The notes beneath the pieces were generated by a model. The model saw only the letters and a list, made by a program, of their open reading frames with translations. It did no database searches and was not told the DNA's origin. From positions 53,971 through 117,970 of the forward strand of contig JBAZQN010000001.1 in NCBI GenBank assembly GCA_041645165.1: DNA of 64,000 bases. Reading direction: 5' to 3'. Below are positions 1 to 64,000 of the stretch, one piece after another. Position 1 is the first letter of the stretch; the number at the start of each line of letters is the position of its first letter. This DNA is from Patescibacteria group bacterium (GTDB lineage: Bacteria; Patescibacteriota; Patescibacteriia; 2-02-FULL-49-11). Position numbers and translations under genes: made by a program.

Positions 1-672
1 CGGCCGCAATAAACTTCGTATAAAGCATGGTGGAGAGTGTGATGCGGCCGAACGCAGATATACGCAGATATTTTTCTACTGTCTCATATTTTATTGATTT
101 TTTTGTTTCTGGATCCCAGATCTCGGTCTGGGATGACAAGAAACGTGTAAGTCCTGACAGGTTAAGAATAGGAAACGTACCATTTGGCCCGAAATGGTAT
201 ATTGTCGAATGCGTACGCACTCACTGTGTGGGCATCGCCATCCTCGCGGTTTAAGCCCCCCTCTTGATCTCCCCCCTGATAGGGGGGAGACCACACGCCT
301 TGTCCTCCCCCTAAAAAGGGGGAGGTATGGCGGGGGTGTTTTAGGGGTGGGAGCATGTGAGTCCAGTGTAATTCCATTTGACCCGAAACCTCCCCTCGCG
401 TCCCTTCCTTCTCGAGGAGGGGATATTCAGATAGTGCGCTTGTTTCAAGTTCTCAATTCGAATATAATAGAAATGAGGCTATTGAGGGACTACATAAATC
501 GAAATGGTTACTAGAAGGGACAAATTTGGTGAAATATCGTACCCTGATTACATAAAATAGCACGTTAACAATGTTCGCAGCGCGGAAATGGCGATCAGTA
601 TCGTTGGTCACCACCACGGCGCTGCTGAACACTAAAAAAAGCTTTTTCAAAAAGATAGGGAGAAAGGAGGTG

Positions 673-816
673 ATGATGATGGGATGTAGTCCAGATAAAG
701 CTGGTTGTGCTTCCGGGACTCCTCGGAAGACTTCGATCCAGAAGACTCCTCGGAAGACTTCGATCCAGAAGACTCCTCGGAAGACTTCGATCCAGAAGAC
801 TTCGCGGATCCGGTAA
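673..816 (+). CDS. small repeat peptide (47 aa, TPRKTSIQK x3), hypothetical
   Basis: ATG triplets at 673-681 lie 5 nt after a strong SD (aaaggaggtg). The frame reads MMMGCSPDKAGCAS followed by three copies of TPRKTSIQK encoded by a 27-bp tandem repeat. The longer 571 ORF has no RBS. Confidence 0.25.
   Translation: MMMGCSPDKAGCASGTPRKTSIQKTPRKTSIQKTPRKTSIQKTSRIR
716..796. repeat. perfect 27-bp tandem repeat x3 (actcctcggaagacttcgatccagaag)
   Basis: Read directly: three consecutive identical 27-mers. The period is a multiple of 3, so any reading frame is preserved. Confidence 0.9.
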
Positions 817-1029
817 ATTATAAGTTCACTTACTCACCTCACCGCGTTTTAAGCCATTCAGGGTCCCTATCCTCTGGATGGCTGTTATTTTTTATAAAAG
901 AAGATTCAAGATAATATTAAAGTGTCATAAAAATTTTGCGTACGCAGAAAAATGATGACAGTTTTGTGGTGCGAACTGGGCACAGATTTGCGTGGACTTA
1001 ACGCAGACAACGCTGACATCATTGTCACC

Positions 1030-1059
1030 GTAGTGGTCGGAGATAAACTCCGACGCTAC
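1030..1059. repeat. REP-like family R copy (gtggtcggagaNaaNctccgacgctac hairpin)
   Basis: Shares the 25-27-bp core with copies at 1108-1162, 18010-18086 and 23159-23228 (reverse). The internal palindrome is tcggag/ctccga. Confidence 0.7.
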
Positions 1060-1107
1060 GAACGTGAGATCATAGACGAGCTATGACGCTACAAACGACA
1101 ATTGTAT

Positions 1108-1162
1108 GTAGCGTGGCAGTTTATCTGCCACCACGTGGTCGGAGACAAGCTCCGACGCTACG
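1108..1162. repeat. REP-like family R full copy (gtagcg-tggcag..ctgccac..ggtcggagacaagctccgacg-ctac)
   Basis: Two nested hairpins inside an outer gtagcg/cgctac inverted repeat. The same architecture is seen at 18010-18086 and 23159-23228. Confidence 0.7.
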
Positions 1163-1305
1163 GATTGAAATTGCCAGAGGTAAGATCATGGAACGAGGTT
1201 CAAAAAGGGAAACGTGCCATCTGGATCTAAATGGCTCATTTTTTAGCGTTAAAATACTATTTTGTGGTATAATTTTTATATTATTATCAGGATAACGTGA
1301 CCGGA

Positions 1306-2934
1306 ATGAAAAAACAGACTGCGTTTTTGGCTATAATGATAGTGCTTTTTTTGTTGCCCATTCCTATATTTGCGGCGCGGACGGTGAAAACCGCGGGGAG
1401 TAGCACCGTCTATTATGTGGATGACGGAGGGGTGAGGCATGCGTACCCAAACCAACATACGTACCGTAGTTGGTTTGGAGGGACCCTTCGACAAGCTCAG
1501 GGTGACAAATTAATTGAAACGGTGAAGGTTGAAGAGTTGGCGGGGATTGCGTTGGGGAAAAATGTGACGATGCGGCCCGGGTCCTTGGTGAAGATTCCTA
1601 CTGCGCCGCAGGTGTATGCGGTGGAGGCAGGCGGCATATTAAGGCCGATAGTGGGAGAGCAGACGGCAATCGACCTCTGGGGGAAGGATTGGGCAAAGAA
1701 AGTAATAGATATGCCAGAGGTATTTTTCAGCGATTACCAGATTGGCAAATCAGTGCGGGGAAGGGCGGATTTGCCTGATGGCACGTTGGTGAAATTGGAG
1801 ACCCCCCCAAGTGAGCCCCCCCTTGGTAAGGGTGGGACAAGTGCGAATTACTATTATTTCAAGGATAAAGGAGTTTTGAGACCATTTAAGGATGTCGCGG
1901 CGGTTAAGGAGAATAGGTTGGATACGAGTGTAGCGGTGGTTATCCCGCAATTATTTCCCATACGAACCCGCGTGATAAGCGGGTTAGAGTCGCGGATTGT
2001 CGAGCCACAATGGGACCTTTTGATAAATTCCGTGGACTGCGAAGCGGCAAATTTGCGCGCTGCTGTAATTTATCTTTCCCGCGGTTCCGGGAATACTGTC
2101 ACGAAATTAAACCTGTGGCGCACTTCGGTGGCGTCCTCCTGGGAGAGGAGAACCGACGTGCTGTCGCTTATCTCTATTGATCCTGTGGAAGAGATGGTAT
2201 TGGAGGATCGCTTTTTAGGCAGTACCACCCTTGAGATGCAGGAAATCAGCCGCACGTTTTTTGATACGCACCGCGATGTGTATGATTTCCTCTTTGTCTG
2301 GAACCCCGCCGTGCCGGTCAATGGCACGAAGGAACTTGCTGATTTTTGGCCGGTCACCAACCAGATCGACGGTTTGGGAAAGGCGGCGTTCGAGCGCGGT
2401 GAACTCTATGGCAGCAAGGGAAAGCTCAAAGCAGTAATCAATATGGGAAGGCCGGGCGATTATCCCATTGATGACACCGCCGGCATGGCAAGGGCGGTTG
2501 AAACGGGGCTGCATGAGCTGCTCCACCAATGGAGCGGGGAAGCGGATTATAAGGACAGCAAAGGAGCCGATCGCACTGATCTGCAGACCGCGGACGGCTA
2601 TCACTGGTCGCCTCTTGCGGATCTCATTTCCCCGCTTGGCGGATGGGGATGGAGGGACAACGGCGACGGTACGCTCACTTCAAAGCGTTCTCTTTATACC
2701 ACCCAGCAGCTAGCAGATCTTCATTTTCCTGATCTTGATTTATATTTGATGGGATTGGTGCCGAGGCATTCTGTGGCGCCGTTTTCCTATATCGTGCCCA
2801 CTGCGGCAGGCGTTTCGCTCACGGATACGGTCGTGGGAACCCTCCGGAGCGTTAGCATCGATGACGTGGTGTATGGGAATGGTGTGAGAAGGTGCACAAA
2901 CCGTAACATGGGTTATATTCAGGAGATTTGGTAA
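1306..2934 (+). CDS. secreted protein with HExxH motif (putative zinc metallopeptidase) and N-terminal ~55-aa repeat modules shared with the 1235-aa surface protein
   Basis: Signal peptide MKKQTAFLAIMIVLFLLPIPIFAA. Three modules of the G-x-LVK-x-P-x-VY-x-V-x-G-x-LR type, as in ORF 55487-59176. HELLH follows in the C-terminal half. The ORF-track start at 1297 is GTG; ATG 1306 is preferred. Confidence 0.6.
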   Translation: MKKQTAFLAIMIVLFLLPIPIFAARTVKTAGSSTVYYVDDGGVRHAYPNQHTYRSWFGGTLRQAQGDKLIETVKVEELAGIALGKNVTMRPGSLVKIPTAPQVYAVEAGGILRPIVGEQTAIDLWGKDWAKKVIDMPEVFFSDYQIGKSVRGRADLPDGTLVKLETPPSEPPLGKGGTSANYYYFKDKGVLRPFKDVAAVKENRLDTSVAVVIPQLFPIRTRVISGLESRIVEPQWDLLINSVDCEAANLRAAVIYLSRGSGNTVTKLNLWRTSVASSWERRTDVLSLISIDPVEEMVLEDRFLGSTTLEMQEISRTFFDTHRDVYDFLFVWNPAVPVNGTKELADFWPVTNQIDGLGKAAFERGELYGSKGKLKAVINMGRPGDYPIDDTAGMARAVETGLHELLHQWSGEADYKDSKGADRTDLQTADGYHWSPLADLISPLGGWGWRDNGDGTLTSKRSLYTTQQLADLHFPDLDLYLMGLVPRHSVAPFSYIVPTAAGVSLTDTVVGTLRSVSIDDVVYGNGVRRCTNRNMGYIQEIW

Positions 2935-2965
2935 GTAAAAAATATTATTGTTTATTACAAGTATT

Positions 2966-3052
2966 AAAATTTTCAATTTTCAAGTCTCAATTATCAATTA
3001 ATTTTCAATTTATCAATGTTTGAAAATTGGAAATTGAGATTTGAAAATTATT
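2966..3052. repeat. AT-rich palindromic intergenic repeat, family C (tttcaattttcaa...ttgaaaattgaaa)
   Basis: Long imperfect palindrome: caattttcaagtctcaatt pairs with aattgagatttgaaaattg. Related copies lie at 6650-6755, 32897-33020, 34003-34125 and 63270-63400. Confidence 0.65.
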
Positions 3053-3062
3053 ATCATAATTT

Positions 3063-3992
3063 ATGTCTTGGTTTACCATCGCCATCATCGCTTATATACT
3101 TCTCGCGCTTGTCAACGTACTCGACAAGGTCATGATGGAGAATTTCGTGAAGGATGCGCGCGTGTATACGTTTTTGGTGGGAGTATTTGGGCTCCTCTCC
3201 ATCGTGCTCGCGCCCTTAGGATTGACCCTGCTCTCCGCGCCGTTGTTGGGGATCGCGCTTGTTTCCGGGATATGGATGTTTTTCGGGCTCCATTGGTTTT
3301 TCCGCGCGTTGAGTTTGGGAGAAGCTTCGCGGGTCATACCGCTCTCCGGCGCTTCCATCCCCACCCTTACCGTGCTGCTTGCCTTTATCGTGCTCGGTGA
3401 CACCTTTTCCCCGTGGCAGATGTCAGCGATCATCCTTCTCATCGCCGGAAGCGTGCTCCTCACCCATATACCGCAGGAGCACCACTGGTGGAATGCGGTG
3501 ATCAACCGTTTCCGCCATCCCCGCAAGTACCATGACGTGCTGCTTGCCGTGGGTTCGGGATTTGCGTTTGCGCTCTCCTATGTTCTTTCCAAGTACGTGT
3601 ATGACCAATCCTCATTTGTCACCGGTTTTATCTGGGGGCGCATTGGCACATTCCTCGCCGCCCTCTGTTTGCTCACCATCCCGAAGGTCCGCGCGCATCT
3701 TAAAGAAACATTCACCCATTTTATCTCTCCGAAAGGCGCCATGTTTTTCGGGAACCAAGGGTTAGGAGCGCTCGCAGTGGTGCTCCATAGCTATGCGGTG
3801 TCGCTGGGAAGCGTTGCATTGGTGCAAGCGCTGCAGGGCGTGCAATATGCCACGGTGTTTACGATTGCGATACTCGCCTCCATCTTCAGGCCGAAATTAT
3901 TGAAAGAATATCTCACCCCGCGGGTGCTCATGGAAAAATCATTTGCGATTCTTTTAGTCATCCTAGGGGTGGCGATGATAGCACTGCTGTGA
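3063..3992 (+). CDS. DMT/EamA-family membrane transporter
   Basis: About ten hydrophobic segments. The EamA-like signature ALSLGEASRVIPLSGASIPTLTVLLAFIVLGDTFSPWQMSAIILLIAGSVLL is present. Confidence 0.6.
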   Translation: MSWFTIAIIAYILLALVNVLDKVMMENFVKDARVYTFLVGVFGLLSIVLAPLGLTLLSAPLLGIALVSGIWMFFGLHWFFRALSLGEASRVIPLSGASIPTLTVLLAFIVLGDTFSPWQMSAIILLIAGSVLLTHIPQEHHWWNAVINRFRHPRKYHDVLLAVGSGFAFALSYVLSKYVYDQSSFVTGFIWGRIGTFLAALCLLTIPKVRAHLKETFTHFISPKGAMFFGNQGLGALAVVLHSYAVSLGSVALVQALQGVQYATVFTIAILASIFRPKLLKEYLTPRVLMEKSFAILLVILGVAMIALL

Positions 3993-4098
3993 GATGTATT
4001 TCGTATCACGTATTATGTATTATGGGCACGTTCACCGATGCCTAATACGTAATACCTACTGCCTAATACGAAAGGCATGAGAGGGTAGAATTCCATAT

Positions 4099-5391
4099 AT
4101 GGATCAGATAAATGAAGAAATAATCAGTTTCCCTCATGGTTTCCTCTGGGGCACGGCGACTGCTGCCCATCAGGTGGAGGGGGATAACGTTCATAGCGAT
4201 TGGTGGAGTTGGGAAAGAAGCGCGCAAAAGCTGGAGGCATTAAGGCAAGAAGGTAAGAACGCGGATGATTATATTTCAGGGCATGCGTGCGATCATTATC
4301 ACAGGTTCGAGGAAGATATTAATTTAATAAAACTTGGAGGGCAAAACGCGCACCGGCTGTCGCTTGAGTGGTCACGCGTGGAGCCGGAGGAAGGAGTGTG
4401 GGATGAAAAAGAAATTGAACACTATCGGGAGGTTCTAGAAATGCTGAAGCAGAGGGGTATCAAAACATTTGTTACTTTGTGGCACTTTACGAACCCGCAG
4501 TGGTTTGCGGAAAAGGGAGGATGGCTGAAGAGGAGGAACGTGAAATATTTCGTGCGGTATTGCGAGAGGGTAGCGCGGATTTTAGGCGATTTGGTCGACG
4601 TATGGACGACCATCAATGAGCCGAATGTATATGCGCAGGTTGCGTATAATTGGGGCGTTTGGCCGCCGCAGCATCGCTCATATCTGGAGTCATTGAAGGT
4701 TTTTTGGCATTTGGCACGCGCGCACCGCCGTTCCTATGCGATATTGCATCGCCTCACGCCGCACGTGCCGGCGGGCGCCGCGATTAACGTGGTTTCGTAT
4801 GTCGCGCATACGCCGCACCGGTTCTCCTCCCACGTTTCGGTGTGGCTTATGCATATGGCGACAGGTCACCTGTTTTATACACTCACCGGCAGGAACACGC
4901 ACGATTATATTGGCATGAATTATTATTTTCGCACGCGCCTTAAAAATTTATCCTGGAGCCTGAACCCTTCTTTCGTGGATGTGCGCTCACATGGCAGAGA
5001 AACTTCGTCGTTGGGATGGGAAATTTATCCCCAAGGATTGTTTGAGTCGCTTGTTGATCTCTCACGCTACCACAAGCCAATTTATATCCTAGAGAACGGC
5101 ATTGCGACAGATGACGACGGCCAGCGTGCCCGCTTTATCCTTTCACACCTGCGCGAAGTGTATCACGCGATTCGGGAGGAAGTGGATGTGCGGGGCTATT
5201 TCCACTGGTCGCTTCTCGACAATTTCGAGTGGCATGAAGGCTGGAGGCCGAAATTCGGGCTGGTCGCGGTGGACCGGGAGACATTCAAGCGCACTCCCAA
5301 AGAATCGTTTTATCTGTATAAAAGAATTGCAGAAGACAATGCGATAAACCCTAAACTCTCTCGCTACGCGAGATCTGGCGTAGCCAGATAA
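4099..5391 (+). CDS. glycoside hydrolase family 1 beta-glucosidase
   Basis: N-terminal FPHGFLWGTATAAHQVEG. Acid/base TINEPNVYA and nucleophile YILENGIA. C-terminal HWSLLDNFEW. The 3' end, including the stop, lies inside repeat A1. Confidence 0.9.
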   Translation: MDQINEEIISFPHGFLWGTATAAHQVEGDNVHSDWWSWERSAQKLEALRQEGKNADDYISGHACDHYHRFEEDINLIKLGGQNAHRLSLEWSRVEPEEGVWDEKEIEHYREVLEMLKQRGIKTFVTLWHFTNPQWFAEKGGWLKRRNVKYFVRYCERVARILGDLVDVWTTINEPNVYAQVAYNWGVWPPQHRSYLESLKVFWHLARAHRRSYAILHRLTPHVPAGAAINVVSYVAHTPHRFSSHVSVWLMHMATGHLFYTLTGRNTHDYIGMNYYFRTRLKNLSWSLNPSFVDVRSHGRETSSLGWEIYPQGLFESLVDLSRYHKPIYILENGIATDDDGQRARFILSHLREVYHAIREEVDVRGYFHWSLLDNFEWHEGWRPKFGLVAVDRETFKRTPKESFYLYKRIAEDNAINPKLSRYARSGVAR

Positions 5392-5517
5392 ATCCTAAAT
5401 ACTAAACAAACTCAAAATTTCCCGCTTCAGCGGGATCCCGCTTACCTTAAAAAGAAAGAATTCAAGGTGCGGGACAAAATTCAAATATTTTAGTTTAGTA
5501 TTTCGTGCTTAGGATTT
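5350..5517. repeat. repeat family A copy 1 (TIR aatcctaaata.../...tatttcgtgcttaggatt; internal cccgcttcagcggga hairpins), preceded by partial IR-R-like segment
   Basis: Near-identical organisation to 18809-19046. The TIRs and the cccgc..gcggga hairpins are read directly. Confidence 0.7.
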
Positions 5518-6679
5518 GGAATTTCTCATATTTATGGATTTTTTAGAGACCTTTATTCCATTCATAAGAAAGAAACGCGAACATGAGCGGCGCAAGAGGC
5601 GCATTTTGCACGTGGCGATGATTGCGGCGATTGTCATTGTTTTGTTATGCAGTGCGGCGGTGATTGCGTACCGCATGCGCAATCGCATTCCCGACGGCAT
5701 TGCACAGGAGTGGGGCGTGACGTTTTCAAAAAAATATGCAGAAGAATTGGGCATCCCTTGGCAGGACGTTTTTGTTGGCCTCCTTGATAACCTTCGCGTG
5801 CGCTTGATCCGCATTCCTGCGTATTGGGATGAAATTGAGCCAGTGCCCGGCCAATATCATTTTGCCGACCTTGATTGGATGCTTATGGAAGCTGACCGCC
5901 GAGGAGCGAAAGTTCTCATTGCCGTAGGCCGCAGGCTGCCGAGATGGCCTGAGTGTCACGATCCTCTTTGGCTCAAAGACGCGGACCAGCGCAGAACGTC
6001 ATCCCGCTTAGCGGGACCTCAATCGCGGAATAACGCGGAAAGTGAAGATGAGGCAAAAGAGGCGTTGCTGATGTATATTCGTACGGTGGTGGAGCGGTAT
6101 CGCAAACATCCGGCGGTGGCGGCGTGGCAGGTGGAAAATGAGCCTCTTTTAAGCGTATTTGGCATCTGCCCTCCTCCTGACAAGGCTCTTTTGGATGAAG
6201 AAATCAAGCTGGTGAAATCTCTTGATGAGAAGCCGGTTATCCTCACTGATTCAGGGGAGCTCTCGGACTGGATCGAGCTCTCGTCGCGCGCGGACATTCT
6301 CGGCGTGAGTTTATACCGTCTGGTGTGGAACCAGTATTTTGGGTATTTCCATTGGCCGCTCCCTGCATCATATTACCGGAAAAAAGCAGAGCTCTCTTTG
6401 AGTCGCGTCAAGGACGTGGTCATCACCGAGGTGCAGCTTGAGCCGTGGACTGGCGAGCCGATCATCGGAGTGCCAATAAGCGAGCAGCGTCGCACCTTTG
6501 ACCAAGAACGATTTCATGATACTATTGAGTACGCGCGCGAGACAGGGTTGAGGCAGATTTATCTCTGGGGGGCTGAGTGGTGGTATTGGATGAAGGTGCA
6601 GGGGTATCCTGAATATTGGGAAGGAGCGAGGGAAGTGTTTCATAAAAAATCTCAAATCCCAATTTCCAATGACCAATAA
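5516..6679 (+). CDS. membrane-anchored clan GH-A (GH5-like) glycoside hydrolase
   Basis: N-terminal TM helix. (beta/alpha)8-type motifs: acid/base WQVENEPL and nucleophile VITEVQLEPW. Exact start uncertain. Confidence 0.6.
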   Translation: MEFLIFMDFLETFIPFIRKKREHERRKRRILHVAMIAAIVIVLLCSAAVIAYRMRNRIPDGIAQEWGVTFSKKYAEELGIPWQDVFVGLLDNLRVRLIRIPAYWDEIEPVPGQYHFADLDWMLMEADRRGAKVLIAVGRRLPRWPECHDPLWLKDADQRRTSSRLAGPQSRNNAESEDEAKEALLMYIRTVVERYRKHPAVAAWQVENEPLLSVFGICPPPDKALLDEEIKLVKSLDEKPVILTDSGELSDWIELSSRADILGVSLYRLVWNQYFGYFHWPLPASYYRKKAELSLSRVKDVVITEVQLEPWTGEPIIGVPISEQRRTFDQERFHDTIEYARETGLRQIYLWGAEWWYWMKVQGYPEYWEGAREVFHKKSQIPISNDQ

Positions 6680-6755
6680 AATTCAAATTTCTAAATCCCA
6701 AATGTTGGATATTGAGGTTTGAAGTATTGATTGGGCATTGAGGATTGGGCATTAT
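6650..6755. repeat. palindromic intergenic repeat, family C variant (cccaatttccaatgaccaat ... attgggcattgaggattggg)
   Basis: Arms are reverse-complementary and share ttcaaat/ttgaa motifs with the other C copies. Confidence 0.5.
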
Positions 6756-6900
6756 TGGTGTAGTTTATTTCATCGTATCGGAATTTCAATTTCCGCGTTA
6801 TTCCGCGTAAAGGGCAAGCCTGCCACGTACCGTGCCACAGGCTCTGGTGCGGGGCGTGACGTTCCGCGTGAGTCCGCGATTAATGCCGAAGGCTTAATTT

Positions 6901-7860
6901 ATGATTCATACATCAAAAAGAATAAAAATCATAGCTTTTGCTTTCGCCTTGCTTATTGTCGCGAGTGGCGGGTTATTGCTTTTGCGCCGGAAGGAAACAG
7001 CGTCAGTGCCACAGCCCCCAGTGGTGAAACGCTTAAAAGTGGTTACTACCATTCTGCCGCTGTATCTGACTGCACGCGAAGTAGGAGGGCCGCTCGTGGA
7101 TGTGGTGAATCTGATTCCCTTAACGGCGCAGCCGCACGGTTACCTTTTAACCGAGGAAGATATCCGCAACCTTGAGGACGCCGATATTGTCATCACCTCA
7201 GGCACTACAATTGATGCATGGGCTGATGAGGCGCTCAAGATTCTTGATCCTTCCCAGGTAAGCATCCTTCCGGTGGGCAAACGGTTGGAGCTCAAGCCGC
7301 AATTGCCGCTTCTTGCGGGCGGGAAGGCTTCTGGAGAGTTAGATGAACACTTCTGGCTCGATCCGGGAAGGATGATACTAGCGGTGTCTTCCATCAGGGA
7401 TGCCATTTCTGAAAAAAACCCCCCACATAAGGATCAATATTGGGTTCAAACATCGTTTTTTCTGGAAACGCTCGGCATGATAGACCGTGATTTTAGGGAA
7501 CGATTCAAAGGGGCGGCAAGCACGCGCATCGTGAGCAGCCATTTGTCCATGGCGCATTTTATTTCATCCTTTGATCTTGTGTGGGTGGGAGCGATTGCCG
7601 CAGAACCTGACGAGGCGCCCATTCCCGCCCACGCGGACGCGTTAGTGCGCCGTATGCGTGCGGACAAGGTGCGTGCAATATTCAGTGACAGCCTTACGGA
7701 TGAGTACGCGTTAAAAGCGGCTAAAGAATCAGGAGCGAATCTTTTCTTGTTTGATAATTTAGAGGTAGCAAGCACAACGCCTGAATCCTATGAGACCATT
7801 ATGCGGAGAAATATGATGACGATGTCGCGAGCGTTAGGCTATCAGCCGGTGATGGAGTAA
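6901..7860 (+). CDS. znuA: metal ABC transporter substrate-binding protein, ZnuA/TroA family
   Basis: Signal/anchor, then KVVTTILPLYLTAREVGG and an HFWLDP motif typical of the ZnuA/TroA fold. No cognate permease or ATPase is adjacent. Confidence 0.75.
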   Translation: MIHTSKRIKIIAFAFALLIVASGGLLLLRRKETASVPQPPVVKRLKVVTTILPLYLTAREVGGPLVDVVNLIPLTAQPHGYLLTEEDIRNLEDADIVITSGTTIDAWADEALKILDPSQVSILPVGKRLELKPQLPLLAGGKASGELDEHFWLDPGRMILAVSSIRDAISEKNPPHKDQYWVQTSFFLETLGMIDRDFRERFKGAASTRIVSSHLSMAHFISSFDLVWVGAIAAEPDEAPIPAHADALVRRMRADKVRAIFSDSLTDEYALKAAKESGANLFLFDNLEVASTTPESYETIMRRNMMTMSRALGYQPVME

Positions 7861-8006
7861 TGATGATTACATGGTTACACTGTTGTATGGTTAAAATAGA
7901 GGTGAGCAACGAAAATCTGGAATTTGATATTAGGATTTGCCCAGTCATCCGACTGGGCACCCCGTCGAATGACGGGATGGATTTCGGATTTAGTATTTTT
8001 TAATAG

Positions 8007-8078
8007 CGGGGTGTAGCGAAGTGGTATCGCGCACGGTTCGGGACCGTGAGATCGGGAGTTCAATCCTCCCCACCCCGA
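8007..8078 (+). tRNA. tRNA-Pro (anticodon CGG)
   Basis: Manual fold. Acceptor cggggtg/caccccg with the C1:G72 pair typical of bacterial tRNA-Pro. D-stem gcga/tcgc with GG in the loop. Anticodon stem cacgg/ccgtg, loop ttCGGga. T-arm gggag-TTCAATC-ctccc. Discriminator A. No encoded CCA. Confidence 0.85.
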
Positions 8079-8113
8079 TTTGATAATTTTATTTATTATT
8101 AATTAATACGACT

Positions 8114-8509
8114 ATGAAAGGCTATATTGCGAACATCGAAAAAATCACGCTGGAGAATGAAAATTTTCGCAAGGTGCTCTATACCGCAAAGCACAGCCAG
8201 CTGGTGGCGATGAGCCTGAAACCAAAAGAAGAAATCGGCGAGGAAGTGCACACGCTCGACCAGTTCATCAGGATTGAAGAAGGGGAGGGGTTAGCGGTTC
8301 TTGATGGCGTCGAGTATGCCATACATGATGATTATGCCGTGGTAGTACCGGCGGGAGCCAAGCACAATATTATCAATACTTCCTCGGAAAAACCGATGAA
8401 GCTCTATACGCTTTATTCGCCTCCTGAACATCAGGATGGGGTGGTGCGCGAGACCCGCGAGGAGGCGATGGCGAAAGAAGAGCATTTTGACGGCAAGACG
8501 ACGGAGTAG
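8114..8509 (+). CDS. cupin-domain protein
   Basis: Small beta-barrel profile (VLDGVEYAIHDDYAVVVPAGAKHNIIN). Confidence 0.55.
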   Translation: MKGYIANIEKITLENENFRKVLYTAKHSQLVAMSLKPKEEIGEEVHTLDQFIRIEEGEGLAVLDGVEYAIHDDYAVVVPAGAKHNIINTSSEKPMKLYTLYSPPEHQDGVVRETREEAMAKEEHFDGKTTE

Positions 8510-8567
8510 GAGGGAATTGTTAAATTGTTAAATGGCTAATGGTCATATTACTATAGTGAGTTGCTCA

Positions 8568-8716
8568 CCTTATTCCGATTTGTCATTCCTGATTTATTCA
8601 GGAATCCAGTAACAAAAATATAAAATCGATCGTTATGGTAGTTCTGGTTTTCTGGATCCCGCATCTTGAGTGCGGGATGACGGTGAGGAATCGGAATTTG
8701 AATAGCAATTGAGTAT
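8568..8716 (+). repeat. structured repeat family B copy 1 (attccgatt-[gtcattcc..ggaatcc]-..atcgatcg..-[ggatcccgc..gcgggatgacg]-..aatcggaatttgaatagcaattgagtat)
   Basis: Two hairpins with stems conserved and loops variable relative to copies at 60069-60277 and 42921-43030 (reverse). Terminal inverted repeats attccgatt/aatcggaat. Confidence 0.7.
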
Positions 8717-8770
8717 GTCTGCATAAATCAGCGTGATAACCTTTTATCGAACTGTTCCTGTAATCTATTT

Positions 8771-10534
8771 ATGAAACTAGTAACGAAACAAACTTTTTCA
8801 CTTCTCTGGCGTCATGCGAGGCCGTACAAGAAGCTCCTTTCATTCATGATCGCGACGCTGGCGATGGGCATGATACTCGAAACGGTGGTCCCGCTTTTCT
8901 ATAAGCGGTTTTTTGATTTGTTAAGCGACGGTTCAGTCCCGCGCGCTGCACAGACCGGCGCGCTTATCCGCACCGTTATCATAATCCTGATGCTGTACCT
9001 CGTGGAGTGGATCCTCTGGCGTGTTACCACCTTTGCGAACAATTACTTCCAGCCGCGCGTCATGTCTGACATCCTTAATTCTTCGTTTGAATATCTCCAT
9101 GCCCATGCCTACGGCTTTTTCGTAAACCGCTTCGTGGGAGCGCTGGTGCGTAAGGTAAACCGCCTTGTGGATGCGTTTGAAAGCATCGCCGATAGGATAT
9201 GCTGGGATTTGCTGCCCATGGCCATACGCATCGTGACCATCCTCATCGTGCTGTGGTTTCGCAGTACCACCGTTGCGCTTGTCATGATGGTATGGATTGT
9301 CTTTTATCTTGCCGTGAACTACGCGTTTACGATGTTCAAGCTCAAATACGACGAGCAGAGCGCGACGGTTGATTCGCGGGTCACCGCGCATTTGGGCGAC
9401 ACGATTACGAACAACGTCAACATTAAGCTCTTTACTTCCTTAGCGAGTGAATTGCGCTCGTTCAAGCGTATCACGACTGATCAATTTAAAATCAGGAAGT
9501 TCGTGTGGGATTTAAGCGCAATCCTTGAGGCGATCCAGGCGCTGTTTATGATTTTTCTTGAGTATGCGATTTTCAGGATTTCTATACACTATTGGGCAAT
9601 GGGGGTTTTCAGCATCGGCGATTTCGTGCTTATCCAAGCCTACCTTCTGCAGATATTCAACCGCCTCTGGGATTTCGGCCGCATCATCCGCGATATTTAT
9701 AAGCGTTTGGCGGATGCCGAGGAAATGGTGGAGATACTCCATACGCCGCACGGAGTGCAGGATGCCTCGAATGCAAAAAAATTAGTGGTGAAGAATGGTG
9801 AAGTTGATTTTCGGAAAATACATTTTACCTATACGGGAGTGCAGGACGTGCTCCATGATTTTTCACTGCTGATACGCCCCGGGGAAAAAGTTGGCTTGGT
9901 GGGGCCGTCGGGAGCAGGCAAGTCCACCATTACCGCGCTTCTTTTCCGTTTTTATGATGTCACGAAGGGGGGTATTTATATTGACGGCATTAATGTTAAA
10001 CAGGTGACGCAACGGTCGCTGCGCGAGAGTATCAGTCTGGTCCCGCAAGATCCCATCCTTTTCCACCGCACTCTGATGGACAATATCCGCTATGGCAGGC
10101 TTGATGCCATGGATGCGGAAGTGTTCCGGGCGGCAAAGCTTGCGCATTGCGATGAATTTATCCAGCGGATGCCGGACAGCTATGAAACTTTTGTGGGAGA
10201 GCGGGGAATAAAGCTTTCTGGGGGTGAGCGCCAAAGAGTGGCGATCGCGAGGGCGATCCTGAAAAATGCGCCGATCCTCGTGCTTGATGAGGCGACCTCG
10301 AGCCTTGATTCGCATTCCGAAGCGATGATCCAGGACGCCTTGGAAAAACTGATGATTGATAAGACCGTCATCGTTATTGCGCACCGGCTTTCCACGATCA
10401 TGAAGATGGACCGGATCGTGGTGGTCAAGGAAGGCCGCATCACGGAGCAGGGGACTCATGATGCGCTCCTGACGATGCCGCGCGGCACCTACCGCATGCT
10501 TTGGCGTTTGCAGGCAGGCGGATTTATTAAATAA
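8771..10534 (+). CDS. ABC transporter, fused permease/ATP-binding exporter (MsbA-like)
   Basis: Six N-terminal TM helices. Walker A GPSGAGKST, signature LSGGERQRVAIARA, Walker B ILVLDEATS. Confidence 0.9.
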   Translation: MKLVTKQTFSLLWRHARPYKKLLSFMIATLAMGMILETVVPLFYKRFFDLLSDGSVPRAAQTGALIRTVIIILMLYLVEWILWRVTTFANNYFQPRVMSDILNSSFEYLHAHAYGFFVNRFVGALVRKVNRLVDAFESIADRICWDLLPMAIRIVTILIVLWFRSTTVALVMMVWIVFYLAVNYAFTMFKLKYDEQSATVDSRVTAHLGDTITNNVNIKLFTSLASELRSFKRITTDQFKIRKFVWDLSAILEAIQALFMIFLEYAIFRISIHYWAMGVFSIGDFVLIQAYLLQIFNRLWDFGRIIRDIYKRLADAEEMVEILHTPHGVQDASNAKKLVVKNGEVDFRKIHFTYTGVQDVLHDFSLLIRPGEKVGLVGPSGAGKSTITALLFRFYDVTKGGIYIDGINVKQVTQRSLRESISLVPQDPILFHRTLMDNIRYGRLDAMDAEVFRAAKLAHCDEFIQRMPDSYETFVGERGIKLSGGERQRVAIARAILKNAPILVLDEATSSLDSHSEAMIQDALEKLMIDKTVIVIAHRLSTIMKMDRIVVVKEGRITEQGTHDALLTMPRGTYRMLWRLQAGGFIK

Positions 10535-10652
10535 TATAGATGCAGATCAACGCGGATTGTTACGCTAATGTACGCGGATATTTTCAATGGCTACGAATTC
10601 GTAGTCATTAGCCTGCCTGCGCAGGCAGGTATCATTCGTATGAATAAGTATA

Positions 10653-11108
10653 TTGGTATCATATTTTATGAAACTCTCATGCCCCGCATTTCAACATGAA
10701 GGAATGGTTCCTCCGCAGTACACTTGTGACGGAATGGACGTAAACCCTCCATTTACCATAGAAGGGGTACCAGAGCAAGCCCGGAGCCTTGCGCTCGTGG
10801 TAGACGATCCTGATGCGCCTGGAGGCGATTGGGTGCATTGGACCATGTGGAATATTGACCCCTCGACATCAAGAATCGAGGGAAACACAGTACCCGTAGG
10901 TGCCGTCGAAGGCATGACAGATTTCGGCAGGTCCGGTTGGGGAGGCCCGTGTCCACCGTCAGGCACGCACCGCTACCAGTTCAAGCTCTACGCTCTTGAT
11001 GCCATGCTCTCGCTTGGCAACACCGCAAAGAAGCGCGATCTGGAGGAAGCTATGAAGGGTCATGTGCTCGCACAGGCAGTGCTCGCAGGGAAATATTCAA
11101 GAAGATAA
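10653..11108 (+). CDS. PEBP/YbhB-YbcL family (Raf kinase inhibitor-like) protein
   Basis: DPDAP...WVHW and C-terminal GHRYQFKLYALD-type motifs. Start may be at 10668 (MKLSCPAF). Confidence 0.75.
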   Translation: MVSYFMKLSCPAFQHEGMVPPQYTCDGMDVNPPFTIEGVPEQARSLALVVDDPDAPGGDWVHWTMWNIDPSTSRIEGNTVPVGAVEGMTDFGRSGWGGPCPPSGTHRYQFKLYALDAMLSLGNTAKKRDLEEAMKGHVLAQAVLAGKYSRR

Positions 11109-11248
11109 CTCGAAAGTACTCACTCAGGGTTATCACATCGCTCGGAATGCACAATTTTTCTGCGGACGCGACCAAACAGCCTGAACGCCTAAATCCTCGA
11201 AAAATTGGTATTCCTTCGCGTCGCGTTGAAGCCAGTGAGTACTTACGA

Positions 11249-12214
11249 TTATTCCTGTTCAGGCATAGTCATAATAATCCGTTGCACTTCCTCGAGGGTT
11301 TTTACTTTTACAAGTTCCTCGCGGATTTTTTTTGCGCGCGGCAAGCCCTTCACATACCATGCCAGATGTTTGCGCATTTCAATAATGCCGTATGGGCCTT
11401 TGGCCTCAAGCGCAAGTTTTACGTGCTCCATGATATATTGTTTTTTTTCGTCCCAGGTCGGTTCGTGATAAGTACCTGATGCGAGATATTCTCTGATCTG
11501 CCGGAAAATCCAAGGCCGCCCCAGCGCCCCGCGCGCAATGCCTAATCCGTCCGCATGCGTGGCCTCCACCATTTCCTTTGCCAATACAGGGCTGTAAATG
11601 CCGCCATTCGCGATCACGATGCCAGTAAAAAGTTTTTTCACCTCTGAGATCATCTCGAGATCAGGTTCACCGTCAAATGGCTTTTCGTACGATCGTCCGT
11701 GGACCATAATTGCCGAGATGGGGAGGGATTTTATTTTTTTTACAAGATCAAGCGCTGTTATTTTTTTTTGATTCAGATTAATACTTGCGCGGACCTTGAT
11801 GGACACGGGAAGCGTGGTAGCACTGCATACCGCAGCGACGAGTTCAGCGCAAAGTTCGGGATTTCGCATCAAATTTACGCCACCACCATGGCGAGTCACC
11901 TTGTACGCGGGACAGCCGAAGTTGATATCAATGCCCGAGAATCCCAAGCGTTCCACCTGCCTTGCTGCTAAGCGTAATACAGACGGGTCATTGCCGAATA
12001 TTTGGCATACGACTGGCTTCTCACCCGGCGAGAAGGAAAGCATGTCGTGCGTTTTTTGGCTGTTCCGCGCAAGGGCATTTGCGGAAGCGAATTCAGTATA
12101 AATAACATCAGCGCCGAACCGTTTGCACATGGTGCGGAATGCCAGATCAGTGACTCCTGCCATGGGTGCAAGGGCGAGGAAGGGTTTTGGCAATTTTGTC
12201 CAGAAATTATTCAT
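11249..12214 (-). CDS. dus: tRNA-dihydrouridine synthase
   Basis: LAPMAGVTDLAFRTMCKRFGADVIYTEF and a TIM-barrel FMN-binding profile. Confidence 0.85.
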   Translation of the reverse strand: MNNFWTKLPKPFLALAPMAGVTDLAFRTMCKRFGADVIYTEFASANALARNSQKTHDMLSFSPGEKPVVCQIFGNDPSVLRLAARQVERLGFSGIDINFGCPAYKVTRHGGGVNLMRNPELCAELVAAVCSATTLPVSIKVRASINLNQKKITALDLVKKIKSLPISAIMVHGRSYEKPFDGEPDLEMISEVKKLFTGIVIANGGIYSPVLAKEMVEATHADGLGIARGALGRPWIFRQIREYLASGTYHEPTWDEKKQYIMEHVKLALEAKGPYGIIEMRKHLAWYVKGLPRAKKIREELVKVKTLEEVQRIIMTMPEQE

Positions 12215-12299
12215 ATGCGACTTGAGCTGCAGTGATTATATATTAATAATGCGATTATAGCTGAAAATGCGCCTTATTCAAAGCTTTTTATTATGCACT

Positions 12300-12328
12300 T
12301 TGACAAGGGGGGAAAGAACGTGTATAAA
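12300..12328 (+). promoter_or_regulatory. sigma70-type promoter (TTGACA-17 nt-TATAAA)
   Basis: TTGACA at 12300-12305, a 17-nt spacer, TATAAA at 12323-12328. Followed by a ~190-nt leader before the ORF at 12517/12526. Confidence 0.5.
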
Positions 12329-12516
12329 ATAGTAAACTGAATAAAGGAGCATATAGCAACGTATACATTATAAACGCGTAAAGTAACCTCATTTCACTCA
12401 TCAGTGCACGACATACGCTCAAAATGGAAAGCGGATGTGAAGCATCCCAAGCCCCGCCTTAAGCGGCGGGGTAACTGAAGGGGAAGAAGAGCGTAGCGCA
12501 TAGGTTCAAACGTTCG

Positions 12517-13356
12517 TTGGCAGGTATGCCTGCGGACGCTTGGATCGATTGCTTCTTCGGAGAAGAATGTCGTTCGCTAGGGTTTCACATGAAAAGGGGT
12601 CTTTGCGGATTCCTTTTTTATTGTACCTCAATATTTATTATGTCCGGAGAAAAAGATTCATTTGAAATTATTGAGGCGCTTAAACATGCGATTTGGACGC
12701 GCAGGCCGATGTTGGGGGAAATTATTCGCACGCATGGAGATAAGATTCTCTATGATTATACCGTAGATTTTCTTGATGTGAATAAAAGTAAATTGTTAGA
12801 CGATAGAAAGGGAGAGTTATTGGACGTGGTTAAGAAATTGTTGTCAGAAAGGTTAGGGGACAGAGTCGCTAGTGAGGTGGTAACGCAGATGGCGGCACTT
12901 CCGCTCGTTTCTACCGCGGATCACCATGGACCGATAGATCATCCATTTTGGGTCAATTCAAATATTATTAGCGGCATACCTCTATTTGAAAAAAAATTTA
13001 ATAGTGCCAAATATCTTGTGGTGTTTTCATTTGCCAGCGTGTCTGTGAACAATCTTTCCGCTTACCCGCGCGGCATCGAATTTCATGGAGGAGTAAACGG
13101 ATCCAGTAATATAATTAAATTACCTATTTTGCCAGATAAATTGAAAATGAGCGTGGTGTATGGCACTCGCGCATTTACAAGAGATGACTTAGAAAAGACG
13201 CACCATGAATTACTAATGAGAGAGCGTCATGGCGATATTATCTATGGACGCGCGGAAGAGGTGTGGAGGATAATTGAGAACAATTTTGGGAGTAGTGATG
13301 TCTTAAATGCTCTTGATTTTCCAAGCCAAGTCACAAAAATAAATTTTACCCTTTGA
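12517..13356 (+). CDS. hypothetical protein (no recognisable family)
   Basis: Intact 279-aa ORF. The annotated start is TTG; ATG candidates at 12526, 12589 and 12640. No family assignable. Confidence 0.5.
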   Translation: MAGMPADAWIDCFFGEECRSLGFHMKRGLCGFLFYCTSIFIMSGEKDSFEIIEALKHAIWTRRPMLGEIIRTHGDKILYDYTVDFLDVNKSKLLDDRKGELLDVVKKLLSERLGDRVASEVVTQMAALPLVSTADHHGPIDHPFWVNSNIISGIPLFEKKFNSAKYLVVFSFASVSVNNLSAYPRGIEFHGGVNGSSNIIKLPILPDKLKMSVVYGTRAFTRDDLEKTHHELLMRERHGDIIYGRAEEVWRIIENNFGSSDVLNALDFPSQVTKINFTL

Positions 13357-13398
13357 CAGATTTTTTTTCACCATACATTCTCCGATCATTCTCGTGAC

Positions 13399-14190
13399 GT
13401 GAGAGTGCCGGAACTCATTTATATTGAGATAGAAACAATTGTAAAAGAACTGCTTATTCATTATCATCTCTCTCGTCCAAAATCGTTATTGTATCGTATA
13501 TTATTCAATCAAAGGAAGCAACAATTAGTCCATTATTATTTTAATAATATCGCAGGCGCTTTTTCTAGCCAGCAAAAATGGGGCACTTACCTTTTTTGGG
13601 CGTTAGACAACAAGATGCATCGTGTTCGCCTCTCGTTAAAAGAGAATATTTTAATTTCAGAAGATAATAAAATTTCAATACCATTTACTCCCGAGGCAGT
13701 TGCACGTGCATTACAGGATAAAGCCATTTTTCCTAGTATGGCCATGTGTTATGTAACGGTAGCGCTCTATTATGGCATGAAATGCTTAGGTGGATTTTGC
13801 CAGGTACACGATCTGACTATGTTAAAAGAAGCCTGGATGAAAATCTTGTTTGAGGCGGATGAACGCGAGGAGGCGCTGGCTGTTGAACCGGTACAAACAA
13901 AAGAGTTGGGTGGGGATGGTATGGTGCTTGCTTATCTGAATACCCGGAAGGGTGAACTTGTACCCGCCACAGGCATTGATTTGGCGCTAAACAAGCAAGA
14001 TACCAGTTTTGAGAAATTCGTCGCGATTTCGCGGCGTGTGACACTTTCAGATATGATGAATTCTATGCTTCCTGAAATGTATACAGTCCTGTATCCTTCT
14101 TTTCAACGAGATGGAAGATTAGCCTCGCTTACCCCAGAACAAATTTCAAAAGTTATTGGTTTGCATGGAAAAATTGATATTGAAGAGTAA
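13399..14190 (+). CDS. hypothetical protein (no recognisable family)
   Basis: Intact 263-aa ORF lying 42 nt downstream of the previous one on the same strand. Confidence 0.5.
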   Translation: MRVPELIYIEIETIVKELLIHYHLSRPKSLLYRILFNQRKQQLVHYYFNNIAGAFSSQQKWGTYLFWALDNKMHRVRLSLKENILISEDNKISIPFTPEAVARALQDKAIFPSMAMCYVTVALYYGMKCLGGFCQVHDLTMLKEAWMKILFEADEREEALAVEPVQTKELGGDGMVLAYLNTRKGELVPATGIDLALNKQDTSFEKFVAISRRVTLSDMMNSMLPEMYTVLYPSFQRDGRLASLTPEQISKVIGLHGKIDIEE

Positions 14191-14300
14191 TCATTTTTCG
14201 CTTGTTTGAAAAGCTACAGCATATAAAGCCGCATTGATTCTTGGATATAAATAGAGTATGTTTAAAACGCTTATTTGCGTTTTGTTATTTTTATAGAGAT

Positions 14301-15491
14301 ATGAATACTAGTCCATTAGCCGACCGGATGCGGCCGGAGCGGCTGGAAGATTTTGTCGGACAGGAAGAGCTCCTAGGGAAGGGGACTTTTTTGCGCCGCG
14401 CCATTGAGGAAGACCGCGTGCCTTCCATGATTCTCTGGGGCCCGCCGGGGTGCGGAAAAACCACGCTTGCGCATGTGATTGCGCGGATCACGAAGGCGGA
14501 ATTTGTCTCATTGCCCGCGACATCGAGCGGTGTTGAGGAATTGCGCAAGATGATCGAGCGCGCGGAAAGCGGTGTGCGGCTTGGGGTAAAAACAGTCCTG
14601 TTTATTGACGAGATCCACCGCTGGAACAAAGCGCAGCAGGACCGGCTGCTGCCTTATGTAGAGAAGGGCGTGATAACGCTCATCGGCGCGACAACCGAGA
14701 ATCCCTCGTTTGAGGTGAATTCGGCGCTGCTTTCCCGCGCGCGCGTGTTTGTATTGAAACTGCTTGATGAAGCAGCGTTAAAGAAAATTTTGTTGCGGGC
14801 GGCTAAAGAAGCGGGAAGAACGTTTCCCGGCGAACTATTGGACTTCATCGCCGCGCAGGCGCACGGCGATGCCCGTTTTGCGTTAAATACGCTTGAGGCG
14901 TGTTTTGATGAAGGGGAAGTTATTACCATAGAAAGGATTAAGCAGATTTTGCAGAAATCCCACCTGTTGTATGACAAGAAAGGAGAAGAACACTATAATA
15001 TCGTTTCCGCTCTGCATAAATCCATGCGCGGGGGAGACGCAGATGCCGCCGTGTATTGGCTCGCGCGGATGCTCGAAGGCGGCGAAGATCCGCTCTATGT
15101 GGCGCGCAGAATTGTAAGGTTTGCTTCGGAAGACATCGGACTTGCGAATAACACGGCACTCCTTGTCGCAAATGCTGCGTTTGACGCATGCCACAAATTA
15201 GGCATGCCTGAGTGCGCGGTGCACCTTGCCCAGGCGGTAATGTACATGGCGCTGTCGAAAAAAAGCATTGTCGCGTATGAAGCGTATGGAAAGGCGAAAC
15301 AGGACGTGGAGAAGTACGGCGCCCTGCCCGTACCGCTCCATATCCGCAATGCGCCCACGCAGCTGATGAAAGATTTGAATTACGGGAAGGGATATAAATA
15401 CACGCCGCATTTCGAAGGCGACGCGGGTAAACAGGATTATCTGCCGGAGGAGTTGAAGGGAAGATATTATATTGAAAATCCAAAATTTTGA
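14301..15491 (+). CDS. rarA: replication-associated recombination protein A (AAA+ ATPase RarA/MgsA)
   Basis: PLADRMRPERLEDFVGQEELLG, Walker A GPPGCGKTTLA, Walker B LFIDEIHRWNK, and a MgsA C-terminal domain. ORF-track start at 14241; the internal ATG at 14301 fits the family N-terminus. Confidence 0.9.
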   Translation: MNTSPLADRMRPERLEDFVGQEELLGKGTFLRRAIEEDRVPSMILWGPPGCGKTTLAHVIARITKAEFVSLPATSSGVEELRKMIERAESGVRLGVKTVLFIDEIHRWNKAQQDRLLPYVEKGVITLIGATTENPSFEVNSALLSRARVFVLKLLDEAALKKILLRAAKEAGRTFPGELLDFIAAQAHGDARFALNTLEACFDEGEVITIERIKQILQKSHLLYDKKGEEHYNIVSALHKSMRGGDADAAVYWLARMLEGGEDPLYVARRIVRFASEDIGLANNTALLVANAAFDACHKLGMPECAVHLAQAVMYMALSKKSIVAYEAYGKAKQDVEKYGALPVPLHIRNAPTQLMKDLNYGKGYKYTPHFEGDAGKQDYLPEELKGRYYIENPKF

Positions 15492-15494
15492 TTT

Positions 15495-15881
15495 TTGCAT
15501 TTTGATTTTTGCATTATCGTCATGTTCCCTTGGCTCTTTCCCCTCTTTTGGGTTCTTCTCATCTTCCTCGGCTCCTCCATCCCCGGCGGATCAATTCCCG
15601 CGCCGGTGTCAGTGGCGAGCCAAGTGCTCCATGCGTGCGAATATGCGGTATTGGCATACCTTATCGCGCGTGCGTTTTCGCAAACAAAAAAAGAACCTAA
15701 GCACTCTTTCTCTGCAATTATTATCCTTGCATTCAGTATTAGCGTGCTTTATGGGGCTACTGATGAGCTGCATCAGTTATACGTCCCCGGGCGCCATCCA
15801 GATTCTATGGATGTGTTCGTAGATGCCCTCGGGAGTGGCATAGGGGTGTTTGTGTGGTATAGGTTGAAACGAGGGATTTGA
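15495..15881 (+). CDS. VanZ-like family membrane protein
   Basis: Small 4-TM protein with a VanZ-like pattern (ACEYAVLAYLIARAF). Confidence 0.5.
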   Translation: MHFDFCIIVMFPWLFPLFWVLLIFLGSSIPGGSIPAPVSVASQVLHACEYAVLAYLIARAFSQTKKEPKHSFSAIIILAFSISVLYGATDELHQLYVPGRHPDSMDVFVDALGSGIGVFVWYRLKRGI

Positions 15882-15944
15882 CGGCATGTGTACGCGAATG
15901 AGATATTTTTTTATCTAAAAACTGAGATAATAGAAAAGCAATTA

Positions 15945-16277
15945 TTATAACAAAATATCATCATCGGAGAATCCAGCATTGCGCATTATAATATAAACAT
16001 TATATAAATCTTGATAATACGGCTGAAAAGCTTCATTATCAGGTAGACGTTTCCCATCGCGATAAAAAATACTTGCATCCTTCAATGCAGTAAACAGTTT
16101 TTGAACTAGTTCAGAGTTTACTTCTAAAAGTTTTTTATATTGGGGAGTTTTTCGATACTCGTCGCCTAATTCACCTGAAGTGAAGAAGAGATACGTATTA
16201 TTGCTAAATCTACTACAGAATTCATCAAAGCTTAAGTATTCAATTTCCTCCCCGGATTCCTGTGAGGTTTCTGACAT
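15945..16277 (-). CDS. hypothetical protein
   Basis: Intact 110-aa ORF with no motif recognised. Confidence 0.35.
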   Translation of the reverse strand: MSETSQESGEEIEYLSFDEFCSRFSNNTYLFFTSGELGDEYRKTPQYKKLLEVNSELVQKLFTALKDASIFYRDGKRLPDNEAFQPYYQDLYNVYIIMRNAGFSDDDILL

Positions 16278-16330
16278 ATTAATGATACAGATTAATAAGC
16301 GGAATGAGTTGAGAAATAAGTTTAACGATA

Positions 16331-16765
16331 TTATCTTTTTATCGGCTGGGTTATCGTTTTGCCAAAGATATAGCAGTCTTCACCGTACCATTGTTTTTTA
16401 AACAAGAATCGTTCCTTGAAACCCATAGCCTTATAAAACCCTACTGCGTGGTACCGTAAAAGGCTCCAGCACCACAATTTTGGGATTTTCTCTTTTTTGC
16501 ATTTCTGGATGGCAAATTGTATGAGACTCCTGCCTGCGCCTTTCTGTTGAGATGCGATAGAATAGATTTGATAGGAGCCTTCGGTAGGCTCGAGGCACAT
16601 AGCCCCGACCGGTCGGTTTTTTTCGAGTGCGAGATAGTACCAGCCTTTAGAAACGTGAGCGGTAATGTGGTGAATATCAGAAAAGTGGTAATGTTCATTA
16701 TCAAGCACGGAAATAATCTTCGCAATCGAGGGAATGTGTTTTTTTGATGCTTTGAGTATTTTCAT
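16331..16765 (-). CDS. GNAT-family N-acetyltransferase
   Basis: Acetyl-CoA-binding core QQKGAGRSLIQFAIQKCKKEK plus GFYKAMGF. Confidence 0.75.
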   Translation of the reverse strand: MKILKASKKHIPSIAKIISVLDNEHYHFSDIHHITAHVSKGWYYLALEKNRPVGAMCLEPTEGSYQIYSIASQQKGAGRSLIQFAIQKCKKEKIPKLWCWSLLRYHAVGFYKAMGFKERFLFKKQWYGEDCYIFGKTITQPIKR

Positions 16766-16794
16766 GAGTCGCGTTTGTAAATAAGAATATTTTT

Positions 16795-17409
16795 TTATCG
16801 TGTGGTACGGCGAGGTACACTAACTATGCCATAGGCGGCGAGCTCTTTTTTAAATTGGTTGAAATTTCGGTAGTGGATGCCATGTATGCCAAGTTTTTTA
16901 GCGGCGATGACGTTTTCTTTCTGGTCGTCAATGAAAATGCACTCTTCAGGCTTTTTGCGCATTTTACGGAGGAGCGCGCGATAGATGGCTTTGGACGGTT
17001 TTGCCGCTCTCGTACCATAGGAAGTGACAATCGCATCAAAATATTTTTCAAGATGATGATTGGCAATTGTTTCCTCCAGCCAGTCCTCAATATGGTTCGA
17101 TAAAAGACCAGTGGTGTAATGACGTTTTAATGCGGTAATCAGCTGCAGCATGTGCGGACGCATTTTGTGATGTGTGGTGATTTCTTGGCGCAGTAGATGT
17201 GTCTCCCTGCTTAAATAATCAGATATTGTTGTCCAGAATAATTTTGATGATATTTTGTTTACTCTCGCTTTGCGCCATGTGGTACGTAACAGTTGAATGG
17301 TTTTAGGTTTGTTCACATGGTATTTTTTTGAAAGTATACTGCCGAGCTCTTCCCATGTTTTTATATCAGTGAGCACTCCTCCCGCGTCAAAAATAATTGT
17401 GGTAATCAT
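16795..17409 (-). CDS. HAD-superfamily hydrolase
   Basis: Motif I IIFDAGGVLT and a C-terminal IFIDDQKENV motif. Confidence 0.75.
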   Translation of the reverse strand: MITTIIFDAGGVLTDIKTWEELGSILSKKYHVNKPKTIQLLRTTWRKARVNKISSKLFWTTISDYLSRETHLLRQEITTHHKMRPHMLQLITALKRHYTTGLLSNHIEDWLEETIANHHLEKYFDAIVTSYGTRAAKPSKAIYRALLRKMRKKPEECIFIDDQKENVIAAKKLGIHGIHYRNFNQFKKELAAYGIVSVPRRTTR

Positions 17410-17639
17410 AAATGTAAAGATTTCCTACTGATGATAACTTATGCGTTTATCCTTATTAAGCACCTTCAGTATAACCTTATAAAGATAGGAAGCAAAGGCG
17501 AATATCTCCTCATTTGGTTATACATCAGAAATTTGGTATAGTATATCTTAGGATTTATCTGGTTACGCCGGATAAGAGCTCGTCGTAGCTACGCTAGATC
17601 CCGCGTAGCGGGACGTAGCGAGAGAATTTAGAGTTTTAT

Positions 17640-17972
17640 ATGAATGATGAACAATGGGAAGTGACCCTAGACCGGATTGAGCAGAAGTTCCGTATTGAGG
17701 AACGGAAGCGGGAGGAGCGCGGGGAAGGGGAGGGGGTGGTGGAATGGGTGGTCTTTATGACACCCCAAGGAAAGGTGAGGCTTGAGCGCACGACGAAGCC
17801 GCGCGTGGTGGGAGAGCATTCGGAGCGTTCGAAGCGCATCGGGAGCACGGCCGTGATCAAAAAAATTTACGATCCTGACGACCTTGTCAGTTACATGCGC
17901 GCGTACCTTTGGGATGAGGGCACTTCAAGCTGGGGGGAAATAAAAGGCGAGGGCTTTTCTGCAAATTTTTAA
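17640..17972 (+). CDS. hypothetical protein (110 aa, charged)
   Basis: Starts immediately after the left inverted repeat. No family recognised. Confidence 0.4.
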   Translation: MNDEQWEVTLDRIEQKFRIEERKREERGEGEGVVEWVVFMTPQGKVRLERTTKPRVVGEHSERSKRIGSTAVIKKIYDPDDLVSYMRAYLWDEGTSSWGEIKGEGFSANF

Positions 17973-18009
17973 TTGTTTTACAAACAATAATCGCTAAAAA
18001 TAACAATGG

Positions 18010-18086
18010 TAGCGTGGCAGCTCTTGTCCCGTCGAATGACTGGGATGTCTGCCACCCACGTGGTCGGAGACGAGCTCCGACGCTAC
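18010..18086. repeat. REP-like family R copy
   Basis: gtagcgtggcag...ctgccacccacgtggtcggagacgagctccgacgctac. Confidence 0.7.
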
Positions 18087-18120
18087 AGAGAGAAATACTA
18101 TTTTATTCTAAGCTCACCGT

Positions 18121-18735
18121 ATGAAAAAACAAACGCAACCGTCAACCAAATCACCTTCCTTTCCCTATCGCTCCTTCCATCTTTCGCGGCAAGTGAAGAT
18201 TGCTTTTCCCCCCATGCGCGAGCTTGTGGAATTGCTGCATAAACCGTGGGGAATTTTTTTCCTCACATTCGTGCTTATCATTAATTATGCCTACGTCTCG
18301 ATGCTTGCGACCATTCCGGTGCTCGCCAATATGCCTACAGATAATATGATCTTGATACGAAGCGATGCCGGCCAGTCATTAAGTGTGAAATATAAAGATG
18401 AAGTGCCGATGATTTTATCGAACTATTTGGCAAATCGGGGGCAATTTGCGGCAAAACTTTCTAATGAATCGTATATAAAAGCAGATGTGGATGCGTGGCT
18501 TGCAGAGATTAAGAATGAAAAAGGTTTATTGCTTAGCTTTAGCGTCCCTCAAAACCTTAAGGAAGTGCATTTGGGGCTCGTAATCGCAATGGGGACTGAC
18601 GAGCAGGCGGCAGCACGGTATCTCACCGCATTGGAAGGCGACACCACGGCCGGGAAGGAAGCCGAAAGCGAATTTAGAAATGCAGAGGAGCGCCTTACGA
18701 TGGTTTTCCAGCTCGCGCCTTGGTTGAGTAAGTAA
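18121..18735 (+). CDS. hypothetical membrane-anchored protein
   Basis: One TM helix (IFFLTFVLIINYAYVSMLATIPVLA). Start may be at 18214 (MRELVELL). Confidence 0.4.
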   Translation: MKKQTQPSTKSPSFPYRSFHLSRQVKIAFPPMRELVELLHKPWGIFFLTFVLIINYAYVSMLATIPVLANMPTDNMILIRSDAGQSLSVKYKDEVPMILSNYLANRGQFAAKLSNESYIKADVDAWLAEIKNEKGLLLSFSVPQNLKEVHLGLVIAMGTDEQAAARYLTALEGDTTAGKEAESEFRNAEERLTMVFQLAPWLSK

Positions 18736-18808
18736 AGTGGAATACCAAGCAATACCACATCCAAGAGGGGGATGGTTTTGGTAGCGATGAGGAAGAATAG
18801 TCATTGAT

Positions 18809-19046
18809 AAAATTCTAAACTCTCGCTACGTCCCGCTACGCGGGATCTAGCGTAGCTACGACGAGCTCTTATCTGGCGTAGCCAGATAAATTCGAAACCC
18901 TAAACAAGCACCAAATCTCCCGCCTCATCGGGATCCCGCCTACCTTAGTAATTCTCATTCAAGGAGCGGGACAAAATTCAAAACGTGTTTCGGTGATTTT
19001 GTCATTTGGATTTGTTTAGGATTTAGAGTTTCGGATTTAGGATTTT
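18809..19046. repeat. right inverted repeat (18809-18890) contiguous with repeat family A copy 2 (18890-19046)
   Basis: Same composite architecture as 5350-5517. TIR ccctaaac.../...tttaggatt and tcccgcctcatcggga hairpins. Confidence 0.7.
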
Positions 19047-19057
19047 TCAATGTTGGT

Positions 19058-19879
19058 ATGGATCTACCTTCAGTCGTGCAAGGGGTTCATCAGGAATACA
19101 AGAGCGACGATTCGGTAGGCAGGATTGTCGTGCGCCACTATGGCCCGTTTGCGCTTATCGCGGTGGTGTTTAGCGCAATGCTCGGAATATGGCGCTGGGT
19201 GGATTCATGGTGGTTGTTTCTGCTCATTGAACTGTTTGTGATCCTCGCGATCTATCGCATTTCGTACAAAAAAGGAGAGGGAAACTCATTTCGATGGCAT
19301 GCGGCAACTCCTCTCATTTTTGTCATCGCGGGAAGCGGGTTGCTTATCATGGTGACGGGGGGCGTGTTTCGCAGCGTGATTGCAGTCTTAGTAGCATTCA
19401 GTATCGGTGCGCATCTGCGAGGATACGTGAAGTATCAGGAAGCGCCAAACGCAATGAGGGCGCTCTATTGCGAGAATGTGGGATGGTTTATGGCATCCTT
19501 CGGCGTATTCGCATTATGCGTAACCCTGAGCGGTGGTTTGACATTTGTCCGTTTCCCTCTGATAGGCGTATTGGGTTTGGTGTTTTTAGGTACTTTCCTT
19601 TTCACCCGCCACGCGTTGGAGTATTCAGCCATATCATCCCGGAATCGCAGTCACGGCAGATGGGCGCTTAGTCTTTGTATTACAGAAAGCATGGGAGTGT
19701 TTCTCTTACTGCCCTCCACGCCCTTGGTGCTCGCAGGACTTGTCCTCCCTCTCTACGCGGTATTGCTTGAGCTCGTGCGGAAGCCCGCGTCCTTCATGAA
19801 ACGCAGTTCACAGGTTTTAGGGGCATCCGTGGTGGCAGGCGTATGGATATTATTATTATCGACGGCACGCTGGCCGTAA
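19058..19879 (+). CDS. hypothetical polytopic membrane protein
   Basis: Six to seven hydrophobic helices and no motif. Confidence 0.45.
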   Translation: MDLPSVVQGVHQEYKSDDSVGRIVVRHYGPFALIAVVFSAMLGIWRWVDSWWLFLLIELFVILAIYRISYKKGEGNSFRWHAATPLIFVIAGSGLLIMVTGGVFRSVIAVLVAFSIGAHLRGYVKYQEAPNAMRALYCENVGWFMASFGVFALCVTLSGGLTFVRFPLIGVLGLVFLGTFLFTRHALEYSAISSRNRSHGRWALSLCITESMGVFLLLPSTPLVLAGLVLPLYAVLLELVRKPASFMKRSSQVLGASVVAGVWILLLSTARWP

Positions 19880-19942
19880 AATCGAAATATTATTAAGTAA
19901 AGAAATGTTACTATTAATTATTATTCATGAGAATCTAAACCT

Positions 19943-21232
19943 ATGACCGCCAAACCTAAACCACCGACTGCGACCCAAGAGGTATCGAATGATCCGCGCG
20001 TCAATGTGCGCGATGATGCGCTTGCGGCGGTGTACGCGAAACCACATCATTTTGAACTTCCTCACGAGCATCACGGTTTGAGACTCATCGCCAATGCGAT
20101 AGTCGCTGTAGTGTTCGGCATGATTGCGGGGGTCGTGGGCCTCCTGTTGTTTATCTCGGGAGCGTTTTCCCGTGTGCCGTATTTGGGGTCGATTGATGTG
20201 GCGGCGTTAGTGCCGAGCGCGCCGGTGACCATTGAACGCACGGAGAAGGTGTCGGTTACTGCAGATGAGCGCGCAAGCGCGGTTTTGAAACGGATCCAGC
20301 CGAGCGTCGTAGGTCTCTATGCGACAAAAAATTTAAGCAAGGACCTCGCAGGTCTTATCAATTCAGCGGGTGCGCCTCTTGCGACTGGTATCGCGCTCAC
20401 GAGCGACGGATGGGTGCTCGCTGCGGGAGATTTGAGCGATGAATCAGCAGGGCCTTTAACTATTATTACCATCGACGGAAAAATTTATGAGGTAGAGCGC
20501 CGCATGCAGGATAAGGCGACCGGATTGTGGTTTGTGAAGGTAAGCACCTCGCTGTTTGTGGCTGTACCGTTTACGCGCAGCGAGTCGTCGCTCGAGGCAG
20601 GATCATCTGTGCTTCTCCCTTCATTTCAAATCGGGACGCAGGGGGCAGCCTTTGCGGGTACGGTCGCGGGATTGAGCGTGCTCACGGTGCGTGACAGCGA
20701 TCGGTTGGAATCCCGCCTCACGCTTGCGGTATCACTAAAAGGAAACGCGCTTGGTGTGCCGTTGGTTTCTTTAGCCGGAGAAGTCGGAGGACTTGTGAGT
20801 GCGCAAGAGGAGGGTATTGTACACGCAGTGCCCGTCGCATCCCTTCAGCCGATTATTGACCGGATATTGAAGGAAGGCGATGCGCGTCGTCCGCAGGTTG
20901 GCATGCATTATATAGAGCTTTCAAGCGTTGCGGATGTGGCATTTCCACTTACCCACGGGAGGAGATTCGGCGCGCTTTTAGTGAAGAATGGCGATGTGCC
21001 GGCAATAACACTGAAATCAAATGCAGAAACCGCGGGGTTGAAAGAAGGCGATATCGTGATAAAAGTTGACGGGGACGAGGTGACTGATGAGACGGATCTT
21101 GCCACCCTTATCCAAGCCTATCCCAACGATAAAGCCCTTAAGCTCTCCATCCTGCGGGCGGGAGAAGAGAAATTGGTTGACCTTTCCCTTGCGCCACCTC
21201 CTACACCAACACAAGCGGAAAAGAAACGTTAA
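19943..21232 (+). CDS. membrane-anchored HtrA/DegP-like protein with C-terminal PDZ domain, catalytic triad apparently substituted (pseudo-protease)
   Basis: Trypsin-like fold: DGWVLAAGD aligns to DGYVVTNNHVV (His to Asp), LKGNALGVPL aligns to GNSGGAL (Ser to Ala), and the Asp position reads GLWFVKV. PDZ domain: GALLVKNG...GLKEGDIVIKVDGDEV. N-terminal TM anchor. Confidence 0.55.
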   Translation: MTAKPKPPTATQEVSNDPRVNVRDDALAAVYAKPHHFELPHEHHGLRLIANAIVAVVFGMIAGVVGLLLFISGAFSRVPYLGSIDVAALVPSAPVTIERTEKVSVTADERASAVLKRIQPSVVGLYATKNLSKDLAGLINSAGAPLATGIALTSDGWVLAAGDLSDESAGPLTIITIDGKIYEVERRMQDKATGLWFVKVSTSLFVAVPFTRSESSLEAGSSVLLPSFQIGTQGAAFAGTVAGLSVLTVRDSDRLESRLTLAVSLKGNALGVPLVSLAGEVGGLVSAQEEGIVHAVPVASLQPIIDRILKEGDARRPQVGMHYIELSSVADVAFPLTHGRRFGALLVKNGDVPAITLKSNAETAGLKEGDIVIKVDGDEVTDETDLATLIQAYPNDKALKLSILRAGEEKLVDLSLAPPPTPTQAEKKR

Positions 21233-21256
21233 GAGAAGCCGAGAACGCCTTTTTGT

Positions 21257-22126
21257 ATGTCGTGGAAAGGGATCGTTATAATATTAATGATCGTGCAGGT
21301 GTTGGTGGAGGTGCTTTTTAAACGCGCTACGGACCGCCTGCCGCAACAGAAATCGCTGGGAGTTGCCTACCAGTTCTTTTTTTGTTCTCTGTGGGCTCTC
21401 GCTTTGAGCGCCATCATAGGAGAGGGTATCGGCAATGCGCGCAATATTTCGGCGGCGGCGGGAGTCGGGGTCTTGAATGCGTACGGCAATTACAGCAATT
21501 GGCGCGCGTATGCGTATAGCCTCAGCAAGACTGCGCTATTTTTCCCTTTGAGCAGTCTCATTGCGATTGTCCTTGCCGTGGTGATTTTGGGAGAACGCGT
21601 GCTCGTGGAGCCGACGGTGTTTTTCGGCGTTCTTTTGAGCTTTTTTGCCATGTGGTTGTTCCAGGTACCGCAGAAGGAAGGACAGTTTCCCCATCGGCGC
21701 GCGTGGCTTTTTGCCACTGTTGCGACGGTGGTTATTTTCGGCGTAACCAATTATCTCCTGAAGCCCCTTGCGCTGGGGGGCGTTTCCCTCCATGAATTTG
21801 TGGTGGGATGGTATGGGGGTTCGTTCATAGGATCCCTGACCATTTTGCCTTTTGAGCGCGTGCGAACCTTGCGGCTGTCGCGTCGGTCGCTCGTCGCGAT
21901 TATCATCCTTTCTTTGGGATTCGTGGCCGCCCTCAGTCTCCTCTATGTCACCTATCAATACGGCGGCACGTTAACGCAAATTATACCTCTCAAAGGGATT
22001 GCGCTCACGATTTTGCCCGCGATAATCGGCTGGTTGTATTTCGGGGAGAAACAGGGGATGGGGAAAAGAGAGTGGTGGGCATTTAGCCTGGGCATTGCCG
22101 GCGCGGCGCTCATTCTTTTAAGATAA
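21257..22126 (+). CDS. DMT/EamA-family membrane transporter
   Basis: Ten hydrophobic segments. EamA-like block SSLIAIVLAVVILGERVLVEPTVFFGVLLSFFAMWLF. Confidence 0.5.
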   Translation: MSWKGIVIILMIVQVLVEVLFKRATDRLPQQKSLGVAYQFFFCSLWALALSAIIGEGIGNARNISAAAGVGVLNAYGNYSNWRAYAYSLSKTALFFPLSSLIAIVLAVVILGERVLVEPTVFFGVLLSFFAMWLFQVPQKEGQFPHRRAWLFATVATVVIFGVTNYLLKPLALGGVSLHEFVVGWYGGSFIGSLTILPFERVRTLRLSRRSLVAIIILSLGFVAALSLLYVTYQYGGTLTQIIPLKGIALTILPAIIGWLYFGEKQGMGKREWWAFSLGIAGAALILLR

Positions 22127-22203
22127 AAAGTCTATTTGTCACACTGGAATTTGTAGAAATAAAAAACTAGAAGGTAATATAGCTCTGAATTATGGTAAGA
22201 TTT

Positions 22204-22240
22204 CACCCCATTATTTTACGATCGTATAATAGTGGGGTAT
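22204..22240. promoter_or_regulatory. 32-bp near-perfect palindrome ccccattattttacgatcgtataatagtgggg (copy P1), candidate operator
   Basis: Dyad symmetry centred on acgatcgt. Further copies at 22897-22932 and 43971-44004. P1 and P2 bracket the PaaX-like regulator gene. Confidence 0.45.
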
Positions 22241-22301
22241 AATATTCATACATAGTGAAGGGGCGGCAGAAGGGTTAATAGAGAATTTAAAATTAACATT
22301 C

Positions 22302-22847
22302 ATGTTTTTGCACACAAAAACGCCATTCACTGAGAAATTATTAACAAAATTAGTTGATTTAGAGCCAATGTTTACCATGAGTCCCTCGGCTGCCGCAGAA
22401 CTCTTTGGCTTTAATCCACAGCGGGCGGCATGGCGAGCGGCACGTTTTCGACGCGAGAGTGAGCAGCGTGAGCGTAAACGCATAGCGAAAGCGTTTGAAA
22501 ATTTATGTCAGGCAGATTACCTCACAGCGGTTAAGGGGAAGAAAGGTACGTACCGGATTACTCCCAAAGGATGGTTGAAATTTGCCATATCATATGCGCG
22601 GCACTTTAAGGCGTCTGCCACATCGGGGAAACAGGGAGGATTTCTCATTGTATTCGATATTCCCGAACGGCATCGTCAATTTCGCGATGTCTTTAGACGT
22701 GTGCTCTATTCGCTTGGTTTTTCTCAATTTCAACGAAGTGTTTTTTACACATCTGATCGAAAGGTATTCGAGTTTGCCGCGCGCATCATTGTGAATTGTG
22801 AATTGGAAGATTGTGCGAAATTGGTGTTTGCGGATAAAATCGTGTAA
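22302..22847 (+). CDS. PaaX-like small transcriptional regulator (winged-helix N-terminus plus Cas2-like-fold C-terminal domain)
   Basis: N-terminal HTH AFENLCQADYLTAVKGKKGTYRITPKGW. C-terminal GFLIVFDIPERHRQFRDVFRRVLYSLGFSQFQRSVFYTS resembles the PaaX C-terminal domain. No cas genes nearby. Confidence 0.5.
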   Translation: MFLHTKTPFTEKLLTKLVDLEPMFTMSPSAAAELFGFNPQRAAWRAARFRRESEQRERKRIAKAFENLCQADYLTAVKGKKGTYRITPKGWLKFAISYARHFKASATSGKQGGFLIVFDIPERHRQFRDVFRRVLYSLGFSQFQRSVFYTSDRKVFEFAARIIVNCELEDCAKLVFADKIV

Positions 22848-22896
22848 TATAGAAAGAGCACAGAGCGAATTGGTTGTTAAAGTTTCATTAGGTTGT

Positions 22897-22932
22897 TACC
22901 CCATTATTTCACGATCGTGCAATACTGGGGTG
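22897..22932. promoter_or_regulatory. palindrome copy P2 (ccccattatttcacgatcgtgcaatactgggg)
   Basis: Same dyad as P1, with substitutions that mostly keep the symmetry. Confidence 0.45.
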
Positions 22933-23050
22933 AAGAGTTGAGGGGAAGGGGGAGGAAAGGAAGGGAAAGGAGAAAAGAAGTGCAAAGGGTTGAGGTGGAG
23001 TGAAATTGGGAATTTGGGAGAAGAGAGCAAATTAGGAGTTTTCTCGTTGG
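22925..23050 (+). repeat. ~125-bp polypurine (GA-rich) tract
   Basis: The plus strand is almost only G and A (ggggtgaagagttgaggggaagggggaggaaaggaagggaaaggagaaaagaag...). Confidence 0.8.
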
Positions 23051-23158
23051 TTTGATGGGAGAACTTTTTGTTTTTAAAAGCGAAACATATTGAGAGTGCA
23101 GCACAATGATATAAAAAAATTTGCGCGCAGATCATCAGCCACAATCAGAACCTCAATC

Positions 23159-23228
23159 TGTAGCGTCGGAGCTTGTCTCCGACCAATCAGCTGCGATCCG
23201 TTGGTGGCAGACAGGCTGCCACGCTACA
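23159..23228 (-). repeat. REP-like family R copy (reverse orientation)
   Basis: gtagcgtcggagcttgtctccgacc...ggtggcagacaggctgccacgctac is the reverse complement of the R consensus. Confidence 0.7.
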
Positions 23229-23539
23229 GTGTATCACTATGTGGACGAACGCGGATTAACGCGGATATTATCATAGGGTCCACTGTCATTCCTAAGCGTT
23301 TGTTTAGGAATCAGGTGAAGCGCGCAACCGATAACGTGCGGCCTTCGGCCCAGTCCTTCAGGATTAAGTCTTCAGGATGACCCCGAGTGGGCAGTTACAC
23401 CCCGCGTCTATTGACAGAGAGAGAGAGTTCGTGGTAAGAAAGTGGTGACAAAAACTTTTTTTCTTTGTCAAAATTAAATAAGTCCCACGTATTTTTTATC
23501 GTGGGGATTTTTGGTTCATTTAAAATTTGGAGATAAATT

Positions 23540-23743
23540 ATGAATTCCCCAGACACCGGAACCAACGTGGAAATCACCTATCTACTCAAGTGCCCTAAGG
23601 GGCATGAAGGGAAGAAGGTGATCTATCCCCGCAACATCCTGAGCGACACGATCGCCCTGATCGCTGCTAGCCAGGTTCATTTGGCTCAGGGGCAGGTATG
23701 CAGCGTATGCGGGAAAATAATGTTGGTGACGGGGTGGAAGTAG
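23540..23743 (+). CDS. small zinc-ribbon-like protein (CxxxH...CxxC), hypothetical
   Basis: Good RBS (ggagataaattATG). A CPKGH...CSVCGK pattern in 67 aa. Confidence 0.45.
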   Translation: MNSPDTGTNVEITYLLKCPKGHEGKKVIYPRNILSDTIALIAASQVHLAQGQVCSVCGKIMLVTGWK

Positions 23744-23870
23744 CTCTCACCCGAAAGACTGAAAGGCGAGATTTATCTATTCGCCGAGTAAGTCTTTTTT
23801 TGTTTGTTTTGCGTTCTTTCAGCCTTTTGTGATATTATGTAAATGAGAATTATATTTTTACTTTTATTTT

Positions 23871-24788
23871 ATGAGTGAACTAAAATCTGAAATTACACCA
23901 GTTGACTCAAGATCTGCTACACCTGATTACGAAGGAGATTATCAGAAGATAAATAACGGTGAGGCGTCAGTGGAGAATTTTGATATTAGCCATCTATTTG
24001 AAATGGCCAATCAGCCATTTGCCACCAAAGATGGCTATGCGATAAAAAATAGGATTTTTTTTGAACTTATCCGTAATCACCCGCAGGTCTCCCCCGAAGA
24101 TCTTCTTATTGTTGATTGCCGCGATGGGGATTTACAAAGGCGAAACGCAAAAGATAAGACAGATATTGGAAAGGCCATTAATTTTTTGAAAGGAGTGAAT
24201 GGCAGAATCTCGAAAGATACACCGATTGATACCGTTGCGGCTATAAAACAAGCATTTACTCAAGCATATTACCACAATAAACAAATAAAAGAAGCGGCGG
24301 ATCTGCAGCAGGAATTTTGCAATGACCCGCGGTTTAAGGAGCTGCCCCCTTTCAGGCGGGCGATGATGCTGGAATCCCTCGCATCGTTTTATTTGGATTT
24401 AGATGACACGGATGGGGCGGCTTTAACAGTTCATGATATGCATGGCTGTTTAGTGGATAAAAATTTAAAGGAGAGCGAAGTGCCGCGGGTTGTAGGGGGA
24501 TTTAATCATATTTCTGGTGATCTTGAATATAAACGCGGGCGATATAGTTTAGCAGCAGAGTCGTATTATGCGGTGCACGCTACTTTTAGTCCAGATTCAC
24601 GGAACCAAATCGTCGGCGCGATGAAATTCATGCACTGTAAATGGCTGGAGAACAGAATCGATGATCCAAGGTTTGAGTCCGTGAGAAAGTTTTTCTTGGA
24701 TAATTATTCCAAGCTTGAGGAAACAGATAAGATAGGGCACGCGGCATCGTGGGAATTTGTTTCGCAAAAGTTTGACATCAAAGGCTGA
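23871..24788 (+). CDS. hypothetical protein (305 aa)
   Basis: Intact ORF followed by an intrinsic terminator. No motif recognised. Confidence 0.45.
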   Translation: MSELKSEITPVDSRSATPDYEGDYQKINNGEASVENFDISHLFEMANQPFATKDGYAIKNRIFFELIRNHPQVSPEDLLIVDCRDGDLQRRNAKDKTDIGKAINFLKGVNGRISKDTPIDTVAAIKQAFTQAYYHNKQIKEAADLQQEFCNDPRFKELPPFRRAMMLESLASFYLDLDDTDGAALTVHDMHGCLVDKNLKESEVPRVVGGFNHISGDLEYKRGRYSLAAESYYAVHATFSPDSRNQIVGAMKFMHCKWLENRIDDPRFESVRKFFLDNYSKLEETDKIGHAASWEFVSQKFDIKG

Positions 24789-24807
24789 CCAAGCGGGTGG
24801 CGCGGTG

Positions 24808-24853
24808 CAACAAGGGTGAAAATGTTGTGTTGCGTCACCCTTGTTGTTTTTTT
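24808..24853 (+). terminator. Rho-independent terminator
   Basis: A 12-bp stem (caacaagggtga/tcacccttgttg) followed by a T7 run. Confidence 0.7.
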
Positions 24854-24885
24854 GTGAGTGAAGGAACACACCCCTGAAACCCCTC

Positions 24886-25734
24886 TCAAGAGGGGATTTT
24901 TTGAGCGATGAGGACAAGGTGGGGAGAGAAGAGGGGATTGGGATGGTTGGGGCCGATGAGTTTGTTAATGATGCGGCCAAAGGTTTGAATTTTCCAGTTA
25001 ATCGCGCGTTCCCACCAATTGAGAGGCAGTGGTTGGTTGTCATAACTCCCCCCACCCCTCTTATCATAAGAGGGGGGTCTTGGTGGGCGTTCGGTCCAGA
25101 AACCGAAGGTGCGGTAGTAGTTGAGATATTGGATATCCAATTTTGATCGTGTGCCTGCATTCGCAGGAGATGCTTCGTTAAGCTCAGCATGACGAATCGC
25201 ATTTTTGATTCTTTTAAGATTCATAATTTTCGTATTGTGTTTTTTTAAATTTTCTTTGTCGATGAGCCAGTGGAAGAGGTATTGCAGGTGCGCGAAGTGC
25301 GGCATGCTCATTATCAATGTGCCGCCTGGCGCGACAAGGTCGGCGTGTTTTTGAATAACTTCGTTAAGATTTAAAAAATGTTCGACAAACCCAAAAGAGC
25401 AGACGATATCAAACTGTCTTTTGGGATTCCACGAAAACAAGTCTTCTTTATAGAGAGCAGGCTCGGGAAGATTATTAAACGCGAATAGCGCGCGGGTGGT
25501 TTCAATTTCATCGGAATAATCAATACCGTAAGCTTGGTAGTGGTATTTTTTTGCCAGGAAACACAAAAAGTCGCCGCCGGCACATCCTATTTCAAGGACT
25601 GATTTTTGGGGATCAGGGGCAAGATATTTTTCAAAAAGATCGGCAAAATAGACCTTCTCTACGGTGTGTGGTTTGAATTTGCCGTAATAAGAATCCCAGA
25701 ATTGCTTTGTCGTATATTCTTGCATATTTATCAT
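24886..25734 (-). CDS. class I SAM-dependent methyltransferase
   Basis: Motif I VLEIGCAGGDFLCFL, plus post-I and motif II blocks. The C-terminal ~60 aa are encoded by a CCCCTC..GAGGGG hairpin repeat region, so the true stop may be earlier. Confidence 0.75.
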   Translation of the reverse strand: MINMQEYTTKQFWDSYYGKFKPHTVEKVYFADLFEKYLAPDPQKSVLEIGCAGGDFLCFLAKKYHYQAYGIDYSDEIETTRALFAFNNLPEPALYKEDLFSWNPKRQFDIVCSFGFVEHFLNLNEVIQKHADLVAPGGTLIMSMPHFAHLQYLFHWLIDKENLKKHNTKIMNLKRIKNAIRHAELNEASPANAGTRSKLDIQYLNYYRTFGFWTERPPRPPSYDKRGGGSYDNQPLPLNWWERAINWKIQTFGRIINKLIGPNHPNPLFSPHLVLIAQKIPS

Positions 25735-25817
25735 GGTGTCTCCTCTTAAGATAAGAGGAGCGTTAGAGGAGTTATGACGTGCGGAATCGTAACTCCCCCC
25801 TGTGTCCCCCTCTTACC

Positions 25818-27152
25818 CTAAGAGGGGGAACTGAGTATTTGATAGTATAGTGTAATATAATTATTAACCATTTGATCGAGAGAGAACTTTTCTACTGCAC
25901 GCTTGCGGCAGGCGGCGGCAATGGCAGCGTATTGGTCGCGTGGAAGATTGATGAGCCATTCAAAGCCATTGGTTAAATCCGAAAGGTCCTTATAAGCCGC
26001 GATGTAGCCATGTTCTTTATGCACGACGAGTTCGGGGATTCCTCCGGTATGGAACGCAAGCGCTGGCAGGCCCGAAGATAACGCTTCAAGCACCGTAAGA
26101 GGGCAATTGTCAGCAAGTGAAGGATAAAGGAGCAAGTCACTTAATGCATAATAATCGGCGATCGTGTGCGAATCAGATGAAAAGGGGACATAGGTTATAT
26201 TTAAATTCTGGGGCACCGTTCGATCGTACCCTCCCATGCAGACGAAAAGTATGTCATTCCTTTGGGCATACGCGTGAATAAGCTGCTCTGCATACTCCCA
26301 TCCTTTCCATACGTTTTTAGCGCCCCCCTTGCTTGAGAAAAGGATAATCTTTTTGTCTTGCGGAAGGTTGTATTTTTTTCTAAGTTCGCCCTTATTCCCC
26401 GGTTTATACAGGCGAGTGTCAACGCCGTTATAAATGACATGGAGCGGTTTATCTTTTAACATGCTTTTTTCTACTTGTGATTTTAACCATAGAGAAGGTA
26501 CGACCACATTGAAGTGCGCGTGGTCGTAGATTTGTTTTTTGAGCTTCCACAAATGCCGGCTGTTGTTACGTCGAAGAGGGGGCAGAGAATCGGAATGGGC
26601 GCAATCGCACCCCCCAGAGATCCAATGTGTGCATTCAAATGCATGCGCTCCTTGGCCTAAAATGGGCCACATATCGTGGAGGGTCCAGACCAATGGTTTG
26701 TTTGAACGGCTACATTGTTGAATGGCTACACTGTTAGGTTGATTGTATGGTGCAATGAGGGGAAGAGTTTTTAAATTAAACCAGAGAGAATGTAGGTTGT
26801 GTGCGTGGACAATGTCTGCGTGCGTATATTCTGGATACGTGAGGATGCGTTTCCCGGGAAGAAAAGCGATGTCGTTGGAGAGCCAAAAGCTAAGATGGTG
26901 ATGGAAGCGGGCTCGGAAATTGCGTTTGATAATTTTTGAAATACGATTATTGAAGGGCGTATCCCAAATTTCACGCACCGAGGGGGCGTGCGAGCGCTTG
27001 TATCCCACGATCATGTTGACCGCGTGCCCTCGGGCTTCCAAGCTTTGTTTTAATTCCCAAGAAACAGCAGCGGCACCGCCTTTCGTGTCGGTAGTGCCGA
27101 GCTCGAGGATGCGCAGTTTTTTTTCGTTAAAATTCGATGTCATCGAAATCAA
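25818..27152 (-). CDS. glycosyltransferase family 4 (GT-B, group 1)
   Basis: C-terminal EX7E-type region LEALSSGLPALAFHTGGIPELVVHKEHGYIA. Confidence 0.8.
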   Translation of the reverse strand: MISMTSNFNEKKLRILELGTTDTKGGAAAVSWELKQSLEARGHAVNMIVGYKRSHAPSVREIWDTPFNNRISKIIKRNFRARFHHHLSFWLSNDIAFLPGKRILTYPEYTHADIVHAHNLHSLWFNLKTLPLIAPYNQPNSVAIQQCSRSNKPLVWTLHDMWPILGQGAHAFECTHWISGGCDCAHSDSLPPLRRNNSRHLWKLKKQIYDHAHFNVVVPSLWLKSQVEKSMLKDKPLHVIYNGVDTRLYKPGNKGELRKKYNLPQDKKIILFSSKGGAKNVWKGWEYAEQLIHAYAQRNDILFVCMGGYDRTVPQNLNITYVPFSSDSHTIADYYALSDLLLYPSLADNCPLTVLEALSSGLPALAFHTGGIPELVVHKEHGYIAAYKDLSDLTNGFEWLINLPRDQYAAIAAACRKRAVEKFSLDQMVNNYITLYYQILSSPS

Positions 27153-28020
27153 TGCACGGAAATATGTCTAGAAACGTATTTGGCGTGGTATTATAAATTT
27201 TTACGCGCGGATGAGTCTGTTCCACTTTTGTAGAAAAGTGGCGGTAATTCTTAAAAAGTTGAAGTACGCTCACCATATATTTTTCATACGACATCTCGAC
27301 ATCGCGTTGCAGCCCCCGTTCTTGGATCGTTTTTATGTCTTTCGTGGGATCTATCTTCTTTTCGTCTTCGGTAGAATAGAAATGCGAGACTGTCTTGATT
27401 TTTCCTAATCCAGTGGGATTGGAGAGATAACTATGCTCGCACCCCAAGAGGTAAAGCTCCTCGAATCCCATATAGACAGCAGCGATCATGCAGGCGAGCA
27501 CCACATTTTTTGGATAGGGTACGGTTTTATCGAGACCAATATTGAAGGGAATTTTATCGCTAAAAATGCCATGATAGGAGATATATGTGATAGGATGATG
27601 GGAGAAAATATTTTTTTGTTCGATGAGAGGTCTTGCCTTTATGTTCAGCAGTAATCGGGTTGAGGGGCTGATGTTTTCTGTTTTATGCTTGAGATTTAAG
27701 CCCCAAAAGTCATCGTCTGATTTAGAAATGAAGTAAGTTGTGTCAGCAATGGCGTAAAATTTCGCATTAAGGTCACGGTAGCGCGGATGCTTGTCCATGT
27801 CGTTGACGGCAAAAGTATATTCGTCCTTGAGTTCTACAAGATCAAAATCTTTGATGGATGGGCCGGTGCCGAGGATAAAACAGCGTTTCCCTTTATGCGT
27901 ATCCCGCAGCGCTCTATTCTTGCGTATAATTCCGCGATAACGATAGTTGAGCGCATGCGGGTAGAGCACGTTTGTATATGCGTAGTGGAAAGGATATTTG
28001 AGTGCGTGAATGATATGCAT
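27127..28020 (-). CDS. DUF115/Maf-like (MptE-like fold) protein, putative nonulosonic-acid transferase
   Basis: CFILGTGPSIKDF (the GxGPS motif) plus AVYMGFEELYLLGCEH, typical of motility-accessory-factor/DUF115 proteins. The assignment is from memory of the family. Confidence 0.45.
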   Translation of the reverse strand: MHIIHALKYPFHYAYTNVLYPHALNYRYRGIIRKNRALRDTHKGKRCFILGTGPSIKDFDLVELKDEYTFAVNDMDKHPRYRDLNAKFYAIADTTYFISKSDDDFWGLNLKHKTENISPSTRLLLNIKARPLIEQKNIFSHHPITYISYHGIFSDKIPFNIGLDKTVPYPKNVVLACMIAAVYMGFEELYLLGCEHSYLSNPTGLGKIKTVSHFYSTEDEKKIDPTKDIKTIQERGLQRDVEMSYEKYMVSVLQLFKNYRHFSTKVEQTHPRVKIYNTTPNTFLDIFPCIDFDDIEF

Positions 28021-28029
28021 AAAGGATGA

Positions 28030-28989
28030 TTAGAGCGGATGTCCGCCGTTTATTTTTTCGTAGACGCTAAGAGCTTCGACTTGGTCATGGACAGTAGGGA
28101 GATCATACTGGTCATTGAGGAACGATTCCACCTGCCGGTAAATGCCTGGTTTGAAACGAGTGTCATAATCGTCGTCAAGCGGCACTTCCTCCTCTATCAC
28201 CGTTCCTTTCATTTGCGTTTTAAGGGTTTCTAAGGGACGGAGAACTATTTTTCGTTTGGTAGTTAGCGCTTCTACCCACCAGCGTCCGGCAGAATCCCAT
28301 GTGGCGTGATAAGAAAAGAGCGCTCCTTGTTCGCTTATGCCAGCGCCGGTGAAGCGCGCAGGACCATCGAGCCAGTCAAATCCTCCCGCGACAAAACTTT
28401 CCATTGTGTGCGGATGTCCGCAGAGAAAAAAGGCAAGGTCAATAAGGTGCGTGGAATTGGCGAGAAACCAGTGGTGGCCGGTGGGGGATAATTTCAATTG
28501 ATCCGAGATTTTATGCACCCATTCGGTGAATTCAAAATGGAACGCGGTTATACCGCCATCTTCTTTAATAAGTTCGCGCGCTTTGCGCGTTGACGCATAG
28601 AAGCGGCGATTGTAGGCGATATAGGTTTTTGATCCTGTTGCCTTTGTTTTCTCTGCGACTGCTTCAATGTCGCTGCGGATAAGCCCACCTGGTTTTTCAA
28701 TGAGCAGAGAACGTGTTCCATAATCCATAAGCGCAATCGCAGAGGGTGAGAGCTGATCTTCGTTTGTGCATATAATAGCTGTTTTAGGGGCGTTTTGATT
28801 GGTTTTAAGCCAAGTTTCCAATCCTCCGCTTACTGTGGGGACCTGGTGCATTGTTTCAAATTCTTTAGCGTGCTGCTCTCCGCGGCCCACGGCGATAAAA
28901 GGCAGGTGCATAGCCTGAAGCACTTTTGCGTACTCATTTCCCATATAACCAGTACCGACGAGGAGGATAGGATCTTGCATAAGGCGCAT
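28030..28989 (-). CDS. Gfo/Idh/MocA-family NAD(P)-dependent oxidoreductase
   Basis: N-terminal Rossmann segment ILLVGTGYMGNEYAKVL...IEKP. Confidence 0.6.
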   Translation of the reverse strand: MRLMQDPILLVGTGYMGNEYAKVLQAMHLPFIAVGRGEQHAKEFETMHQVPTVSGGLETWLKTNQNAPKTAIICTNEDQLSPSAIALMDYGTRSLLIEKPGGLIRSDIEAVAEKTKATGSKTYIAYNRRFYASTRKARELIKEDGGITAFHFEFTEWVHKISDQLKLSPTGHHWFLANSTHLIDLAFFLCGHPHTMESFVAGGFDWLDGPARFTGAGISEQGALFSYHATWDSAGRWWVEALTTKRKIVLRPLETLKTQMKGTVIEEEVPLDDDYDTRFKPGIYRQVESFLNDQYDLPTVHDQVEALSVYEKINGGHPL

Positions 28990-29942
28990 TAGGTAAAAGG
29001 ATAATGATCCAGATTTAATAATTTTCGGATCGGTTCATAGAGTTGGAGATGGAGACGCATGGACTCGGCGTACGGCGTGAGCTGACAATCGCCGTTATGC
29101 AAAATATCTTCAATGACCGGTGCGGTAAGCTGGCTTTGGTAGGGAATGACTGCTTCGTGTTCTATCCATTTCCAGTCTTGTTGAGGCGTTGCCATCCACA
29201 TTTTTCGCTCATTTTCGCGTATAATAACGCGCGCCTGTGGATTGCTTATCGTAATCATAATCGGCGCGCTGTCCTCTAAGAAATGAGAGAATACGCCTAG
29301 ACTGCCATCTTGAAATGTTACCGTCAGCGTTCCATTGAGCTCGAAAAACCCCAGACGTTTACTGGGGATGAGCTTATTGTCCAGCAGATCGGTAGAAACG
29401 GTAAATTCGCGGCAGTCATTGAGATATGACAAATGATCGACGAAATGAATGGCGTTGCACGCGAGGCCCCAGTTTGCCCCGCTTACATGATAATAGAGCC
29501 TGTCGCCTCGTAGTAATTTTTTACAATCGCGATACGCGGGCATGACGCGCATGGGGCAGTTTACCCACGCTTTGATATTGAGCGCATTTAATTTTTTTTG
29601 CGCCGCGTCGTAATCGTCCGGCCGATTAAAGAGGATTTTCTCGAGAAGCAAATAACGCACATGGGCGCGGGCAAGCAGCTCTTCAAGCGCCTGTTTTCTC
29701 ACCGCGGAGGATGTGGCAATGATCGCGACGTCAATATCGGGAAGAGATGCCGGCAGCGTGTTCACGAAATTTATTTCATGCGGTGCGGCGCCATCCACGC
29801 TGTCACATCGTTCTTTCGCCGTTTTTAACGATTCGGAGGACGGATCAACCACAATGATCTGCAGCGGCAGCGATACCGTTTTAAGGGATTGAAGATGCCG
29901 GCTGCCTATATTCCCGGCACCAATAAGTATAATATTTTTCAT
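28989..29942 (-). CDS. Gfo/Idh/MocA-family NAD(P)-dependent oxidoreductase
   Basis: MKNIILIGAGNIGSRHLQSL...LLEKI. ORF-track start at 30017; ATG 29942 gives a 4-nt overlap with the upstream gene, suggesting coupling. Confidence 0.6.
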   Translation of the reverse strand: MKNIILIGAGNIGSRHLQSLKTVSLPLQIIVVDPSSESLKTAKERCDSVDGAAPHEINFVNTLPASLPDIDVAIIATSSAVRKQALEELLARAHVRYLLLEKILFNRPDDYDAAQKKLNALNIKAWVNCPMRVMPAYRDCKKLLRGDRLYYHVSGANWGLACNAIHFVDHLSYLNDCREFTVSTDLLDNKLIPSKRLGFFELNGTLTVTFQDGSLGVFSHFLEDSAPIMITISNPQARVIIRENERKMWMATPQQDWKWIEHEAVIPYQSQLTAPVIEDILHNGDCQLTPYAESMRLHLQLYEPIRKLLNLDHYPFT

Positions 29943-31861
29943 AGGGCATTGGCATTGACAGCCTTTTTGTTTTGCTCCGCCAGGATTTGCAGAAACGAAT
30001 GTTCCGCTTTTTCCCAATCTTCCGGCGTGTCAATGTCGAGAGAGTATTTTCCATCCATCACGTATGCCCGCACCTGTTTGCCGTAGAGTGAGGGTTCAGA
30101 ATTAAGCAAGAGCTCGGTCTTTAAGGCATAGATCGCCCCGTTGCGATAATATGTTTTTGGCAATTCCTGGCGTCGTGGCACAATGCCAGATACCGGCTGG
30201 TCCGTATAAAGTTTAAGCATATTCGTGTCCTGCATGACAAACTGCCAATGGGGGTTAAAATGTCCCGGCACTTCGGTGACGCTCACCACTGAGTCGGCCC
30301 CGGATGTGAGCAAGAGTTCTATTGCTTCGCGGATATGATAATGCATCCTGCCGGGTGAAGTTGGTTCCAGCAGGACGACATAGGCAGGCAAATAGCCCTG
30401 ATTTTCTTTTAGCCACTGAATTGCGTGTTGGAGCACGGCAAGGGACGGGGTATGATCTTGTGCCAGCGCAGTTGGGCGCAGGAAGGGCACGTCCGCGCCC
30501 GCGTGCCGGCCAATATCGGCAATTTCCGCGTCATCGGTGGAGAGGATTAGACGGTCGAGTTTCCCCGATCGCACGCAGGCGTCGATTGTCCAGGCAAGGA
30601 GCGGTTTGTCGCAGAATAGTTTGATATTTTTTCGGGGGATTGATTTAGATCCGCCGCGCGCCGGCACGATTCCTAAAATTTCCGATTTTGGCTGGGAATG
30701 CGTCGAGATATTAAAATCTCTGAATTGTTTTTGGATCCCTGTTTGCCAGATGCGATCCGAGCGCAATTCGGTCAAAAATCGTTCCGTACTTTTGCCGTCA
30801 CCGAAATGGTTATTAGGCGGGAATCTGGTGAGCTGGGAAAATTTCCGAATATGATCAAGAATCGTTTCATGGTGGTAATCGCAATGGAATATACTCGCGT
30901 GCGTGTCAGGAGGGATTCGGTTTGCCTGGCGTGAACCTATGTTGATAGTAGGTACGCCGAAAAACGGAGCCTCCCGTATGCCAGCGCTGGAATTGCCAAT
31001 TATAAAAAGCGCGTTTTGCAGAAACGTAAGGTAATGCTCAAACCGCATGGAAGGGAAGATGCGGAAGCGGGGATGGGCCATGATTTTTTCCCGATAGACG
31101 CTTAAGATCAGATCATTTCCGTGATCATTATTAGGATAGATTACAATGTAATGCAAGCCAGAAGCGATGAGAGCATCAACCAGTTTTTCTGTTTGCTCAG
31201 GAATGCGATGGAGTTCAGTGGTAACGGGATGATGCCCCAGAATGGCATATTCGGAAAAAGGTATTTCGTATCGCTGTTTCGCCTCTGTGAGCGTAGGGAG
31301 ATCGGGCGAGCTCATGATGTCAAGATCAGGAGAACCAATGATGTAAATATGGCGTTCGTCTTCGCCTAGCTGTTGCAAGCGGCGTTTTGCTTCGGTATTG
31401 GAGACAAAATGGATATGGGCGAGTTTACTTATGGCATGGCGGATAATTTCATCCACTGTGCCGGAAATCTCGCCGCCTTCGATGTGGGCGACGAGGATAT
31501 TATTGAGCGCGCCGACAATCGCGCCGGCAAGCGCTTCCACGCGATCGCCGTGGATGACGATCATGTCCGGCTTGAAAAGCTTCACGTAGTTACCAATTCC
31601 TTCAATAGTATGCGCGAGAATCGTGTCCATGGTGCCATGTTCGGCATCGTTAATGTATTGATAGACATGCGGAAAGCCGAGTTTCAAGATTTCTTCGCCG
31701 GTGTATCCGTATTTTTCGCTCATGTGCATTCCCGTGACAAAGACGGATACGTCGAATAAATCCAGTTTGATAATTTCCTGAATCAGCGGCTTGATTTTTC
31801 CGAATTCTGCTCGCGTGCCGGTGAGATAGACGATTTTACGTTTCATACAAAATACTCCCAC
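29939..31861 (-). CDS. neuCA: bifunctional UDP-N-acetylglucosamine 2-epimerase (hydrolysing, NeuC/LegG-like) / CMP-nonulosonate cytidylyltransferase (NeuA-like) fusion
   Basis: N-terminus KIVYLTGTRAEFGKIKPL...VTGMHMS (NeuC). C-terminus ILGIVPARGGSKSIPRKNIKLFCDKPLL (NeuA/CMP-KDO-synthetase-like). Confidence 0.8.
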   Translation of the reverse strand: MGVFCMKRKIVYLTGTRAEFGKIKPLIQEIIKLDLFDVSVFVTGMHMSEKYGYTGEEILKLGFPHVYQYINDAEHGTMDTILAHTIEGIGNYVKLFKPDMIVIHGDRVEALAGAIVGALNNILVAHIEGGEISGTVDEIIRHAISKLAHIHFVSNTEAKRRLQQLGEDERHIYIIGSPDLDIMSSPDLPTLTEAKQRYEIPFSEYAILGHHPVTTELHRIPEQTEKLVDALIASGLHYIVIYPNNDHGNDLILSVYREKIMAHPRFRIFPSMRFEHYLTFLQNALFIIGNSSAGIREAPFFGVPTINIGSRQANRIPPDTHASIFHCDYHHETILDHIRKFSQLTRFPPNNHFGDGKSTERFLTELRSDRIWQTGIQKQFRDFNISTHSQPKSEILGIVPARGGSKSIPRKNIKLFCDKPLLAWTIDACVRSGKLDRLILSTDDAEIADIGRHAGADVPFLRPTALAQDHTPSLAVLQHAIQWLKENQGYLPAYVVLLEPTSPGRMHYHIREAIELLLTSGADSVVSVTEVPGHFNPHWQFVMQDTNMLKLYTDQPVSGIVPRRQELPKTYYRNGAIYALKTELLLNSEPSLYGKQVRAYVMDGKYSLDIDTPEDWEKAEHSFLQILAEQNKKAVNANAL

Positions 31862-32883
31862 TTTAACTGCATATCTTCCTCTAGATTAACGATTGCATTT
31901 TTACCTATTATACGGAAGAAGTCAACTGCTTTAATCTCTCCTGTGCCGGGACGTTTGACCCAGATGTTTCCGTAGTTCAGTTGCTCTCCTTGTTTAATTG
32001 GTTTAATGGTCACGACGCTCGCGTATGCAAAATCGATCGTCGGTTGCTCATCGGGAAGAATTGTCTTCTCTCCTCCGCGCGCTTCAAAGATTGCACGGCT
32101 GCCATGAATAAGCTCTTTAAGCTCTTTTAAGTCCATAGATAGAGGGATGTCAGGCCCTGGCCATGTTTTATCAGAGGTAAAATGCCTTTCTAAAATAGAC
32201 GCGCCAAGCGCGGTCGCGCCGTAGCATGCATAATTGCCGATAGAATGGTCGCTTAATCCAAGCACCGCATCAGGGAACGCTTCGCAAAGCTGCGCCAGCG
32301 CGCCAAGGCGTATTTGAGGGTAGGGAGTGGGGTAGAGGGAAGTGCAGTGCATGAGCGCATAAGGTACGCTCCGTGCGCGGAAAATGTCAACTGCGCGCAC
32401 TATGGATGAAATATCATTCATCCCGGTGCTCAAGATGATGGGTTTTCCAAATGAAGCAATATGGTCTATGAGAGGGTAATTATTGCATTCTCCAGAGCCT
32501 ATTTTATAGGCAACCACCCCCATCCGTTCCAGGCGGTCGGCAGCCGCGCGGGAAAATGGTGTGGAGAGATAGATCATTCCGAGCGATTCAGTGAGGCGCT
32601 TCAATTCCCCGTCTTGTTCTGCAGTGAGCGCACAGCGGGCCATAATATCCCAGATGGATTCTTTTGCATTGCCGGGTATGGTTTGTTTGGCTGCCGGCAC
32701 CATTTCGTCTTCAATGACGTGGCATTGAAATTTTACAATTTCAGCGTCGGCGAGGCGCGCGTCTAACACCATGCGTTTCGCTTTTGTGAAGTCGCCTTCA
32801 TGGTTGATGCCAATCTCCGGGATAACGAGGGGAGGGCAATCAAGTCCTATATTCCTACTGCCGATTTGTATAAATGGATTCAT
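31843..32883 (-). CDS. neuB: N-acetylneuraminate/legionaminate/pseudaminate synthase (NeuB family) with C-terminal SAF domain
   Basis: VIPEIGINHEGDFTKAKRMVLDA...IVKFQC. C-terminal SAF: VTIKPIKQGEQLNYGNIWVKRPGTGEI. Confidence 0.85.
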   Translation of the reverse strand: MNPFIQIGSRNIGLDCPPLVIPEIGINHEGDFTKAKRMVLDARLADAEIVKFQCHVIEDEMVPAAKQTIPGNAKESIWDIMARCALTAEQDGELKRLTESLGMIYLSTPFSRAAADRLERMGVVAYKIGSGECNNYPLIDHIASFGKPIILSTGMNDISSIVRAVDIFRARSVPYALMHCTSLYPTPYPQIRLGALAQLCEAFPDAVLGLSDHSIGNYACYGATALGASILERHFTSDKTWPGPDIPLSMDLKELKELIHGSRAIFEARGGEKTILPDEQPTIDFAYASVVTIKPIKQGEQLNYGNIWVKRPGTGEIKAVDFFRIIGKNAIVNLEEDMQLKWEYFV

Positions 32884-32896
32884 AACTTCACATCAG

Positions 32897-33020
32897 TAAT
32901 TTTCAATTTTCAAGCATCAATGTTCAAATAATTTTTAATGACCCAATGTTCAATGTTTGAAAATTGTTTCATTGGAGCATTAAATGAAAATTGGAAATTG
33001 ATTATTGAAAATTAACCAAT
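32897..33020. repeat. family C AT-rich palindromic repeat (copy 3)
   Basis: taattttcaattttcaagcatcaatg...tttgaaaattg. It is the inverted counterpart of copy 4 at 34003-34125. Confidence 0.65.
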
Positions 33021-34001
33021 CTTTTTAAACATTACTCTCATATGATTGCTCAATCCTTGTTTATCGATAATCGCCTGCATGACCGGGATGAAGTCCCGTA
33101 ATCGTTCATGGTAGTCAAATCCATCCTCGTATTGTTTCTTGTACAGGTAGTCCATCACATCGAGGCCATAATAGTCAAGGGAATGAATTATAAAGCCGGT
33201 CTTGTGTGCGAGAAACTCAAGCGACATGCGGTCAAAAAAACACAAATGTTGGAAAGGAAGAAGAGTATTTTGTTCGCCCTGCATAAGATAGTAAGCGAGG
33301 GAATGCACATGGGGAGTGTAGGCGAGCACGTAGCCTCCGGGCATAAGCTTTTCATTGAGCGCAGTAAACGTGGCGGCGGGATCAGTCAAATGCTCTAGCA
33401 CATCGAACATGGTGATGATATTGTAGCCCTTGATAGGCTCATTTTCCAGCTGGACCTCTTCCACATGAAGCCCGCGTTTCTTGCAGATTTCAACGAGAAA
33501 ACGAGCGAGTTCTATTCCCTTATAGGCGATGCCTTGATCCTTGAGGTAATCGATAAAATAACCAGGGCCGCAGCCAAGGTCGAGTATTTTCATCGCTCTG
33601 CGGGGAATATCGGAAATTTTTTCTTCAATATATTTCATGCGTTCCGGCGCATAGGTTTGTTTCCGGTACTCGTAGGTATCAATAATTTCTCTCGTGGTAT
33701 CTTTTACATAGGCGTCATCATCATAGATTTCAATTTTTTTCAGCGCTTCCCATTTTATAAGAGGAGATACCAAGTGGCATTGGGCGCACTCAAACAGTTG
33801 GTATTCTCGATAGGACAGGTACGCAAACCCTTCCTTGCCCGCGCAGAGCGGGCAGGAAAACTGGTCAGGAGACAGGCAGGCATCTTTGCATTGATCCATT
33901 ATTTTATGCCTATATTCGAGCATGTTCTTGAAGAAGTCCTTGCTCCTTAATTTTTTTGGATCGATGTCGAAGATTTTATAGTCTTTCAGGATATCGCGCA
34001 T
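33012..34001 (-). CDS. SAM-dependent methyltransferase with N-terminal Cys4 zinc-ribbon (sugar C/O-methyltransferase-like)
   Basis: CPLC...CAQC then ILDLGCGPGYF. Architecture as in TylC3/TcaB9-type sugar methyltransferases. Flanked by inverted family C repeats. Confidence 0.65.
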   Translation of the reverse strand: MRDILKDYKIFDIDPKKLRSKDFFKNMLEYRHKIMDQCKDACLSPDQFSCPLCAGKEGFAYLSYREYQLFECAQCHLVSPLIKWEALKKIEIYDDDAYVKDTTREIIDTYEYRKQTYAPERMKYIEEKISDIPRRAMKILDLGCGPGYFIDYLKDQGIAYKGIELARFLVEICKKRGLHVEEVQLENEPIKGYNIITMFDVLEHLTDPAATFTALNEKLMPGGYVLAYTPHVHSLAYYLMQGEQNTLLPFQHLCFFDRMSLEFLAHKTGFIIHSLDYYGLDVMDYLYKKQYEDGFDYHERLRDFIPVMQAIIDKQGLSNHMRVMFKKIG

Positions 34002-34002
34002 A

Positions 34003-34125
34003 CCAATTGATAATTTTCAATTTTCAAATACCAATTTTCAAATAATTTCCAATGACCTAATTTCCAAACGTTTGAAAATTGAGAATTGATGCATTGATTG
34101 AAAATTGAGCATTGAAAATTACTGA
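34003..34125. repeat. family C AT-rich palindromic repeat (copy 4, inverted relative to copy 3)
   Basis: Reverse complement begins cagtaattttcaatgctcaattttcaatcaatgcatcaat, matching copy 3. Confidence 0.65.
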
Positions 34126-35345
34126 ATCTGATGTTTAAGTATCCACTCACCGCCTTTTTGTTCCCATAGGTGCGGCGTGCGGAAATAGTTGACGCGTTCC
34201 CAAAATCGCTCTTCCGCAATGCCTGTGTATTCCAGAAATTCCTTGAAATATTGATGAGGGAATTCTTGGTCAAACCGATGGACTAAAGCCACGCCTTCCT
34301 CGCGCGTAATTTTTCCATTCCTGATTTCCTGCGCGGCGTCATATGTCGCGCGCCCGATGCCGAACTTGATGAGCGTGGTGTAGTAATGGAAGGGATCGAT
34401 CTTGTCGTCAATGCTTGAATATTTGGAATAACTTCCTTCAGTGCGTTCTTTATTCGCCACGAATCCGGTGTGTTCTGCGGAATAATAAAAATTTTCCTGC
34501 GGATCCCATTTTAAATAGTAGCCGAGATAGTGGACCTGTATGCCCGCTTCCTTAATTTTATTTTTTGCCTCTGGGAGATATGGATTGAGATCATTTATGG
34601 ACACCGCGTGTTCTTTTATCAGGTCGCTTGCACGGACGCCGCCTAAAAAGAGATTATCGAAATTAATATCCAGGGCAAAAAAATCTTCTTTCATTACGGG
34701 GACGTCATTTTCTTTGATATTATTGCCGTATTCAGCCTGGTTTTCCCCGTAAAATACGAGGGGTATATGATACATCGCCGCGAATTTCGGTCCGATGTGG
34801 CGCTGTCCGATGATGAAAGGCTGGAAAGGATGGAGTAGGTTTTCAAATGCAAATTTAGTCAAGAGACGGTGTACGTGGCCGTTGGGGGTAAAGAGGATAT
34901 TGTCAAATCCTCCCACATGGCTCCAGTTCGTGAAATTTTGCCAACCGGTTTCGGTATAAAGATGGGGAGCCCAGGTTACCGTGAGCGGGTTCATGCCATA
35001 CTTATATTTCAGCACATGGGCAGTGAAGCCGCTGTCTTTGCCGCCCGAACCGGGCACGATGCAATCATAGCGGCCATCCTTGCTGCGATATTTGTCGCAA
35101 AGCGCGATAAGCTCTTTTTCACGCGCAATCCAATCTATCGTATTGTCTTTCATCCACGCATACTGGCACGCGCTGCAGACTCCTTGCTGATTGAATTCAA
35201 TAGTGGCCTTGCGCTCTTCTTTATTGGATTTGAATTCCACCGTGGAGCTGGGGCGCTGATTGGAGATTACGCATCGGGTGCAAAACTTGACGGTCAACGG
35301 GAGGCCATAACGGCCATATCCCGAATCTGAAATGGTATTTGTCAT
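34119..35345 (-). CDS. N-acetyl sugar amidotransferase (PP-loop ATPase; WbuX/PseA/LfnA family)
   Basis: PP-loop DCIVPGSGGKDSGFTAHVL. ORF-track start at 35423; ATG 35345 (MTNTISD) gives a 4-nt overlap with the hisH-like gene. Confidence 0.75.
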   Translation of the reverse strand: MTNTISDSGYGRYGLPLTVKFCTRCVISNQRPSSTVEFKSNKEERKATIEFNQQGVCSACQYAWMKDNTIDWIAREKELIALCDKYRSKDGRYDCIVPGSGGKDSGFTAHVLKYKYGMNPLTVTWAPHLYTETGWQNFTNWSHVGGFDNILFTPNGHVHRLLTKFAFENLLHPFQPFIIGQRHIGPKFAAMYHIPLVFYGENQAEYGNNIKENDVPVMKEDFFALDINFDNLFLGGVRASDLIKEHAVSINDLNPYLPEAKNKIKEAGIQVHYLGYYLKWDPQENFYYSAEHTGFVANKERTEGSYSKYSSIDDKIDPFHYYTTLIKFGIGRATYDAAQEIRNGKITREEGVALVHRFDQEFPHQYFKEFLEYTGIAEERFWERVNYFRTPHLWEQKGGEWILKHQIQ

Positions 35346-35977
35346 AGCGACGGTATAAGTCGGATAAAATTCTCGATAATGCGCAATCCCGCGTTGCCGC
35401 TCTTCTCGGGGTGGAATTGGCATCCGTATACGTTATCCATCCTGACTGCTGAACAGAATTTCATGCCGCCATATTCGGTCACGGCGAGGATATGATCAGG
35501 ATTTTCAGGATTCAGAATATATGAATGCACAAAATATACGTGCGTTCTTTGAGGTATGCCATCAAGAATTGTATTTTTCCACGAACCATCACCGGGCGCA
35601 ATGGGACTCCAATTGATATGGGGCACTTTAGCGCCTGGCGCAAGGGGAGGGAATTTTTCAACGTTCCCGGGAATAATCCCAAGTCCATCCCAGGCGCCGA
35701 ATTCAAATCCTTTTGAGAGGAGAATTTGCGCGCCCAGGCAGATGCCGAGCACGGGTATGCCCTGGCGGATGCGGGATAAAAGCGGCTCCCTCAGCCCGCG
35801 CACCCGCAGGCCTTCCATGCCCGCGTGAAATGCGCCATCACCCGGAAGCACGAGCGCGTCTGCATTCAAAAGCTCATCTGCTTCTTCGGTGAGTGAAGCG
35901 TTTGCATATTTTTTCAGCGCCTTATGGAGGCTGTAAAGATTGCCTACGCCGTAATCTACGATAGAAACATTTTTCAT
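35342..35977 (-). CDS. imidazole glycerol phosphate synthase HisH-like glutamine amidotransferase subunit (WbuY-like)
   Basis: VSIVDYGVGNLYSL, with the catalytic Cys in GICLGAQIL and a HPE C-terminus. Start set at MKNVSIV, giving a 4-nt overlap with the hisF-like gene. Confidence 0.8.
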   Translation of the reverse strand: MKNVSIVDYGVGNLYSLHKALKKYANASLTEEADELLNADALVLPGDGAFHAGMEGLRVRGLREPLLSRIRQGIPVLGICLGAQILLSKGFEFGAWDGLGIIPGNVEKFPPLAPGAKVPHINWSPIAPGDGSWKNTILDGIPQRTHVYFVHSYILNPENPDHILAVTEYGGMKFCSAVRMDNVYGCQFHPEKSGNAGLRIIENFIRLIPSL

Positions 35978-36747
35978 AAGTCCAATATATCGTTCCGCGT
36001 AGGGATATGGCACAAACCCAGATATTGTTTTACTTCTTGTATCGCGGCATCGCCGTAATGGAGCATTGAAGCAAATGCAAGCGCGTCTGGGTTTGCGGCT
36101 TTAATGGCATCGGCCATCGAAGCGAGCGAGCCCGCGCCGCCGTGGGCAATGATGGGAATGGGCGCAAAGGCGGTGACCGCGCGGATTAGCTCAAGGTCAA
36201 ATCCTTTCTTGGTCCCTTCCTTATCAATTGAGGTAAGGACAATTTCACCCGCACCCATTGCGATTGCCTTTTTTGCCCACGCTACCGCATCGATGCCGGT
36301 CCTTTCTCTCCCGCCGTCAGTGTAGGCTTCCCAATGGTCTTCATTCATTTTTTTTGCTTCAATTGAAATGACTACGCATTGCGCGCCAAAAGTATTCACC
36401 GCATCTGAGATAAATTCTGGGTTGTGAATCGCGAAGGTATTGATTGCCACCTTGTCAGCGCCTGCGCGCAGCGCTTGGCGCATATCATTAATCGATCGGA
36501 TGCCACCTCCCACGGTGATGGGAATAAAGATATCATCGGCGACAGATTTCAGCAGTTCAAAATCGATATTGCGTTGGTAGAGGCTCGCCACTATATCCAT
36601 GTACATCAGCTCATCCGCCCCTTGTGCGCAGTAGCGTAAGGCTAGCTCCCGCGGTTTCCCGACGACACGCAACCCTTCCATATGGATGCCCTTCACTACG
36701 TTGGGACCTTTTATATCAAGACGAGGGATGATGCGGATATTAGGCAT
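35974..36747 (-). CDS. HisF-like cyclase subunit (WbuZ-like)
   Basis: IIPRLDIKGPNVVKG...ADELMYMDI...GGGIRS, a TIM barrel. Confidence 0.8.
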   Translation of the reverse strand: MPNIRIIPRLDIKGPNVVKGIHMEGLRVVGKPRELALRYCAQGADELMYMDIVASLYQRNIDFELLKSVADDIFIPITVGGGIRSINDMRQALRAGADKVAINTFAIHNPEFISDAVNTFGAQCVVISIEAKKMNEDHWEAYTDGGRERTGIDAVAWAKKAIAMGAGEIVLTSIDKEGTKKGFDLELIRAVTAFAPIPIIAHGGAGSLASMADAIKAANPDALAFASMLHYGDAAIQEVKQYLGLCHIPTRNDILDL

Positions 36748-36750
36748 AGA

Positions 36751-37806
36751 TCATTCGCGTTCTATACTACGTCGTATGTCATTGAAATCTTGATAATAAG
36801 GAGTGGAAGGATCAGTGACTGCAGCGTGGAGAGGAAGTGCACGCCCCAACAATTTTTTAAACGTACGATTGAGTATTTTCAAAAATGGGAATTTCTTGAC
36901 AAGTGCAACTTTCCAATGTCCGCGCGAGGGGATGGAGGGTGAGATATGGAATTCTGCATATTCCCGATTGAGTTGCCGTGCAAGGAAATTCCAGAAACTT
37001 TTGCGTACGATCCTCATTGCTTCGTCAGCGGGCAGGTGGTCTTTTTCCGCGAGTGCAGTCGTCGTGAGCGTTTCGAAGAGCGCGTATGCAGGGGGGAATG
37101 TTTCTTGTACGACCCAATCAAAATAATTTGGTACTGGTTTATTGCGGTCGTGAATATGGCGTATGAATTGGAGGCAATCGATGAGCTTTGATTTTCCTTC
37201 TATAATAGAAAGCGCGCAAGGGATAATCTCACATCCCATGCTCACATCTTTGATTTTTTCACGGTGCGCCCAGTGGGCGTGCATCGCAGTGGTGCGGTGG
37301 ACTGAAAAGAGCGTCACATAATAACGGGAAAAATAATACATAAGGCGTACCGCCGAGCTTTCTTGTTCATACTGCGGTTGGGGATAATCTTTTATTTTGG
37401 TGATGCGTCCAGCTACCTTGTTTCCTTCTATTCTCAGGGCCACCGCATGACCGTGCGCCGAAGCATAGTCGCGGTGCGATTCCAGGAATTCAGCGCAGCG
37501 GGTGAGTGAGGAAGGGATTTGGAAATCATCATCGCCGATCATGCACATGTACTCCTCAGTAACGTTTTCTAACAGGTGATAAGTTGCTACATCGATGGTT
37601 TCGTTAGGGAAAGAGAAGTAATGAACCGTGAGGGAGGGGAGTGACGCGATCGCTTCACGCTGCGCTAAGTCGTGCGCCGCATTGCTCGAGTCGCCGATAT
37701 AGATGGGATGCGGGCATCCCACCTGCACATAATACTTCAGCTGCCGAATGACAAATTCGGAGCGGTTCATCGTGGGAATGAGTATGGCAACGAATGGAGA
37801 AGACAT
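36751..37806 (-). CDS. GT-A-like (DxD) glycosyltransferase-domain protein, of the kind found next to N-acetyl sugar amidotransferases
   Basis: VAILIPTMNR...IGDSSN and CMIGDDDFQIP (DxD). Confidence 0.5.
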   Translation of the reverse strand: MSSPFVAILIPTMNRSEFVIRQLKYYVQVGCPHPIYIGDSSNAAHDLAQREAIASLPSLTVHYFSFPNETIDVATYHLLENVTEEYMCMIGDDDFQIPSSLTRCAEFLESHRDYASAHGHAVALRIEGNKVAGRITKIKDYPQPQYEQESSAVRLMYYFSRYYVTLFSVHRTTAMHAHWAHREKIKDVSMGCEIIPCALSIIEGKSKLIDCLQFIRHIHDRNKPVPNYFDWVVQETFPPAYALFETLTTTALAEKDHLPADEAMRIVRKSFWNFLARQLNREYAEFHISPSIPSRGHWKVALVKKFPFLKILNRTFKKLLGRALPLHAAVTDPSTPYYQDFNDIRRSIERE

Positions 37807-37827
37807 AGGTACTCTCTTCTAATACAA

Positions 37828-38400
37828 TTATACATGATCGTGTATGGGTGGGGTTATTTTTAACTTATCCACATTTGTGAGTATGGTATATACCTCTAAT
37901 ATATTTTTCACTTCATAGTGGGGTGCTACTGTCGAAGGATATAGGTCATTGGCGATGCGAAATGTAATTCCGCAGCAATTACGACCAAACTCGACATCAC
38001 TGTCTTTATCCCCTACAAAAAAACTTTTTTGAAGCGAAATATTGTATTCTTGCGCGGCTTGCAGAGCAAGTCCAGGTTTTGGTTTCCTGCACTCACACGC
38101 TCCCGTGAAATCAGGATGATGGGGACAGAAGTACGTTTTGAGGATATGTACACCCTTCTCGGCGAGCTCCCGTTCCACTGCGTTGGTAAATTCAATAGCC
38201 TCTTTTTCCGAATAGATGCCGCGCGCGATGCCTGCCTGATTCGTTACCATAATGAACCGGTAGCCTTGACCCTGTAATAATAAAAGCCCTTCGACGGCAT
38301 CAGGAAGGAATTCAATATGCTCTGGTTTATGGGGGTAACCTATATCGCGGATGATCGTGCCATCGCGGTCAAGAAAGATAAAGTTAGGCGAAGTAGTCAT
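37828..38400 (-). CDS. gmhB: D,D-heptose 1,7-bisphosphate phosphatase (HAD IIIA, GmhB-like)
   Basis: FIFLDRDGTI...MVTNQAGIARG...FVGDKDSD. Confidence 0.75.
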   Translation of the reverse strand: MTTSPNFIFLDRDGTIIRDIGYPHKPEHIEFLPDAVEGLLLLQGQGYRFIMVTNQAGIARGIYSEKEAIEFTNAVERELAEKGVHILKTYFCPHHPDFTGACECRKPKPGLALQAAQEYNISLQKSFFVGDKDSDVEFGRNCCGITFRIANDLYPSTVAPHYEVKNILEVYTILTNVDKLKITPPIHDHV

Positions 38401-38947
38401 CGATCATTTCACAGAGGAGGTGAATAATAAGAATATGGCATTCTTGAATACGCGGTGTGCTAGAGGAGGGGACAGTTAATATTTCGTCGCACCATTCATT
38501 CATTTTTCCGCCATCGTTGCCGGTTAAGCCCACCGTTTTCATATTCATTTCCCGCGCTTTTTGCAACCCTTTCACAATATTGGGAGAATTTCCGCTGGCG
38601 GAAATGGCAATGTAAATATCGCCTTCCCTGGCTAACGATTCCAGCTGCCGTGAGAACACATACTCAAATCCAAAATCATTCGCAATCGCGGTAAGGTTTG
38701 AAGTATTAGTGGTAAGCGCGATTGCAGGAAGGGGTTTGCGTTTTTCTTTCTCAAATTTCCCTGCAAGCTCTGCGGCGAAGTGTTGCGCGTCAGCAGCTGA
38801 TCCTCCGTTGCCGGCGATAAATAGTTTATTGCCTTGCTTCAATGCGTCAATAATTTTCTGGCCGATTGATTGAATTTGCGTGAGACATGAAGCCTGCAGC
38901 AATTTCTGCTTCAGTTCAATTGATTCTTTAATAGAGCGTTCAATCAT
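38384..38947 (-). CDS. gmhA: sedoheptulose-7-phosphate isomerase (SIS domain, GmhA-like)
   Basis: FIAGNGGSAADAQHFAAELAGKF...ISASGNSPNIVKG. Confidence 0.8.
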   Translation of the reverse strand: MIERSIKESIELKQKLLQASCLTQIQSIGQKIIDALKQGNKLFIAGNGGSAADAQHFAAELAGKFEKEKRKPLPAIALTTNTSNLTAIANDFGFEYVFSRQLESLAREGDIYIAISASGNSPNIVKGLQKAREMNMKTVGLTGNDGGKMNEWCDEILTVPSSSTPRIQECHILIIHLLCEMIDDYFA

Positions 38948-38992
38948 AGTGGCGTTTAGTGGCGTAATAAAAGCGTCATCTGGCTTCTATTG

Positions 38993-40039
38993 TCAAAACG
39001 GCCCTTTAAATTTATTCTCATAGCTATAGAATTCTTCTCCACTTAGGTCAGTTTCAGAGAGCCCTAATTTCTGTTCAATGGCCTTGATAATCTGTATTGC
39101 ATTTGGGTAAAATTTATTCTCGAGCGGCCGGGTCGTAGGGCACGGTGTCTCAGCAAACCCTATTCGCGTAATAGGAGATTTTAATTCATTGAAACAATGT
39201 TCTTGCACGCGCGCTGCGACTTCGGCGCTGAAACCGCAGTTAAGCCAGTCATAATCCACGACGATGCAGTGCCCCGTTTTTTTTATTGAATCATATATCA
39301 GGGTGTAATCAAGGGGAGAAATAGTTCGAGGATCGATGACCTCGACGCGCACTCCTCGGCGGGCAAGGATCTCCGCTGCTTTCACTGCCTCTATGACCAT
39401 CCATGAAACGCCAATCACCGTGACATCGGTTCCTTCACGGATACAGCGGGGAACGCCAAGCGGTTCAAGGTAATTCGGGTCTTCTGGCACTTCGCCAGGC
39501 GTGTCATAAAGCCATCGCTGCTCGATAATGAGAACCGGATTATCATCACGGATGGCAGATTTGAGCAAACCTTTCATGTCTGCGGCAGTGGAAGGAAGCG
39601 CCACTTTGAGTCCGGGGAGGTGGGCAAAGAGAGCGTGGAGAGTTTTGCTATGCTGCATGCCTTGTCCCCATCCGCGGCCAATGACCGTGCGGATGGTGAG
39701 CGGTACCTTAAGTTTGCCTGCGGAGGTATAGCGCATGCTGGTAACCATGTTAGCCAGTTGGTTTAGCGTAAGAAGGAGGAAATCTACTCGAATGTGCACA
39801 TTGACCGGCCGCAGCCCCATTACCGCCGCACCCAGCCCTATGCCCATAAGCGCATCTTCAGAAAGCGGTGTGCTGAAATATCGTTTCGCGCCAAATTGTT
39901 CCAACAATCCTTTGCCGCTACCGAAGGTACGCTTGAAGTCTGCCACATCCAAGCCGTAGACAAACACACGCTCATCGCGCTCCATTTCCTCACGGAGTGC
40001 TTCAGTGATAGCTTCGCGGTACGTTATTATGCGAGACAT
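38993..40039 (-). CDS. TPP-dependent 2-oxoacid dehydrogenase E1 component, beta subunit (transketolase-C-like)
   Basis: ITYREAITEALREEMERDERVFVYGLDV and C-terminal transketolase-like blocks. Confidence 0.75.
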   Translation of the reverse strand: MSRIITYREAITEALREEMERDERVFVYGLDVADFKRTFGSGKGLLEQFGAKRYFSTPLSEDALMGIGLGAAVMGLRPVNVHIRVDFLLLTLNQLANMVTSMRYTSAGKLKVPLTIRTVIGRGWGQGMQHSKTLHALFAHLPGLKVALPSTAADMKGLLKSAIRDDNPVLIIEQRWLYDTPGEVPEDPNYLEPLGVPRCIREGTDVTVIGVSWMVIEAVKAAEILARRGVRVEVIDPRTISPLDYTLIYDSIKKTGHCIVVDYDWLNCGFSAEVAARVQEHCFNELKSPITRIGFAETPCPTTRPLENKFYPNAIQIIKAIEQKLGLSETDLSGEEFYSYENKFKGPF

Positions 40040-40040
40040 A

Positions 40041-40997
40041 TTATAATGCGTAAATATCGCTGTAGAGTTCCTGCGGATCGGGAAACGAGGCTATTTTTGC
40101 TTTCCGAACGCTTTCAGTCAATTGTTGTTGCACTGATTCCTCATACCTCTTCAGGTCGTCGTTCATCCCTTGGGAGAACAATTTCGTACGTTGCAGTTCG
40201 AGGGGATCCCGCGCTTTCCATTGTTTGTATATTTCTTCTGAGCGGTATCCCGCATGGAAGTCGGTATACATTCCGACGTGTTCATAGTAACGGTAGTACT
40301 TAAAGTGGAGAAAAGCTGGCCGTTGATCGGAGCGGAGCTGGGCAATTGCTTGAGTAGTGGTTTGATAGATTTGTTGTACGTCTGTCGTTTCATTTGCATA
40401 TGCATTGCAGTCAAATTGTCGCACAATATCAGTAATTGAACGATAGCCATGCCGTTCTTCCGTCGAGGTATGGATTGCAAGATCATTGTCTTCGCAGATA
40501 AAGAGAATAGGGAGTTTTTTTAAACACGCAAAATTAATGCTTTCCCAGAAAACACCTTCATCAGTCGCCCCATCACCAAAGAATACCGCCGTTATTCTTC
40601 CCGTCGCAAGATATTGTTGAGCAAGAGCGCTTCCTACCGCCATAGGGATGGTGGTGCCCACTACTGCGGAGGTTGCGACCAGTCCGTGTTCAGGCGAGGC
40701 GATATGCATTGATCCTGCCTTTCCTTTCTGCGTACCTGTCGCTTTGCCGTAGAGTTCACAGAAGAATGCGTCAGTTTCCATGGTCCTCGCGAGGTAGATG
40801 CCATGGCTGCGGTAGGTGCCGAAGAGGTAATCATCCTTTGCAAGCGCTTGTAGCACGCCTGCCGCAATGTGTTCACCTCCGACATACAAGTGGCAGGGAG
40901 TCTTCATTTCATCCTCTTCATAGTGCGCTCTGATTTTCTCTTCCGTGGCGCGGATGAGGTACATCTTTTTGTAGAGTTCGAAATTGAGGTTATCCAT
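40041..40997 (-). CDS. TPP-dependent 2-oxoacid dehydrogenase E1 component, alpha subunit
   Basis: ThDP-binding GDGATDEGVFWESINFA motif. Directly upstream of the beta subunit, separated by 1 nt. Confidence 0.75.
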   Translation of the reverse strand: MDNLNFELYKKMYLIRATEEKIRAHYEEDEMKTPCHLYVGGEHIAAGVLQALAKDDYLFGTYRSHGIYLARTMETDAFFCELYGKATGTQKGKAGSMHIASPEHGLVATSAVVGTTIPMAVGSALAQQYLATGRITAVFFGDGATDEGVFWESINFACLKKLPILFICEDNDLAIHTSTEERHGYRSITDIVRQFDCNAYANETTDVQQIYQTTTQAIAQLRSDQRPAFLHFKYYRYYEHVGMYTDFHAGYRSEEIYKQWKARDPLELQRTKLFSQGMNDDLKRYEESVQQQLTESVRKAKIASFPDPQELYSDIYAL

Positions 40998-41055
40998 ATC
41001 GAGACTTCCCCATCCCCTCCTTAGTAAGGAGGGGACAAGTGATGTTGTCCTTTAT

Positions 41056-41991
41056 TTATACAAGATTCGAAAAATGATTATTCCTAATGATTTGGAATCC
41101 TTTTATTAATTCCCTAATACCGTCGGAAAGATGGTAGCGGGGCACAAAACCTGTCTTTTCAATTTTTTCATTGCTTACGATGTAGTTTCGCTTATCCCTA
41201 TCCTCGCCAATTTTTGCATCGGTAAAATAAAAATCAGGCACCTGCTTCTTGATCTCCTCGCATAATTCCCATTTGCTCAAGTTTGCATCGCTCAATCCGA
41301 CATTATACACGTTGTTTTTCATTTGATTCAGATTATTCAACGCGTGCAAGAAAGCGCGTGCCACGTCGCGCACATGGATGTAATTCCTTTTAAAATGCGA
41401 TTCGAATAGGATAAGGAAGCGGTCGTTCACCGCGCGATGGACGAAATCGTTGACAAGGAGATCGAGGCGCATGCGCGGGCTTATGCCGAACGCGGTAGCC
41501 AGGCGCAGGGTAATGGCATTGCCTGCTTCAAGGATTTCTTTCTCTGCCTGCACTTTCAGCCTGCCATAGAGCGAGACGGGGCGAAGCGGCGTTTCTTCAG
41601 TGCAATATATCCCTTCTTCGCCAACGCCGTAGCCGCTGTTGGTCGTGGGATAGATAATGAGCTGATCCGGCCGTCTCGTTTTTAGCATATGGCGCACCGC
41701 GTCCACAATGACCGCCTGCGCTTCGTGCGGGTTGCGGTCGCACAAAGGCGCGCCCGTGAGGCATGCAAGCGGGAAAATCGCGTCAGCATCACTAATGAGT
41801 TTTTCCATGAGCCCTTCATTCCTGACATCGCCGTGGATGATGGCAAGATCGGGGTCATGCACGACATCAAGGAGCGGCGTCTGGCCGTAGCGAAAATTAT
41901 CCACGACCGTAACCTTGTGCCCTTCTTGGAGAAGGGCAGGGACGAGGATGGAGCCGATATATCCGGCGCCGCCGGTAACGAGGATATGCAT
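41056..41991 (-). CDS. NAD-dependent epimerase/dehydratase (extended SDR)
   Basis: ILVTGGAGYIGS and an extended-SDR fold. Start likely at MHILVTGG. Confidence 0.75.
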   Translation of the reverse strand: MHILVTGGAGYIGSILVPALLQEGHKVTVVDNFRYGQTPLLDVVHDPDLAIIHGDVRNEGLMEKLISDADAIFPLACLTGAPLCDRNPHEAQAVIVDAVRHMLKTRRPDQLIIYPTTNSGYGVGEEGIYCTEETPLRPVSLYGRLKVQAEKEILEAGNAITLRLATAFGISPRMRLDLLVNDFVHRAVNDRFLILFESHFKRNYIHVRDVARAFLHALNNLNQMKNNVYNVGLSDANLSKWELCEEIKKQVPDFYFTDAKIGEDRDKRNYIVSNEKIEKTGFVPRYHLSDGIRELIKGFQIIRNNHFSNLV

Positions 41992-42175
41992 ATTTATTCT
42001 CATTTATACCTCCATAACAATATCATATCTTGTGGGTTTGTTCAATTTGACAATATAAGAGAATTCGTGGTAGAAAGAGGTGGTAAAAAATAACTCACGC
42101 GGCTGTTTGAAAAAGAAAAAATGAATTTTTCAGACGGGCGATTTCTTTTCACAATTCAAATCATGAGGTGAAGTT

Positions 42176-42814
42176 ATGCAACAATCAAATTTATTCCCGC
42201 CGAAAATTTTGCCTCCCCTCACAATTCTCGGTACCGATAGTGGCAGACGGCGCGCCCTACTTGAGGCCGATTTTCAAATCGGACCAGATCCCATCAAAGA
42301 TGTTGTTAAAAAGTTTGGAGGATGGGGTCGCAATATCCCTAACATAGCCGAACAGTTTCCCGCCATTCACGTTATGGCGATCACGAAGGATCGGCAGGTG
42401 ATCGCGCTTTATCATCAACGAGTGTGGCGCGGAATTCGGCTCGAGTTCTCAGGTGGTAACGTCGCTCTTGGACAGGATCCGGAGCAGGTCATCCGGGAAC
42501 GATTGCTGAAAGAAACCGGCTACGTCGCCGGTCCTGTAAAAATTCTCGTCTTTGATCATGAGTACAAGGAGGGTGATTTCGACCCGGCAAGCTGTCCGAT
42601 TGGATATCTCATGGTTCTTGCAACGAACTGCGAGCTCGACGAGAACTATGAGGGCACGATGGGCGAACGATCGGAAGTGATCCTCACACCGTTGGAAGAT
42701 TGGGTACCGTTATTGCTGAATCATCGTTACATTGATGGCAAAACGGCAACCATCACCCTCGCCGTGCTGGACGAGATAGGGGTGAAGTTTGATTTTTCGA
42801 GCGTTCAAATTTGA
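42176..42814 (+). CDS. hypothetical protein, possibly degenerate NUDIX-like
   Basis: GGNVALGQDPEQVIRERLLKETGY loosely fits the NUDIX box. Confidence 0.3.
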   Translation: MQQSNLFPPKILPPLTILGTDSGRRRALLEADFQIGPDPIKDVVKKFGGWGRNIPNIAEQFPAIHVMAITKDRQVIALYHQRVWRGIRLEFSGGNVALGQDPEQVIRERLLKETGYVAGPVKILVFDHEYKEGDFDPASCPIGYLMVLATNCELDENYEGTMGERSEVILTPLEDWVPLLLNHRYIDGKTATITLAVLDEIGVKFDFSSVQI

Positions 42815-42920
42815 GCGTTTTCTCGTTCAAACGGTAAAAGGTCAATGTATCCATATATTTTGGTGCGTTGGCCTTTTCAATTTTGGCGAGTGTGAGATAA
42901 TAAGCAAAGCGTGCACGTCT

Positions 42921-43030
42921 CACGTCATCCCGCAGGCAAGATGCGGGAACCAGAAATAAAAATAAACAAAAAACCGATCGATTTTCTGTTTATGTTTTGT
43001 CTGGATTCCTGCCTGCGCAGGAATGACAAC
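42921..43030 (-). repeat. structured repeat family B, core copy in reverse orientation
   Basis: cgtcatcccgcaggcaagatgcggga...atcgatt...ggattcctgcctgcgcaggaatgac is the reverse complement of the B core hairpins with different loops. The outer TIRs are absent. Confidence 0.65.
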
Positions 43031-43062
43031 AGCGTGAACGCTAGGGATAAATGTGTAATTTC

Positions 43063-43855
43063 AGGTATGCTTAATGAGACTCAAGAATATTTAAATTTCG
43101 CTGCGGAATTTGCCAAAAAGGCAGGCGAAATTGTGATGGAATTTCGCGGTAGAGTGAAAAATGTGGAATGGACCGCCCGGACGCATTTCCGGACGGAGAT
43201 TGATACGAAGGTGGGGGAGTTGGTGCGCCGCGAGATTGGACAGAGATTTCCGGAGCACAATATTCACTCGGAAGAATTTGAAGATAAGGACGCAAAAAGT
43301 CCTTATACTTGGGTCATTGACGAACTGGACGGCACTATCCCATATTTTCGCGGCACGACTGATCATTTTTCTGTATGCATCAGTCTTTGTGAAAACGGCG
43401 TGCCGATTATCGGCGTAGTGAATGCGTGCGGGCGCGGCGAAATGTACACAGCGGAGAAAGGAAAAGGAGCATTTTGTAATAGCGAAGCAATTCACGTCGG
43501 TGATACCACAGAAGTCAACCATGTAATTATGGGAATTGATCCAGGTAAATTCGACCGTCAGGCATACGTGCCTTTCATTAATCGTGCTATGGCGCTGGAC
43601 GGTATTTCATGTTTTCTTCAGTCCGGCTGCGCCAGTGTGCCGCTCTGTCTGGTCGCGAGCGGGAAGTACGATGCGTACCTTGCAACCTCGCTCAACCCAG
43701 AAGACATGGCTGCTGCGGTGTGTATTATTCGTGAAGCCGGTGGGAAGGTTACGAATCTTAAGGGTGAAGAATGGAAACTCGGCGATGCTTCGATTCTCGC
43801 GGCTAATCCCGCGCTTCACGAGAAACTCTCGGATTTTTTTAAGATAGGCATATAA
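43063..43855 (+). CDS. inositol monophosphatase/CysQ-family phosphatase
   Basis: WVIDELDGTIPYFRG and WDxAAG-like blocks. The upstream extension of the 42911 ORF overlaps repeat B2 and was discarded. Confidence 0.75.
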
Positions 43856-43970
43856 TTTTGAGGATGCAGACTTTGTCCGCCATTTCGCGCAAAATGGCGG
43901 ACAAATAGTTTAACCGTTCATTTCGAGCCAAATGATCAGTTGCAATTAGGATTGAAGAGTTAAGAATTTT

Positions 43971-44004
43971 ATCCCACTATTTTACGATCGTATAATAGTG
44001 GGGT
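43971..44004. promoter_or_regulatory. palindrome copy P3 (cccactattttacgatcgtataatagtgggg)
   Basis: Perfect dyad identical in core to P1; it also shares upstream taaga(a/t)ttt context. Confidence 0.45.
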
Positions 44005-44063
44005 TGAGTTAAAGGTGACGTGAAAGATACTAAACGAAATAAGATAAAAAAGCGATGGGGGAA

Positions 44064-45221
44064 TTAAACACTATTAACCACATTGCAAATGTAGTGCACG
44101 TCTTCTGGGGTGATGGACTCGTTATTGGGCAGGAAGAATCCGCAGGAATGGATTTTATCGGATACCTCGTCATGGAACTCGCCGTAGCGTTCGCTCCAGA
44201 AGGGGTGAAGGCCGAGGTTGCCGGCGGAGAAAAGCCGCGTTTCAATGTGATGCGCATCGAGCGCTGCCACGATTTGTTTCCGGTGAGCGCGGTCGCGCGC
44301 AAGCGCGCCGAATGAAATGCTGCACGGCGCTGCTTTTTCGCTCCAGCGCTGCCATTCCAAAGAGGGGAGGAGTTTCGCATAGAGGAGGTGGTTTTCCGTG
44401 CGGCGTTTCGTCACGGCGTTTGCCTTATCAATCATGCGCAATCCTAAAAACGCTTGTGCATCAGTGGTGCGAAGATTAAATCCGGGTACAATAAAGGTGA
44501 AAGGCTCGTGCCAGTCGTCAAGATGATATTTTTGCATGAACGCGGACCTTTTCTCTTTGGGAAGGTCTTTGAGCCATCCATGGCTGCGCAGCATTAAAAG
44601 CAGATGATAAAGATCTTCATCATCCGTGTTTACCATGCCTCCTTCAATGGTGGACAGTTGATGGCCGAAAAAGAAAGAAAACGACGACATGGCGCTGAAG
44701 GCACCCACTTTTTTGCCGCCGTATTCGGCCCCCAGCGCGGCGCACGCGTCTTCCATGAAAAAAAATCCGTAGCGGCGCTGCAGTGCGGCGAGTGAATCCA
44801 TATCCATGGGCACTCCCAGCACTTGGACCGCAATGACGGCGGCAGGATCATGCTGCTGCAGCAGGCGTTCCAATTGCGACAGGTCGAGGCCGAAGTTATC
44901 CTTGTCCGCTCCGCACATGAGAGGCTCAAAGCCGAATTGCATAAATGGCGCAATGGTGGTGACCCACCCTACGCTCGGCACGACCACTTTTCTATTTTTT
45001 AATTTTCCGGATAAGAGCGCCGCATACGCCATGAGCAGGTTCGCGGAAGAGCCGGAATTGCAAAATACCGCATATTTCGTGCCAATCCAGCGAGCCCATT
45101 GGCACTCGAATTCAAGCGTCAGCGGCCCTTTAGTCAATTGCGGGTTATGCTGCAGCCAATCCGCCAGGGCGTTCAGATCGTGCTGATCAATAATTTGTTC
45201 TGCAAGTTTATACTGTCTCAT
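44064..45221 (-). CDS. DegT/DnrJ/EryC1/StrS-family PLP-dependent sugar aminotransferase
   Basis: KYAVFCNSGSSANLLMAYAAL plus the conserved Lys region. Confidence 0.8.
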   Translation of the reverse strand: MRQYKLAEQIIDQHDLNALADWLQHNPQLTKGPLTLEFECQWARWIGTKYAVFCNSGSSANLLMAYAALLSGKLKNRKVVVPSVGWVTTIAPFMQFGFEPLMCGADKDNFGLDLSQLERLLQQHDPAAVIAVQVLGVPMDMDSLAALQRRYGFFFMEDACAALGAEYGGKKVGAFSAMSSFSFFFGHQLSTIEGGMVNTDDEDLYHLLLMLRSHGWLKDLPKEKRSAFMQKYHLDDWHEPFTFIVPGFNLRTTDAQAFLGLRMIDKANAVTKRRTENHLLYAKLLPSLEWQRWSEKAAPCSISFGALARDRAHRKQIVAALDAHHIETRLFSAGNLGLHPFWSERYGEFHDEVSDKIHSCGFFLPNNESITPEDVHYICNVVNSV

Positions 45222-45937
45222 GATGTAGAAGAGAAATAATCTAAGGCTTTACTATACCGTTCCGGCGTACCTATGTCGATGAACTGTTCAGAGGTGGCAA
45301 ATCCGTACAATCCCTTGCCAATGAGTGCAGGGAATAGGTCGTATTCAAGAGACGTCTTTGCGTCTGGCGGGATGAGGGAGAGCGCCTTCTTATGGAAGAG
45401 GTAGATACCGGCATTTCTCCATTGCGCCTCTGGGAGATTTTCTTTTTCTCTAAACGCCACAATGCGCTTACTGCGCTCGTCAATTATTACGTTGCCTGCG
45501 TCAGTGCGCTCATTACATTTACTGCATACCATAGTTGCGAGCGTGTTTTTATGCATAAAGTGCTGCTGTGCTACTTCAAGGAGATTAACCGGACAATAGG
45601 AATCTCCATTGGCAACAAAAAAATATTCACCGCGCAAGAGCGTTTCAGCCTGTTTGAGAGCGCCCCCTGTCCCGAGGGGCGCGTCTTCTTTTGAATACAC
45701 AAGGTGTTTTGTGTAAGGACTTGAGCGGTAATAACTCTCGATATCCTCCGCCTTATAACCAACGCAGAGGATGATGCGTGTTGTGCCTATGCGGAGGAAT
45801 TGCTCAATCAGCCGTGAAAGAAAGGGTATGCCGTTAAAGGGGGCAAGTACTTTAGGGATACTCGGATCTACTGCACGGAAACGGGTACCCAAACCTCCGC
45901 ACAGGATGCATACCTCTAATGGTTCATTCCTTTTCAT
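45218..45937 (-). CDS. sugar-1-phosphate nucleotidyltransferase (HddC/PtmE-like)
   Basis: CILCGGLGTRFRAVDPSIPKVLAPF. 4-nt overlap with the aminotransferase gene. Confidence 0.75.
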   Translation of the reverse strand: MKRNEPLEVCILCGGLGTRFRAVDPSIPKVLAPFNGIPFLSRLIEQFLRIGTTRIILCVGYKAEDIESYYRSSPYTKHLVYSKEDAPLGTGGALKQAETLLRGEYFFVANGDSYCPVNLLEVAQQHFMHKNTLATMVCSKCNERTDAGNVIIDERSKRIVAFREKENLPEAQWRNAGIYLFHKKALSLIPPDAKTSLEYDLFPALIGKGLYGFATSEQFIDIGTPERYSKALDYFSSTS

Positions 45938-46935
45938 GGTACGACACCTCCCAAGGTAGTGTGGTTAAAGATAACGGTACTTCCTTCTGTTTCAAATTTA
46001 AACGGAATTTCTAAAAGCCGACGCAATCGTTCTCGCACCATAGGCTGTGACGAGGGGGGCACAAAGAGGAGGAGAAATCCACCTCCGCCGGCGCCCAGGA
46101 TCTTCCCGCCCCTCGCGCCTGCGTGCAGCGCATCCTCATATATTGAATCGATCACTTCATTCGTGACTCCTTCGGCGAGTGACTGCTTGAGGCGCCAATT
46201 TTCATGCAAAAGTCCCCCAAACTCTTGGATTGCGCCGGTCTTCAGTATATGGCGCGCTTCGTTGACGAGTTGCATGAGATGCGACAACTCTTTTTCACGC
46301 TTGGAGAAATTGTCTATTTTGCTTTTTTCGATGAGTGAAGCCATTCTGGTAAATCCAGTAAAAAAGAGCATGAGGTGGCATTGCAGCTCGGCACTCACCT
46401 CAGGGGATACCTCGAGGGGGCTCACCGTGATCTCGCCATCGGGATGAAACGTAATATGGTTAAATCCTCCGTACGCGGCGGCAATCTGATCTTGAGAGCC
46501 GACAGTTTCCCGTATGCGTTGCTGTTCCACCTCGATTGCCTGTGCCGCGAGCGTCTTTTTATCGATTGTTCTGCCATTCAAAACATGGAGGGCGTGGAGG
46601 AGTCCCACGGTGAATGATGAGCTTGTGCCAATGCCGGATCGTGCGGGCAGATCGCCATCATGGTGCACCTCCAATCCCTCGTCATGTCCCAGGAATTTGA
46701 TGCATTCGCGCACCACGGGATGCTGGATTTCATCCGTGTCATTCGCCGTTTCAATATGGGAATAGACAATGCGGTGTTTGTGTTCAAAAAAGGGAGGCAG
46801 ATTGCGGCAGCTCACATAGCAGTATTTGTCGATGGAGGTGCTGATGACCGCACCGCCGTGCATGAGAAACCATTTTGGATGGTCAGTGCCACCGCCGAAA
46901 AAAGATATACGGTAGGGTGTTCTCGTAATGACCAT
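45934..46935 (-). CDS. GHMP-family sugar kinase (D-glycero-D-manno-heptose 7-phosphate kinase HddA-like)
   Basis: GHMP motif LPARSGIGTSSSFTVGLLHAL. 4-nt overlap with the nucleotidyltransferase gene. Confidence 0.7.
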   Translation of the reverse strand: MVITRTPYRISFFGGGTDHPKWFLMHGGAVISTSIDKYCYVSCRNLPPFFEHKHRIVYSHIETANDTDEIQHPVVRECIKFLGHDEGLEVHHDGDLPARSGIGTSSSFTVGLLHALHVLNGRTIDKKTLAAQAIEVEQQRIRETVGSQDQIAAAYGGFNHITFHPDGEITVSPLEVSPEVSAELQCHLMLFFTGFTRMASLIEKSKIDNFSKREKELSHLMQLVNEARHILKTGAIQEFGGLLHENWRLKQSLAEGVTNEVIDSIYEDALHAGARGGKILGAGGGGFLLLFVPPSSQPMVRERLRRLLEIPFKFETEGSTVIFNHTTLGGVVP

Positions 46936-46939
46936 ATAT

Positions 46940-48916
46940 TTACATTGAGAGAGCAGAAGAGGGAATCACGGGGTTGGGAAATTTGCTCATGTCAATAATC
47001 CAGGCGTAGCCGCGCCAGCGGTCTTTCTCCGTAATTTCATGTAGGATCAGATCGCGGTAGCTGGGCACCTCGCTTTCATGTCCCCAGAATCGGCTTGTGC
47101 CAAATGTTTTTAATTGGGCTACAGCCACTTCTTTGATTTGCCTCGTTCGCAAAAGCTCATTTAATGCGGGATCTTTAGTGAAGTCTCCATCTTTAATCGT
47201 TTCCGGCACTGATTCTAAGTTTAATGCTTTGCTGCTTGTGCCCGGGATGATGACATAGCCATTCTTGACTTCGTTGAGAGTGTTAATATACTGAATTTCG
47301 TATTTATTGCGTATCGTAGGATTAATATTATTAATAACAGCGTCATTATAGACGGTTTTATAGGTAGAAAATTGCGTGATACCAAGGGCATCAAGTTTGC
47401 GAATGAGGAAAGCGCTTGTCATGCGCGCCGGGTAGATATCGCGCGCGAGCTGAAGCCAATTCCAAATCACGGTAGGTATGAATGCACCGATCGCAGTCAA
47501 CCAAAATAGAAACGGCGCGGTAGTAACATGAAAAAGCGCATAACCAATAAACATAAGCATGCCGATAAACCCTGGCAGGTATGAGCGTCCAAGCTGGGGT
47601 CCTTTCGTAAATTCTCCCCACGCAATAGGGGAGATCGCCAGCAGCAACATAGCCAAAGACGGAATGATAATCAACAGCGGCCGGGTTGACAGGTACCCAA
47701 GACCTGCCAGGTATATTACGCCCAGTCCGCAGAGGGCGGTAGGTAGGGGAACAAAGCGCCAGAACAGTCTAGGAACCCAGCGCCAACCCGCGCCGCGCAT
47801 ATAATAGTTAATCGGTTTGCCAATACTGGCAAAGTAGTTTACATAGAGACGAAAGTGACCCTTGGTCTGGCCGGCATAGTAGTACCAGAAGTATTGTTTA
47901 AGATTATACGGCAAATTTGGAATATTGAAGAAAATAACAGTAATGGCAAATCCGGCAAGCACAGGCAGGAAGTAGGATATGCCGAGCGCATTAATGATAA
48001 TGATTACCCAGAGAACAAGCGCTATTACTTTTTTTGTAACTACCACAAGCCGGGCGTGGGCGTGGGCAAGATAATGATCCAGGGTGAATTTACCTCGACT
48101 ATTGATGATTTTGTTAAGGAATCGCGGCGCTCGTTCGTAGTAAATTTCCGTAACTATCTTTTTATACCATCCCCAGAGCATGAGAAGACCGATGAAGGTG
48201 AAAAGAGGGAGCCAGATATTTATAAGCGTTACATGATTGTGGCGCAAAAGCTCGACAAGCCCGCGGTGGTCAGAGGCGATGAGTAGAGGAGAGTATTTGG
48301 CATAGAAGATCGCAGCCAGAAACAGCATAAAATATTTTCGTGACGAAGCTGAGGCAAACATAGTAAGGCTAAAAAGCGCGCCGCTGACTCCTAACCAGAG
48401 AAAGGCGTTGGTAGTGGCAGCGGTATAATCGTTTACTTGCTGGACGACGAGAATTGTTAAAAGAAAGATTGTGGTGCCATCAATAATATGTCCGCCGAAA
48501 AGCGCCACTTGCCAAATCCATAGGGAAGTAAGAAACAATATGCTTACTACAAAAGCGACAGATGCGTTCCAATAGTCTTTTCCAATGAGGTAGAGGAGAA
48601 TCGTGGAAGCGGCATTGGCGAATCCGCACATCGTGAGAAGCGGATGTTCTGTTAATTTGTCCCCCATGATTTTTTGGAATACCGCAATCAACATGATCGT
48701 CACATCTTTCATGCGCGTCTTCCCAATGCCATATTTGTGAATATCAGACGGCAGGCGCCATTTGTAGGCTTGAGCTGCGGCATAGACTTGTCTTTCGTTA
48801 TCGGTGTCATCGGTGATATACTGGCTTCCTCGTGTGCGGCATGAGAAGTAAATGGCAGAGCCTAAGGAAAGGACAATGATGATGAGAAAGTACCAGTCAA
48901 ACATAATGATATTCAT
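46940..48916 (-). CDS. large polytopic membrane protein, GT-C-fold-like (candidate oligosaccharyl/glycosyl transferase or polymerase)
   Basis: About 12 TM helices over 470 aa, then a ~190-aa C-terminal soluble domain. Resembles the PMT/ArnT/YfhO architecture. No exact motif recognised. Confidence 0.35.
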   Translation of the reverse strand: MNIIMFDWYFLIIIVLSLGSAIYFSCRTRGSQYITDDTDNERQVYAAAQAYKWRLPSDIHKYGIGKTRMKDVTIMLIAVFQKIMGDKLTEHPLLTMCGFANAASTILLYLIGKDYWNASVAFVVSILFLTSLWIWQVALFGGHIIDGTTIFLLTILVVQQVNDYTAATTNAFLWLGVSGALFSLTMFASASSRKYFMLFLAAIFYAKYSPLLIASDHRGLVELLRHNHVTLINIWLPLFTFIGLLMLWGWYKKIVTEIYYERAPRFLNKIINSRGKFTLDHYLAHAHARLVVVTKKVIALVLWVIIIINALGISYFLPVLAGFAITVIFFNIPNLPYNLKQYFWYYYAGQTKGHFRLYVNYFASIGKPINYYMRGAGWRWVPRLFWRFVPLPTALCGLGVIYLAGLGYLSTRPLLIIIPSLAMLLLAISPIAWGEFTKGPQLGRSYLPGFIGMLMFIGYALFHVTTAPFLFWLTAIGAFIPTVIWNWLQLARDIYPARMTSAFLIRKLDALGITQFSTYKTVYNDAVINNINPTIRNKYEIQYINTLNEVKNGYVIIPGTSSKALNLESVPETIKDGDFTKDPALNELLRTRQIKEVAVAQLKTFGTSRFWGHESEVPSYRDLILHEITEKDRWRGYAWIIDMSKFPNPVIPSSALSM

Positions 48917-48931
48917 TAAAAATATTATTCA

Positions 48932-50725
48932 TTAAAAGTGAACGGTATTCACTTTATAGAAATAAGAATCTTTGTCTTTGAGGAGCGCATCGGGTCTGCC
49001 GCGCTCTTTAATGATCCCATCTTGGAGAATAATCAATGAGTCACAATGCTTGAGAGTGGTTAAGCGGTGCGCAATGATGATAATCGTCACCCTTCCCTTC
49101 AAGTGCTCGATCGTTCGTTGGATAAGCGCTTCTGATTCATTATCGAGGGCGCTGGTCGCTTCGTCAAGAATGAGGATATCAGGCTGACGCGCCAAGACGC
49201 GAGCGAGGATGATGCGTTGCCGCTGTCCGGCAGACAGCTCCATTCCCCTTTCCCCCACTACGGTGCCGTACCCTTCGGGAAGTTTGTCAATAAAATCATG
49301 AATATACGCCAAGCGCGCGGCGGCCATAACCTCTGCGCGTGTCAAATCATGGTAGAACGTAATGTTATGCTCAATGGTGTCATTGAGCAAAAAAATGTCT
49401 TGCGACACGTAGCCCACATGGCGCCGCCAGTCCGCCAGGCGGATGGAATGTATGTCTATTCCATCGAGGGTAATGGCGCCATGGAGCGGTGTGAGGAGGC
49501 GCAGTATCAGATCGACGACGGTGGTTTTGCCTGAACCGGAAGGCCCAATGATCCCCACCATAGATCCTTTTTTCACTTCAAACCGTACGTTTTTCAGCAC
49601 CGCATCGGTTTCGCGGTGGTAATGAAACTGTACGTCGCGGATCGCGAGGAGCGACTGAAAAGAAAAAGGCTGCGTTCCCTCGTCGTGTTCCCGATTCTGG
49701 CGCATGGATTCGCGATGATCGGTGACGCTTTTGAGGTAGGGCGCCGATTCGCTCATACCGTTGAGCTTTCCCTGCATGGATTGGACGTACGAGAATATCT
49801 TTTGAATGAGATAGAGAATAACGGCAAAGGAGGCGAAGTTAAACTGCGGCGATTGGTAAGAGAAGGCGAATACTGCAAGGATGAATACGATGCTGACTGG
49901 CTGGATAAACACGTTCAGTCCGCTGTTGTAGAGTGAGAGCTGGAGGCGTGCGCGCCGTAAATGTTCAAAGAGATGTTCTCCCCTTATGAGGACGCTTGTT
50001 TCTGCGTTTATAGCTTTCACGGTTTTTATCCCGATCATGTGCTCGTTGATGTGGTGGGAGACGGCCTTTCCCATTTCCGAGAGACGGTATGACACCTTGC
50101 GCGTGCGGTAGAGCAGCGGTTTGATGATGAGAAAGAGCGCGGCGCCAACAATGAGCGTGACGATCGTGATCGGCGCCGATATGTTGACTGCCACGAGCAG
50201 ATACATGATGAGGTTGGTGAGGATGAGGACGGAAGAGCTCAAGAGCAGGAGCACCCCGGAGGAAGCGCTCACATGGTCCACAAGCACTTTTTCCAAGTGG
50301 CCGATTTTCTGGTTGAGCAAGTGCGGCCACGACGCGTCGAGCGACTCTCGGAAGAGTTCCGTCCTCATTTTCATCTCGTAGCTATAGCTCATGCGAGCGT
50401 TGAGATAGTTGGCCGCAAAGAGCACGAATGCTTTCGCGATAAACAGGAGGGCGATCAAAATAGCGAGCGAGGTGAATGTGAAGGCTATATGAGCGCGGAC
50501 GAATGCCGTCCTGATGATATTGGATATAGCATCGGCTCCTGGGGGCGTAGTGTCGCTTACTAGGGAAAAGAGAGGGATGACCGCATTAATGCCCACTCCT
50601 TCGAGCAAACCGCTCAGGAATCCCAAGGCAGTCATGAGCGCCACTTGCGGCTTATATGCGCCAAAAGCTTTATTGAGTAGGTGATAGGCGAAGGTGATTT
50701 TATTGTCTTTCAGGAGAGCAGCCAT
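48932..50725 (-). CDS. ABC exporter, fused permease/ATPase (MsbA/PglK/Wzk-like, candidate glycolipid flippase)
   Basis: Walker A GPSGSGKTT, signature LSAGQRQRIILARV, Walker B ILILDEATSALD, and a six-TM N-terminal domain. Confidence 0.85.
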   Translation of the reverse strand: MAALLKDNKITFAYHLLNKAFGAYKPQVALMTALGFLSGLLEGVGINAVIPLFSLVSDTTPPGADAISNIIRTAFVRAHIAFTFTSLAILIALLFIAKAFVLFAANYLNARMSYSYEMKMRTELFRESLDASWPHLLNQKIGHLEKVLVDHVSASSGVLLLLSSSVLILTNLIMYLLVAVNISAPITIVTLIVGAALFLIIKPLLYRTRKVSYRLSEMGKAVSHHINEHMIGIKTVKAINAETSVLIRGEHLFEHLRRARLQLSLYNSGLNVFIQPVSIVFILAVFAFSYQSPQFNFASFAVILYLIQKIFSYVQSMQGKLNGMSESAPYLKSVTDHRESMRQNREHDEGTQPFSFQSLLAIRDVQFHYHRETDAVLKNVRFEVKKGSMVGIIGPSGSGKTTVVDLILRLLTPLHGAITLDGIDIHSIRLADWRRHVGYVSQDIFLLNDTIEHNITFYHDLTRAEVMAAARLAYIHDFIDKLPEGYGTVVGERGMELSAGQRQRIILARVLARQPDILILDEATSALDNESEALIQRTIEHLKGRVTIIIIAHRLTTLKHCDSLIILQDGIIKERGRPDALLKDKDSYFYKVNTVHF

Positions 50726-51679
50726 TTAGACAAGATTATGTTGGTACCATTCGTACATTTTCGTTAAACCTTCTTTCAATTCAATCTTCGGTTTCCAGCC
50801 CAATGCGTTTATCCGGCTCGTGTCCAGAGTTTTCATCGGCATACCGTCGGGTTTGGTATGGTCCCACACGATTGTCCCGTGATAATCTGTAATTTTTTTC
50901 ATAAGTTCTGCCAGTTCATAAATGGCGATGCCCATGCCGGTTCCCACATTAAAAAATATTTCTCCGCGTTCATTCTGTGTTTTGGTGGGATTAAATTTAT
51001 CCATGAGCATAAGGCACGCTTCCGCACAATCTTCGCTATAAAGGAATTCCCTGATCGCGGTTCCTGATCCCCAGAGTTGAAGTTCAGGCGCTTGGTGTAT
51101 TTTTGCTTCGTGAAATTTACGCATTAATCCGGGAATTACATGAGAATTGATTGGATGGAAATTGTCATGAATCCCATATAAGTTAATGGGCATAATAGCG
51201 ATATAATTGGTGCCGTATTGCCGGTTGTAGCTTTGGCACATTTTCATGCCGGCGATTTTAGCTATCGCATACGGTTCATTTGTTGGTTCTAAGGGCCCTG
51301 TAAGGAGATATTCTTCTTTCATGGGTTGGGGGCACTCACGCGGATATATGCACGCAGATCCAAAAAACAACAATTTTTTTGCATGGGAGAGATAGGACTG
51401 ATGGATAACATTAGCGGTAATCGCGAGATTTTGATAAATAAATTCTGCGGGTAATGTATTATTAGCGATAATACCGCCCACTTTTGCCGCTAGCAAAAAT
51501 ACATAATCTGGTTTCTCCTGCGTAAAGAATTCAGCTACCGCGTTCTGGTTGGTGAGGTCAAGTTCTGCGTGAGTTTTTGTAATGATATTATGATATCCAT
51601 ACTTTTGTAATACTTGCAGCAGTGCATGTCCCATAAGTCCTGTATGCCCTGCGACGAAAATTTTTGAATAAGTATCCAT
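50726..51679 (-). CDS. fcl: GDP-L-fucose synthase (GDP-4-keto-6-deoxymannose 3,5-epimerase/4-reductase)
   Basis: KIFVAGHTGLMGHALL...VFLLAAKVGGIIANNTLPAEFIYQNL. Start likely at MDTYSKIF. Confidence 0.85.
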   Translation of the reverse strand: MDTYSKIFVAGHTGLMGHALLQVLQKYGYHNIITKTHAELDLTNQNAVAEFFTQEKPDYVFLLAAKVGGIIANNTLPAEFIYQNLAITANVIHQSYLSHAKKLLFFGSACIYPRECPQPMKEEYLLTGPLEPTNEPYAIAKIAGMKMCQSYNRQYGTNYIAIMPINLYGIHDNFHPINSHVIPGLMRKFHEAKIHQAPELQLWGSGTAIREFLYSEDCAEACLMLMDKFNPTKTQNERGEIFFNVGTGMGIAIYELAELMKKITDYHGTIVWDHTKPDGMPMKTLDTSRINALGWKPKIELKEGLTKMYEWYQHNLV

Positions 51680-51683
51680 AGTA

Positions 51684-52745
51684 TTATGGTTGCATAAATT
51701 TAGCAGGATCCTCACCCATTGTGCGAAATTCAGCTTCCATCATGATGCGGACCAGTTCCTCAAATGAGGTATGCGGCGTCCAGCCAAGATTTTCCCTTGC
51801 TTTAGTCGCATCGCCGAGCAGCATATCAACCTCTGAAGGGCGAAAATAGCGCGGATCGATTTCTACCAAAACCTTGCCGCTTTTCGCATCAATGCCTTTT
51901 TCATCCATTCCGTTGCCTCGCCATTCGAGGTTGTATCCTACCAGCTGGGCTGCGCGTGTTGCGAACTCGCGTACGCTGTGTGATTCGCCTGTTGCGATTA
52001 CATAATCGTCAGGCGTATTCTGCTGAAGTATAAGCCACATCGCTTCTGCATATTCAGGCGCATAGCCCCAGTCGCGCCGTGCATTGAGATTGCCAAGATA
52101 AAGCACTCCAGGTTTTGCCAAACCAAGCTTTATTTTCGCCAGAGTATTGGTAATTTTTTTTGTGACGAAAGTGCCGCCGCGCCGGGGTGATTCGTGATTA
52201 AAAAGAATGCCGTTAGACACGAAGAGCCCGTACGCTTCACGGTAATTTACGGCTATGTGGTAGGCGAACGCCTTGGCGCAGGCGTAGGGTGAGCGCGGAT
52301 GAAATGGCGTTGTTTCTTTTTGCGGCGTCTCCTGCGCCTTGCCGAACATCTCGCTTGAACCCGCCTGATACACTTTCACATGCGCTTTGGTGTCTTTTAT
52401 CGCATCTAAAAGGCGCAGAGTGCCAAGACCATCGACGTTGCTGGTAAATTCTGGAATTTCAAAGCTTACCTGAACATGGCTTTGCGCGCCAAGATTGTAA
52501 ATCTCATCTGGCTCTGTGCGTTCAATGATGCGGTTAATGCTGCTCGTATCACCCAAGTCCCCATAATGGAGATACAGTTTTCTGCCCTGTTCATGGGGAT
52601 CCTGGTAAATCTGGTTGAGGCGTTCGGTATTAAAGCTTGATGATCTTCGTATGATGCCATGCACTTCATATTCTTTTCGCAATAGCAGCTCTGCAAGATA
52701 AGAACCATCTTGACCAGTGATGCCGGTGATGAGCGCTTTTTTCAT
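51684..52745 (-). CDS. gmd: GDP-mannose 4,6-dehydratase
   Basis: [21 protein letters not shown]...[20 protein letters not shown]. Confidence 0.9.
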
Positions 52746-52919
52746 AAGGGTTATCTGCTATTGATATCGGAGCTTACTGGTACCGTAATAATTTAATTTG
52801 GTATGCCAGTATTGCGTTTAATATCCGTGTACTTTACATATTCAAGATTCACCTTTAAATAACTTAATTTTTACGGTACTGGTATAATTGTATCATAAGA
52901 GCAGCATATCAGTATTTCC

Positions 52920-53186
52920 TTATGATTCAGCGCTTATATCCCATTGTTTAACATATTTGCCTATACCGTGCCGCTGAAGTTTATTTTGGCGCCGCAGGGA
53001 TATTTGGGTCCATGCGAGCAGGCTTTCAAAGTTGATCTTATATCTTCCTTTGATAACGATAAATTTAATCTCCTTATTTTTTAGCGCGGTTCTTATTGTT
53101 TTATCAGAGAGGCCGAATAACTTTGCTGCCTCTGAAACCGATACCCTTATTAAAGGAATAGATGAAGGTGCATTATTTTCTGGCAT
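52920..53186 (-). CDS. small HTH DNA-binding protein (excisionase/MerR-like HTH_17 type)
   Basis: VSEAAKLFGLSDKTIRTALKNKEIKFIVIKGRYKI. Confidence 0.5.
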   Translation of the reverse strand: MPENNAPSSIPLIRVSVSEAAKLFGLSDKTIRTALKNKEIKFIVIKGRYKINFESLLAWTQISLRRQNKLQRHGIGKYVKQWDISAES

Positions 53187-53390
53187 ATCTTAAGGTATAA
53201 TCATATTAAACATAATCACTATATAATAGTTTTAAAATCTAGACAAGTCTAGAAGTTCATAGTATAAATAATAATTATCCACATTGGATTTCTAGATATA
53301 TCTAGATATTAGTATAAATTTTGTTATAAATTATATAAAAATAAGACAATATTCAGGTGTAACAGATGGTATTTAATAACGTCTACTTTA

Positions 53391-53963
53391 ATGCAAGACG
53401 CATCAGATAGCCTAATTGAAAGGATACGGCAGGGCGACAGAGAGGCCTTAGGAGAAATGTACGACACATTTGCCCCTTCTCTTTATCGTTATATCTCCTT
53501 TCGCATTGCACATACACAGGATAGGGAAGATATATTGAGCAGTGTTTTTTTAAGGGTATTTGAATCCATTGCGAAAGGGAAAATGATAACGAACATCAGG
53601 GCGTTTCTTTATCAATCAACGCGGAATGCGATTATAGATTATTACCGGGAGTCATCACGCAGTTCTTCAGTTATCATAGAATGGAATGAAGAGTTATTGC
53701 AGGACGAACAGTCTCTTACGCCCCTTTTGCATTCGGAACAACTTATCGACACCGCTATCCAAAACAGAATCATAGCGAAAGAGCTTGGGAACTTGAAAGA
53801 AGAATATCGTGAACTACTTTCATTGCGATATATAGAAGATCTGGAAATAGATGAGATTGCGGCGATTATGCAGAAATCTCACATCGCGGTACGCGTTACG
53901 CTCCATAGGGCGCTCAAAGCGCTCAAGAAATTAGTAGAAAGTACTATAAGTGCTAATAAGTGA
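53391..53963 (+). CDS. RNA polymerase ECF-type sigma-70 family factor
   Basis: Region 2 (LYRYISFRIAHTQDREDILSSVFLRVFE) and region 4 HTH (IDEIAAIMQKSHIAVRVTLHRALKALKK). Confidence 0.85.
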   Translation: MQDASDSLIERIRQGDREALGEMYDTFAPSLYRYISFRIAHTQDREDILSSVFLRVFESIAKGKMITNIRAFLYQSTRNAIIDYYRESSRSSSVIIEWNEELLQDEQSLTPLLHSEQLIDTAIQNRIIAKELGNLKEEYRELLSLRYIEDLEIDEIAAIMQKSHIAVRVTLHRALKALKKLVESTISANK

Positions 53964-55149
53964 TATGCGAGATAATGATCTCATAAAATCATTAATAAAT
54001 CTTCGCCAGCACACATCGGTGCCGGAGCGCAGCCTTGTTTCATTGCGCACAAAAGTGCTGAATAGCGCTGGTTCTATCACGTTTACACAAAATAGCCGCA
54101 TACCTCCCTTACCAATACAAACGACTTCATTATTCGTTTTTTGGAAATCATATATACAAACCCATTTTAGCATTATTCCGCAGGTGGCAACCGCAGTGGT
54201 AATTGTGCTGGTGATAGTCGGCGCAGGTTCGGCATATTCCTTACACGCAAAACCCGGCTCCCCTTTATATAAAGTAAGGATAACCTTGGAGAATACGAAC
54301 GTGGCGCTCCATTCCCAGCCAACGAGGCGTACTGCACTGGAAATCCAGCTTTTTGATAAGGGAGTGAGCGAGCTCAAAGAAATGAGCACAAATGACGCAT
54401 CTTCTTTCGCAGTAATCGCGGTCATAGATACTCTTGACGAGCGGTTAGTCAAAGTAAACGATAGGATCGGCACATTAAAGGGGGTTCAATTGGACTCACA
54501 AGTGGTACCCACCATAATTTCCGCAACCGATAAAGCCATATATGCACATAATACGCTGAAAAATCTTCGAGAATCTGCTCCGATCGCCATGCAGTCGAAG
54601 TACAATAGAGCTATTGCGGCGTCATCGCGATTGAAGATTACTGCGCTGCAGGCTCTGGTAACCTATTCTGACGGCACAAAAGATACCAAGGCGCAGGAAG
54701 CAGTCGCTGAAAAGCTGCAGGATGAGATTATTGCCGCCAAAGAAAGCATTAATACGTTAAAAGGGGCACAAGAGCCGGAAACGGCTGCAAAGACAGATAA
54801 TATAAAGAATCTTGAAAATGCTATTAACAATGCCGAGATTGCGCTTAAAGAAGGAAATTTAAGCATTGCACTAAACCATATTATTGAATCCAATGAATTA
54901 TTAGAATCTTCCAAAGGCATTGTAGAGGGGGATTCCATAGAAATTATAGGAAGTTTACAGTCAGTAACTTCAACTAACGAATCCAGTACACCCGTCATTG
55001 TGGATGAACCTGTTGTAGTGCTAGAACCTTCTGGAAATTCGAATAGATCTGTATTGTCCAGCACTACTTCATTACCTCTAAATATTGAAGAAAATATTGA
55101 ACAAACACCAAAAGAACCGCCAGAGTTTCCGTTGGGGTTTGATCTTTAA
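53950..55149 (+). CDS. putative anti-sigma factor: single-pass membrane protein with extracytoplasmic coiled-coil domain
   Basis: Overlaps the sigma gene by 14 nt. One TM helix (VATAVVIVLVIVGAGSAY) and an alpha-helical C-terminal domain. Placement is typical of ECF anti-sigma factors. Confidence 0.5.
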   Translation: MLISDMRDNDLIKSLINLRQHTSVPERSLVSLRTKVLNSAGSITFTQNSRIPPLPIQTTSLFVFWKSYIQTHFSIIPQVATAVVIVLVIVGAGSAYSLHAKPGSPLYKVRITLENTNVALHSQPTRRTALEIQLFDKGVSELKEMSTNDASSFAVIAVIDTLDERLVKVNDRIGTLKGVQLDSQVVPTIISATDKAIYAHNTLKNLRESAPIAMQSKYNRAIAASSRLKITALQALVTYSDGTKDTKAQEAVAEKLQDEIIAAKESINTLKGAQEPETAAKTDNIKNLENAINNAEIALKEGNLSIALNHIIESNELLESSKGIVEGDSIEIIGSLQSVTSTNESSTPVIVDEPVVVLEPSGNSNRSVLSSTTSLPLNIEENIEQTPKEPPEFPLGFDL

Positions 55150-55486
55150 AGTTGACAAAAGAGTATTCTGTTGTTCTAATGTATAATGTACAGAGAAAAG
55201 GGATGCTTGCCTGGATGCGACTTATTGTTGTAGATGAGCAAGAATATTTTAGTTTTATTTGTAATAAAGATTTATGGCATTGCTCATAGAGGGTTATGTC
55301 ATAACTTTATAATTTAAAAAGGTCGGCCTCTTATTTATTCAAGCATTTGGATAAATAAGTTGTAACGCTAATAAACTTGTCTGTTATATTTGATTTTAAT
55401 AGGTCGAATCATTATTAATAAAGTAACAGGCAAGATACACACTGTACGGTACTTTATCTACCGGCAGGGTGCGAAAGGAAGTACGA

Positions 55487-58400
55487 ATGTCGAATTTTAT
55501 CAAAAAAAGTTTTACATGGGGAGTTGTGGGCGCCACTATCGTATGGTCGCTCGGAATATTTGTTCTCCCCGTTCAAGTGAAGGGCGCGCAGGACGGCGAT
55601 CTTATCAAGATGCCGGGTAATCCTGCGGTATACCTTCTCAAGGGCGGCAAGAGATTTGTATTCCCGAACGACAAGGCATACTTTACGTGGTACAGCGACT
55701 TCTCTGGAGTGGTAACGGTATCGCAATCCGAGCTCCAATCGTATCCCATCGGCGGCAACGTGACTTACAAACCAGGTACCAGGTTAATAAAGATCACGAC
55801 CGATCCGAAGGTATATGCGGTTGAGCCAAACGGAACTCTCCGATGGGTAACATCGGAAGCGATCGCCGTTTCCCTCTACGGATCAAACTGGAACAAGAGA
55901 ATTGATGACGTTCCAGATCCGTTCTTCGTGAACTACACCACCGGCGCAGATGTCACGACTGCAACATACCCGGTTGGCTCTATAGTGAAAGAAGAGAGCT
56001 CCGCCACGGTCTATTACATTGCCGAGAGCAATACCAAGCGGCCATTCGCCACTGATGCGGCGCTCACCGCGAACATGATGAAGACCGGCAATGTGCTCAC
56101 CGCGACCAGTCTCGCCAGCTACACTTCAGGCACCTCTGTCACAGGCAAAGAGGACACGCTTGCAGTATTTGGCGGCACCACGAGCACCGGCCCCGCGGCA
56201 GGCGGCACGCTTTCATTGGCGCTCTCTGCTGACACGCCCGCGTCTGGCGTCTTCGTGAAAAGCGCTGCGCGCGTTCCGTTTACCTATATCAATGCGACCG
56301 CAACCGGCGGCGAAGCAGTGATTGACTCGATGGTAATCCAAAGAGGCGGCATTGCGCAGGACTCGATATTTTCAGATATCACCATTCTTGTGGATGGGAC
56401 GCAGGTGGGATTAAACAAATCCTTTAACTCCGTGCACCAAGCCACATTGTATGATGACATCACCATCCCAAGCGGCACTACCAAGAAGATCATGCTGACC
56501 GGTAATACGTCAGCGATGGCCTCAAACTCTGGTGAAATGCCGATCCTTGGTTTGGCTGCAGTTACCCTCAAGAGCGGCACCTTGTCAGCATCGCTGCCAA
56601 TCTATGGCAACCCGATGACTGCCAATAACACTATCAGTATCGCTGCCGTAACCGTCGCGCGCGGTCCGCTTGACCCCGGCGCCACTTCTACCCAGAAGAT
56701 CGGCACCAAACAATATGCCTTCACCTCGGTGAAACTTAGCAATGATTCAGTAGAAAAAGTGCAGGTGGAAGAGCTTATCTGGGATCAGGCAGGTTCAGCT
56801 GACGATTCAGACATTTCAAATGTCAATCTTTTGGTTGACGGCGTTGTGATTGCGTCCCTGTCCAATCCAGTGGACAAGAAAGCGCACTTCAAGCTTGCAA
56901 CCCCATATTTGATTGATAAGGGGAAGAACAAAGAGTTTACCATCAAGGCGGATATTGATTCTGGATCAAACCGCACGGTGGACTTTGACATCGAAAAGAA
57001 TACCGATGTCGTGGTAAAGGGATTAACCTATGGCTATTATGTCCTGGCAACAGGATGGCCATCAGCGACTGATCCTCGATTGAGCGGTTATGCCGTGACC
57101 ATTGATACTGGCTCGCTAAAGATTGAGCCTGTCGCCACCGCGTCCAACAAGATAACGGACGGCTCCACAGGCCAGATCTTGGGCATGTTTAATTTTGAGG
57201 CAAAGGGTGAAGATGTTTCCATCACTTCTCTCGGCATCAAGGTTACCGTTTCAAGCTCCGCGGCAAACGTATCTGACGTGACCAATATCACGCTCTATGA
57301 CGAGGCAGGCCTTGCGGTAGCCGGTCCGGTAGACCCTACAGGAACTACCGCAGATATTACCGCAACTTCCACTGATACCATTACGGTGCCCGTCGGCATT
57401 CATAAATACACCGTTAAGGGTGATTTGAGCACTGATTTTGTGTCTGCGGATACGGTGTTAGTGAAAATTAAGCCTTCAGACATCACTTCAAAGGGCGTCA
57501 CGACAGGCAAGACGGTCACCCCGACGCCCGCGACATACCAAACCTCTACCACACAAACGGTGCAGGCAGGATCTCTTGTGGCGAACATTTCCACGACTCC
57601 TGTGGCACAGACCGTGGTCGCAGGCACCAATGGGCATACCTTTACGAACTATGTGCTTGACGCGCAAGGTTCTGGCGAAGATATCCGTGTCACGCAGATA
57701 AAGGCTGCCATGCATACCACGGGGTCTTCCTACCCTGCGTTGATTTCAGGATTGAAGCTTTATGACGGCTCCCTCGAGCTCGTCACGTCAAATGATCCTG
57801 ATCCGACGAACACCACTGCAGCCGCATCGGCTACTTCAACCTTCACCTTTGTGAATGCGCTTGTAGTGCCGAAGGGAACCTCCAAGACTTTGTCGCTCAA
57901 GGGGAATATCTCCAAGAGCGTCACGTCTGGCACAGTGAAACTCGGGCTTCAGAATGATGCGACGAATGCTATCGCGGCGACAGGCAAGGATACCGGCGCG
58001 ACCATTACTCCTACCTACAGCTATTCTGACGGCCAAGCGATGACACTCACTGATGCTGGCACACTCACGCTCTCGGCAGACGCGTCTACGCCAATCGCAG
58101 GGCATGTTCCCGGTTCATCCACCGGACTCCCTGTGGGCGTATTCTCCATGCAATCGAGGCATGAGGATATCAATGTAGAAAAGATTTGGTTCAGGCTCTC
58201 AGCGGTGAACAGCGGCGGTCCAGATCAAGTTGACAAGATTTGGCTCACTGACGGCACGAAGACTGTAGGGGTTACTCCAACCTCTTCAGATTCTTCCGCT
58301 CCGGTTCAGGTGCTCTTCGATGTGTCACTTGATCCATTCGTGGTTGCCGCAAACACTACCAAGCTCTATACCCTCAAGGTTGATACGGCGCAAGTTGACA

Positions 58401-59176
58401 CGCCATCAGGATCCAAGGGCGCCATGGGCGAGGGCTTCCAGTTCTCGATTAACGCAACCGGTGATATTACCGCAAAAGGTGCGTCATCTGGCAATAGCGT
58501 AAGCACGATTACTGGCACGCCCACGTTCAATGCCTTTACCCTGTATAAGACTGTGCCAACAGTTGACGTATCGAGCGGAGTGACGAATAAGCTTACTTCA
58601 AACGGCACCTATGAACTCTACAAGTTCACCATTGCCGCGGATCCGAAGGGCGAAGTAGCTCTCTATAAGCTTACGTTCGGCATTTCAACGACCACGGTCA
58701 CCGCATCCAGCTTCGAGCTACGCGACAGCGGGTATACCCAGGGCGCAGTAGGCACCCTCTCCGTAGCGTCGCAGAACCTCGCTGTTCCGGCGTCAGGATA
58801 TCTCGAGTTCCTGTTTGACACGGATTCAAGCGGTATAGGCCAAGGCGGTGAGTATCGATCGATTCCTGCAGGCAGCTCGCGAACCTTTACTTTGAAGGCC
58901 AGCGTAAGCGGCTACAGCTCAAGCGTCTCCAATGGCGTGAACGTTGCGCTCGCAGGCGATGCAACCTTCCCATCAACCGTGGTTGAGTGCGCAGGCACTA
59001 CCGGAGCAAGCGATAATGCGTGCACCGGTGTAGATTCCGACGATCAGGACGACTTCATCTGGTCTGACCTTAACTATGGTAACAACTCCACGACTGCCAC
59101 TAATACGGCACAATGGACCAACGGTTACCGCGTGAAAGGCCTTGATTCAACCTCGTCAACTGCGCAATCAATCTAA
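55487..59176 (+). CDS. large Thr/Ser/Gly-rich secreted surface protein (S-layer/adhesin-like), N-terminal ~55-aa modules shared with ORF 1306-2934
   Basis: Signal peptide/TM FTWGVVGATIVWSLGIFVLPVQVKGA. Modules GDLIKMPGNPAVYLL... and GTRLIKITTDPKVYAVEPNGTLRWV... Over 1000 aa of low-complexity T/S/G/A/V beta-rich sequence. RBS aaggaag before ATG 55487; the ORF-track start at 55469 is GTG. Confidence 0.7.
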   Translation: MSNFIKKSFTWGVVGATIVWSLGIFVLPVQVKGAQDGDLIKMPGNPAVYLLKGGKRFVFPNDKAYFTWYSDFSGVVTVSQSELQSYPIGGNVTYKPGTRLIKITTDPKVYAVEPNGTLRWVTSEAIAVSLYGSNWNKRIDDVPDPFFVNYTTGADVTTATYPVGSIVKEESSATVYYIAESNTKRPFATDAALTANMMKTGNVLTATSLASYTSGTSVTGKEDTLAVFGGTTSTGPAAGGTLSLALSADTPASGVFVKSAARVPFTYINATATGGEAVIDSMVIQRGGIAQDSIFSDITILVDGTQVGLNKSFNSVHQATLYDDITIPSGTTKKIMLTGNTSAMASNSGEMPILGLAAVTLKSGTLSASLPIYGNPMTANNTISIAAVTVARGPLDPGATSTQKIGTKQYAFTSVKLSNDSVEKVQVEELIWDQAGSADDSDISNVNLLVDGVVIASLSNPVDKKAHFKLATPYLIDKGKNKEFTIKADIDSGSNRTVDFDIEKNTDVVVKGLTYGYYVLATGWPSATDPRLSGYAVTIDTGSLKIEPVATASNKITDGSTGQILGMFNFEAKGEDVSITSLGIKVTVSSSAANVSDVTNITLYDEAGLAVAGPVDPTGTTADITATSTDTITVPVGIHKYTVKGDLSTDFVSADTVLVKIKPSDITSKGVTTGKTVTPTPATYQTSTTQTVQAGSLVANISTTPVAQTVVAGTNGHTFTNYVLDAQGSGEDIRVTQIKAAMHTTGSSYPALISGLKLYDGSLELVTSNDPDPTNTTAAASATSTFTFVNALVVPKGTSKTLSLKGNISKSVTSGTVKLGLQNDATNAIAATGKDTGATITPTYSYSDGQAMTLTDAGTLTLSADASTPIAGHVPGSSTGLPVGVFSMQSRHEDINVEKIWFRLSAVNSGGPDQVDKIWLTDGTKTVGVTPTSSDSSAPVQVLFDVSLDPFVVAANTTKLYTLKVDTAQVDTPSGSKGAMGEGFQFSINATGDITAKGASSGNSVSTITGTPTFNAFTLYKTVPTVDVSSGVTNKLTSNGTYELYKFTIAADPKGEVALYKLTFGISTTTVTASSFELRDSGYTQGAVGTLSVASQNLAVPASGYLEFLFDTDSSGIGQGGEYRSIPAGSSRTFTLKASVSGYSSSVSNGVNVALAGDATFPSTVVECAGTTGASDNACTGVDSDDQDDFIWSDLNYGNNSTTATNTAQWTNGYRVKGLDSTSSTAQSI

Positions 59177-59237
59177 ACTGATCATTTAGATGAGATTAAG
59201 ATGCATTGACAGCGATTGAATCGCCAGAGTGGCATTC

Positions 59238-59276
59238 CGCCCCCCGCAATTGCGGGGGGCGGATGCTTGTTTCTGG
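59238..59276 (+). terminator. Rho-independent terminator
   Basis: A 12-bp GC stem ccgccccccgca/tgcggggggcgg followed by cttgttt. Confidence 0.6.
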
Positions 59277-59324
59277 ATGATGGATTTGCTAAGCTGTTGT
59301 TATGATAATTTAAGGATTTGAAAT

Positions 59325-60056
59325 ATGATATACCAATTAAAACAGAACAGAATTTTACTTCTGTTAGCGGCAATAATAATCGTAATCGGCGGAGGAATAT
59401 ATTACCAACAATATCGTCAACGACCGCCAGTTTATTCCGGCAACGGATTACCGGCGGAACTTCAGCCCTATGCTCATTTATTCGAGTTTGAGAATCTTGA
59501 CCCCAATCTTCCGGATTCGGCGCGTGAGAAATTTTTTAAGCGTTTCACCAATGATACCAATGCGCTTCGCGCAAACCCCGACAATTTTAATGCATGGCTG
59601 GATATTGGGCTCGTGCATAAGAATTTAAACGCGTTTGAGAAAGCGCGCGATGCGTGGGAGCATCTGGGCGAGATCCGTCCCCTTAACTCCATCTCATTTT
59701 CAAATATTGGGGATCTCTATGCGTGGTTTCTCCATGAACCAGCCAAGGGCGAAGCGGCATACCTGCAGGCTCTAAAAAATGAGCCGACCGATATAAATTT
59801 CTACAGAAATCTTGCCGAGATATACGATAAGCTCATGCCCGAAAGGAAAGGCCAAATTGACCCGCTTCTGGAAGAGGGGATAAAGGCAGCAAGAACAAAT
59901 ACGGAGAAAGCAGAGCTCACCGCGCTTATGGCAAGTTACGAACGTGATCGTGGAGAAAAGGATGAAGCGCTAAAACATTATCGCGAGGTACTCGCGCTCG
60001 ATCCAAAGTATCCTAAAAAAGAGTTGATTCAGGCAGAGATAGATAAATTATACTAA
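59325..60056 (+). CDS. membrane-anchored tetratricopeptide-repeat protein
   Basis: N-terminal TM (ILLLLAAIIIVIGGGIYY) then TPR-like helices (AWLDIGLVHKNLNAFEKARDAWE...). Confidence 0.6.
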   Translation: MIYQLKQNRILLLLAAIIIVIGGGIYYQQYRQRPPVYSGNGLPAELQPYAHLFEFENLDPNLPDSAREKFFKRFTNDTNALRANPDNFNAWLDIGLVHKNLNAFEKARDAWEHLGEIRPLNSISFSNIGDLYAWFLHEPAKGEAAYLQALKNEPTDINFYRNLAEIYDKLMPERKGQIDPLLEEGIKAARTNTEKAELTALMASYERDRGEKDEALKHYREVLALDPKYPKKELIQAEIDKLY

Positions 60057-60068
60057 TTTGCCAACCCA

Positions 60069-60277
60069 ATTCCGATTGTCATTCCAGACCGAGATCTGGA
60101 ATCCAGGAATAAAAAACAAACAAACAATCGATTTTCGTTTGGTGTTCCCCGATCTCGGTCGAGGACGGCGTCTGGATTCCCGCCGGAGCCCCGCCTGCGC
60201 GAGGCCATGGTTTACCCCGTACAGTGATACGGGGCGGGAATGACGATAGAATCGGAATTTGAATAGCAATTGAGTAT
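60069..60277 (+). repeat. structured repeat family B copy 3
   Basis: attccgattgtcattccagaccgagatctggaatccaggaataaaaaacaaa...atcgattttc...gcgggaatgacg...aatcggaatttgaatagcaattgagtat. The second hairpin is expanded. Confidence 0.7.
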
Positions 60278-60296
60278 AACATCCACAAAACCTTAA

Positions 60297-61433
60297 TCAA
60301 TTGAGATACACGCGTTCGGTCGCCGCGATCATCGTTTGAAGTGTGGGGATCGGCTTGGGTGGTGATTCTCGAACAGTGGAAGTTGCGGAGAGCACCGAGA
60401 GAATCACTTCGGTAAGCGCAAAGGAGTCCTTCGGATCAATGAGGCGATACATAGCATTTTCCTCCATAACTTCAGGAATTCCTCCCACGCGTGTTGCGAC
60501 GATAGGAATGTGCGCGGCAAGCGCTTCGAGGATGGTATAGGGAAGGCCTTCTTTGAGCGAGGGAAGTGCGAAACAATCAAACGCTTTTAGGTACACGGCA
60601 GCATCAGGAATATGCCCCAGCAGGTGGCAATTTTTTTGTAAATGATTTGCGGCAATAAATTGCTCAAGTTTATTTCTTTCCGGTCCTTCGCCAATGATGA
60701 GGAAATGGAATTCTGGATTTTTTTGGATAATAGTTTTTGCCGACTCAAGCAGCGTATCCAATCCCTTGGTCGCATATAATCCTGCAATGGTGCCGATCCA
60801 TGTTGCAGCAGCATTGAGGGGAGGAAATTTTTTAGAAAGATGCAATCGTGCCTCGTCGCGTGTAAGAAATGAAATTTCCTTAATCCCTATGGGTATGGTC
60901 ACTATATTTTGCGGCTTGGCAATATGTGCGCGGATTGCCGCACGGTGATCGTCTTCTGAAACGCAAATCGTGACATCGCGCAGTTTTCCCGCAAACCACT
61001 CCGCTAGCCAGTAGATAAGCTTAATGATAGGCGCGAGAGGCTCTTTGAGCACCAAGCCATGCACAGTATAGATTATCTTCGGCACGCGAGCGAAGCGCGC
61101 GGCTAATGCGCCTAGAAATCCTGACTTCGATGAATTGAGATGGACAATTTGCGGCCGGATACTGCGGCAAAGTTGATAGATTTCTGCGATAGCGGCGACG
61201 TCATTCAGCGGCGAGAGGGGACGTTTTAGTCTTGAGAGATACACTGCGTGCACGCCGGTATCTTGTAAACGGGCAAAAAGCTCTCCCTCTGGGTCTTCTC
61301 CTGCCGCGACCGTGACATCCCATCCGCGGGATGCGAAATGCGATGCCAAGTCGAAGACATACCTCTGCGCCCCTCCCCATACCGACTGGGTGACGAGGAA
61401 GAGAATTTTTTTCATGCGGGCTGGTATTTCCAT
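60297..61433 (-). CDS. glycosyltransferase family 4
   Basis: SLKEGLPYTILEALAAHIPIVATRVGGIPEVMEE. Confidence 0.8.
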   Translation of the reverse strand: MEIPARMKKILFLVTQSVWGGAQRYVFDLASHFASRGWDVTVAAGEDPEGELFARLQDTGVHAVYLSRLKRPLSPLNDVAAIAEIYQLCRSIRPQIVHLNSSKSGFLGALAARFARVPKIIYTVHGLVLKEPLAPIIKLIYWLAEWFAGKLRDVTICVSEDDHRAAIRAHIAKPQNIVTIPIGIKEISFLTRDEARLHLSKKFPPLNAAATWIGTIAGLYATKGLDTLLESAKTIIQKNPEFHFLIIGEGPERNKLEQFIAANHLQKNCHLLGHIPDAAVYLKAFDCFALPSLKEGLPYTILEALAAHIPIVATRVGGIPEVMEENAMYRLIDPKDSFALTEVILSVLSATSTVRESPPKPIPTLQTMIAATERVYLN

Positions 61434-61489
61434 ATATATTCATGATAGAATGGAACAAGCGGAAGGTCAAAGAAATTACTTATTAATTT

Positions 61490-62452
61490 ATGAATATACT
61501 TATAACCGGTGGCGCTGGTTTTATCGGTGCATGGTTGGCAAAAGCATTACACGAACGAGGAGATGTAGTTACGGTGATTGATGATTTTTCTTCAATTAAC
61601 TATCGTGCTCAAATTAAGGAGGCACGTGTTGAAGCCCTCCTTAGCGGCGTTAACGTTGTACGTGGCAGTATTCTTGATGTTTCTTTGATGGTCAGGTTGC
61701 TTAAAGATAAACCGTATGATTGCATCGTACATTTCGCAGCAGCACCCGGCGTGCGCTATTCAAGTAGAGAGCCATTAACTTACGCGCGGGTAAATGTTGA
61801 AGGAACTACTGCAGTATTTGAGTCAGCGAAACAAGCAGGAGTGAATTGGGTAGTGTATGCGTCTTCTTCTTCAGTGTATAGCATGGTTCAGGACATTCCG
61901 TTCAATGAGAATCATTCAATAGAAAAAGTTACATCGATTTATGCTGCAACCAAGCGTGCAACGGAATTGATTGCAGGGACCTATTGGCTTACTGCGAGAA
62001 TTAAATCTACCGGAGTACGTTTTTTTAATGTGTACGGCCCATGGGGACGTCCGGATACCCTTCCTTATATTGTTTCTAATGCTATTTTTAATCACGCTCC
62101 TATTGAACTGAAATGGGAAGGTAATATCGCGCGTGACTTTACATCGGTGCACGATATTGTTCGCGGAGTCATTTCAGTGATTGGTCATCCCGAAGCAGAG
62201 TGTGAACTTGTCAATTTTGGTAACTCTCATCCAATCCTTCTCAAGGAGCTGGTTAGTAGGCTTGAAGCAATCATCGGTATTGATGCAATTGTTAAGAGCG
62301 AACATGCGATTCCACGAGAGGATCCCATCAATACTTATGCCGATATTAAACTTGCAAAACTAAAGTATGGATGGGAGCCATGTGTCTCATTGGATGAAGG
62401 GTTAAAAGAATTGGCGGAATGGCATAAAAAATATTACAGAGCTGATTATTAA
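61490..62452 (+). CDS. NAD-dependent epimerase/dehydratase (UDP-sugar 4-epimerase-like)
   Basis: ILITGGAGFIGAWL, SSSSVYS and YAATKRATE (the YxxxK motif). Confidence 0.75.
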   Translation: MNILITGGAGFIGAWLAKALHERGDVVTVIDDFSSINYRAQIKEARVEALLSGVNVVRGSILDVSLMVRLLKDKPYDCIVHFAAAPGVRYSSREPLTYARVNVEGTTAVFESAKQAGVNWVVYASSSSVYSMVQDIPFNENHSIEKVTSIYAATKRATELIAGTYWLTARIKSTGVRFFNVYGPWGRPDTLPYIVSNAIFNHAPIELKWEGNIARDFTSVHDIVRGVISVIGHPEAECELVNFGNSHPILLKELVSRLEAIIGIDAIVKSEHAIPREDPINTYADIKLAKLKYGWEPCVSLDEGLKELAEWHKKYYRADY

Positions 62453-62466
62453 TATTTCCATATATT

Positions 62467-63264
62467 ATGAAATTTAAGTTAGGCATTATAGGAGTCGGAA
62501 TGGTCGGCGGCGCGGTGTACGCGTACTATCCCGATGCTATTCCTTACAGCCCGCGGAAATATCCGCAGAATAAGGAAAAAATTAATGATGCAGATATCGT
62601 ATTCGTGTGCGTTCCCACGCCATTTATGAAAGATGGCGTAGGGTTTGATCTGTCTTATGTGCATGACGCAATTTCACTATTGAAGGAAGGGAAGACAGTG
62701 GTCATAAAATCAACCGTCATCCCGGGCACTACGGATGCCTTGCAGGCGCAATATCCCCAGCATAAATTCCTTTTCAATCCTGAATTCCTGCGCGAGGCAT
62801 CAGCTAATGAGGATTTCAAAAATCCGGACAGGCAGATTATCGGCACTACTGCGCAGAGTGAAGCCGCAGCCCGTGAATTAATGGGAATCCTCCCTCCCGC
62901 GTCGTTTAGCAAAATTGTTCCGGCAAAAGAGGCAGAGATGGTGAAATATTTCGGGAATACCTTCTTAGCTACGCGCGTTATCTTCGCAAACCAGATGTTT
63001 GACTTGTGTAAAAAGCTTGGAATCGATTATGAATTAGTGAAAGAAGCGGCATCAGCCGATCCCCGGATCGGGCCTTCTCATTTTAATATAGATCAGGATG
63101 GCTATCGCGGGTATGGCAAAAAATGCCTGCCCAAAGACACACGCGCGCTCCTGCAGCTCGCTGTACAGACGGGGGTGAATTTGGAACTATTAAAGACGCT
63201 TGAGGAGATTAACCACGAGCTCACCGGCGGCGTGGACAAAGAAGCAGACCCTTACGGTTTGTGA
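62467..63264 (+). CDS. ugd: UDP-glucose/GDP-mannose dehydrogenase family protein, unusually short (265 aa)
   Basis: N-terminal Rossmann LGIIGVGMVGGAV, FVCVPTP, NPEFLREASA, and the catalytic Cys context GYGKKCLPKD. It ends about 130 aa short of typical family members. Confidence 0.55.
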   Translation: MKFKLGIIGVGMVGGAVYAYYPDAIPYSPRKYPQNKEKINDADIVFVCVPTPFMKDGVGFDLSYVHDAISLLKEGKTVVIKSTVIPGTTDALQAQYPQHKFLFNPEFLREASANEDFKNPDRQIIGTTAQSEAAARELMGILPPASFSKIVPAKEAEMVKYFGNTFLATRVIFANQMFDLCKKLGIDYELVKEAASADPRIGPSHFNIDQDGYRGYGKKCLPKDTRALLQLAVQTGVNLELLKTLEEINHELTGGVDKEADPYGL

Positions 63265-63269
63265 GAATC

Positions 63270-63400
63270 ACAAACCGTAAATCCAAATTTCAAAGTTCAA
63301 ATGTCAAATGAACGACCAATGCCAAAATTCCAATATTTCAATGTTTGGAATTTAGAATTTGAGATTTTATTAGAAATTTGAAATTGGGGCTTTAGATTTA
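63270..63400. repeat. family C AT-rich palindromic repeat (copy 5)
   Basis: aaatccaaatttcaaagttcaaatgtcaaatg...caatgtttggaatttagaatttgagatttt...gaaatttgaaattgg. Confidence 0.55.
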
Positions 63401-63408
63401 TTAAAATT

Positions 63409-64000
63409 ATGCGTATTCTTGTTACAGGCGGTGCCGGTTTTATCGGCGCTCATCTCTGCAAAGATCTACTTACAAAAGGTCACGAAGTTGTGTGTCTTGA
63501 TAATTTTGTGACCGGAAAAAAAGAGAATCTTGGGGATCTTCTGAAGCAGAACAATTTTTCTCTCATTATACATGATGTATGCGAACCCTTGCCTCCTGTA
63601 CTTGGTAAAGTAGATCTTGTGTACCATCTCGCGGCCATTGCCTCTCCGTGGAAATACCTTGAACAGAAATTATTTACTTTGAAAACAAATATTTGGGGCA
63701 CTTATCATGCGCTTGAGTATTGCCGCGCGAACGGAAGCGCTCTTATTTTTTCTTCCACCTCGGAAGTCTACGGCGATCCTGAAGAGCATCCTCAAAAAGA
63801 GGAATATTGGGGACACGTGAATCCCATTGGCCCGCGCGCCTGTTACGACGAAGGAAAGCGCGCGGCTGAATCGATGATTACTAATTACCAGGAAACGTAT
63901 GGAATGCAGTGCGCGATAGCCCGGATATTCAACACCTTCGGACCCCAGATGGCGCTTGATGACGGCAGGCCGGTCATTAATTTTATCTCAAAAGCATTGA
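63409..64000 (+). CDS. uxs: UDP-glucuronate decarboxylase (UDP-xylose synthase), 5'-partial, runs off window
   Basis: ATG 63409 then MRILVTGGAGFIGAHLC...VNPIGPRACYDEGKRAAE, the classic UXS signature. No stop before position 64000. Confidence 0.8.
   Translation, partial: MRILVTGGAGFIGAHLCKDLLTKGHEVVCLDNFVTGKKENLGDLLKQNNFSLIIHDVCEPLPPVLGKVDLVYHLAAIASPWKYLEQKLFTLKTNIWGTYHALEYCRANGSALIFSSTSEVYGDPEEHPQKEEYWGHVNPIGPRACYDEGKRAAESMITNYQETYGMQCAIARIFNTFGPQMALDDGRPVINFISKAL

Follow-up and report, generated by a model that had tools for sequence, protein, structure and literature searches.

A probable surface-layer-type glycoprotein locus with a predicted covarying leader RNA in one group of Patescibacteria

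A very long secreted protein encoded downstream of an ECF sigma factor raises the question of what such a protein does at the surface of an ultra-small bacterium, how it is held there and what controls its gene. The window analyzed here is a stretch of 64,000 nucleotides of a Patescibacteria genome (GenBank assembly GCA_041645165.1, contig JBAZQN010000001.1), in which the ECF sigma gene, the overlapping gene for a presumed anti-sigma factor and the 1235-aa open reading frame of the original prediction were all confirmed (Table 1). CPR cells are described in the literature as having S-layers and no outer membrane, and the locus is probably a conserved surface-layer-type glycoprotein locus of one group of these ultra-small CPR/Patescibacteria. 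About 80 Patescibacteria genomes (Uhr-, Falkow-, Buchanan-, Kuenen- and Magasanikbacteria) repeat the order HTH_17, ECF sigma, DUF5667-like gene, protein of about 1230 aa, TPR and GT4, and 521 candidate stretches of GTDB genomes encode a relative of the big protein. A sigma gene lies upstream of the big gene in 78 of 86 loci, and for seven of the other eight the upstream sequence is too short to show one.

Table 1. Coordinates, strand and supporting evidence of the features of the locus and of the distant HExxH gene (positions within the window).
Feature	Position	Strand	Evidence or remark
Secreted HExxH protein: signal peptide, three modules (1375-1950), metzincin-like catalytic domain	1306..2934	+	
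HTH_17 (MerR/excisionase-type) DNA-binding protein, divergent from sigma gene	52920..53186	-	Pfam HTH_17, E 1.9e-10
Inverted repeat TCTAGAC-AA-GTCTAGA, candidate operator	53238..53253	.	Read from sequence
Perfect 16-bp palindrome TCTAGATATATCTAGA, candidate operator	53291..53306	.	Read from sequence
ECF-type promoter GTAAC-N16-CGTCT	53359..53384	+	Ends 6 nt before sigma ATG
ECF (group IV) sigma factor, 190 aa	53391..53963	+	Sigma70_r2, r4_2, Sigma70_ECF
Single-pass membrane protein, extracytoplasmic DUF5667 domain	53950..55149	+	DUF5667; one hydrophobic span ~aa 71-100
Sigma-70-like promoter TTGACA-N17-TCTAAT, just past DUF5667 stop codon	55152..55180	+	Read from sequence
Leader RNA motif: P1 stem, 5' bulge AAAAAGGUCGG, long P2 hairpin	55309..55363	+	
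Possible second, degenerate RNA copy UAAUAGGUCGAA	55389..55423	+	R2 4.4 bits, E 0.69; weak
Big ORF, 1235 aa from GTG 55469; likely start ATG 55487 (1229 aa)	55487/55469-59176	+	
Signal peptide of big protein, family motif KK-x-F-T-...-T-I-x-W-S-x-G	55487..55585	+	Hydrophobic span aa 8-30
Three alpha/beta modules, ~60-66 aa each, candidate cell-wall anchor	55586..56170	+	BLASTP, AlphaFold model, module profile
About six tandem beta-sandwich (Ig-like) domains, 25% Ser+Thr	56207..58960	+	Model pLDDT mostly >85
Strong intrinsic terminator after big gene	59236..59263	+	12-bp stem, 11 G-C pairs, then T-rich tail
TPR protein, membrane-anchored, conserved downstream neighbor	59325..60056	+	TPR families; N-terminal hydrophobic span; synteny
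GT4 glycosyltransferase, conserved neighbor	60297..61433	-	Synteny with called GT4 genes in L001, L003, L005, L090

The likely start codon of the big gene is preceded by GAAAGGAAG, and the signal-peptide motif is conserved throughout the protein family. An AlphaFold model of the protein (mean pLDDT 87.8) consists of three alpha/beta modules followed by about six beta-sandwich domains. Self-BLAST revealed no internal repeats, and more than 576 homologues were found (among the matches listed, about 1140-1330 aa long and, where named, all from Patescibacteria), so that a misassembled low-complexity region can be set aside. Pfam and NCBIfam searches of the protein detected no SLH, CW_binding_2 or PG_binding_1 domain and no family at E ≤ 0.1, and Foldseek returned only generic Ig-like, MG, PrgB and integrin arrays, with no solved S-layer protein in the top 50. 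Gram-positive S-layer proteins are anchored by three tandem repeats at one terminus, 3xSLH in SbsB and Sap/EA1 or 3xCWB2 in C. difficile SlpA; the window protein resembles them in its signal peptide, three terminal candidate anchor repeats, beta-rich multi-domain body and adjoining glycan genes, but matches neither SLH nor CW_binding_2, and its candidate anchor has a different fold. Its body is about 35% identical to proteins of about 1135-1276 aa that were retrieved in an orthologue search and are named "peptidoglycan-binding protein" by NCBI. Predicted Patescibacteria S-layer proteins of 1131-1274 aa include Nealson-, Doudna-, Kaiser-, Kazan- and Parcubacteria entries such as A0A1F5NRV7 (bioRxiv 10.1101/2024.05.28.596244), and in cultured Paceibacteria the secreted genes with the highest expression include some for proteins that carry peptidoglycan-binding domains (Kuroda 2024, PMC10936435). 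Compared by description, these proteins share with ours the phylum, size class, signal peptide, an N-terminal wall-binding domain (in ours a candidate one) and Ig-like domains, whereas the window clade differs in having the three-module anchor in place of PG_binding_1, an upstream ECF/DUF5667/HTH_17 cassette and a leader RNA. The family has probably been predicted earlier as a Patescibacteria S-layer protein, and the big protein makes a good candidate for one. It would be exported through Sec, held on the cell wall by its N-terminal set of three modules, and would display its Ser/Thr-rich beta-sandwich domains at the surface.

These domains are probably O-glycosylated, through the PMT, GT4 and TPR genes next to the big gene in related loci and through the sugar-nucleotide genes of the window. 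TPR, PMT and GT4 genes were found downstream of the big gene in related loci; no PMT gene adjoins it in the window, and genes for GDP-mannose dehydratase, epimerases, DegT, nucleotidyl transferase, GT4 and UDP-glucose dehydrogenase lie around the locus.

The N-terminus of the big protein is shared with the HExxH protein (BLASTP, 35% identity over 198 columns, E 4e-28), with module-for-module matches at E 2e-7, 4e-18 and 5e-5, and modules inside one protein are only about 25% alike. The sharing of modules proposed originally thus held, and their number did not: each protein has three, of about 60 aa, instead of two to three of about 55 aa. A profile of the module matched 4,901 protein clusters. 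The proteins measure 214-1562 aa and bear the module either N-terminally or C-terminally, with partners that include Big_1, Big_5, GH10, DUF3048, chagasin and cohesin domains. Since the set stands at either terminus of such varied secreted proteins, a wall anchor is the best reading. In the orthologues P0104 and P0108 a PG_binding_1 domain occupies the N-terminus where the window protein has its modules, as it does in most of the 120 Sung-, Harrison- and Vogelbacteria-type orthologues listed. Sequence searches of the modules matched no known wall-binding family, and the top Foldseek matches, obtained with the model of the HExxH protein that carries the modules, were EccB1 and EccB5 (E 2.6e-4, with low TM-scores of 0.10-0.14). 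EccB repeats resemble PlyCB, a wall-binding phage protein, and their binding to peptidoglycan has been put forward as a suggestion only (PMC4769845). Both are similar to the modules as repeats of about 55-65 aa with a small beta-sheet and two helices at the cell envelope, and unlike them in sequence and context, the low TM-scores and the three repeats without an EccB core domain setting them further apart. The anchoring or targeting role first proposed was therefore borne out indirectly, by the PG_binding_1 swap, the many unrelated secreted proteins that carry the modules and EccB as their best structural match, and nothing in these results resembles a ubiquitous fold devoid of a localization role. 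The modules are a widespread domain that has no name as yet and that probably attaches to the cell wall.

The HExxH protein itself, which has 545 aa if it starts at GTG 1297 and 542 aa if it starts at ATG 1306, gave a model with a pLDDT of 87.2, and Foldseek placed EccB first, followed by adamalysin, ADAM and ADAMTS catalytic domains (probability 1.0; TM-scores normalized to the target of 0.4-0.5). The HELLH motif (residues 403-407 of the 542-aa form, 2512-2526) is invariant in 28 homologues, and M482 in DLYLMG is conserved. The protein shares the HExxH motif and the catalytic-domain fold with the adamalysin/ADAM metzincins, but departs from the pattern HExxHxxGxxH plus Met-turn, as HELLHQWSGEA lacks both the Gly and the His expected at +3 and +6, respectively, from the second His, and there is no sequence match in Pfam or the PDB. 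Because the module set is common to at least 4,900 clusters, the shared modules tell nothing specific about the role of this protein; with the two genes also 52 kb apart, the suggestion that it processes the surface layer found no support. It may rather be a metzincin-like zinc protease that is unrelated to the big protein and rides on the same anchor.

The sigma factor comprises regions sigma-2 and sigma-4 and no region 3, as is typical of ECF proteins, and scored 76.5 bits against the NCBIfam sigma70-ECF superfamily TIGR02937 (cut-off 42.9). The best named NCBIfam model, the BldN subfamily TIGR02952, was rejected at 112.6 bits against an equivalog cut-off of 206.45. In Streptomyces, Sigma-BldN and RsbN control the chaplin and rodlin surface layer; the window shares with that system an ECF sigma factor and a membrane anti-sigma factor, presumed here, linked to surface-layer proteins, and differs from it in the low BldN score and in a surface-protein gene lacking an ECF promoter. 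The DUF5667 frame begins at a GTG within a 14-nt overlap with the sigma gene, and an in-frame ATG (53965) follows directly past the sigma stop. Its DUF5667 score (PF18915) is 27.0 bits, equal to the Pfam gathering cut-off of 27; its orthologues in L001 and L003 carry the annotation PF18915, and a DUF5667-like gene overlaps or abuts the sigma gene at a position conserved among related loci. Its domain layout and position make it a presumed anti-sigma factor.

The promoter before the sigma gene is the sole exact match to GTAAC-N16-CGTCT within the window and contains the AAC (-35) and CGT (-10) elements of an ECF autoregulatory promoter, which implies autoregulation; its end so close to the ATG points to a leaderless or near-leaderless transcript. 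In 18 related loci the motif begins 32 nt before the first base of the sigma ORF, and about 10 further loci have it at different offsets, which makes about 28 loci that conserve it; the GGTGTAACA...CGTCTACTT elements are unchanged among close relatives. B. subtilis sigma-X/W/M-type promoters read TGTAAC/TGAAAC-N16-17-CGTA/CGAC, to which the window sequence is similar, with the differences that it lies so near the ATG and that in 33 related loci the motif sits inside the sigma ORF. The divergent HTH_17 gene is present in most related loci. Of the two candidate operators beside it, the TCTAGAC-AA-GTCTAGA block is kept in L007 and L008 and has altered half-sites in L087 and L088, which carry CTACA..TGTAG in place of TCTAGATATATCTAGA, the palindrome being preserved despite changes in both arms. 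The sigma/DUF5667 pair has its own ECF promoter and would be transcribed from it as a near-leaderless message; beside the pair lies the divergent HTH_17 gene, accompanied by its palindromes.

The big gene is preceded by a different kind of element. The sequence AAGGTCG, at 55319-55325 in the window, was found in 51 of 64 regions upstream of the big gene against 1.2 expected, and 55 of the 62 matches of the RNA model R2 in 1.26 Mb lay on the + strand directly upstream of it. The share of paired cells was 94.6% in the RNA family, whereas shuffles reached 64% and slid controls 38-56%; in the alignment, which was fitted to the model, 12 of 12 pairs had changed on both sides. The window copy scored 10.5 bits (E 0.009 in 421 nt), weakly because its P2 carries a 31-nt insert, and the possible second copy is kept in the close relative L008 only. 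At Rfam 15 gathering thresholds the window yielded tRNA only, and E-value scans of the leaders of the window and of L056 gave no relevant match. The bulged-hairpin leader RNA, with its structure supported by covariation, is previously undescribed and absent from Rfam. Leaders of highly expressed Gram-positive genes can act as stabilizers, such as the cryIIIA STAB-SD and the 5' stem-loops of S-layer mRNAs. The present leader is similarly long, with a stable stem that keeps a fixed spacing to the start codon, 68-178 nt in most cases, and a bulge (consensus AAAGGUCGR) that exposes a Shine-Dalgarno-like AAAGG, and is unlike them in belonging to no Rfam family and in its invariant GGUCGR, which is not complementary to the anti-Shine-Dalgarno. 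Most likely it would be an mRNA-stabilizing, processing or trans-factor-binding element of a very highly expressed gene. That it is instead a new cis-regulatory class (riboswitch or specific protein-binding element) which, with the ECF/DUF5667 sensor, forms a dedicated circuit tuning S-layer production in one CPR branch is a bolder idea that we hold to be unlikely. In that circuit half of the lineages would have the ECF promoter of the sensor shifted into the sigma gene.

The dedicated ECF control of the big gene originally proposed, with a search for an ECF -35/-10 consensus upstream of 55487 as its suggested check, found no support. The stretch 55150-55486 contains no AAC-N15-18-CGT, and among 61 related loci AAC-N16-17-CGT stands before the big gene in 4, below the 8.4 expected by chance; the ECF promoter precedes the sigma gene only, and dedicated control is therefore unproven. 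The sigma-70-like promoter is kept in L007, L008 and L016 (TTGACG-N18-TATAAT in the last) and absent from other loci; the promoter scan, which accepts only A as the second base of the -10 hexamer, missed it. Transcription of the big gene in this lineage appears to start there, about 300 nt upstream, and any ECF input would come via read-through from the sigma operon or envelope sensing by the DUF5667 protein. Such links are possible given the conserved synteny and the lack of a predicted terminator between 55149 and 55487, one being predicted only after the big gene. A sigma factor driving the big gene directly and specifically, within one ECF-dependent operon with read-through, would also fit the same-strand order sigma, DUF5667-like gene and big protein in the 78 loci and the motifs inside the sigma ORF, which can serve downstream genes only. 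The PG_binding_1-bearing orthologues have no ECF pair, tri-module anchor or RNA-model match, and this joint absence hints that the three travel together. Those orthologues are nonetheless expressed without any ECF neighbor, the 337 nt before the big gene are devoid of an ECF-type motif, and a structured intergenic leader of 260-340 nt and, in this lineage, a near-consensus sigma-70 promoter intervene, which makes such an operon doubtful. It could further be argued that AAAGGTCGR acts as a DNA operator or promoter element, or as a terminator of the upstream operon, as the invariant bulge resembles a site bound by protein, the gene of an HTH_17 regulator lies close by and T-rich runs follow a few copies. 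However, both stems covary extensively though their sequences differ, which indicates selection on a single-stranded nucleic acid; the model matches are strand-specific, most copies have no U-tract and the operator-like palindromes near HTH_17 differ in sequence, so that a DNA element is very improbable.

As for the protein, an adhesin or host-attachment fibre of Ig-like domains, wall-anchored and forming no lattice, would agree with its best structural matches (adhesin-type Ig arrays of PrgB, S. gordonii C123 and integrins), with the use of the same three-module anchor by Big_1/Invasin_D3 proteins and with the episymbiotic life of CPR bacteria reported in the literature. The similar length of the listed homologues, the fixed genomic position and the conservation across orders nevertheless suit a structural housekeeping protein better than a diversifying adhesin, and Patescibacteria proteins of like size class gave p6 lattice predictions (bioRxiv 10.1101/2024.05.28.596244); we consider an adhesin an unlikely, though not negligible, identity. 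The modules might similarly bind carbohydrate or a host, or mediate oligomerization, as the EccB repeat has no demonstrated ligand (PMC4769845), no known wall-binding family matches them in sequence, and their partners GH10 and cohesin frequently pair with carbohydrate-binding modules. PG_binding_1 replaces them position-for-position in orthologues of the same body, however, and three terminal tandem repeats mirror the 3xSLH and 3xCWB2 anchors, which renders a function other than anchoring rather improbable. With reasonable though not high confidence we see in the big protein the form that the major surface-layer-type glycoprotein of Patescibacteria takes in this lineage (Uhr-/Falkow-/Buchananbacteria group), anchored by its modules and encoded behind a leader RNA.

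A large part of bacterial diversity belongs to the CPR/Patescibacteria, whose envelope proteins are almost all annotated as "hypothetical." For the Uhr-/Falkow-/Buchananbacteria group the locus provides a candidate for the major surface protein, of a proposed anchor-plus-lattice architecture, and the unnamed three-module domain, carried by thousands of CPR secreted proteins, could serve to predict the wall-attached proteome. The clean ECF promoter consensus makes regulon prediction possible in these organisms, and the strongly covarying leader RNA offers a testable handle on regulation in bacteria not yet grown alone. If the bolder idea were true, the leader RNA and the ECF/DUF5667 pair would constitute a dedicated S-layer tuning circuit in one CPR branch.

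The open reading frames described in the original prediction are all present in the window. The large surface-layer-type gene encodes 1235 aa if translation starts at GTG 55469, and its homologues use the ATG at 55487, with GAAAGGAAG in front of it. The protein is not an assembly artefact; no internal sequence repeats were found in it, and its structure was modelled with a pLDDT of 87.8. Homologues number more than 576, those listed measuring about 1140-1330 aa and all named ones belonging to Patescibacteria, and a GTDB genome scan gave 521 candidate stretches confirmed to encode a relative, the nearest locus being that of Candidatus Uhrbacteria RIFCSPLOWO2_02_FULL_49_11 (91% identity). In the model, three alpha/beta modules (mature residues 1-190) come first; a short linker of low confidence joins them to about six beta-sandwich domains, and a small piece closes the C-terminus. 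Serine and threonine make up 24% of the whole protein. Compared with the PDB by Foldseek, it matched generic Ig-like arrays only, and Pfam, NCBIfam and PDB sequence searches with this protein and with the secreted HExxH protein returned no matches. The signal peptides of the family (55487-55585 in the window, and homologues) share a conserved KK-x-F-[TS]-x3-V-x3-T-I-x-W-S-[VL]-G; this motif is out of the ordinary for a generic Sec signal, the HExxH protein lacks it, and it may constitute a specialised sorting signal.

The N-termini of the large protein and the HExxH protein are 35% identical (E 4e-28). Each carries three modules of about 60-66 aa, which pair in order between the two proteins (E 2e-7, 4e-18, and 5e-5) and match weakly within either. 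A profile built from the two window copies retrieved 4,901 cluster representatives, 1,937 of them with E <= 1e-30, in proteins of 214-1562 aa where the module set is mostly N-terminal and in some cases C-terminal. Among 66 module proteins with lengths unlike those of the large-protein family, the partner domains were all extracytoplasmic and included Big_1/Invasin_D3, Big_5, GH10, DUF3048, a chagasin-type inhibitor, CARDB and cohesin. The body of P0104, a homologue with a PG_binding_1 domain, shares 35% identity with the window protein across 82% of its length. A search with P0104 recovered proteins of about 1135-1276 aa named as Sung-, Niyogi-, Harrison- and Vogelbacteria, nearly all with an N-terminal PG_binding_1 and several called "peptidoglycan-binding protein" at NCBI. 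On this comparison, the window protein can be read as its lineage's orthologue of the P0104-type family, with a different anchor. Because PG_binding_1 is swapped for the modules, which moreover occur promiscuously at either terminus and in a three-repeat layout, they are best read as a candidate wall anchor, and the anchoring domain proposed in the original prediction thereby gains indirect support. The top structural match to the HExxH model was EccB1/EccB5; EccB repeat domains are small units of a beta-sheet and two helices, similar to the cell-wall-binding phage protein PlyCB, and peptidoglycan binding by EccB is itself a suggestion only in the source paper (PMC4769845).

The idea that the HExxH protein processes the surface layer is not supported: the module is so common that its presence in both proteins is no tie between them. 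Its HELLH (residues 403-407) is unchanged in 28 homologues and the catalytic part of the predicted model has an adamalysin-like fold by Foldseek; the extended metzincin motif was not found, nor were sequence relatives among known peptidase families. A viral-structure match to the model was set aside, as it involved small uncharacterised actinophage proteins only. Upstream of the gene lie a small putative ORF with tandem TPRKTSIQK repeats (571-816), imperfect direct repeats gtggtcggaga[t/c]aa[a/g]ctccgacgctacg (960-1200) and a TG-extended -10 element, tgtggtataat (about 1265).

The sigma gene encodes a 190-aa protein with sigma-70 regions 2 and 4 that scores above the NCBIfam ECF superfamily cut-off, the top named model being the BldN family, with a score far under that model's own cut-off. 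The next ORF starts at a GTG inside the sigma gene, the two sharing 14 nt, and has an in-frame ATG after the sigma stop; in its product about 70 residues come before a single hydrophobic span (about aa 71-100), and a DUF5667 domain scoring exactly at the Pfam cut-off comes after it. A same-strand sigma gene lies upstream of the large gene in 78 of the 86 loci fetched, and seven of the remaining eight have too little upstream sequence to judge. In related loci the sigma gene usually has a divergent HTH_17 gene ahead of it and is separated from the large gene by a gene of about 1.1 kb (DUF5667 in the source records of L001 and L003); beyond the large gene come genes for a TPR membrane protein and PMT-family glycosyltransferases, and a convergent GT4 gene. 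The window locus is embedded in a cluster of genes for sugar nucleotides and glycans. In 18 loci GTAAC-N16-CGTCT begins 32 nt ahead of the sigma ORF, and about 10 others have it at a different distance; GGTGTAACA...CGTCTACTT is unchanged among close relatives. The motif is an ECF promoter of the classical autoregulated type, and the sigma transcript would be nearly leaderless. The two TCTAGA-based palindromes next to it are probably operators, since in relatives both sites keep their symmetry despite changed half-sites.

Whether the large gene is under the dedicated ECF control originally predicted is a separate matter, on which the negative motif test, a sigma-70-like promoter and the PG_binding_1 orthologue loci, which have no ECF neighbour, bear together; because of these, direct control is unproven and the prediction is not supported. 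AAC-N15-18-CGT is absent from 55150-55486, and across loci AAC-N16-17-CGT precedes the large gene in 4 of 61, against 8.4 expected. The sigma-70-like element is kept in close relatives only, and a generic sigma-70 scan across loci found no conserved position. Read-through from the sigma operon is possible; terminator prediction gave none in the stretch from the DUF5667 gene to the large gene, and a strong one after the latter. Elsewhere in the window the relaxed ECF motif has six matches (about three expected by our own estimate), the sole exact one being that before the sigma gene; a relaxed site lying 135 nt before the gene of an ABC exporter (8771-10534) is compatible with chance.

Of 78 loci, 33 have GTAAC-N17-CGTCT within the sigma gene itself, between +291 and +405, every copy in frame 0. 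The residue before Ser varies (T/A/P) in nearly all of them and its codon keeps xCG, which argues for constraint on the nucleotides. Internal and upstream motifs are almost mutually exclusive (upstream copy in 22 loci, both in one), and the internal one looks like a relocated ECF promoter, which would leave out the sigma gene and drive that of the anti-sigma factor, perhaps along with that of the surface protein.

Coordinates of the regulatory and coding features (window positions unless a related locus is named)
Feature	Position	Remark
HExxH gene	1306-2934	
Relaxed GTAAC-N17-CGTTA	8609-8635	
TCTAGA-based palindromes	53238-53253, 53291-53306	between divergent HTH_17 gene and sigma promoter
Predicted ECF promoter, GTAAC-N16-CGTCT	53359-53384	ends 6 nt before sigma ATG
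Sigma gene	53391-53963	
DUF5667 gene	53950-55149	
Sigma-70-like TTGACA-N17-TCTAAT	55152-55180	after DUF5667 stop codon
Leader RNA motif, window copy	55309-55363	
Rejected GTAAC sites before large gene	55362, 55424	wrong spacing, unconserved in L008
Internal ECF motif, examples	L035 5208-5234, L056 4796-4822, L039 5213-5239	inside sigma ORFs
Extra leader block CCCGCTCGT...ATCCTCGCCA		before P1 (30-40 nt 5')
Extra leader block TTATTCA		after P1 (5-12 nt 3' of motif)

Of 64 regions upstream of the large gene, 51 contain the heptamer AAGGTCG (1.2 expected). Its setting is constant: the P1 stem has 5-10 bp, the 5' bulge has 10-13 nt and ends in AAAGGUCGR, and the P2 hairpin directly adjoins the 3' strand of P1. 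The heptamer is mostly found 68-178 nt before the start codon. A covariance model seeded with seven sequences and rebuilt from 23 matches had 62 matches in 1.26 Mb, 55 of them in the coding orientation immediately ahead of the large gene. In 32 sequences, in an alignment fitted to the model, 94.6% of the cells were paired (64% in shuffles, 38-56% in slid controls) and all 12 pairs had two-sided changes. The window copy scores 10.5 bits only, because its P2 is long. Rfam holds no match to this RNA, and the rebuilt model found none in L087 and L088, relatives 66-68% identical, though AAAGGTCGAC is kept there, nor in the PG_binding_1 orthologue loci. The latter also have long upstream intergenic regions of 460-970 nt (L089 5031-6000, L090 5541-6000, L091 5421-6000) and may carry a different leader element. 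Extra leader blocks were seen in a second group of loci (L039, L048, L054, L056, L068 and others), in whose lineages the conserved RNA may be larger. A search of the leader for sequence complementary to the bulge, as in a pseudoknot or sequestration, gave nothing above control k-mers; with no conserved complement in cis, a trans-acting partner or ligand appears likelier than a pseudoknot. We favour a role in mRNA stabilisation or processing, or in factor binding, on a highly expressed gene.

CPR cells have S-layers and lack an outer membrane according to published cryo-TEM, a 2024 preprint (bioRxiv 10.1101/2024.05.28.596244) tabulates predicted S-layer proteins from Patescibacteria, 1131-1274 aa long, and in cultured Paceibacteria proteins with peptidoglycan-binding domains are among the top-expressed secreted genes (PMC10936435). 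An S-layer role of the large protein is plausible, and for the wider family this reading is probably already in the literature, the published predicted proteins being likened to ours by description. As new results, the three-module domain has been defined and its distribution charted, an ECF/DUF5667/HTH_17 cassette has been recognised as conserved, together with its promoter, and an RNA motif has been described in the leader.
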